DNA of 19,161 bases from Candidatus Hydrothermarchaeota archaeon. Lineage in GTDB: Archaea; CAYFZR01. The notes beneath the pieces are model-generated. The model did not search any database. It was not told the DNA's origin and saw only the letters and a program-made list of their open reading frames with translations. This document shows, piece after piece, positions 1-19,161 of this stretch. Numbering within the stretch: position 1 is the first letter of the stretch; the number at the start of each line of letters is the position of its first letter. Position numbers and translations under genes: made by a program. Where the stretch lies: positions 1-19,161 of the forward strand of contig JBHIEG010000029.1 in the NCBI GenBank assembly GCA_046760505.1, given 5' to 3'.

Positions 1-49
1 AAAAAAAGAGTGAGTAAAAATTTGGAGAAAAATAGGTAAAAAACTCTCA
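1..49 (-). terminator. oligo-T tracts on the minus strand just downstream of the DUF116 stop; likely archaeal terminator
   Basis: The plus strand is A-rich (aaaaaaagagtgagtaaaaattt...aaaaaactc), which reads as T-runs on the minus strand right after the TGA at 50-52. Confidence 0.35.
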
Positions 50-748
50 TCATATGTCTTCCGGAGCAATACTATCGGAAGAGCATTTCTTCGTGGATTT
101 TTCAAAAAACTCTTCAATGCCGCATTTGATTCTTTTGAAAAGTTCTTCTCTGTCAACTTCAGTTCTAACACAACCGTCTTTTGATAACATCACGCCTTGG
201 ACTGCGAAACCCTTTTGAGAGGCCTTCATCATCGCCATGTTCAACTCTTCATGACAAGCAACTCCTAAAGTGGCGGATGGCCTGTACTGTTTCAGTATGC
301 GCCATACGAATGTTGAACCGGGAACCACAAAGACCTTGTAACCATGAGCTTCTGCTTCCTTTTTTATATTGGGTACGATGCATCTACCACAGCCTTGACA
401 TTCGATACCTGTGGGTGTGAGTTTAGCAGGACAATCAATATGTCTGAGACATTGGGGCAGGAAAAGAACTCTGTTTTTCGGATCGACGTTTTTGAAACTT
501 TCGAAAGAGACTCTGTTTCTAATTTCAATGCCGATTGAGTCTACAATGCTATCATCAATACCAAATCTGGGCACAATTTTTTTTAGAAAGCCATAAAAAG
601 CATCGATTGTAAAAAGTGTGATCCTTGGTAAAATTAGCCAGTCCCTTTTAAACAAAAGAATGATAAAAACAATAGAAATCAAAAATAAAATCACGATGGA
701 AGTTACAAATAATAAAGTAATTGCTCCCAGCAAGGTTATTATGTCCAT
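50..748 (-). CDS. DUF116-family membrane protein with a conserved Cys cluster (CPA...GIECQGCGRC...GVAC); function unknown
   Basis: 232-aa ORF with an N-terminal double TM segment and a C-terminal cysteine-rich domain typical of DUF116. Its ATG directly abuts the TBP stop (TAGATG). Confidence 0.6.
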   Translation of the reverse strand: MDIITLLGAITLLFVTSIVILFLISIVFIILLFKRDWLILPRITLFTIDAFYGFLKKIVPRFGIDDSIVDSIGIEIRNRVSFESFKNVDPKNRVLFLPQCLRHIDCPAKLTPTGIECQGCGRCIVPNIKKEAEAHGYKVFVVPGSTFVWRILKQYRPSATLGVACHEELNMAMMKASQKGFAVQGVMLSKDGCVRTEVDREELFKRIKCGIEEFFEKSTKKCSSDSIAPEDI

Positions 749-1285
749 CTACATCAGTCCTAGTCCTTTTAGTTCTTCTATTACTTTTTGTACGGCTCTC
801 TCAGCATCTTCTGGCTTCTTTGCTCCGGTACATACGAGTTTACCCGATCCGAATAGGAGAACAACAACCTTAGGATCTTTTAATCTGTAAACCAAGCCGG
901 GAAATTGCTCTGGTTCGTATTCAACATTTTCCAGCCCGAAACCTATCGCTATGGCATCTAGATTCAATTCCGTATTCAAGTCTGCAGAAGCAACCATATT
1001 CTGAATTACTATTTCGGGCTCTGTGGTGATCTCTACGCCTGCTTCGTTTATCTGAGCGATGGTTTTTTCAATTGCCCTACGTACATCTTCAATGCTTTTA
1101 GCGCCAGTGCACACCAACTTGCCGGAACCAAAGATCAGAGTAGCAGTTTTAGGATCTTTTAATCTGTAAACCAAGCCGGGAAATTGCTCTGGTTCGTATT
1201 CAGCATTTTCCAATGCTAGAGCTATCGTCTCTAAGTCTAGTTCCTTTTCTAGTGACGTGGATGCGACAACATTTTCTATCTTTAT
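749..1285 (-). CDS. tbp: TATA-box binding protein (TBP), two imperfect repeats; probable non-canonical ATA start
   Basis: The translation holds both TBP repeats (IKIENVVAS...EYEPEQFPGLVYRLKDPK...LIFGSGKLVCTGAKS twice). The ORF track starts at TTG 1213, but conserved TBP N-terminal residues are encoded in frame upstream to the stop at 1313-1315. The frame has no ATG, GTG or TTG. ATA at 1283-1285 lies 10 nt after GGAGG (1296-1300). Confidence 0.85.
   Translation of the reverse strand: MKIENVVASTSLEKELDLETIALALENAEYEPEQFPGLVYRLKDPKTATLIFGSGKLVCTGAKSIEDVRRAIEKTIAQINEAGVEITTEPEIVIQNMVASADLNTELNLDAIAIGFGLENVEYEPEQFPGLVYRLKDPKVVVLLFGSGKLVCTGAKKPEDAERAVQKVIEELKGLGLM
870..933. repeat. Intragenic direct repeat copy A inside tbp (repeat-2 segment ENVEYEPEQFPGLVYRLKDPK)
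   Basis: 64 nt are identical except one base to 1149-1212. The offset is 279 bp, which is 93 codons and equals the TBP repeat period. Confidence 0.9.
1149..1212. repeat. Intragenic direct repeat copy B inside tbp (repeat-1 segment ENAEYEPEQFPGLVYRLKDPK)
   Basis: 63 of 64 nt match 870-933 (ttaggatcttttaatctgtaaaccaagccgggaaattgctctggttcgtattca...). Confidence 0.9.
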
Positions 1286-1333
1286 CAGAGGAAAACCTCC
1301 GTTAGGCTGTAACTATAACTCAATGGATGTTTC

Positions 1334-1343
1334 TATATATAAA
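1334..1343 (-). promoter_or_regulatory. TATA box (TTTATATATA on minus strand) for tbp
   Basis: Archaeal TTTAWATA-type element about 48 nt upstream of the proposed ATA start. It is followed by GGAGG at 1296-1300, giving a leader of about 25 nt. Confidence 0.55.
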
Positions 1344-1346
1344 GGT

Positions 1347-2456
1347 TTATAAGTGAATTTCGTCTCTCATAAAAGAAGCAATTTCCTCAGGTTTAGAAAG
1401 CACAACCCATTCCAAATTCAATCTTTCCATGAATCCAGTATCATTGGTGTAGTACTTTTGAAAATTAGGTCTGCTTATGATTTTTGCATTTAGATTAAAG
1501 TAGTGACTGATGTCTTCATCTATTGGTCCAGAATACGTGGAGAGGGTGAAACTCTGGACCCCCAAACTTTGATAAGCCTTTAAAATAGAAGATATAGCCT
1601 GAGCGAACTCTTTTATTCCTCTATCATTTAATTGGTTAAGGGAAGAAATGCCCTCCTTAAACAGGATTAAAACCTCGTTGTTCCCTTGGGGAGCAAAGCT
1701 TGTCAATACAGCCAAAGAATCGTTTTCTCCAATGAATCTTTCCCCTATTTTTTTCTCTTTCTCCAACAATAGGTTCCAGAAATTGCGTTTATTTCTCTCG
1801 TAGAACGATCTACTCTTTTCCATATATTTAGAAAGTAGAAATGTTGGTTTTTCTTCGATTAGTATTTGCACGTGAGGATGTATTATGCTCGCTCCAGAAG
1901 GGGGCATGTGGTTCCAGCTGAACAAAGGATATCTGGCGTCTTTTTGTTTTTCATGGACTTTCTGGAAATACTTTAAGCATGCAGAGATGCAATCCTTTAT
2001 CAATTTTGGGCTAAAGTCACCAATTCTCAGAAAGTGGTCGCCAGAAAAAATTCCAACCGCATGATTTTTTCCAAATGGGAATAAATTTGGGAATATACAA
2101 GAATTCCCTATCTTTATCCTTTCAATCTCTTCTCCATCTTCTTCAATTCCAAAGAACTTTGGTGTACTTTTTTCTAAGTTTCCTGGACAGAAGAAACAAC
2201 CTTTTTGGGTACTTTTAATTACTTCAATCACATCTATTTCTTCGCTCACCTGTTTTTTCCTCGAAGCCCTCTCCACATTTATTCTGACCCACATTTCTAA
2301 AAGGGGGTCTTTCCTGTATTCAATTTCCTGTTCCTGAACATCAAAATTCAACAGGGGACTTCTGAGTTTTGCATTCCTTACAAATTTCTCTAACTTTATC
2401 ACAAAATGCAGAGAATCGGAAGTACTATTTAAATCTTTACTTCGCTTTGAACACAT
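1347..2456 (-). CDS. Galactose-1-phosphate uridylyltransferase family (HIT superfamily) nucleotidyltransferase / nucleotide-sugar phosphorylase
   Basis: 369 aa with the zinc motif GCFFCPGN and the His-Pro-His active-site signature SIIHPHVQI typical of GalT-type transferases. Confidence 0.7.
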   Translation of the reverse strand: MCSKRSKDLNSTSDSLHFVIKLEKFVRNAKLRSPLLNFDVQEQEIEYRKDPLLEMWVRINVERASRKKQVSEEIDVIEVIKSTQKGCFFCPGNLEKSTPKFFGIEEDGEEIERIKIGNSCIFPNLFPFGKNHAVGIFSGDHFLRIGDFSPKLIKDCISACLKYFQKVHEKQKDARYPLFSWNHMPPSGASIIHPHVQILIEEKPTFLLSKYMEKSRSFYERNKRNFWNLLLEKEKKIGERFIGENDSLAVLTSFAPQGNNEVLILFKEGISSLNQLNDRGIKEFAQAISSILKAYQSLGVQSFTLSTYSGPIDEDISHYFNLNAKIISRPNFQKYYTNDTGFMERLNLEWVVLSKPEEIASFMRDEIHL

Positions 2457-2583
2457 TTATAAGAAATCTAATCCTAAATAGAAGAATAGTTAACATTACG
2501 AATTCCTTTTTTGGAAAATTATATATTCAGTTAATATAATTAATTTATCAACGAAAATTCAGCCGACATTTTAATAGTAGGGG

Positions 2584-2590
2584 TTATATA
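2584..2590 (+). promoter_or_regulatory. TATA box (TTATATA) for the glycogen synthase gene
   Basis: gggTTATATAg lies about 38 nt upstream of ATG 2628. The intergenic region 2457-2618 also carries an opposite-strand TATA (aattatatatt) for the divergent GalT-like gene. Confidence 0.4.
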
Positions 2591-2627
2591 GTAGAACTCA
2601 AGAAAATAACGGTTCCCGGTGGGTTTC

Positions 2628-4349
2628 ATGCACAGGAGAACTATTATATTAGCGGGGGAAGAAGCAGGGCCTGTTTCCAATAAATTAGGTGGAATATGGA
2701 ATGTAATAAACAATGAAGCCATTACCCTAGCTAAACTGATCAGTAAAGGTGAGATAAAGGAAAATATTAGATTATTGATTGCTGGACCTTACTATCCACA
2801 CAAAGGAACAGACTGGAATGCTGGAAAAGACAGGGTGACTGATATCAGTGGGTTGAACAAATTGAATTTGGATGAAACCCTATCAAAAACTTTGAAAACC
2901 TTGAAAGAGAGGGGAATAGACACAATAACAGCCTCTAAAAAAGTTGAGGGGGTAGAAATAGGGTACATACTATTCGATACTTCAAGATTCAACGTTATAG
3001 AAATTGTGTACAAGAACAAGACTTACAGGCTTTCTGACATGATAAAAACAGAAGCATACGAACTATTTGGTCTAGATTCTCTAAAATACGAACTTTCAGG
3101 TTATGGTAAGGAATATACGCACTATTTGAATCTATCCTATGCGATTTCTGAGTTTGCTAAAGAATTATCTAAAAATGAACGTGTATCCCTTCACTGTCAT
3201 GAGTTCGGTGTTTTTTTTGCGGCTGCAAGATTAGAACTAAAAAGGGTTCCAATAAACACTTTGGCAACCTTTCATGCTACCATAGTGGGAAGATCTTATG
3301 GTGCGAGCGTGTTAGAGAAGGTATATAATAATGATCCCACATGGAACCCTGCTGCTCCGGAAGGATTGGCTAAACTAGAAGAACTGGCAAAGTATGCAGA
3401 TTCAATTACCTTTGTGGGTGATACCACAAGGAAAGAGGCGAGACTTTTCTATGGAGTAGATGGAATAGTGGTAAGAAATGGAATAGAAGTGGACAAAGAT
3501 CATATAGATTGGGAAAAAAAGGAAAAATGTAGAACAAGAATTCAGGAATTTGTTGCTAAGAATTTATACGAGTACTATGATGGAGAAAAAATAGATCCTG
3601 AACACCTGATACCCCTCTATACAATATCAAGAATAGAACTTGAAAACAAGGGTTACCCAGATTTGCTCGATTCTATGATTATCTTAGACAGATTACTGGC
3701 TAACTATATAAGAAATGGCTGGATAGATGAGGAGACAAAGGTAGTATGTTTTTTGATAACTGCTCATGGACCCAAAGAAAAGAGTAGACTTCCAAGAGGC
3801 TTTCCCATTTATCTTCCAGAAGAAGTTTTGGTCGGAGAAGAGCTTAGGTTGAGCAAAATGATTGATGATCGTAGATTGCACCCTAAATGCTTGGTTACGG
3901 AGAGAAGAGTCGTATCCACTATTTTATATCCTCAATGGGTCGGAAAAGATGATGGAGGATTAAACATGACTGCTTCCGAGATTGCAAGCGGATGTGTGGC
4001 AGGAATCTTCCCCTCAAAATACGAGCCATTTTTGTTAACCGGACTAGAGGCTTGCAGAGAAGGAACTCCGATTTTGGTGGGAAGATCTTGCGGATTCAGC
4101 GACGCGGCATTAGAGCATGAAATGAGGAAAGGTACATTAGGCGGAGTGATAGTGGTGGATAACATGGCTCTGCCTTATCAAGAGTACATATCGGATTATG
4201 CATTTGGAATGGGATTTTTGGTGAGTGAATTTATTCGTGACAAGGTCAAATACAGATTGCTATGTGGAGATGCGTTTGAACTTGCTAAGACAATGAGTTG
4301 GGAAGATCCTGTCAAAAAATATTACGAATTGTTATTAATAGAATCCTAA
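2628..4349 (+). CDS. Glycogen(starch) synthase, eukaryote-like GT3 family
   Basis: The N-terminus ILAGEEAGPVSNKLGGIWNVI matches the conserved GT3 glycogen synthase start (EVAWEVANKVGGIYTV). The track start GTG 2619 is in frame. ATG 2628 is preferred because ccggtggg precedes it. Confidence 0.65.
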   Translation: MHRRTIILAGEEAGPVSNKLGGIWNVINNEAITLAKLISKGEIKENIRLLIAGPYYPHKGTDWNAGKDRVTDISGLNKLNLDETLSKTLKTLKERGIDTITASKKVEGVEIGYILFDTSRFNVIEIVYKNKTYRLSDMIKTEAYELFGLDSLKYELSGYGKEYTHYLNLSYAISEFAKELSKNERVSLHCHEFGVFFAAARLELKRVPINTLATFHATIVGRSYGASVLEKVYNNDPTWNPAAPEGLAKLEELAKYADSITFVGDTTRKEARLFYGVDGIVVRNGIEVDKDHIDWEKKEKCRTRIQEFVAKNLYEYYDGEKIDPEHLIPLYTISRIELENKGYPDLLDSMIILDRLLANYIRNGWIDEETKVVCFLITAHGPKEKSRLPRGFPIYLPEEVLVGEELRLSKMIDDRRLHPKCLVTERRVVSTILYPQWVGKDDGGLNMTASEIASGCVAGIFPSKYEPFLLTGLEACREGTPILVGRSCGFSDAALEHEMRKGTLGGVIVVDNMALPYQEYISDYAFGMGFLVSEFIRDKVKYRLLCGDAFELAKTMSWEDPVKKYYELLLIES

Positions 4350-4394
4350 ACTTTATATTTTACCTTCTTTCATAATGTTAGCACTGGTGATTTC

Positions 4395-5915
4395 ATGGAA
4401 AAAATTACCGTGATGGACACCACGATGAGAGACGGTGAACAGACCCCTGGAATAGCGTTCACACCAGAAGAGAAAGCAATGCTGGGAAGGATGTTATATA
4501 ATGCTGGTGTGGACTTCATAGAGGTTGCCAGTGCCCAAGTATCTGGGGGAGAAAAATCTGGAGCCATAGCGGTAGTTAAAGAATTCGAGGAACATGGATA
4601 CCCAACCGATATTCTAGAGTGTCTCACCTACCTCACAAAAGAATCTGTAGACTGGGCTCACGATACCGGGGTTGGTGGTGTAAATATCCTTGCAAAATCT
4701 TCTGTGGAGCAAATAGAGAAACAGTTGAGAATGAAACCAGAAGATCAAACAAATCTGGTCTTAGATATAGTGGAGTATGCATATGATCTTGATATGAAGG
4801 TAAATCTATATTTGGAGCACTTTTCCAGTAAAGGAGGTGTAAAGGATACACCAGAATACGCAGATACCTTGATAAATGAATTACTACAAACAAAAAAGAT
4901 GCAAAGAATAACTTTCTGTGATACGCTCGGGTTATTCGATCCCGATGAAGTAAAAAGATACGTTGGCAAATTTGTGAAAAAATATCCAAAAGCTTTCTTT
5001 GATTTCCATGGACACAACGACTACGGCATGGCTGTTGCCAATACGCTGGAAGCGGTCAGAGTTCAATGTAAAGGAGTGCAGGTCACGGTTAACGGTCTTG
5101 GAGAAAGGACTGGCAACGCTCCCTTAGAGGAAGTTATAGTTGCAATACACGATAAGACTGATAAAAAGACAAATGTAAAAGAATACATGCTCAAAGAATT
5201 ATCAAGTCTGGTGGAACGTAGTTCTGGGGTAAGAATACCTCAAAATAAACCGATAGTTGGAAAATACGCCTTCACTCACAAATCAGGTATTCATGTAGAC
5301 GGTATGAGCAAAGCCAAATTATACGAGAGCATAGATCCTAGCAGATTTGGAAGAAGGCACGAGTACGATCTAGGAAAACATAGCGGAAAGGCAACTATCA
5401 GATCTCATCTGGAAGAAATGGGTATAAAACCAACTGATAAACTTATTGAGGGTATACTAAAGAGAGTGAAAGAATATGGAGACATGAAAAAAGTTTTGTC
5501 TTCTGAAGATTTACCCTACATAATTGCTGATCTCATGGAGGCACCTGAGGACATAAGAATAGAAATAGAAGACTGTGCAATTGTCACTGCCTTAGGAACT
5601 CATCCAGTGGCAACTGTAAGCATAAAAAGGAACGGAAAGATTTACAAGACAACCGGCTCCGGCGTGGGAGGATACGATGCCTTCATGAATGCGATCAGGA
5701 GTTTATTCAAAGAGGAACTCCCAAAACTGGTTGATTACGAAGTGACAATACCCCCAGGGGGCAAAACAGACGCTTTAGTTTATACTACCATTACATGGGA
5801 AGACAAGGACGGAAACGTGTTCAAAACAATCGGTGTGAGTCCTGATCAAACTTTTGCAGCGATAGAAGCCACAAAAAAAATGTTGAATCGGTTTTATAGA
5901 AATAAGAAAACATGA
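4395..5915 (+). CDS. leuA: 2-isopropylmalate synthase / (R)-citramalate synthase family (LeuA/CimA) with C-terminal regulatory domain
   Basis: 506 aa with DTTMRDGEQ and HGHNDYGMAVANTLEAV signatures of the DRE-TIM metallolyase family. It has a C-terminal LeuA-dimer-like region of about 130 aa. Confidence 0.8.
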   Translation: MEKITVMDTTMRDGEQTPGIAFTPEEKAMLGRMLYNAGVDFIEVASAQVSGGEKSGAIAVVKEFEEHGYPTDILECLTYLTKESVDWAHDTGVGGVNILAKSSVEQIEKQLRMKPEDQTNLVLDIVEYAYDLDMKVNLYLEHFSSKGGVKDTPEYADTLINELLQTKKMQRITFCDTLGLFDPDEVKRYVGKFVKKYPKAFFDFHGHNDYGMAVANTLEAVRVQCKGVQVTVNGLGERTGNAPLEEVIVAIHDKTDKKTNVKEYMLKELSSLVERSSGVRIPQNKPIVGKYAFTHKSGIHVDGMSKAKLYESIDPSRFGRRHEYDLGKHSGKATIRSHLEEMGIKPTDKLIEGILKRVKEYGDMKKVLSSEDLPYIIADLMEAPEDIRIEIEDCAIVTALGTHPVATVSIKRNGKIYKTTGSGVGGYDAFMNAIRSLFKEELPKLVDYEVTIPPGGKTDALVYTTITWEDKDGNVFKTIGVSPDQTFAAIEATKKMLNRFYRNKKT

Positions 5916-5955
5916 GAAAAGAAAACATGAGAACTTTTATTTTGAACTTGGTATT

Positions 5956-5964
5956 TTTATAAAA
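5956..5964 (+). promoter_or_regulatory. TATA box (TTTATAAAA) for the stomatin gene
   Basis: It follows the T-rich leuA 3' region. It lies about 53 nt upstream of ATG 6017, with GGAGG at 6004-6008. Confidence 0.4.
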
Positions 5965-6016
5965 AGAAAAAGGTTTAAACTCATGCAAAAAGTTACTAGT
6001 CTAGGAGGTGTATCAG

Positions 6017-6805
6017 ATGCCTAATGGGATTTTCGGATTATTTTCAGGAGTTTTTCCCATTGTAGTAATCTTAATACTATTTATTCTTTATTCTGCAATA
6101 AGAATCGTAAAGGAATACGAAAGAGGGGTAGTTTTCAGGTTAGGAAGATTAATGGGGGCTAGAGGTCCTGGACTGTTTTTCCTAATACCCATAGTTGAGA
6201 AGATGGTGAAAATAGATCTAAGAACCATTACGTTGGATGTCCCATCTCAGGATGTGATTACAAGAGATAACGTTCCAGTTAGAGTAAACGCAGTGGTTTA
6301 CTTTAGAGTAGTAGAGCCTGAAAAGGCAATAGTAGAAGTGGAAAACTACATGGCCGCCACTTCTCAAATATCTCAAACTACACTGAGAAGTGTAATTGGT
6401 CAGGTCGAACTAGACGAGGTACTTTCTGAGAGAGAGAAGTTGAATCGCACGCTACAGCAAATTATAGATTCTCAAACAGATCCATGGGGTATTAAGGTAA
6501 CCACAGTAGAGATAAAGGATGTAGAACTACCTGAAGGAATGAAAAGAGCAATGGCAAAACAGGCGGAAGCAGAAAGAGACAGGAGAGGTAGAATAATCTT
6601 AGCCGACGGTGAGGCGCAAGCCGCAGAAAAACTTAGAGCAGCGGCTGAAATTCTCTCAGAGAGCCCTGCTTCGATACAACTGAGATTCTTGCAGACATTG
6701 GCAGAAATATCAGCAGAAAAAACTTCCACAGTAGTGTTTCCCCTACCGATAGAGTTTATGGAGGCATTCCATTCCCCTGAAAAGAAGAAAGGTTCAAAAA
6801 AATAA
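6017..6805 (+). CDS. SPFH/band-7 stomatin-like membrane protein
   Basis: N-terminal TM helix followed by a stomatin core (VVFRLGRL...[22 protein letters not shown]...) and a Glu/Ala-rich coiled-coil tail. ATG 6017 with GGAGG 8 nt upstream is preferred over the track's GTG 6008. Confidence 0.85.
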
Positions 6806-6885
6806 AAACAGATCTTAGGATGCTAAAATACCCTCGGCACCCATATAAATTAAATATTATTGAGTAATCAGAGATCCTTTATCAT

Positions 6886-6901
6886 CTGATGGAGGCATCA
6901 G
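6886..6901 (+). promoter_or_regulatory. Small hairpin (CTGATG-gagg-CATCAG) overlapping the ileS Shine-Dalgarno
   Basis: Perfect 6-bp inverted repeat with the GGAGG (6891-5) in the stem/loop, 1 nt before ATG 6903. Confidence 0.3.
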
Positions 6902-6902
6902 C

Positions 6903-9900
6903 ATGCCTATAGAACCAGCGAAAAAAAATTTCTCCAAAGAAGATGAATTAAAGATTCAGGAGTGGTGGAATAAAGAGAAAATATACGAAAAGACCAGAGA
7001 AAGAAGAAAAAATGGACCAAGATTCTACTTTTGTGACGGTCCTCCCTATACCACTGGGGAAATACACCTAGGAACCGCATACAATAAAACAATAAAGGAC
7101 GCAGTGCTAAGATATAAATCCATGAGAGGATATTTCGTCAGGGATCAAGCTGGTTGGGACATGCACGGACTTCCAATAGAAGTAAAAGTTGAAGAGCTTC
7201 TAGGCATTAGGAGTAAACATGAAATAGAAGATAAAGTTGGTATCGATGAGTTCGTTAAGAAATGCAGAGAATTTTCCTTAATAAACCTTGAAAAAATGAC
7301 CAAACAATTCAAAAGACTTGGAGTATGGTTAAACTGGGATACTCCTTACAGGACGATTGATAATAGTTATATAGAATCCGTGTGGTGGAGCATAAAGCGT
7401 GCTGGTGAGAGAGGCCTGCTCTATAAAGACCTTAGGGTAATAACTTGGTGTCCTAGGTGTGAAACTGCGCTAGCAGATGCAGAGATTGAATATAAAGATG
7501 TAAGGGATCCCTCGATTTATGTGAAGTTTAAGGTCCTGAACGAAGAAAATACCTACATACTAATATGGACCACTACTCCTTGGACAATTCCAGCGAACCT
7601 AGCCGTATGTGTGCATCCTGAGTACGTGTATGCAGAAATAAAAATCGATGATGAAAGATTAATTTTGGCAAAAGATCTCCTGGAGTCCATTGTTAAGCTA
7701 GCAGGTATAAAAGAATACGAAATTGTGAAAGAATTCTACGGTAACGAACTTTTAGGATTAAAGTATGAACATCCCTTAAGAGACGAGGTCCCATTTCATA
7801 GGGCGGTAGATGGAAAGTATGTTCACGCGATAATCTCCGGAACGCACGTAAAGCTAGATGAGGGCACTGGATGCGTTCATACTGCTCCCGGACATGGTCC
7901 GGATGACTATGAAATAGGAAAAGAATACGATATTCCCATCTTTTCACCAGTAGACGAAAAAGGAATATTTAAAGAGGAAGCAGGTAAATATAAAGGATCA
8001 TACGTAAAAAAAGCTGATGATGAGATTATAAATGATCTAAGAGAGAAAAATTCCTTGTTTTACCATGGAGAAATAGAGCACAGATACGGACACTGCTGGA
8101 GATGCAAGAGTCCGATTATCTACCGAGCGACTGAACAGTGGTTTTTGGGAATTACCAAGTTAAAGAGAAAGATGATGGAAGAGATAGACAGAGTAGAATG
8201 GATACCTGAATGGGCAGGAGCCAGTAGATTCAAGGACTGGGTAAGGAGTGCAAAAGACTGGACCATATCAAGACAGAGATACTGGGGAATTCCTCTTCCA
8301 GTCTGGATATGTGAAAAATGCAATGAAAAAAAGATTGTGGGTTCATTGGATGAACTCAAAAAATATGCAATTAATTTTGAAGATGAAATAGACTTGCATA
8401 GACCTTGGGTGGATAAAATAAAATTAAAATGTAAATGTAAATCAACAATGAAAAGAGTTCCTGATGTAATAGATGTATGGCTGGATTCTGGAACCGCAAC
8501 TTGGGCTTCATTGACTTATCCTTCTAAAAAGGAAGAATTCGAGAAATGGTGGCCAGCAGATTTTATAACTGAAGGTCATGATCAAACGCGGGGATGGTTT
8601 TATTCCCAACTAGGCGCAGGAGTAATCGCGCTTGACAGGGCCCCCTATGATCAAGTCCTTATGCATGGTTTTACCCTAGACAAGGAAGGAAAGAAGATGT
8701 CAAAGTCACTGGGCAACGTAGTAACTCCAGAATCTGTATTTGAGAGGTACGGGGCAGATGTCTTGAGGTTTTATTTCCTTTGGACGATTCCACCTTGGGA
8801 TGATCTTCACTTTAATTGGGACGAGGTGAGAGTGGTAAGTAGGATGCTCAATGTGCTATGGAACGTATATGTCTTCGCCACAACATACATGGCTCTTGAC
8901 AACTATCTACCCTCCAAATCTCACGCTTCCCATCTAAGAGAGGAAGACAGATGGATGATATCCAGAATTAACACCCTAATTAAGGAGGCCACATCTCACT
9001 TTGAGGAACTACAGTTACATAAGGTAACGAGGGCCATTCACGACTTTATACTTGAGGATTTGAGCAGGTGGTACATTAGACTTATCAGGGAGAGAGCATG
9101 GATAGAAAAGGAAGATCCTGATAAAAATGCAGCATACTATACTCTCTGGTATACCCTATGCAATCTTACCAGACTGATGGCTCCCTTTACACCTCATGTA
9201 ACGGAGGCAATATATCAGAACCTTATGAGAAACATTGTTTTCGAGTTCGAAAGCGTTCATATGTGCGATTGGCCTCAATGCGAAGAGGATCTAATAGATG
9301 AAAGACTTGAAGAGGATATGAAAATCGTAAAATCTGCCGTTGAACTCTCCTATTCTGCGCGCCAAAAGGCGAGACTGAAGTTAAGATGGCCTGTTAGATC
9401 AATTGCAATATCTGCTCCAAAGAAAAGAATTGAGGCAATTAGGAGACTAGAACACATACTGAAAACGCAAGCAAACGTTAAAGAGGTTATAACCCTATCC
9501 GAAGAGGAAACTCACCCTGAGGTTAGAACTAGAATAAAGCCTAAATTTGATGTTGTAGGTCCTAAATATAAAGGAAAGACATCACTGATAAAAAAGGCTC
9601 TGGAAGAAATTGATGGAGAATCTATTCGATCAAAAATATCTCAAGGTTATGTTCTTAAACTTTCAGATGGCTCTGAGGTAAAATTAACAGAAGAAGATAT
9701 CGAATTCATCACAGAATTACCAAAAGAGCTCGAAGTAGTGGAGTCTCCAGAAATGAAATTATACTTGGACAGAAAAATAACACCAGAACTTAAATCCGAG
9801 GGCTTAGCGAAGGAAGTAATTCGCAGGATACAGGAAATGAGAAAAGAGTTAAACCTTAGCGTTGAGGAGATGATAAGATCAAGTATCATCGTTAAGGAAG

Positions 9901-10076
9901 AAATAAGAGAGATGTTAGAAGAGAATATCGAACTCATAAAGACAGAGACGAGATCAAGGGAACTACTCTTTGAAGATTTGAAGGGTTACAGGAAAGAATG
10001 GGAAATAAATGGAAATAAATACGTAATAACAGTACAAAGAGATCTTGAGTTCCAGCAGATTCCAAGGGAGGAATAA
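6903..10076 (+). CDS. ileS: Isoleucyl-tRNA synthetase
   Basis: 1057 aa class I aaRS with the HIGH-region variant PPYTTGEIHLGTAYN, the KMSKS motif (KKMSKSLGN), CxxC zinc knuckles and the archaeal-type C-terminal extension. Confidence 0.95.
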   Translation: MPIEPAKKNFSKEDELKIQEWWNKEKIYEKTRERRKNGPRFYFCDGPPYTTGEIHLGTAYNKTIKDAVLRYKSMRGYFVRDQAGWDMHGLPIEVKVEELLGIRSKHEIEDKVGIDEFVKKCREFSLINLEKMTKQFKRLGVWLNWDTPYRTIDNSYIESVWWSIKRAGERGLLYKDLRVITWCPRCETALADAEIEYKDVRDPSIYVKFKVLNEENTYILIWTTTPWTIPANLAVCVHPEYVYAEIKIDDERLILAKDLLESIVKLAGIKEYEIVKEFYGNELLGLKYEHPLRDEVPFHRAVDGKYVHAIISGTHVKLDEGTGCVHTAPGHGPDDYEIGKEYDIPIFSPVDEKGIFKEEAGKYKGSYVKKADDEIINDLREKNSLFYHGEIEHRYGHCWRCKSPIIYRATEQWFLGITKLKRKMMEEIDRVEWIPEWAGASRFKDWVRSAKDWTISRQRYWGIPLPVWICEKCNEKKIVGSLDELKKYAINFEDEIDLHRPWVDKIKLKCKCKSTMKRVPDVIDVWLDSGTATWASLTYPSKKEEFEKWWPADFITEGHDQTRGWFYSQLGAGVIALDRAPYDQVLMHGFTLDKEGKKMSKSLGNVVTPESVFERYGADVLRFYFLWTIPPWDDLHFNWDEVRVVSRMLNVLWNVYVFATTYMALDNYLPSKSHASHLREEDRWMISRINTLIKEATSHFEELQLHKVTRAIHDFILEDLSRWYIRLIRERAWIEKEDPDKNAAYYTLWYTLCNLTRLMAPFTPHVTEAIYQNLMRNIVFEFESVHMCDWPQCEEDLIDERLEEDMKIVKSAVELSYSARQKARLKLRWPVRSIAISAPKKRIEAIRRLEHILKTQANVKEVITLSEEETHPEVRTRIKPKFDVVGPKYKGKTSLIKKALEEIDGESIRSKISQGYVLKLSDGSEVKLTEEDIEFITELPKELEVVESPEMKLYLDRKITPELKSEGLAKEVIRRIQEMRKELNLSVEEMIRSSIIVKEEIREMLEENIELIKTETRSRELLFEDLKGYRKEWEINGNKYVITVQRDLEFQQIPREE

Positions 10077-10195
10077 AAACGGAACTTATAGAGTGGATCT
10101 CTTTTTACAAGAAGATATTAAGTGACTTTGGATACGATGAGTACAGAGATAATCTATCCGCGATTCTTCTCAACTCTATTCTTGTCTCAGATTCT

Positions 10196-10855
10196 TTGAG
10201 CTTGGTGTACAATATAGGCAGGAGAATAAACAAAAAAACATGTATTATACTAGGTGCAGGGCCCTCTTTGGATGATGTGGTTGATTTCTTGGCCAAAGAA
10301 AAAACTAAAAAGTTCATTATCGCAGCAAATGGTGCTATAACCCCCCTGATTTCTAAAGGAAAACTTCCTAATCTTATTGTTACAGATCTAGATGGAGCTT
10401 TCGAGGATTTATTAAAGGCAAACATGTCTGGTGTCCCCCTAATGGTTCATGCTCATGGGGATAACATGGATAGGATCGGAACTCTGGTTCCAAGATTCAC
10501 CAATGTAATAGGCACTACTCAGGGGATACCTTTTGGTAAACTCCACAACTTCGGAGGTTTCACCGATGGGGACAGGGCATTCATGCTTGCAAGCCATTTT
10601 AATGCCGATCCAATAATCCTTGGTGGAATGGATTTTGGAGACATAGTTACTCCCTACTCAAAACCAGAACTTAAGTCTAATTCAAAAGCAGATCCGATAA
10701 AGAGGAAAAAACTCCAGTGGGCAAGACGCCTCATCGAATACGAGGTTAAAAAAAGAAATCTAAGGGTGTACAATATTTCCCAAGGTGAAAAAATCGAAGG
10801 AACAATGGATATAAAGATATCTGATTTAGATAAGATTTTAAAAAGCCTTGACTAA
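10196..10855 (+). CDS. MptE-like / DUF115 protein (putative 6-hydroxymethyl-7,8-dihydropterin pyrophosphokinase); N-terminus may extend upstream to about 10088
   Basis: GAGPSL and TDLDG motifs of DUF115. TTG 10196 is the first canonical start, but the frame stays open and coding-like (EWISFYKKILSDFGYDEYRDNLSAILLNSIL) back across the ileS stop. Confidence 0.55.
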   Translation: MSLVYNIGRRINKKTCIILGAGPSLDDVVDFLAKEKTKKFIIAANGAITPLISKGKLPNLIVTDLDGAFEDLLKANMSGVPLMVHAHGDNMDRIGTLVPRFTNVIGTTQGIPFGKLHNFGGFTDGDRAFMLASHFNADPIILGGMDFGDIVTPYSKPELKSNSKADPIKRKKLQWARRLIEYEVKKRNLRVYNISQGEKIEGTMDIKISDLDKILKSLD

Positions 10856-11722
10856 TTAACCTCTTATTTCCTCAAGCATTTCGCAAGTCTTGCAAGTTCT
10901 CCTAGAACTAGGTTCTCCACATTTTTCGCAGGTCAGGACTCTTGCGTATTTTAGTCTTGGCAATTTTTCAATGGAGGCCATTATTCTGTGTTTAATGGCT
11001 TGCTTAATCTCTACACTATCTACGATCTCTCTTATCTTTGCTCTCAATGCATGACCTGAGTAAGGGCATACCCCGTCATGAGAGGGTATTCCCTTCAGGA
11101 GAGAATATATCTTTACCTCCTTCTCGCTCAGGTCAAATAGTGGTTTTATCCTTGGCAACATCCTATCATGAATTTTGTCTGATTTAGGAACAATCTTGAG
11201 AAGTCTCATCCAGTCTCCTCTTCCTATAGAAAGAAAAACAGATTGTATTTCATCATCTAAATTATGACCGGTAGCAACGTAAGAAGCCTTCAACTCTCTC
11301 GCGTGTTTGTTAAGCAAATACCTCCTAAATATTCCACAATAGAAACAACCTTTTTCAGGACCAAATTTTTCGACTAGCTCGTCTAATGTAAATCCAAATT
11401 CATCGTAAAAACTTAGTTCCACAATCGGTAGATCTTCTTTTAACCTGGCAATGATCTTCTTTGACTCTTCCCTGTATCCCCGTATGCCTTCATCAATGAA
11501 TATACCGAACACATCGTATCCCAGAGAATTTAAGATTTTTAAGGTAACTGTAGAGTCTTTTCCTCCAGAAATTCCCACACATATCTTTTCATTTTCTATT
11601 TTAAACTCTTTCATCCTTTTTTTTACAGTTTTTTCAAAGAATTCGCAGAAACAAGAATCACAGAGCCACTCTCCCAAGGACCTAGAGAAATATATGGCTT
11701 TAGAATTACACCTGCACCTCAT
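10856..11722 (-). CDS. PP-loop ATPase of the TtuA/NcsA/TtcA tRNA 2-thiolation family
   Basis: SGGKDS PP-loop with CxxC pairs at both the N- and C-terminus. It is convergent with the mptE-like gene with zero intergenic nucleotides. Confidence 0.75.
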   Translation of the reverse strand: MRCRCNSKAIYFSRSLGEWLCDSCFCEFFEKTVKKRMKEFKIENEKICVGISGGKDSTVTLKILNSLGYDVFGIFIDEGIRGYREESKKIIARLKEDLPIVELSFYDEFGFTLDELVEKFGPEKGCFYCGIFRRYLLNKHARELKASYVATGHNLDDEIQSVFLSIGRGDWMRLLKIVPKSDKIHDRMLPRIKPLFDLSEKEVKIYSLLKGIPSHDGVCPYSGHALRAKIREIVDSVEIKQAIKHRIMASIEKLPRLKYARVLTCEKCGEPSSRRTCKTCEMLEEIRG

Positions 11723-12147
11723 TTTAACCTTCTATAAATTTGTTGAAATCCTATAAAAAGTTTGTAAAATAAAAGTTATAGATAACTCTTAAATTAAAAG
11801 AACCCTCAATTTCGGTGTCCCTCCACTAAAAAACTTAAACCAACATGAATAAGTTAAAAAAGGATTTTCTAACAAAAAATTGATTTTTTTGGCTTTAAAG
11901 ATATTTATAGGTGAGGAGAGAAATAAATAAGTGAGAAGACGAAAAGAAGAAATGGAGAAAAGAATGTTGTGAAATTTATAAAAAAAGAATTCCCTCTTGG
12001 TATCTGAGACTAAAAAACATAAATATGCTGTTTTTGGAAATTGAGAAGGAAGTTTGATGGGTAGAGCGATACGATGTTGGGCTGTGAGAAGTAATGCACT
12101 GAATTTGGATAAAAAACTTAAAGAATTTAAAAAGGTGGAGGATTGAC

Positions 12148-12402
12148 ATGGATTACTCAGAAATTTTATCTATTATTGGACTATTTTTTGATTTTTTAGG
12201 CGCAGTCATTTTGATGTTTCCTCTTTTTGAAAGCAAAGAAAAAATAAAAGAGCTTGTTTCTTCTACGGATTATAAACCTATTTTTGAGGAAGACAAGGCT
12301 CGATTAAAGGAATCTCTTCTGGAAGAGATAAATATTGGAATTATTGGTTTGACTTTTATATTCTCTGGTTTTCTCTTACAAATAATCGCTAAGTTCTATT
12401 GA
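12148..12402 (+). CDS. Small two-TM membrane protein, uncharacterised
   Basis: 84-aa ORF preceded by aggtggagg. Two hydrophobic helices flank an acidic/basic linker. Confidence 0.5.
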   Translation: MDYSEILSIIGLFFDFLGAVILMFPLFESKEKIKELVSSTDYKPIFEEDKARLKESLLEEINIGIIGLTFIFSGFLLQIIAKFY

Positions 12403-12586
12403 TTTTATTCCCGAGCAATTTCACAAACAATTTTTCACCAATTGATTTCGAAATTTTTTATCATGATTTATCGTTACTGAAAAAGGTTATATTCTACAAA
12501 CTCAATAGGGGTTAAACAAAAGTGAGGGGAAAATAAGCAATCGGAAAAAAATTTTGTGAATCTTTTACCAAGATGGCGTGGTGGGG

Positions 12587-13366
12587 ATGGCAAGTATCTA
12601 CCAGCAGGACGAAGATCTCAAATTGATAGAGACTTACGCCAACATACATGACGTTGTTCAGAACTTGCCTGATTCTCTTTACTCCAAGCATCAACTCGCT
12701 GAGTTAAGAGAAGTTACCGAAAAACTGGGGAGGGATCTCAAACTTTATTTATCTAAAGATAGAGACTCCAAAGAGATTGAAACGATGATCTCCACTGCAA
12801 TAGAAGAAGTAAAAAACAGAAGAAAGTTTTTTGGACTCTACGAAGTAGTTCCGTACTTTGAAAAAAAAGAAACAAACTTCCTAAAAGCCCTTCACAAAAA
12901 GGCGTTGGATTCTTCGATACTTGAGGTATTAAGCAGCGAGGGGGTAATTAAACTCGAAAAAGAAAAGAAAAAATCCATAAAAAGAAGCATATGGCTTGGA
13001 ACAGAACTGGAAATGTATGCAGTCCTTGGTAGTATTGAGATTCCTTCCGAATTTAGTTTTTCAGAGGAAATTATAGATAAGATCTCAAAGGAGTGCGTCA
13101 GGATCTTATACTCACGGATAAAAAACGAGAGAGAAAAATATCTAAGGCATTTACTCAGATTGCTCGATTTCAAACACAAGGTTGGAATTTATCATTTAGA
13201 CCCAGATCTCTGGCGTTTTTTTGTTGTAATAGAAGCGGATAGATTGCTTGACATTCGTGGCGAATTTATCCACGACCTTATAGAACTTTCGATATTGATC
13301 GAAAAGCTAAGGGAGTTAGGAGAGGAAATAGCCGTTGGAAAAAAAAGGCCCCGAAAAAACGGATAA
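12587..13366 (+). CDS. Uncharacterised alpha-helical protein (track ORF 12578-13366; ATG 12587 preferred)
   Basis: Codon usage matches its neighbours. Charged, helical, with no motif I recognise. The C-terminal RLLDFKH weakly resembles a HEPN R-x5-H motif. The ORF ends 1 nt before the convergent guaAA stop. Confidence 0.55.
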   Translation: MASIYQQDEDLKLIETYANIHDVVQNLPDSLYSKHQLAELREVTEKLGRDLKLYLSKDRDSKEIETMISTAIEEVKNRRKFFGLYEVVPYFEKKETNFLKALHKKALDSSILEVLSSEGVIKLEKEKKKSIKRSIWLGTELEMYAVLGSIEIPSEFSFSEEIIDKISKECVRILYSRIKNEREKYLRHLLRLLDFKHKVGIYHLDPDLWRFFVVIEADRLLDIRGEFIHDLIELSILIEKLRELGEEIAVGKKRPRKNG

Positions 13367-13367
13367 A

Positions 13368-13928
13368 TTACTCTCTACAGATCTTTAAGAAATTTTTGAA
13401 TATTTCAGGACCCTTTGGAGTATGAGCCACCTCTGGATGAAACTGGACGCCGAAAATGTCTTTTTTCTTGTGCATCATGGCTTCATTTTTACATACTTCG
13501 GAATGAGCTATTATCTCAAAATCCTTTGGAGTTTCTTCTATTTCATCCATATGAGATGCCCAAGCAACTATTTTTTTCCCTAATCCTTCCAAGATGCCTA
13601 CTGGCTTATCTATAATTATCTCGGTCTCTGCATATTCACCCTTCATTCCCCTTGCAACCTTCCCTCCGTAAGTTTTTGCAATAAGTTGGTGTCCCAAGCA
13701 TATGCCAAGGATTGGGATATTCAGTTCTTTTACAATGGATTCACAGTTTCCTACTCTGTCTAGGTCCGGACCACCACTCAGTATAACTCCGACAGGATCA
13801 AATTCTGCTATTTCTTCCACAGAAATTGTGTTCGGCACTATCTTTGCTTCCACATTTAAATAGCGAAGTGTTCTGTATATCCTATGGGTGTACTGCCCAT
13901 AGTTGTCCAGAATTAATATATCAACCAA
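13368..13928 (-). CDS. guaAA: GMP synthase (glutamine-hydrolysing) subunit A, class I glutamine amidotransferase
   Basis: ILDNYGQYTHRIYRTLRYLNVEAKI...ILGICLGHQL...VQFHPE closely follows archaeal two-subunit GuaAA sequences. TTG start at 13926-13928. Confidence 0.85.
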   Translation of the reverse strand: MVDILILDNYGQYTHRIYRTLRYLNVEAKIVPNTISVEEIAEFDPVGVILSGGPDLDRVGNCESIVKELNIPILGICLGHQLIAKTYGGKVARGMKGEYAETEIIIDKPVGILEGLGKKIVAWASHMDEIEETPKDFEIIAHSEVCKNEAMMHKKKDIFGVQFHPEVAHTPKGPEIFKNFLKICRE

Positions 13929-13942
13929 GAAAAAACACCAAC

Positions 13943-14530
13943 TTACATACCTAGAAAGTACTTGTGTATCGTGGTATCATCGGTCAATTCTGGATGAAAG
14001 GCGACAGCGAGCATGTTTTTTTCTCTGGCTCCCACGATGAGATCTTCATACTTTGCTACTACCTCTACTCCCTTTCCCACTTCTAGAATTACTGGGGCCC
14101 TTATAAAGACCCCTGTTATTTTAGTCTTTTTCGGTAGAAATTCGATTTCAGCCTCAAAAGATTCTCTCTGCCTTCCAAAGGCATTTCTTTTTACATTAAT
14201 GTTCATCAATCTCATCAGGGGTTGTTTTGTTTTTTCCATGTCACCGTTTCCCTTTTTGGCTAAGAGTATTAAGCCTGCGCATGTCGCCAAAACAGGCAAG
14301 CCCTCAGAAATCTTTTCTTTTAACTCATCGAACATTTTGTTTATTACAAGCAGCTTTCCTATGGTGGTGCTTTCTCCCCCAGGGAGTATGATTCTATCGA
14401 TATCTTGCAAATGATCCTTGTTTTTCACTGGGATAATTTTCGGAGTGATTTCTAATTCTTCGCATGCTCTTCTCATTATTTCTGCATGCTCTGAGATGTC
14501 TCCCTGCAAAGCAAGGATTCCTATGTTCAT
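13943..14530 (-). CDS. pdxT: Pyridoxal 5'-phosphate synthase glutaminase subunit PdxT
   Basis: [10 protein letters not shown]...ATCAG...FHPE. The ATG at 14528-14530 overlaps the pdxS stop as TAATG. The track ORF extends to TTG 14536. Confidence 0.85.
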   Translation of the reverse strand: MNIGILALQGDISEHAEIMRRACEELEITPKIIPVKNKDHLQDIDRIILPGGESTTIGKLLVINKMFDELKEKISEGLPVLATCAGLILLAKKGNGDMEKTKQPLMRLMNINVKRNAFGRQRESFEAEIEFLPKKTKITGVFIRAPVILEVGKGVEVVAKYEDLIVGAREKNMLAVAFHPELTDDTTIHKYFLGM

Positions 14531-15414
14531 TACCAACCTCTCACCTGGAGGAGCTGATCCTCGCTTAGAGTTTTTATATCCAATCCTCTCATAGCCTCTC
14601 CAAGGTTCTTTGAAACTTCTGCAAGGACGTCTGGTTTATCGTAGTTTGCGGTTGCTTCTACGATTGCTCTTGCTCTTGCCGGAGGATCCTGAGACTTGAA
14701 TATGCCCGAGCCAACGAAAACGCCATCTGCTCCTAACTGCATCATTAAAGCAGCGTCTGCAGGTGTGGCAATGCCTCCTGCCGCGAAATTAACCACTGGT
14801 AATCTTTGTAACTTAACCGTTTCTTCCAAAAGTTCCACAGGAGCAGCAATCTCTCTCGCATACTTTTCCAACTCAAGCCTATCCTTCGATTTTAAATCCC
14901 TTATAGTTCCCATTATGAGCCTCATATGCCTCACAGCTTCCATTACATTCCCAGTTCCTGCTTCCCCCTTTGTTCTTATCATCGCCGCGCCCTCGTTGAT
15001 CCTCCTCAGGGCTTCGCCCAAATCTCTTGCTCCGCAAACAAATGGCACGACAAATTTTCTTTTGTCTACATGGAATTTTTCGTCCGCTGGTGTTAGTACC
15101 TCGCTCTCATCTATCATATCTACGCCTAATGCTTGCAGGATCTGAGCCTCTACAAAATGCCCAATTCTGCATTTTGCCATCACTGGAATAGTCACTGCAT
15201 CCATAATCTCGATTATCTTGGCTGGATCTGCCATTCTTGCAACTCCGCCTGCCTCCCTTATATCTGCTGGAACCCTCTCTAGCGCCATTACAGCAACTGC
15301 TCCTGCGTCTTCGGCTATAATTGCCTGCTCAGCATTTGTAACATCCATTATCACTCCACCTTTCACCATCTTTGCGAATCCTCTCTTTAATCTCTCTGTT
15401 CCTTGGATTTTCAT
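14530..15414 (-). CDS. pdxS: Pyridoxal 5'-phosphate synthase lyase subunit PdxS
   Basis: 294 aa. GGVIMDV...[12 protein letters not shown]...GEAGTGNV...[31 protein letters not shown] is diagnostic of PdxS/SNZ. Confidence 0.95.
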
Positions 15415-15490
15415 ACAAAGACCTCCGAATAAAATCTATGATTAGAAAATACTTGATTGATAATGAAGTTTTCGGTGGCTGAGATATCTA

Positions 15491-15952
15491 TTACCCCTTC
15501 TTTTTGATCTTTGCAATATCTCCCAGAGTTAAAGATCTTGCCGATGATGCCACGCCCAAATGATTCTCTCTCATTTCCTGTCTGAGATTTATTTCCAACA
15601 ACCTTTCAAGTTTTTTTAGCAAATTTTCGTCTGGAATCATTTTTTCTGTCTCTATCCTTGCTATTACAGAAGTTTTTTCATTTAACCTCTTTGCTAAATC
15701 TTCCTGAGTCCATTCTCTTTTCTCTCTAGCCTTTTTTATGGTGGTTCCGTAATTTTCGATTAACTCGTATTCTTCCTTCGAAACTTTTCTTGGTTTTGGT
15801 TTTATCGTTCTTTTAAGGGGTTGTTTAAAAATTCTCATCGTGTTTTTTTCAGCGAACTTCTTGCATCTATTACAAACCTTCATCTCGGTCCTTTCAATGA
15901 AAACAACTCTGGCCTGTCCTTTTATTTCTGCTCCGCAGACCTCGCAATGCAA
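15491..15952 (-). CDS. mbf1: Archaeal multiprotein-bridging factor 1 (zinc-ribbon + HTH_XRE)
   Basis: N-terminal CEVCG...CNRC zinc ribbon with a C-terminal helix-turn-helix (WTQEDLAKRLNEKTSVIARIE). Confidence 0.8.
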   Translation of the reverse strand: MHCEVCGAEIKGQARVVFIERTEMKVCNRCKKFAEKNTMRIFKQPLKRTIKPKPRKVSKEEYELIENYGTTIKKAREKREWTQEDLAKRLNEKTSVIARIETEKMIPDENLLKKLERLLEINLRQEMRENHLGVASSARSLTLGDIAKIKKKG

Positions 15953-16063
15953 GCTACCACCGTTTGAATTTATATATTTTAGGAGAGTAGATATAAAATT
16001 TGTCGAAGTTTACATGCCAACTGTCAACAAAAAACTTATAACAAAAGAATTCCAAAACAACTA
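15953..16063. promoter_or_regulatory. Divergent promoter region between mbf1 and pan with two TATA-like elements (tttatatatttta, gatataaaattt)
   Basis: AT-rich TATA-like runs on both strands. GGAGGAG (16066-72) precedes the pan GTG. Confidence 0.35.
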
Positions 16064-16078
16064 TTGGAGGAGCATAAC

Positions 16079-17317
16079 GTGAAGTCAAGCGAAACTCCAA
16101 ATTCGAAGGGTAAAGACCCGGATGATTTTTCAAGATATCTACTTAATAGAGTAAAACAACTTGAAACTGCATATAGCCAAGCAAAGGAAGACCACAGAAG
16201 ACTAGAGAATGAGAAAAAATATATCGAAAGCGAAAGAATGCGCATGGAAAGGGAGGTTCGCAGACTTAGGAGCGAGTTAGAAAGGCTCAAAAGCCTTCCT
16301 CTGGTTGTGGCAAATGTTATCGATGTGTTAAACGATGACAAAGCCATCGTAAAAAGCTCAACAGGTCCCAATTTTGTTGTAAATATTTCTCAATTCGTAG
16401 ACAAAAAGAAACTTGTCCCTGGGGCACGTGTCGCTCTCAACCAACAATCATACGCCATAATTGGAACATTACCAACTGAGAAAGATCCATTCGTTAGAGG
16501 AATGGAGATAGAAGAGCGACCACCCACAAGATACGAGGACATAGGTGGATTAAAAGCTCAGATAAGAGAAATAAGAGAAACTGTCGAGCTACCCCTAAAA
16601 AGACCAGATTTATTTGAAAAAATTGGTATTGAACCGCCTAAGGGCGTGATGCTATACGGTCCGCCAGGCACAGGTAAAACTCTCCTTGCAAGGGCAGTAG
16701 CACATGAAACTGATGCCACGTTCATCAAAATTATTGGTTCGGAATTGGTCCAAAAGTATATTGGAGAAGGCGCAAGGATGGTAAGAGAAATTATACAACT
16801 TGCAAGGGAAAAGGCTCCAAGTATAATATTCATAGACGAACTAGACGCAATAGGTGCAAAAAGACTTGAGAGCGCAACAAGTGGAGATAGGGAGGTTCAA
16901 AGGACGCTGATGCAGTTGCTCGCTGAGATGGACGGATTTGATCCTAGGGGAAATGTAAGGTTTGTTGGAGCAACAAACAGACCTGACATCTTAGATCCTG
17001 CTCTTCTTAGACCCGGTAGGTTTGACAGACTTATAGAGGTCCCGATGCCAAACTACGAGGCGAGGGTGGAGATATTTAAGATACACACAAAAAACATGAA
17101 TGCCGAAAACATCGACATAGAAAACCTTGCAAAAATCACCGACGGGGCTACGGGTGCAGATATAAAGGTCATATGCACGGAAGCAGGCATGTTCGCGATA
17201 AGAGATGAGAGAGATACCGTCTATATGGATGACTTCCACAAGGCCATTGAGAAAGTCTTAAAATTAAATGGTAGAATTGGAGAGGTAAAAGAATCCGTAG
17301 GAATAATGTTCGGATGA
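16079..17317 (+). CDS. pan: Proteasome-activating nucleotidase PAN (AAA+ ATPase)
   Basis: Coiled-coil N-terminus, Walker A GPPGTGKT, Walker B IIFIDELD, and the C-terminal HbYX-like tail. GTG 16079 lies 6 nt after GGAGGAG. The track's TTG 16064 overlaps the SD. Confidence 0.9.
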
Positions 17318-17327
17318 ATGCTCCTCC

Positions 17328-17377
17328 ATGATGAAATTTCTAAACTGATACCAGATGATGAATGATGGGCGAACTGA
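17328..17377 (+). ncRNA. C/D box sRNA (2'-O-methylation guide): C ATGATGA 17328-34, D' CTGA 17345-48, C' ATGATGA 17355-61, D CTGA 17374-77
   Basis: Two exact RUGAUGA boxes and two CUGA boxes. Guide spacers are 10 and 12 nt and the D'-C' gap is 6 nt, the canonical archaeal C/D architecture. It begins 10 nt after the pan stop. Confidence 0.7.
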
Positions 17378-17400
17378 TAACGCCATTTTTCGCCCTATTT
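17367..17400 (+). terminator. Hairpin GGGCGAA...TTCGCCC followed by a T-rich tail
   Basis: 7-bp stem (17367-73 / 17389-95) then tatttatt. The 5' arm is the D-guide of the sRNA. Confidence 0.35.
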
Positions 17401-17401
17401 A

Positions 17402-17674
17402 TTATCTGTGGTTATATTGTCTATTTCTTCTGTTGAGGTAGTATATTCTTTTGCTGATTCCTGCTTTCTTCCCGAACTTTTCGATATTCCTTCTTACAGT
17501 AGAGTAGTCTAGCGGATAGCCTTTGTTCTTGGTTCCGATGCCGACCCAAAGAGATGCATCCGGGTTTTCCTTTAGAGAGTGATTGTCCATCCAAGTGGCT
17601 AGGTAGGGAGAGTGTGAATTGTACCATGGTGCGGGAGACAAGACAGCTCCCTCAGTTCTAAATCCCTTTTTCAT
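17402..17674 (-). pseudogene. Remnant of a tyrosine recombinase/integrase (internal fragment without catalytic H-x-x-R / Tyr region)
   Basis: The 90-aa ORF ...LWVGIGTKNKGYPLDYSTVRRNIEKFGKKAGISKRI matches the conserved segment just upstream of the HxLRH box of XerC/D-like integrases. None of the three frames downstream encodes the catalytic motifs. The flanks are AT-rich and non-coding. Confidence 0.45.
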
Positions 17675-17819
17675 TTAGGCTAATAAAAAATTAAGGCTAT
17701 CTTATATTAGTTTTTGATACTTAAATCTTTTATTTGTATTGTTATTGTAATAGAAAGTATATCTGAGAGATAGCGGTAGAAGAGTTTTATTTTAACTTTT
17801 AAAAGAAGAAAGCACTAGG

Positions 17820-18509
17820 TCAAACCAGCTTCCCGAGCGCGTGTATTACATCGGGCTTGTGACACTTCGTACACTCTGGTATCGTGATCTCGATAGTTCC
17901 GTGGCAATTCTCGCAAGTGGGCCCTTTCTTTCCTTCTTTTTCTAATCTCTTTTTTGCATGAATATAGTGAACTGTTCCATGACACTTATAGCATAATTCG
18001 TTGCCTTTAGCTATTTCGTGATGTATTCTCAGCAGGTTGTCTGCGTGACATGCTTGACAAATTATCTTGTCCTCCTCTACGGTAGGTTTAACTATTTCAG
18101 GAGGACTTTGATGGCATATTGCACAAGCTCCACCATGTATCTTTGCAACATCTGCTCCATGACATCTAGCACATATGACTTCTCCCACCTTAACATGCAA
18201 TTCCGTTACATCACCATGGCATGTTGTGCAGTTCTCTCTTGCTGGTCTTTCGTGGATTTCGTGTATGGGTGGAGAGTGACATTTTACACATTCAGGTATC
18301 TCTACGCTAGGCAAAAAGCCATGACAATCTGAGCAGCCTATCCATACATCTGCATGAATGCTGTGAGCCACATCGTGACAACCATAACAAAAGGACTTCG
18401 TATAATTCTTCTTTTCAGGATTCTGCGTCTTCTCCTCTGAGATGGTGGGTATTGATACTGTAACGAGAAGGATCACTACAAAAACTAAACCTATGGACAA
18501 TCTCTTCAT
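17820..18509 (-). CDS. Secreted decaheme c-type cytochrome (10 CxxCH, likely all bis-His ligated)
   Basis: Signal peptide/anchor MKRLSIGLVFVVILLVTVSI, then ten CxxCH motifs plus 11 additional His in about 200 residues. Confidence 0.85.
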   Translation of the reverse strand: MKRLSIGLVFVVILLVTVSIPTISEEKTQNPEKKNYTKSFCYGCHDVAHSIHADVWIGCSDCHGFLPSVEIPECVKCHSPPIHEIHERPARENCTTCHGDVTELHVKVGEVICARCHGADVAKIHGGACAICHQSPPEIVKPTVEEDKIICQACHADNLLRIHHEIAKGNELCYKCHGTVHYIHAKKRLEKEGKKGPTCENCHGTIEITIPECTKCHKPDVIHALGKLV

Positions 18510-18596
18510 GCCATCCTCTCAGTCTTATGATGGGAATAATAATATAAAATTATGTTGAGAAATTACCTATACTATTAAATTTCCCTATTTCTTGGA

Positions 18597-18824
18597 ATGG
18601 TTTTAAGATATCTAAAGTTCCTAAAAAACCAAGACTGGCCGGTAACGACCGAAATGGTTGCCAAAGAGGTTAAAATACCCTGGAACACAGCTCAGATCCA
18701 TCTTCTGAAATTAACATCTGAAGGATTAGTGAAAGGAAAGAAGGTCGGAAGGCAGAACCAGTGGATTATCACAAGAAAAGGCAAAAGTTTAATGGAAGAA
18801 GATTCAGCAAAGCATTCGTTTTAG
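18597..18824 (+). CDS. Small winged-helix DNA-binding protein (putative regulator/antitoxin)
   Basis: 75 aa, basic, with a helix-turn-helix-like pattern (TTEMVAKEVKIPWNTAQIHLLKLTSEGLVKGKKVGRQNQW). It is divergent from the cytochrome gene and 40 nt upstream of the toxin-like ORF. Confidence 0.5.
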   Translation: MVLRYLKFLKNQDWPVTTEMVAKEVKIPWNTAQIHLLKLTSEGLVKGKKVGRQNQWIITRKGKSLMEEDSAKHSF

Positions 18825-18864
18825 AATAAGTAATTAAATATAAATTCCATCTCTAATCATATAC

Positions 18865-19161
18865 ATGGTTATTTTTAATGTTAAATCAAGGTTGGAAAGG
18901 AAGATTAGGCTCACAGAAGTTCAATGGGCACATACAAGAACTAGGCACAAAGAAATGGACGTGCAAACTCGAAAAATGATATTGACCCTGGAAGAACCTG
19001 ACCTTGTTTACCATTCACCTAAAGAGGAAAACTACCATTACTACAAGTTATTTAGGGAAACTCCTATAAGTGAAAAGTATTTATTGTTAATCGCTAAACA
19101 TTTAAATGGAGAGGGATTTGTAATTACAGCTTTCTTCGTTTCGAAAATAAGGGAGAAAGAT
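18865..19161 (+). CDS. DUF4258-like small toxin-type protein, partial (runs off window end)
   Basis: Open frame from ATG 18865 (or 18877) to the window edge. It is not in the ORF track because no stop lies within the window. The pattern ...RLTEVQWAHTRTRHKE...LLLIAKHLNGEGFVITAFF resembles the HA-motif/VITAY DUF4258 family. Confidence 0.4.
   Translation, partial: MVIFNVKSRLERKIRLTEVQWAHTRTRHKEMDVQTRKMILTLEEPDLVYHSPKEENYHYYKLFRETPISEKYLLLIAKHLNGEGFVITAFFVSKIREKD

Follow-up and report, generated by a model that had tools for sequence, protein, structure and literature searches.

[quoted passage not shown] The closest described counterparts of the locus reported here are the UUG-to-CUG start switches of Belinky, Rogozin and Koonin (2017, PMC5622118), which are documented but rare, accounting for 1 of 2,468 reconstructed ancestral UUG starts. 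[quoted passage not shown] Measured with reporters in E. coli, CUG and AUA fall in the same class, at ~1-2% of AUG (10.1101/063800). Archaea naturally tolerate first-position mismatches (GUG, UUG), while aIF1 rejects AUU in Sulfolobus (PMC4705826), and in Haloferax ribosome profiling placed ~30% of putative alternative initiation sites at near-cognate codons, which were not analysed further there (PMC7261190). Our literature searches returned no validated archaeal CUG start, and nothing specific on the start codons of the TATA-box-binding protein (TBP).

The locus described here differs from the documented switches in that the gene encodes a general transcription factor, the TBP of an archaeon, and in that the same pairing recurs in at least two independent sister pairs. 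We propose, with a probability of roughly 0.6, that translation of this tbp gene starts at a CTG by weak near-cognate initiation from a SD sequence, and that the ATA following it, which had been taken for the start, is the isoleucine codon at position 2.

The tbp locus, its relatives and the extent of the coding sequence

The window (the whole stretch of DNA that was analysed, 19,161 nt of contig JBHIEG010000029.1 of an uncultured, metagenome-assembled Candidatus Hydrothermarchaeota archaeon) carries tbp on its minus strand (Table 1). A profile search with PF00352 recovered two tandem TBP repeats over the whole protein (223 bits, E=2e-67), and by this two-repeat architecture the product is an archaeal TATA-box-binding protein, 70-75% identical to those of Thermoplasmata and Methanomassiliicoccales. 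It shares the full architecture of these two-repeat saddle proteins, including the usual very short N-terminus ahead of IKIENVVAS, and departs from the known type in its start codon only.

Table 1. Coordinates of features at and around tbp in the window
Feature	Position	Strand	Remarks
DUF116 gene	50..748	minus	ATG directly abuts tbp stop (ATG TAG ATG, 746-751)
tbp CDS as proposed	749..1288	minus	CTG start, TAG stop, 179 codons, product MIKIENVVAS...GLGLM
tbp stop TAG	751-749	minus	
TTG, first canonical start-type codon in frame	1211..1213	minus	read as Leu codon 26
ATA, start in the original prediction and in NCBI	1283..1285	minus	here read as Ile codon 2
CTG, proposed near-cognate start codon	1286..1288	minus	directly 5' of ATA
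Predicted hairpin CGGAGG-UUUU-CCUCUG	1286..1301	minus	6-bp stem, pairs SD with spacer and CUG
Shine-Dalgarno GGAGG	1296..1300	minus	extended context ACGGAGGT
In-frame TAG closing the tbp frame upstream	1313..1315	minus	
Archaeal TATA box TTTATATA	1336..1343	minus	~50 nt upstream of ATA; AAACC immediately upstream is a possible BRE
GalT-like upstream gene	1347-2456	minus	annotated as 351 aa from GTG 2402, without SD, in window and relatives

On the coding strand the frame reads TAG(1315-1313) TTA CAG CCT AAC GGA GGT TTT CCT CTG ATA AAG ATA GAA AAT GTT GTC GCA. Between the upstream TAG, which leaves 8 open codons upstream, and the TTG at 1213-1211, 24 codons on from the ATA at 1285, it holds no ATG, GTG or TTG. 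The original prediction had drawn attention to this lack of a canonical start for the conserved N-terminus, and its reading of the frame is borne out here, as are its positions for the upstream TAG, the TATA box and the ATA 10 nt after GGAGG. The PF00352 match to repeat 1 starts at residue 10 of the stop-to-stop translation and spans profile positions 2-84 of 85; repeat 1 therefore takes in the residues encoded ahead of TTG 1213, and a start at that codon would remove the first strand and helix region of the repeat. The deposited record MFQ6051875.1, 'MAG: TATA-box-binding protein [Candidatus Hydrothermarchaeota archaeon]', is a protein of 178 aa that begins MKIENVV and starts at the ATA, so that the earlier proposal of an ATA start was not new. 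An exact-sequence look-up gave no match for either the 178-aa product from ATA or the 154-aa product from TTG 1213.

Two contigs of related genomes were available for comparison, JABAOF010013113 of GCA_012974965.1 (L001) and CAYFZR010000007 of GCA_964347835.1 (L002); they are identical in this region, and the comparison thus covers one related population. Both encode the same TBP (P0121, 179 aa, MIKIENVV...), which falls in the same 90% cluster as that of the window, and the gene order LeuA-like, glycogen synthase, GalT-like, tbp, DUF116 is common to all three. Nucleotide identity between the tbp genes of the window and L001, counted over the 180 codons between CTG/TTG and stop, is 86%. Seventy-six codons differ, 75 of them being synonymous or start/stop differences and 1 non-synonymous (R164K), and codons 2-25 contribute 9 synonymous and 0 non-synonymous differences. 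This pattern indicates that the N-terminal segment ahead of TTG 1213 is translated and under purifying selection, and together with the profile match it upholds the earlier claim that a start at TTG 1213 would cost about 24 conserved residues of repeat 1. TTG 1213 itself is TTA in both relatives and on that account is read as a plain leucine codon. With an intact gene, translation of the first 24-25 codons and no canonical start to serve them, initiation must take place at a non-canonical codon. Four other genes shared with L002 have an identical canonical start in both genomes (ATG, ATG, GTG, ATG), and the odd start is therefore specific to tbp.

Searches for further close relatives or an outgroup did not extend this comparison. 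A scan of metagenome contigs with the pattern xTG-ATH-AAR-ATH-GAR-AAY... gave 64 loci with no further close relative and no outgroup among them; apart from the L001 contig, every one came from an unrelated lineage whose tbp starts with a canonical ATG ('ATG GCA GTG ATA AAG', MAVIKIEN). A TBP search of genome contigs returned proteins of 61-74% identity among the matches listed, close relatives not being among them, and a search by way of the GalT-like upstream neighbour reached only next relatives of ~50% identity, in which tbp is not adjacent.

Several features of the neighbourhood may be recorded here. The GalT-like gene has close relatives (79% identity) in only two genomes, the next matches being at ~50%, and its first ATG (2456) would give a protein of 369 aa. 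Downstream, the stop of tbp and the start of the DUF116 gene abut in L002 as well (ATG TAA ATG, 5498-5503), which suggests a conserved tbp-DUF116 operon; given this gapless abutment in both genomes, DUF116 is probably co-transcribed with tbp and translationally coupled to it. In L001 the DUF116 gene was called as two pieces (162 and 66 aa) and is possibly frameshifted there. Within tbp, a 53-nt stretch is identical at the DNA level between the two TBP repeats (1149-1201 and 870-922, minus strand), with counterparts at 5076-5141 and 5355-5420 in L001, and species-specific synonymous variants (TAC/TAT, CCC/CCT, GTT/GTA, AAA/AAG) match between both repeats within each genome. To judge from these variants, the repeats evolve in concert, in the manner expected of intragenic gene conversion. 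Two Logan contigs, L003 and L004, break at the TBP repeat.

Proposed placement of the start at CTG and the competing explanations

The signals upstream of tbp are shared with the relatives. The window and L001/L002 have exactly the same TATA region, CTTATAAACCTTTATATATA, and the SD sequence AACGGAGGT is likewise conserved, within an untranslated region whose flanks have diverged. From the usual archaeal spacing of -26/-27 between TATA box and transcription start, transcription would begin near 1313-1311, giving a leader of ~25 nt. The GGAGG lies 7 nt from the CTG and 10 nt from the ATA. The four other GGAGG-led genes of the window (starts at 6017, 6903, 15414 and 16079) have spacings of 8, 7, 7 and 8 nt, and the TTG start of tbp in L001/L002 stands 8 nt after its SD. 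Scans for Rfam families, tRNAs and terminators gave no relevant match.

In both genomes a short upstream ORF runs into the start of tbp, its TGA overlapping it as YTGATA (4978-5004 in L001 and 1323-1285 on the minus strand of the window). In L001 it begins with an ATG ~3 nt past the predicted transcription start (MLKRRSFF*). We rejected it as a conserved feature: its start is ATG in L001 and TTG in the window, and the latter falls upstream of the predicted transcription start. The ORF is probably due to chance.

The alignment of the two tbp starts bears directly on the choice of codon. Where the relatives read ...AAACGGAGGTCTTTTTTTTGATAAAGATAGAAAAC, the window reads ...TAACGGAGGT-TTTCCTCTGATAAAGATAGAAAAT, and its CTG falls exactly in the column of the relatives' TTG start, with ATA as codon 2 in the window, L001 and L002 alike. 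A 1-nt indel between the window and L001, immediately after GGAGGT, breaks the frame upstream, and coding of tbp therefore begins at or just after the CTG codon. By the criterion of orthology to a canonical start at an SD-compatible spacing, CTG classes as a near-cognate start and ATA does not. This in-frame CTG had been overlooked in the original prediction, which gave non-canonical initiation at ATA as one of its two explanations. The first half of that explanation, non-canonical initiation, gains from the purifying selection and from an identical second assembly (see below); the second half, the ATA, loses to a CTG that aligns with the relatives' TTG at a 7-nt spacing. The alignment of orthologous loci that it had recommended does show the ATA to be kept in relatives, but as codon 2 behind a TTG start.

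The proposed steps of initiation are as follows. The window and its relatives differ at the start codon by one T/C transition (CTG vs TTG), to which we assign no direction. An mRNA with a leader of ~25 nt would be made from the conserved TATA promoter, the 30S subunit would dock on the GGAGG, and the CUG lying 7 nt downstream would be placed in the P site, where initiator Met-tRNA would pair with its second and third positions and tolerate a mismatch at the first, as it does with GUG and UUG, both in routine use in archaea (PMC4705826). A protein beginning Met-Ile-Lys-Ile-Glu-Asn... would result, in smaller amounts than a UUG would give. The compared sequences show the conserved promoter and SD, the purifying selection and a coding boundary in the column of the CTG; we infer the docking of the 30S subunit, the CUG in the P site and the pairing of Met-tRNA.

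The most serious competitor is that ATA is after all the real or main start, read by initiator tRNA with a third-position mismatch, as AUU is in bacterial infC. We consider this doubtful, yet several observations speak for it. The NCBI product MFQ6051875.1 starts MKIEN at this codon. A predicted stem that buries the CUG (see below) leaves the ATA just outside on its 3' side, where it would be the more accessible of the two, and third-position near-cognate starts seem to occur in other tbp genes, in the form of an ATT conserved in three loci (L026, L029, L078). A spacing of 10 nt from the SD is still within the workable range in bacteria. Moreover, AUA and CUG perform about equally poorly in E. 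coli (10.1101/063800), and codon identity alone therefore does not favour CTG. Against an ATA start, the same codon is codon 2 in the TTG-starting relatives, so that nothing marks it as a start; the 10-nt spacing is outside the 7-8 nt of the GGAGG-led genes in the window; and aIF1 discriminates against AUU in Sulfolobus (PMC4705826). A further database start at ATA, that of tbp in L151, stands 16 nt from its SD with a CTG at 7 nt, which suggests that the annotation method, rather than biology, is behind such calls. On balance we retain CTG as the likelier start, and the ATA start of the NCBI record is probably misplaced by one codon.

A second explanation, already raised alongside the ATA start, is that a point mutation or an error of sequencing produced the anomaly; applied to the CTG, it would hold that the population really carries TTG, the C at 1288 being either a minor variant or a mistake of the consensus or the assembly, and that there is nothing unusual to explain. 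The source is indeed a metagenome-assembled genome, and a single base separates CTG from the relatives' TTG. However, a contig assembled independently by Logan from run SRR29324583 (L004) matches the window base for base from the TATA box past CTG ATA and on into the coding region, which makes an assembly error unlikely. It is one of four Logan contigs carrying the exact protein of the upstream neighbour, and it reaches into tbp; a contig from a second run, SRR29324586 (L003), holds the 3' part of tbp and DUF116. Compared with L001, the 9-nt spacer contains two more T-to-C differences and the indel, and 14% of tbp positions are not the same in the two genomes; the CTG/TTG difference is thus a matter of ordinary divergence. 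A CTG is also found in three other tbp lineages, in one of them in both NCBI and Logan assemblies. With purifying selection across the gene in addition, we regard an error as highly improbable.

It is equally hard to credit that tbp became a pseudogene recently through loss of its start, or that only a shortened protein is made from TTG 1213 while another copy does the work: many archaea do carry several tbp genes and a canonical start is absent, but the gene is free of frameshifts and stops, its 75 synonymous or start/stop differences stand against 1 non-synonymous one (9 against 0 upstream of TTG 1213), and its promoter and SD are conserved. TTG 1213 was also rejected as a start in its own right, having no SD and being TTA in relatives, and a protein beginning at residue 26 would fall short of part of repeat 1.

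Start codons of tbp in other archaea

Start codons were surveyed at 80 species-representative tbp loci among the matches listed, drawn from Thermoplasmatota, Halobacteriota and related groups, with the N-terminus anchored by tblastn. In these 80 loci (tbp only), the start nearest to the IEN motif was ATG in 55, TTG in 14 and GTG in 6, and no canonical codon was found in the remaining 5 (L030, L046, L026, L029 and L078).

A CTG occupies the ancestral position of the tbp start, behind an SD of equivalent spacing, in three further lineages (L151, L152/L153 and L030). In a Thermoplasmata MAG (L151, ~292-303; protein P0019) the sequence reads GGAGGAATTCTA CTG GCA AAA ATA AAA ATC GAG. The protein is the NCBI 'MKIEN' TBP, annotated as starting at an ATA 16 nt from the SD, while the CTG lies at GGAGG-N7, in the position where relatives read M/L-AKIKIEN; the annotated ATA looks like a systematic mis-call. 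A JGI contig 95% identical to it (L154, ~301-303) has GGAGGAATTACA TTG GCG AAA ATA AAA, with the TTG again at GGAGG-N7. By this comparison the two form a second, independent TTG/CTG pair at a tbp start, unrelated to that of the window. The second lineage, present in both NCBI and Logan assemblies (P0044; L152/L153, ~292-303), reads GGAGGAAGAGCT CTG GCA AAG ATG AAA with a GGAGG-N7 spacing, and thus has, three codons after the CTG at the ancestral start position, a true ATG as well. In the third, RBG_19FT_COMBO_69_17 (L030, ~2729-2731), the sequence is GGA GCG GTT TCT CTG GCC AAG ATC AGG with a spacing of GGAG-N8, and a canonical start is absent across 100 open codons upstream.

The other loci of the survey lacking a canonical codon are of different kinds. 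In three tbp genes of Methanomassiliicoccales an ATT stands in the place of the start (0-based, L026 2488-2490, L029 2488-2490, L078 2494-2496), preceded at 5 or 7 nt by an SD-like GGTG or GAGG, and the products would read ISKYKIEN or ISEYCIQN. One of these genes is on a closed chromosome (OY968769.1), and the ATT has been kept among species that lie far apart, though the leaders have diverged; it looks like a conserved start. The last (L046, ~1075 of VBMN01000021.1) has TCG where relatives start with ATG or TTG (SAKFKIEN), behind the SD GGTGGTG, and the 29 open codons upstream hold no canonical start. Either this soil MAG of low coverage is in error here or a further start has been lost.

A predicted hairpin over the start, and the supply of TBP

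In the window, the spacer between SD and start is predicted to pair with the SD itself. RNAfold gives the hairpin (Table 1) a centroid structure of -8.4 kcal/mol at 37 C, with the SD predicted to be free of pairing at a probability of 0.01 at 37 C, 0.11 at 70 C and ~0.45 at 85 C, as against 0.1-0.9 per SD base at 37 C in the relatives; the SD of tbp is predicted to be the least accessible of 12 gene starts in the window. Compared with a U in the same place, the C of the CUG would add ~2.7-2.9 kcal/mol. On the other hand, the 70-nt region has a z-score of -0.13 and is not unusually stable, and the hairpin is not conserved in L001/L002, where the spacer is U-rich and the SD accessible, and it has no covariation support. 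Set against the U-run of the relatives, T-to-C differences and a 1-nt deletion give the window the spacer CCUCUG, complementary to CGGAGG, and so create the predicted hairpin. In its short stem pairing the SD and start codon, which is predicted to open only above ~70-85 C, the predicted structure resembles SD-sequestering hairpins and RNA thermometers of the fourU and ROSE types; it differs from them in being a prediction only, absent in a related genome. The predicted hairpin, the sole hint of a translational throttle, is compatible with such a throttle or with a thermometer, while being no evidence for one.

A broader conjecture, extending the possible throttle of the original prediction, is that several archaeal lineages hold tbp purposely on weak starts, throttling TBP or tying its synthesis to temperature or to initiation-factor activity. 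It is prompted by the TTG at 14 of the 80 tbp loci among the matches listed, by the CTG in the window, L030, L151 and L152, by the apparently conserved ATT in three Methanomassiliicoccales, and by the predicted hairpin over SD and CUG in the window; we think it improbable. Were it true, the downstream coupled DUF116 would be throttled along with tbp. The model behind the idea is infC of E. coli, which encodes IF3 and starts with AUU, and in which a core factor of gene expression is likewise placed on a poor, non-canonical start. In infC, however, the unusual codon is kept among relatives and the gene's own product senses it, whereas the codon of tbp in the window is not conserved, being TTG in the relatives, and other tbp lineages carry ATG, GTG or TTG. 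We know of no role of TBP in start-codon discrimination. The resemblance to infC is therefore superficial, and no feedback loop is evident.

From the perspective of annotation, the deposited record and at least one other MAG record (P0019) start TBP at an ATA, and gene callers of the Prodigal type would start the tbp of the window at Leu26, while comparison puts the start at CTG. The gene is among the clearer comparative cases for tolerance of a CUG start on an SD-led archaeal mRNA, in a gene that is presumably essential. The near-cognate start of an otherwise ordinary TBP is a rare event of an already known kind, as would be any single TTG/CTG start difference taken alone. The recurrent CTG, together with the apparently conserved ATT of the Methanomassiliicoccales, raises the question of whether the dosage of TBP in these archaea may be set at translation initiation.

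What the first reader, a model, noticed from the sequence alone, without database searches (positions are those of the whole stretch)
17328..17400. Textbook C/D box sRNA in the 3' region of pan, whose D-guide pairs with a hairpin arm just downstream
An exact C (AUGAUGA), D' (CUGA), C' (AUGAUGA), D (CUGA) arrangement sits 10 nt after the pan stop. Spacings are 10, 6 and 12 nt. This suggests a methylation guide RNA processed from the pan transcript. Its 12-nt D-guide AUGAUGGGCGAA is complementary to TTCGCCC 12 nt downstream. The guide could therefore be sequestered in a terminator-like hairpin, or the RNA could act in cis. Its targets in this organism are unknown.
Basis: partly seen in the sequence, partly recalled or inferred. 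Interest (0 to 1): 0.7.

Follow-up and report, generated by a model that had tools for sequence, protein, structure and literature searches.

The report
Methylation guide RNA downstream of pan
This is an ordinary archaeal box C/D small RNA just after the proteasome-ATPase gene; its conserved guide points the methylation machinery at the ribosome's A-loop helix, and the hairpin beside it is real but found only in this organism.

Summary
The motif is exactly as described, at 17328-17377 (+), and far beyond chance: no match in 4 Mb of random sequence scanned on both strands. The contig comes from a Candidatus Hydrothermarchaeota MAG.

The D guide AUGAUGGGCGAA is not an orphan. It forms 11 contiguous pairs with the 3' strand of 23S rRNA helix 92 (A-loop stem, UUCGCCCAUUA). 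Methylation would fall on the C equivalent to E. coli C2558. This is the site published for Methanopyrus sR64.

The same C'-guide-D module occurs in at least 120 metagenome loci. These include Rfam sR2- and sR1-type RNAs. In Methanobrevibacter and about 30 related contigs it lies directly after pan, as here.

A covariance model built from those homologues hits the window at 34 bits (E 4e-5). The D' guide (10 nt, AU-rich) has no convincing target.

The hairpin is real and larger than reported: 20 bp, 17352-17408, -24 kcal/mol, masking the C' box and the D guide. It is unique among 85 homologues. Those homologues have a covarying terminal stem that this copy lacks.

A T5 run lies at the junction of the hairpin loop and its 3' arm. 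A degraded integrase fragment abuts the hairpin.

Verdict: a new member of a known kind, with a local oddity of unknown significance.

The parts
16079..17317 (+). pan (proteasome-activating nucleotidase, 412 aa as called in public assemblies); host/upstream gene of the sRNA
   Evidence: Pfam AAA + Prot_ATP_ID_OB_C + AAA_lid_3. 100% identical to P0001, named 'proteasome-activating nucleotidase [Candidatus Hydrothermarchaeota archaeon]'. Gene aa.
17328..17334 (+). box C (AUGAUGA)
   Evidence: Sequence. Aligned to the C box of model R1 and of Rfam sR3/sR2.
17335..17344 (+). D' guide spacer, 10 nt (AAUUUCUAAA); orphan
   Evidence: No 8-mer of its complement occurs in 16S/23S of seven archaea. The best candidate duplex is only -4.3 kcal/mol. 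It is the only 10-nt spacer among 88 copies.
17345..17348 (+). box D' (CUGA)
17355..17361 (+). box C' (AUGAUGA)
17362..17373 (+). D guide (AUGAUGGGCGAA), complementary to 23S rRNA helix 92 3' strand; N+5 = C2558 (E. coli numbering)
   Evidence: 11 contiguous pairs with UUCGCCCAUUA of M. maripaludis and M. kandleri 23S. Duplex energy -17.1 kcal/mol. Mka sR64, with the same guide core, is assigned to 23S C2832 = E. coli C2558. The guide is conserved in at least 120 loci.
17374..17377 (+). box D (CUGA)
17386..17390 (+). T5 run, probable transcription terminator of pan-sRNA; overlaps the first 2 nt of the hairpin 3' arm
   Evidence: Sequence. In 28 of 32 pan-linked copies (the window included) the first T5+ run starts 3-17 nt after box D. 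In the window it starts at 8 nt.
17352..17373 (+). 5' arm of the long hairpin (covers the C' box and D guide)
   Evidence: RNAfold
17389..17408 (+). 3' arm of the long hairpin (TTCGCCCTATTTATTATCTG); overlaps the last codons and stop of the minus-strand ORF
   Evidence: RNAfold. The exact 7-mer complement of the guide core is unique among 85 homologues.
17402..17674 (-). 90-aa ORF: internal remnant of a tyrosine recombinase (integrase) gene, convergent on the sRNA
   Evidence: phmmer gives 222 hits, aligning to residues ~196-260 of ~400-aa proteins. Those proteins carry Pfam Phage_integrase. tblastn maps the match to 17611-17420, E 2e-18, with the catalytic motif degraded.

Best explanation
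A genuine archaeal box C/D sRNA gene of about 50-55 nt (17328-17377 plus a few flanking nt) lies 10 nt after pan in a Hydrothermarchaeota genome.

Inferred mechanism: it is transcribed with pan and the transcript ends at the T5 run 8 nt after box D. L7Ae, Nop5 and fibrillarin assemble on the C/D and C'/D' motifs and nucleases trim the flanks. The D guide pairs with the 3' strand of 23S rRNA helix 92 (the stem of the A loop). Fibrillarin then 2'-O-methylates the C paired with the fifth guide nucleotide upstream of box D, which is E. coli C2558.

This RNA is the local representative of a widespread archaeal guide. Relatives are Methanopyrus sR64, M. maripaludis sR106 (Rfam sR2-type), Rfam sR1-type RNAs and an unannotated pan-linked sRNA of Methanobacteriales. 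The 10-nt D' guide is most likely an orphan.

The downstream inverted repeat is a lineage-specific addition. It can form only in transcripts that read through the T5 run. It probably arose with the rearrangement that left an integrase remnant next to the sRNA and removed the usual terminal stem.

Shown here: box architecture, guide-target complementarity to real archaeal 23S sequences, conservation of the guide module, pan synteny, and hairpin stability. Inferred: expression, processing, sRNP assembly, methylation, and the identity of the host's own 23S sequence.
For: The four-box motif is unique in the window, with 0 matches in 4 Mb of random sequence scanned on both strands.

The only Rfam similarities anywhere in the window are archaeal C/D sRNA families at this locus.

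The D guide pairs with UGUUCGCCCAUUAAAG of M. maripaludis and M. kandleri 23S, from the alignment in Additional file 2 of PMC4644070. The duplex is -17.1 kcal/mol.

Mka sR64 (..GAUGAUGA AUAGUGGGCGAG CGGA) is assigned to 23S C2832, two positions after C2830 = E. coli C2556. Helices 90-93 are described as methylation hotspots.

The pattern TGATGANNNRTGGGCGARCTGA gave at least 120 metagenome loci, and 101 of 121 matches have the full C-D'-C'-D architecture. Methanococcales-like copies reach the Rfam sR2 gathering score. A copy carrying the guide in the first half reaches the sR1 gathering score.

Model R1, built from 41 homologues without the window, hits 17328-17377 at 34 bits, E 3.8e-5.

Pan-sRNA synteny holds in Methanobrevibacter genomes L002-L005 and about 27 metagenome loci. 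The gap from pan stop to C box is mostly 15-46 nt (10 nt here). The T5+ run usually starts 3-17 nt after box D (8 nt here).

The literature reports that most archaeal C/D sRNA genes lack their own promoters, lie within 25 nt of or overlap ORFs, and are cut out of longer transcripts. Guides are 10-12 nt and orphan guides are common.
Against: There is no terminal stem: at most 1 pair, against 4 bp or more in 80 of 88 copies. In the family that stem covaries strongly (86% paired, 0 of 500 shuffles reach it). A review lists it as a feature needed for L7Ae binding.

The 10-nt C-D' spacer is the shortest of 88 copies.

A stable alternative fold masks C' and the D guide.

The nearest PAN relatives (75-76% identity, L084 and L085) have no sRNA after pan. 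Conservation within the lineage is therefore untested. The only other copies are 99.8% or more identical strains.

The host's own 23S rRNA, its sRNP protein genes and any expression data were not available.
Confidence: 0.8

Rival explanations
1. A decaying or inactive copy. The sRNA lost its terminal stem and part of its D' guide when the downstream DNA was rearranged, as the integrase remnant suggests. It no longer assembles into an active sRNP.
For: No terminal stem, the shortest D' spacer of 88 copies, and a 6-nt D'-C' loop where most copies have 3-4 nt. A competing hairpin of -24 kcal/mol. A degraded integrase fragment abuts the locus. The sRNA is absent after pan in the closest PAN relatives.
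Against: All four boxes are perfect consensus. The 12-nt D guide is identical to that of many homologues (for example L090, L101, L103). It pairs better with 23S than most homologues do (A-U instead of G-U next to box D). Only the unconstrained parts have diverged: flanks, loop and D' guide. Flanking sequence can be changed without affecting maturation in S. acidocaldarius, as summarised in PMC7994747.
Confidence: 0.1
2. The hairpin is a selected cis element. In pan 3'-UTR or read-through precursors it masks the C' box and the A-loop guide. sRNP assembly and A-loop methylation would then depend on temperature or on termination efficiency. Alternatively it stabilises the pan mRNA 3' end.
For: The hairpin is far more stable than controls: 2 of 2000 and 16 of 2732. 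Three G-U pairs make it specific to the + strand (-24.1 against -16.1 kcal/mol on the minus strand). It is predicted to melt between 80 and 90 C. It has the strongest guide-to-downstream interaction of 85 homologues and the only exact 7-mer complement.
Against: It is not conserved in any homologue, and covariation cannot be tested because only identical strains are available. The T5 run overlaps the start of the 3' arm, so terminated transcripts lack that arm. About -10 kcal/mol of the interaction arises generically, because U-rich tails pair with AUGAUGAAUGAUG in AT-rich homologues. With a 15-nt loop it is not a terminator-type stem-loop.
Confidence: 0.1
3. The inverted repeat is a recombination scar. 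It would be a hybrid att-like site or deletion junction left by a mobile element whose integrase remnant lies next to it, with no RNA-level role.
For: The integrase remnant's homology ends at 17420, 12 nt from the end of the arm. The 3' flank, and hence the terminal stem, differs from all homologues. Gene order downstream of pan differs from the nearest relatives.
Against: There is no second copy of the sRNA 3' part or any direct repeat in the contig. No integrase lies next to the sRNA in about 120 homologous loci. The arms are separated by 15 nt, not the 6-8 nt overlap typical of tyrosine-recombinase core sites (general knowledge). The fragment is internal to the catalytic domain, unlike the split products of SSV-type integrases. 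sRNA genes are not among the reported archaeal att sites.
Confidence: 0.1
4. A chance occurrence of box-like motifs in an AT-rich intergenic spacer.
For: None beyond the low complexity of AUGAUGA repeats.
Against: 0 matches in 4 Mb of random sequence scanned on both strands. The guide is conserved in at least 120 loci. The CM hit has E 3.8e-5.
Confidence: 0.01

Closest known systems
Methanopyrus kandleri sR64 (Dennis et al. 2015, PMC4644070)
   Same: It has the same second half: C' GAUGAUGA plus guide AUAGUGGGCGAG, the same core and the same register. The published target is 23S C2832, equivalent to E. coli C2558 in the helix 92 stem.
   Different: Its D box is CGGA and its D' guide GGCGGUUGCUGG has its own 23S target (C2807). 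Its C box is AUGACGA, its D'-C' linker is longer and its flanks are GC-rich. Linkage to pan is not known.
Methanococcus maripaludis sR106 / Rfam RF01139 (sR2)
   Same: The D guide AAGAUGGGCGAG + CUGA has the same core and register. Methanococcales-like metagenome copies (L088, L134) reach the sR2 gathering score. The window aligns end to end to sR2.
   Different: The window scores only 22 bits against a gathering score of 42. The D' guide differs: (A/C/U)CGGAGUAGCUU is complementary to 23S AAGCUACUCCG. sR2-type copies have a terminal stem (GGUG/CACC) and are not next to pan in the loci seen. The paper lists sR106 targets as 'not predicted'.
Unannotated pan-linked sRNA of Methanobrevibacter / Methanobacteriales-like contigs (L002-L005 and about 27 metagenome loci)
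   Same: The genomic position is the same: same strand, C box mostly 15-46 nt after the pan stop, and a T-run shortly after box D in nearly all copies. The boxes are identical and the D guide is identical or differs by A/G at its last position.
   Different: The D' guide is ACCCUAUGAGCU (12 nt) and the D'-C' loop is 3-4 nt. There is a 5-7 bp terminal stem (AGCC/GGCU) and no complement of the guide downstream. No Rfam family reaches the gathering score for it.
Rfam RF01152 (sR1)-type sRNAs (e.g. L099)
   Same: The same guide, CUGAUGGGCGAA + CUGA. The window's C'-guide-D half aligns to the first half of sR1 at 21.7 bits.
   Different: In sR1-type RNAs the guide sits between C and D' (the first half) and a different guide occupies the second half.

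Membership tests
Archaeal box C/D sRNA (2'-O-methylation guide) | Box C (RUGAUGA) near the 5' end and box D (CUGA) near the 3' end | tested here: met
   AUGAUGA at 17328-17334 and CUGA at 17374-17377
Archaeal box C/D sRNA (2'-O-methylation guide) | Internal D' and C' boxes forming a K-loop, separated by a short linker | tested here: met
   CUGA at 17345-17348, 6-nt linker, AUGAUGA at 17355-17361
Archaeal box C/D sRNA (2'-O-methylation guide) | Guide spacers of 10-12 nt between C and D' and between C' and D | tested here: met
   10 and 12 nt; the range is given in PMC7994747. The 10-nt spacer is the shortest of 88 family copies.
Archaeal box C/D sRNA (2'-O-methylation guide) | Terminal stem that juxtaposes boxes C and D (C-stem of the K-turn) | tested here: not met
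   At most 1 pair between 17321-17326 and 17378-17383. The stem is present and covaries in homologues.
Archaeal box C/D sRNA (2'-O-methylation guide) | A guide complementary to rRNA or tRNA, with the target nucleotide opposite the fifth position upstream of D/D' | tested here: met
   D guide: 11 contiguous pairs with helix 92 of M. maripaludis and M. kandleri 23S, N+5 = C2558. This was tested on other archaea's rRNA, not the host's. The D' guide has no target.
Archaeal box C/D sRNA (2'-O-methylation guide) | Target sequence present in the host's own rRNA | not testable with these tools
Archaeal box C/D sRNA (2'-O-methylation guide) | Expressed as a discrete small RNA bound by L7Ae/Nop5/fibrillarin, and the target is methylated | not testable with these tools
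   No expression or modification data. The sRNP genes are not in the window.
Rfam RF01139 (sR2), RF01152 (sR1), RF01133 (sR3) | Score at or above the family's gathering threshold | tested here: not met
   22.0, 21.7 and 22.4 bits against thresholds of 42, 45 and 41
A-loop (C2558) guide sRNA family defined here (model R1) | Significant match to a covariance model built from 41 homologues | tested here: met
   34 bits, E 3.8e-5, model positions 8-56 of 63
A-loop (C2558) guide sRNA family defined here (model R1) | Position directly 3' of pan on the same strand, followed by a T-run (Methanobacteriales-type arrangement) | tested here: met
   10-nt gap to the pan stop and T5 8 nt after box D. 31 other pan-linked copies exist.
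Intrinsic-terminator-like hairpin | GC-rich stem, loop of 3-8 nt, followed directly by a T-run | tested here: not met
   Not reported by the terminator scan. The loop is 15 nt. The T5 run lies at the loop/3'-arm junction, not after the stem.
Integration (att) site of a tyrosine recombinase element | Integrase gene adjacent, plus a second att copy (direct repeat) bounding an element | tested here: inconclusive
   An integrase remnant is adjacent. No repeat of the sRNA 3' part occurs in the contig, but the contig ends 1.7 kb further on.

The most novel reading that the evidence does not exclude
The 20-bp inverted repeat is a selected cis-acting mask. In pan transcripts that read through the T5 run it sequesters the C' box and the A-loop guide. 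Production of the active sRNP, and thus 2'-O-methylation of the helix 92 stem next to the ribosomal A loop, would then be conditional. Conditions could be temperature, since the helix is predicted to melt at about 80-90 C, or termination efficiency. [quoted passage not shown] That would make a C/D sRNA gene an integration target analogous to tRNA genes.
Probability: 0.1. Interest if true: 0.6.

Novelty: new member of a known kind. Interest (0 to 1): 0.27.

Why it matters
The finding adds a confidently assigned methylation guide RNA to an uncultured archaeal phylum that has no sRNA annotation. No paper found in the library search links Hydrothermarchaeota with C/D sRNAs.

One guide, aimed at the stem of the ribosomal A loop (E. 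coli C2558), is shared by very different archaea. Its linkage to pan recurs in Methanobacteriales.

Rfam does not recognise this copy or the Methanobrevibacter copy at gathering score. Annotation pipelines will therefore miss them, and model R1 or the guide pattern could fill that gap.

The missing terminal stem and the guide-masking hairpin form a small natural experiment on what an archaeal sRNA needs for maturation. Nothing here changes current understanding.

Tried and rejected
- **Rfam at gathering thresholds.** Nothing in the window.
- **Exact-protein look-up with the TTG-start PAN.** Not on record. The 412-aa form worked.
- **Genome-contig scan with PAN.** It was saturated by generic AAA patterns. 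The best hits were only 65% identical and no close relative was found.
- **Closest PAN relatives (L084, L085) and Archaeoglobus/L208.** No sRNA after pan. Synteny could not be followed inside the lineage.
- **Same-strain contigs.** They are 99.8-99.97% identical and therefore uninformative.
- **Target search for the D' guide.** No 8-mer match in seven archaeal 16S/23S sequences. No enrichment in the window. A 7-nt match to E. coli-type GGGUUUAGAAC (G2588) was considered. It was dropped because the archaeal sequences available read UUUAGACC and the duplex is only -3 to -4 kcal/mol.
- **Hansen et al. 2002 (A-loop modifications).** Not held in the library.
- **Terminator reading of the hairpin.** Not supported by the scan.
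- **Integration-site hypothesis.** No att repeat and no integrase near other copies.
- **Word-index homologue search for the 90-aa ORF.** It found only itself. The full HMMER search was needed.
- **Retrieving the host 23S through spurious ORFs.** Judged too indirect and not attempted.

Full report
**Observation.**
- The pan ORF ends with TGA at 17315-17317.
- After 10 nt come box C AUGAUGA (17328-17334), a 10-nt spacer, D' CUGA (17345-17348) and the 6-nt UACCAG.
- Then come C' AUGAUGA (17355-17361), the 12-nt AUGAUGGGCGAA (17362-17373) and D CUGA (17374-17377).
- UUCGCCC follows at 17389-17395.

A four-box regular expression hits only here on either strand of the window. It hits nowhere in 4 Mb of first-order random sequence scanned on both strands. 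Rfam gives nothing at gathering scores. In E-value mode the only similarities in the whole window are archaeal C/D sRNA families at this locus, at 18-22 bits (sR3, sR2, sR1, sR18, sR5).

**Source.** The 412-aa PAN is 100% identical to a protein that NCBI names from a Candidatus Hydrothermarchaeota MAG, and its longest contig is 19161 nt, the length of this window. Three Logan contigs of the same strain are 99.8-99.97% identical and identical across the sRNA region. The next PAN relatives are 75-76% identical. They have other genes and no C/D motif after pan. Archaeoglobus and another lineage also lack it.

**Target.** The D guide is complementary to the 3' strand of 23S rRNA helix 92, the stem that closes the A loop.
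- In the 23S alignment supplied with Dennis et al. 2015 (PMC4644070), M. maripaludis and M. kandleri read GGGG(C/U)UGUUCGCCCAUUAAAGGGG.
- Counting from box D, the guide pairs A-U, A-U, G-C, C-G, G-C, G-C, G-C, U-A, A-U, G-U, U-A, then an A/A mismatch. That is 11 contiguous pairs, -17.1 kcal/mol.
- The fifth pair puts the methyl group on the first C of CCC.
- The paper equates alignment position C2830 with E. coli C2556. It assigns M. kandleri sR64, whose second half is GAUGAUGA-AUAGUGGGCGAG-CGGA, to 23S C2832, that is E. coli C2558. This is the same site in the same register.
- M. maripaludis sR106 carries AAGAUGGGCGAG-CUGA.
- Helices 90-93 are described as conserved methylation hotspots.
- The host's own 23S could not be obtained, so this step rests on the strong conservation of the site.

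**Family.** Of 121 matches, 101 have a complete C-D'-C'-D architecture upstream. In about ten the same guide sits instead in the first half, followed by a second C'/D unit.
- D' guides differ between groups: ACCCUAUGAGCU, (C/U)CGGAGUAGCUU, NNNCUAGAACCNG, UGCGAACAACCA and others.
- The D guide and the boxes are invariant.
- Methanococcales-like copies reach the gathering score of Rfam sR2. A first-half copy reaches that of sR1. The Methanobrevibacter and GC-rich copies match no Rfam family.
- A covariance model built from 41 homologues, without the window, hits 17328-17377 at 34 bits, E 3.8e-5. It hits nothing else in 153 kb of pan loci.

**Synteny.** In four Methanobrevibacter genomes and about 27 metagenome contigs (GC 24-38%, PAN 57-69% identical) the sRNA lies on the same strand directly after pan.
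- The gap from pan stop to box C is mostly 15-46 nt, against 10 nt here.
- A run of five or more T starts 3-17 nt after box D in 28 of the 32 linked copies (the window included), against 8 nt here.
- The arrangement pan, short gap, sRNA, T-run is therefore shared. It fits the published picture that most archaeal C/D sRNA genes have no promoter of their own, lie within 25 nt of or overlap ORFs, and are cut out of longer transcripts.
- Co-transcription here is inferred, not shown. A weak A/T-rich element inside the pan 3' end cannot be excluded as a promoter.

**What is unusual.**
1. The copy has no terminal stem. In the family the six pairs flanking the boxes are 86% paired with abundant double changes; 0 of 500 shuffles reach that, and slid controls give 21-46%. 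Of 88 copies, 80 have 4 bp or more, and the window has at most 1.
2. Its C-D' spacer is the only 10-nt one. The D' guide has no credible target. Orphan guides are common.
3. Positions 17352-17373 pair with 17389-17408 (20 bp, three of them G-U, with a 2-nt bulge), giving -24.1 kcal/mol and z = -4.8.
   - With the sRNA fixed, 2 of 2000 shuffled tails and 16 of 2732 other contig pieces do as well.
   - The minus strand folds to only -16.1 kcal/mol, and the helix is predicted to persist to about 80 C.
   - Among 85 homologues the window has the strongest interaction with its tail (-16 kcal/mol against -11 or weaker). It is the only copy with an exact 7-mer complement of the guide core.
   - About -10 kcal/mol of the interaction is generic, because U-rich tails pair with AUGAUGAAUGAUG.
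   - The T5 run (17386-17390) overlaps the start of the 3' arm, so terminated transcripts would lack that arm.
   - With a 15-nt loop the structure is not terminator-like.

**Neighbour.** The convergent 90-aa ORF (17402-17674) is an internal fragment of a tyrosine recombinase. Its residues 21-85 align to positions ~196-260 of ~400-aa Phage_integrase proteins. tblastn places the match at 17611-17420, with the HxxR-H motif degraded. The homology ends 12 nt from the hairpin arm. This suggests that the DNA to the right of the sRNA was rearranged, which would explain the lost terminal stem and the changed gene order. No att-like repeat is present. No other copy of the sRNA has an integrase beside it. 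sRNA genes are not among the reported archaeal integration targets.

**Conclusion.** This is a real box C/D methylation guide and a new member of a known, widely distributed guide family aimed at the A-loop stem of 23S rRNA. It sits in a pan-linked position shared with Methanobacteriales. The hairpin is genuine and statistically unusual but lineage-specific. Its function, if it has one, is open.

Noticed in passing
window 17402-17674 (-): The 90-aa 'hypothetical protein' is an internal remnant (about 65 aa) of a ~400-aa tyrosine recombinase with a degraded catalytic motif. Its homology ends at 17420, 12 nt from the hairpin arm.
   Followed up: yes
L099, L111, L131, L133, L158, L161, L172, L186, L191, L202 (match positions): The same A-loop guide (NUGAUGGGCGAA + CUGA) sits between C and D' (the first half) and is followed by a second C'/D unit with another guide. 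L099 reaches the gathering score of Rfam sR1. The guide has therefore changed halves between lineages.
   Followed up: partly
L097 2081-2129, L122, L146, L168, L169, L196: In these copies the D' guide UGCGAACAACCA (and variants) is complementary to GGUUGUUCGC of the A loop itself, as read in M. kandleri 23S. By the N+5 rule it would target U2552, giving a dual guide for U2552 and C2558 only 6 nt apart.
   Followed up: partly
PMC4644070 Additional file 1 (M. maripaludis sR106): sR106 is listed with no predicted target, although its D guide AAGAUGGGCGAG fits the same helix 92 site as Mka sR64 with 8 Watson-Crick and 2 G-U pairs.
   Followed up: partly
alignment A2, guide position 3 (window 17364): The guide nucleotide opposite the second U of CCCAUUA is G in nearly all copies, a conserved G-U wobble where an A would pair better. 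The reason is unknown.
   Followed up: no
window 15491-15952 (-); L084, L085, L206, L208: A 153-159-aa HTH_3 protein gene transcribed divergently from pan is conserved in Hydrothermarchaeota, Archaeoglobus, Methanobacteriales-like and other archaeal loci. Its linkage to pan is much more widespread than that of the sRNA.
   Followed up: partly
L002 6918-7122: In a Methanobrevibacter genome the 16S rRNA gene begins about 2.7 kb downstream of the pan-sRNA unit. In L086 an archaeal RNase P RNA lies about 900 nt from the sRNA.
   Followed up: no
L196, matches at positions 2675 and 2784 of the reverse strand: There are two copies of the C'-guide-D module 109 nt apart. The second lacks a recognisable C/D' half, so it is a partial duplication.
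   Followed up: no
window 17820-18509 (-): A 229-aa protein with several CXXCH motifs (Cytochrom_c3_2, Cytochrome_C7, Paired_CXXCH): a multihaem cytochrome c in an archaeal contig. One strain variant (L082) carries a 6-nt insertion in it.
   Followed up: no
window 15000-15020 (-), inside the SOR/SNZ-family (pdxS-like) gene: The sequence TGGGCGAAGCCCTGAGGAGGA resembles the guide core followed by CTGA and the complement of the sRNA's 5' flank. It lies in a conserved coding region and is judged coincidental.
   Followed up: no

Follow-up and report, generated by a model that had tools for sequence, protein, structure and literature searches.

The closest described relatives of the cytochrome studied here are small multihaem proteins of ANME-2, Methanosarcinales and Methanoperedenaceae (TFH40705.1, HID26314.1 and HIH43958.1), which belong to the small PGF-CTERM multihaem cytochromes described by Chadwick et al. 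2022 (PMC9012536), where the concept of an electron shuttle or wire is also set out. Their genes are solitary as well, standing among housekeeping or haem-pathway genes. As functional analogues we propose PpcA, STC/CctA and MtrA/DmsE of metal-reducing bacteria, which are small, exported, bis-His multihaem carriers linking membrane quinol oxidases to outer acceptors. In polymerised c7 proteins of the GSU1996 type, a trihaem c7 domain is repeated, with one His-Met haem in each. Among mobile elements, the nearest described integrases are those of Thalassapleoviridae proviruses, a family covered by an ICTV 2025 summary (PMC12451623).

We analyzed a stretch of 19,161 nucleotides (hereafter, the window) from a Candidatus Hydrothermarchaeota metagenome-assembled genome (MAG), in which window genes carry the NCBI locus tags ACE5K4_09380, _09385 (the cytochrome studied here) and _09390. 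Its last 1.8 kb appear to form a small accessory patch, 3' of the gene for the proteasome-activating ATPase (PAN) and a C/D-box sRNA candidate. The patch contains a lineage-specific ten-haem electron-transfer protein, which is a second intact copy in this genome.

The decahaem cytochrome and its relatives

The cytochrome gene (17820..18509, minus strand) encodes 229 amino acids with ten CxxCH motifs, starting at residues 41, 59, 74, 94, 113, 129, 151, 173, 199 and 213. The protein has 20 Cys, 21 His (11 of them outside the motifs) and its start Met as the only Met, so that the 10 CxxCH and 11 extra His that the initial annotation had counted in a lone secreted cytochrome are exact. Read by eye, the N-terminus is signal-like, with MKR, a 17-residue hydrophobic stretch and TIS/EEK. 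Pfam Cytochrom_c3_2 (PF14537; 41.6 bits, cut-off 25) and Cytochrome_C7 (PF14522; 39.5 bits, cut-off 24.8) both match above their gathering cut-offs and distant relatives lie beside haem-biosynthesis genes and CcmABC, which together indicate a genuine cytochrome family.

This family is very small, with 56 matches among 1.84 billion representatives, and among 5.8 billion clusters the window-type copy was found in this population only. We aligned 13 sequences, 36–69% identical to the window protein, leaving out repeat segments of giant multihaem proteins because their register is ambiguous. The ten CxxCH motifs and ten distal His (residues 49, 52, 83, 86, 105, 125, 163, 181, 184 and 223) are invariant or nearly so; among the 43 invariant columns are those of eight of these distal His and of every motif except the first, which is nearly invariant. 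The near-invariant non-motif His thus equal the haems in number, and with no internal Met in the protein they are consistent with bis-His ligation at every haem. From the sequence, we infer bis-His ligation, export, haem loading and a relay role for this cytochrome. An AlphaFold2 model built on the same number of sequences was unusable (pLDDT 43.8, pTM 0.23).

The core of the PGF-CTERM cytochromes is homologous to the window protein over residues 1–228 (E 1e-31 to 1e-19, 36–42% identity), and their ten haem motifs and ten distal His match it column for column. The difference lies at the C-terminus: the ANME-2 and Methanoperedenaceae proteins have an 11th CxxCH, and most also possess a linker rich in Thr/Pro together with an archaeosortase signal of the PGF-CTERM type, whereas the four Hydrothermarchaeota sequences finish at ...HALGKLV, without any of the three. 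Because they end ahead of the PGF-CTERM, no lipid anchor is predicted for them.

Beyond this group, likeness becomes looser. A profile search of PDB sequences found HmcA (E=2.9e-10) and MtrC with its haem domains (~4e-7), a resemblance to class III (c3/c7-type) cytochromes that holds at the level of motifs only, with ligation that would likewise be all His-His; no close relative of the window cytochrome was found among solved structures in the PDB. The protein packs ten haems into ~205 mature residues, a higher density than that of tetrahaem c3 (~27 residues per haem) or MtrA (~33 residues per haem). It had been likened to c7 polymers, a reading that fails on its only testable feature, since the protein lacks a Met that could ligate a His-Met haem; the trihaem domain of polymerised c7 and nanowire proteins (TIGR04257) does not match it either, and reaches only E=0.052 in one relative (P0005). 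The window protein likewise stands outside the families of the metal-reducer shuttles: it does not match the MtrA/DmsE decahaem model (TIGR03508, cut-off 192 bits), on which its relatives score 23–26 bits, nor the CctA model, for which they fall far under the cut-off, and in an archaeon there is neither an outer membrane nor a partner porin. The window lacks ccm and porin genes, as had been noted from the start. An electron-conduit role for the cytochrome can reasonably be inferred.

The sequence around the gene would suit its expression. Upstream of it lies a divergent intergenic region (18510..18596; 87 nt, GC 0.29), where direct reading of the sequence finds a minus-strand TATA-like element, TTTTATATTA, ~28 nt upstream of the cytochrome, a GAGG (SD-like) motif 6–9 nt upstream of its ATG, and a plus-strand TATA-like element 5' of the ATG of the neighboring winged-helix gene; the TATA-like elements would be candidate promoters for the two genes. 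Downstream, an AT-rich spacer (17675..17819, GC 0.24) separates the cytochrome from the integrase remnant, and a minus-strand T-rich tract directly 3' of the cytochrome stop codon looks like an archaeal oligo-T terminator. Sigma-70 and terminator scans returned no more than expected from shuffled sequence, and these methods are unsuited to archaea.

Accessory genes at the contig end

The sRNA candidate (17328..17377, plus strand) reads ATGATGA-10 nt-CTGA-6 nt-ATGATGA-12 nt-CTGA, so that C, D', C' and D boxes with guides of 10–12 nt are all present, as in archaeal C/D-box sRNAs. The window has this strict pattern once, and five other loci lack it. Rfam at its gathering threshold matched nothing anywhere in the window; the C/D-box families that match the candidate below threshold (sR3, 22.4 bits, E=0.0057; also sR1, sR2 and sR18) would be expected to do so because such models are tied to specific guides. 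Its start lies 10 nt past the stop codon of PAN and its end 24 nt ahead of the integrase remnant, which puts the left border of the patch here. No tRNA was found in the window, and no counterpart of the sRNA candidate was found 3' of PAN in the two nearest PAN loci (L096 and L097).

Next comes a dead tyrosine integrase remnant (17402..17674, minus strand), an open reading frame of 90 codons that corresponds to about residues 155–227 of an integrase of 374–408 aa. Its only significant matches in tblastn against phage records are the integrases of two archaeal pleomorphic proviruses, GacPV1 (gp01, DBA54614.1; E=9e-8, 36% identity) and ThalV2 (XerC, DBA54669.1; E=2e-4), both Thalassapleoviridae, to which it is 30–36% identical over ~57 catalytic-domain residues. 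The alignment spans residues 171–227 of 374 and breaks off right before the HxxR box (PHILRHS), in agreement with the truncated tyrosine-integrase fragment that had been called here. Profile matches are weak (Pfam Phage_integrase, PF00589, E=0.007, 16.6 bits, cut-off 27.1; NCBIfam XerA, E=0.035), and a k-mer protein search with the 90-aa sequence retrieved only itself. In comparison with the thalassapleovirus enzyme, about a quarter of the gene is left; the N-terminal domain and first catalytic Arg are missing along with HxxR and Tyr. Neither the window nor the sister contig L001 contains further integrase pieces in any frame, the window contains no other thalassapleovirus genes, and there is no similarity between the window and the virus ends in the att region. 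By the similarity of its catalytic domain, the ORF is a genuine tyrosine recombinase fragment, a remnant without a complete catalytic set that would form no working enzyme. It shows only that an element once stood at this site, not that the cytochrome was its cargo.

On the other side of the cytochrome, and divergent from it, is a gene for a 75-aa winged-helix protein (18597..18824, plus strand). Its assignment to winged-helix (wHTH) proteins, proposed at the outset, draws on matches that are consistent in kind and all below threshold: Pfam HTH_45 (9e-4) and other wHTH families, PHROG 31115 (7e-5) and the wHTH region of PADLOC Csa3/CARF (2e-5). Neither tblastn against phage records nor an exact 31-mer scan of viral contigs gave it anything significant. 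It could be a local regulator or a mobile-element leftover. An origin as a duplicate of the TFE-alpha gene that adjoins the cytochrome paralogue was rejected (E=0.11).

The last gene is a toxin-type ORF (18865..19161, plus strand) broken off at the contig end and complete in the sister contig (L001:226-549(-), 107 aa), where a 51-aa ORF follows. The initial annotation called it DUF4258-like, which Pfam does not bear out: its best match is PBECR2 (E=7e-4; 20.3 bits, cut-off 27.1), and a pairing of a DUF4258 toxin with a DUF2283 partner was set aside, with neither family matched at E<=0.1. It may encode a BECR-fold nuclease. Searches of phage records (tblastn), viral contigs, PADLOC and PHROG found no match, and AlphaFold2 on the single sequence gave an unusable model (pLDDT 44.1). 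Inspected by eye, the 51-aa ORF looks like the C-terminal half of DUF2283, which we note as a lead only.

An integrase remnant, a lone cytochrome, a wHTH gene and a toxin-like ORF are accessory gene content, and to this extent the window end does depart from its housekeeping context, as the initial annotation had it. Composition does not follow: in GC, GC3 and codon usage the block does not stand apart from the housekeeping genes, and for the cytochrome itself GC is 0.429, GC3 0.378 and the synonymous-codon log-likelihood -1.024, against a housekeeping null of -1.067 +/- 0.041. The idea that AT-rich DNA flanks the block was misleading, in that the AT-rich spacers (GC 0.18–0.29) lie inside it and resemble the other intergenic DNA of the contig (0.29–0.32); the left flank is at 0.39. 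A search for att-like direct repeats found none, only short imperfect repeats of 14–24 nt at 75–93% identity, with the right border beyond the contig end; a repeat of the sRNA 3' end was not found either, and the integrase at the element edge is a dead fragment only.

In L096 and L097, whose PAN proteins are 75–76% identical to that of the window, the MBF1-PAN pair is kept, other genes follow downstream and the block is missing, which is weak evidence because these relatives are distant and the flanks of PAN vary on both sides. A genome-contig scan with PAN mostly gave distant archaea, its sole useful locus being L008, with MBF1-PAN kept and different downstream genes; a metagenome-contig scan with MBF1 gave one distant locus. 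Horizontal acquisition, as originally suggested, is thus in keeping with the accessory genes and with two nearest PAN loci free of the block, but draws no support from the host-like composition and codon usage or from the search for att repeats. Gene relocation or transfer within the phylum is plausible but unproven.

Two cytochrome copies and their origin

The same MAG encodes a second member of the family, P0002 (MFQ6051632.1, annotated as 'cytochrome c3 family protein'), which has 232 aa and is 69% identical to the window copy. Its orthologue in other Hydrothermarchaeota assemblies, P0003, is 65% identical to the window copy and 79% to P0002, the neighbors of the two being 80–95% identical. 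Four loci share the gene order of this core locus, namely TFE-alpha, cytochrome, FrhB-like and Mtd, with a CCG, membrane-protein and NapH-like ferredoxin cluster upstream. The core-locus copies have the same signal peptide, ten CxxCH, ten distal His and C-terminal end as the window copy; they differ in setting, standing between TFE-alpha and FrhB-like/Mtd, whereas the window copy stands between the integrase scar and the wHTH gene. Since these neighborhoods are completely different, the two cytochrome genes are not orthologous by position. In its branching the window copy falls outside the P0002/P0003 pair, and by its sequence it is the earlier-diverging of two paralogues in the MAG, a paralogy that depends on the integrity of the bin.

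We favor, with moderate confidence, an origin in which the window cytochrome came long ago from a donor of the same phylum, either together with an integrated element that has since decayed or by entering one. The chief competitor, which we consider on the unlikely side, is an old duplication within the genome that predates the split of the two sampled species, with later loss in the sister and with the integrase scar, wHTH gene and toxin ORF as unrelated debris at a permissive site. Host-like composition and codon usage would follow naturally from it. The dS between the paralogues is saturated and greater than that between the orthologues, and the divergence of the paralogues is therefore old; the close homologues of the cytochrome all come from the same phylum; and no known mobile element was found to carry a family member, with nothing in phage records (tblastn) or a viral contig collection and, in a plasmid collection (tblastn), one weak match at 24.5% identity on a bacterial plasmid. 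Solitary placement among housekeeping genes is also normal at the Methanosarcinales relative locus that we retrieved. Against such a duplication, it requires a loss in the P0003 lineage, for which three independent assemblies contain the core-locus copy only; the DNA similarity of the window locus to the core locus stops at the ORF borders; and three element-type genes would have to surround this copy by coincidence.

Distinctly less probable is that the apparent paralogy arose as a binning or strain artefact from two related, co-occurring organisms, one the source of the window contig and the other of the ACE5K4_080xx contig. Both contigs stem from MAG and metagenome assemblies of one sample series, the tetranucleotide profiles of the window, of L003 and of L005 from the sister species are inseparable (r = 0.97 for all pairs), and no sister-species PAN above 76% identity was found. 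Two co-occurring organisms are hard to square with a shared NCBI locus-tag prefix and a single protein accession run (the neighbors of P0002 are tagged ACE5K4_08025 to _08115), with neighborhoods that have nothing in common, or with a database that shows no second closely related PAN from the same samples. That the cytochrome gene is a non-functional relic like the pseudogenised integrase it adjoins, with no maturation or partner genes nearby, is highly improbable, given that its ORF is full length, its 20 haem-binding Cys and 20 putative axial-ligand His (10 motif, 10 distal) are kept at 31–35% divergence from the paralogues, its dN/dS of ~0.1 (~0.08–0.12) indicates purifying selection, an allelic indel in the population keeps the frame (the window allele being a 2-aa deletion before haem 6), and its promoter-like and SD-like motifs are intact.

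A bolder version of element-borne arrival, to which we assign little probability, would have a thalassapleovirus-related integrative element carrying the complete decahaem cytochrome as cargo between Hydrothermarchaeota lineages and inserting beside the gene of a C/D-box sRNA, not that of a tRNA. If this were true, the capacity for extracellular electron transfer would be mobile among hydrothermal archaea, borne by a virus or element.

Proposed course of events and significance

Under the favored origin, by ancient arrival with or into a decayed element, the integrase would have been of the type found in thalassapleovirus proviruses of hyperthermophilic Archaeoglobi, with its middle third surviving, and the arrival would be old enough for the cytochrome copy to look compositionally native. 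The gene is intact and apparently expressible; its pre-protein would be exported through Sec and the signal peptide cleaved around residue 24. Ten haems would then be joined covalently by an archaeal Ccm system encoded elsewhere in the genome, each ligated by its motif His and one of the ten conserved distal His, giving ~1 low-spin haem per 20 residues. Without a PGF-CTERM or membrane anchor, the product would serve as a soluble haem relay outside the cytoplasm, passing electrons from oxidoreductases of the cytoplasmic membrane to acceptors further out, for instance metal oxides, partner cells or larger cytochromes of the surface.

The locus is no new type of system, and its mobility is an unproven claim. 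Its interest lies in the cytochrome. Multihaem cytochromes are the main genomic clue to possible metal respiration or partner electron transfer in uncultured Hydrothermarchaeota (PMC6759336, PMC6775978), and the proteins of this phylum are now linked to a family without a solved structure, the small PGF-CTERM cytochromes of the methane oxidisers ANME-2. One archaeon retains two diverged versions of a decahaem protein that is unusually dense in haem and lacks an anchor, and this pair, one copy in a conserved, operon-like setting of F420-linked C1 enzymes and the other in a variable patch scarred by a mobile element, offers a concrete comparison for expression and biochemistry.

A predicted ten-haem class III cytochrome and its family

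The cytochrome ORF (17820–18509, minus strand) encodes 229 aa with 10 CxxCH motifs, 21 His, 20 Cys and a sole Met, the initiator, and the initial annotation's count of 10 CxxCH and 11 extra His was exact. Two Pfam class III cytochrome families match above their gathering thresholds, which by Pfam places the predicted protein in class III. Its kind is already known for Hydrothermarchaeota: multihaem cytochromes are on record there, reaching 10 motifs in MAGs from Guaymas and 67 in those from Juan de Fuca, and have been discussed as possible components of iron reduction or syntrophy (PMC6759336, PMC6775978). In a 13-sequence alignment, all 10 CxxCH are invariant or nearly so, as are 10 further His (49, 52, 83, 86, 105, 125, 163, 181, 184 and 223), giving one distal His for each haem of the window cytochrome; as there is also no Met to serve as a ligand, we infer all-bis-His ligation. 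On direct reading, the protein starts with MKR, followed by 17 hydrophobic residues and TIS/EEK, resembling a Sec signal, whose removal would leave ~205 residues, ~20 per haem.

A profile search against the PDB returned HmcA (E=2.9e-10) and MtrC (~4e-7) as the best matches, with motif-level similarity only, and found no close relative among solved structures; the AlphaFold2 model was unusable (pLDDT 43.8). The likeness to c7 polymers proposed earlier did not hold in the two features checked: the protein has no Met for a His-Met haem and no TIGR04257 match. Membership of MtrA/DmsE was likewise rejected.

Among 5.8 billion protein clusters, we found only two close non-self clusters: P0002, a core-locus paralogue in the same MAG (69% identity), and P0003, its orthologue in other Hydrothermarchaeota assemblies (65%). 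A HMMER scan of 1.84 billion representatives gave 56 matches at E<=1e-3, 16 of them at E<=1e-10. The next relatives have 33–42% identity, 244–327 aa and 11 CxxCH, in most cases together with a Thr/Pro-rich linker and a PGF-CTERM tail; the named ones are from MAGs of ANME-2, Methanosarcinales and Methanoperedenaceae. The remaining matches are repeat units in giant cytochromes of 19–72 haems. The core is homologous to that of the ANME-2-type PGF-CTERM family, but the Hydrothermarchaeota proteins stop short of the 11th haem and of the anchor. Distant members in other archaea adjoin haem-biosynthesis genes (locus L098) or CcmA, CcmB and CcmC (L099, 7920–10016), or stand alone among housekeeping genes (L092), settings that fit real c-type cytochromes with no need for local partners. 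The genes at L098 280–9599 include HemC, HemL, HemA, precorrin-2 dehydrogenase-like and NirD/L-like genes, and near the Methanosarcinales homologue in L092 lies a CdhC (acetyl-CoA synthase beta subunit) gene (11612–14710, minus strand) with an intein that has a LAGLIDADG endonuclease domain by Pfam.

A conserved core locus and an old paralogue

P0002 and P0003 share one neighbourhood, conserved in Hydrothermarchaeota across 4 loci (including L003, 15–6839, and L005 of the sister species, 5892–12585), in the order CCG (HdrD-like), a 119-aa protein, three multi-hydrophobic-segment proteins (225, 242 and 47 aa), NapH-like polyferredoxin, TFE-alpha, the decahaem cytochrome, an FrhB/FdhB-like gene 26 nt downstream and Mtd. 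Possibly the cluster is a module for electron export at the membrane, linked to F420-dependent C1 metabolism. P0002 and P0003 are 79% identical and their neighbours 80–95%; the window cytochrome branches outside the pair, and nucleotide similarity between the window and core loci is confined to the ORF.

The window copy has a TATA-like box and an SD-like GAGG, and its tail is T-rich. Comparison of window 18127–18147 with sister contig L088 shows a population variant, a 6-nt indel that keeps the frame and lies ahead of haem 6; the window allele lacks two residues there that are common to the rest of the family. Because dN/dS is low (~0.08–0.12), dS between the paralogues is saturated (~2.5; ~1.06 between orthologues), the indel preserves the frame and these motifs are present, the window copy is an old, maintained paralogue that is probably expressed. 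The neighbours of P0002 (ACE5K4_08025 to _08115) belong to the same MAG as the window proteins, which NCBI lists as 'Candidatus Hydrothermarchaeota archaeon' (ACE5K4_09380, _09385 and _09390). The paralogy is to be read with a caveat on bin integrity, as the window, L003 and the sister species cannot be told apart by their tetranucleotide profiles, and the search for a PAN of the sister species returned none above 76% identity.

Surroundings of the window copy and its possible acquisition

The window carries an archaeal gene set (TBP, IleRS, MptE-like, PdxS/PdxT, MBF1-like and PAN), and its tail is 99.3–99.9% identical to sister contigs from three sequencing runs. PAN, the proteasome-activating nucleotidase gene (16064–17317, plus strand), is followed 10 nt past its stop codon by a 50-nt C/D-box sRNA candidate (17328–17377, plus strand) with the textbook order ATGATGA-10-CTGA-6-ATGATGA-12-CTGA. 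The window contains it a single time, its Rfam scores are sub-threshold, and no such pattern was found downstream of PAN in two relatives.

The integrase remnant, a 90-codon ORF (17402–17674, minus strand), lies 24 nt beyond the candidate. It matches integrases weakly in Pfam (E=0.007) and NCBIfam (E=0.035), and a k-mer search found no homologues. By tblastn against 50,697 phage records, however, its only two matches were integrases, those of Geoglobus acetivorans pleomorphic virus 1 (GacPV1; E=9e-8) and Pleomorphic virus ThalV2 from an Archaeoglobus MAG (E=2e-4), confirming the truncated tyrosine integrase first noticed here. Both viruses are now classified in Thalassapleoviridae (PMC12451623). 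Because the alignment covers residues 171–227 of the 374-aa GacPV1 enzyme, ending exactly ahead of the PHILRHS box, and no further pieces were found in any frame, the predicted product is a dead middle fragment lacking Arg-I, HxxR and Tyr.

A 145-nt AT-rich spacer separates the remnant from the cytochrome ORF, and an 87-nt divergent intergenic region lies between the latter and a 75-codon ORF (18597–18824, plus strand). The proposed winged helix of this ORF drew consistent matches in three libraries, all sub-threshold. The toxin-type ORF (from 18865, plus strand) runs past the contig end. It was first called DUF4258-like, but it has no DUF4258 match and its only Pfam match, PBECR2 at 20.3 bits, lies under the cut-off of 27.1; 'toxin-like' therefore stays a lead. 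Sister contig L001, which reaches ~250 nt beyond the window end, completes this ORF at 107 aa, with an in-frame 6-nt indel variant near its end (window 19139–19144). Directly after it comes a 51-aa ORF (L001 34–189, minus strand; EEGVFARYHPKSKELVGLTVVNFSKK), which looks by eye like the C-terminal half of a DUF2283 antitoxin-like protein and has no match in Pfam, NCBIfam, PHROGs or PADLOC. Four independent assemblies (the window, L001, L002 and L088) end within ~260 nt of one point just beyond the toxin-type ORF; a repeat or strain-variable segment past that point could be the cause. Logan contigs also share a break at the other end, around window 13200–13340. Further upstream, flanked by a PP-loop ATPase gene and by a 262-aa ORF that matches no Pfam family, lies an AT-rich, gene-poor stretch of 850 nt (11723–12577; GC 0.29) with small ORFs only, one of which (84 aa, 12148–12402) resembles a membrane protein; Rfam gave no match there at the gathering threshold.

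Support for horizontal acquisition of the block, as first proposed, is only partial. In its favour, the integrase scar is genuine, the window copy has a wHTH gene and a toxin-type ORF around it, the nearest PAN loci (75–76% identity) keep MBF1-PAN with GatE-like or other genes downstream, and the three assemblies bearing P0003 have no window-type copy. Against a mobile origin, the block resembles the host in GC, GC3 and codon usage, PAN synteny is loose in the available relatives, no tRNA or convincing att repeats were found (the right border lies beyond the contig), and family members were absent from phage and viral collections, with one weak match in plasmids. The AT-rich spacers (GC 0.18–0.29) are similar to the contig's other intergenic DNA (0.29–0.32). 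We consider it improbable that an element carried the decahaem cytochrome in and inserted beside a C/D-box sRNA gene.

A proposed role in electron transfer

The points of interest are a very small family, high haem density, two paralogues and a thalassapleovirus-type integrase scar. The window cytochrome would be exported by Sec and matured by an archaeal Ccm system encoded elsewhere, and its ten haems, close together, low-spin and bis-His, would make up one continuous chain. Having no anchor, it would act as a soluble carrier between membrane and S-layer, taking electrons from oxidoreductases of the membrane and handing them to outer acceptors, a role analogous to that of bacterial PpcA, STC and MtrA and to that proposed for small ANME cytochromes (PMC9012536). 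The FrhB-like/Mtd linkage is lost at the window copy, where the small wHTH gene stands opposite instead and may encode its regulator. The core paralogue is tightly linked to FrhB-like and Mtd genes, a hint that the family serves as an outlet for electrons released in F420-dependent C1 oxidation.
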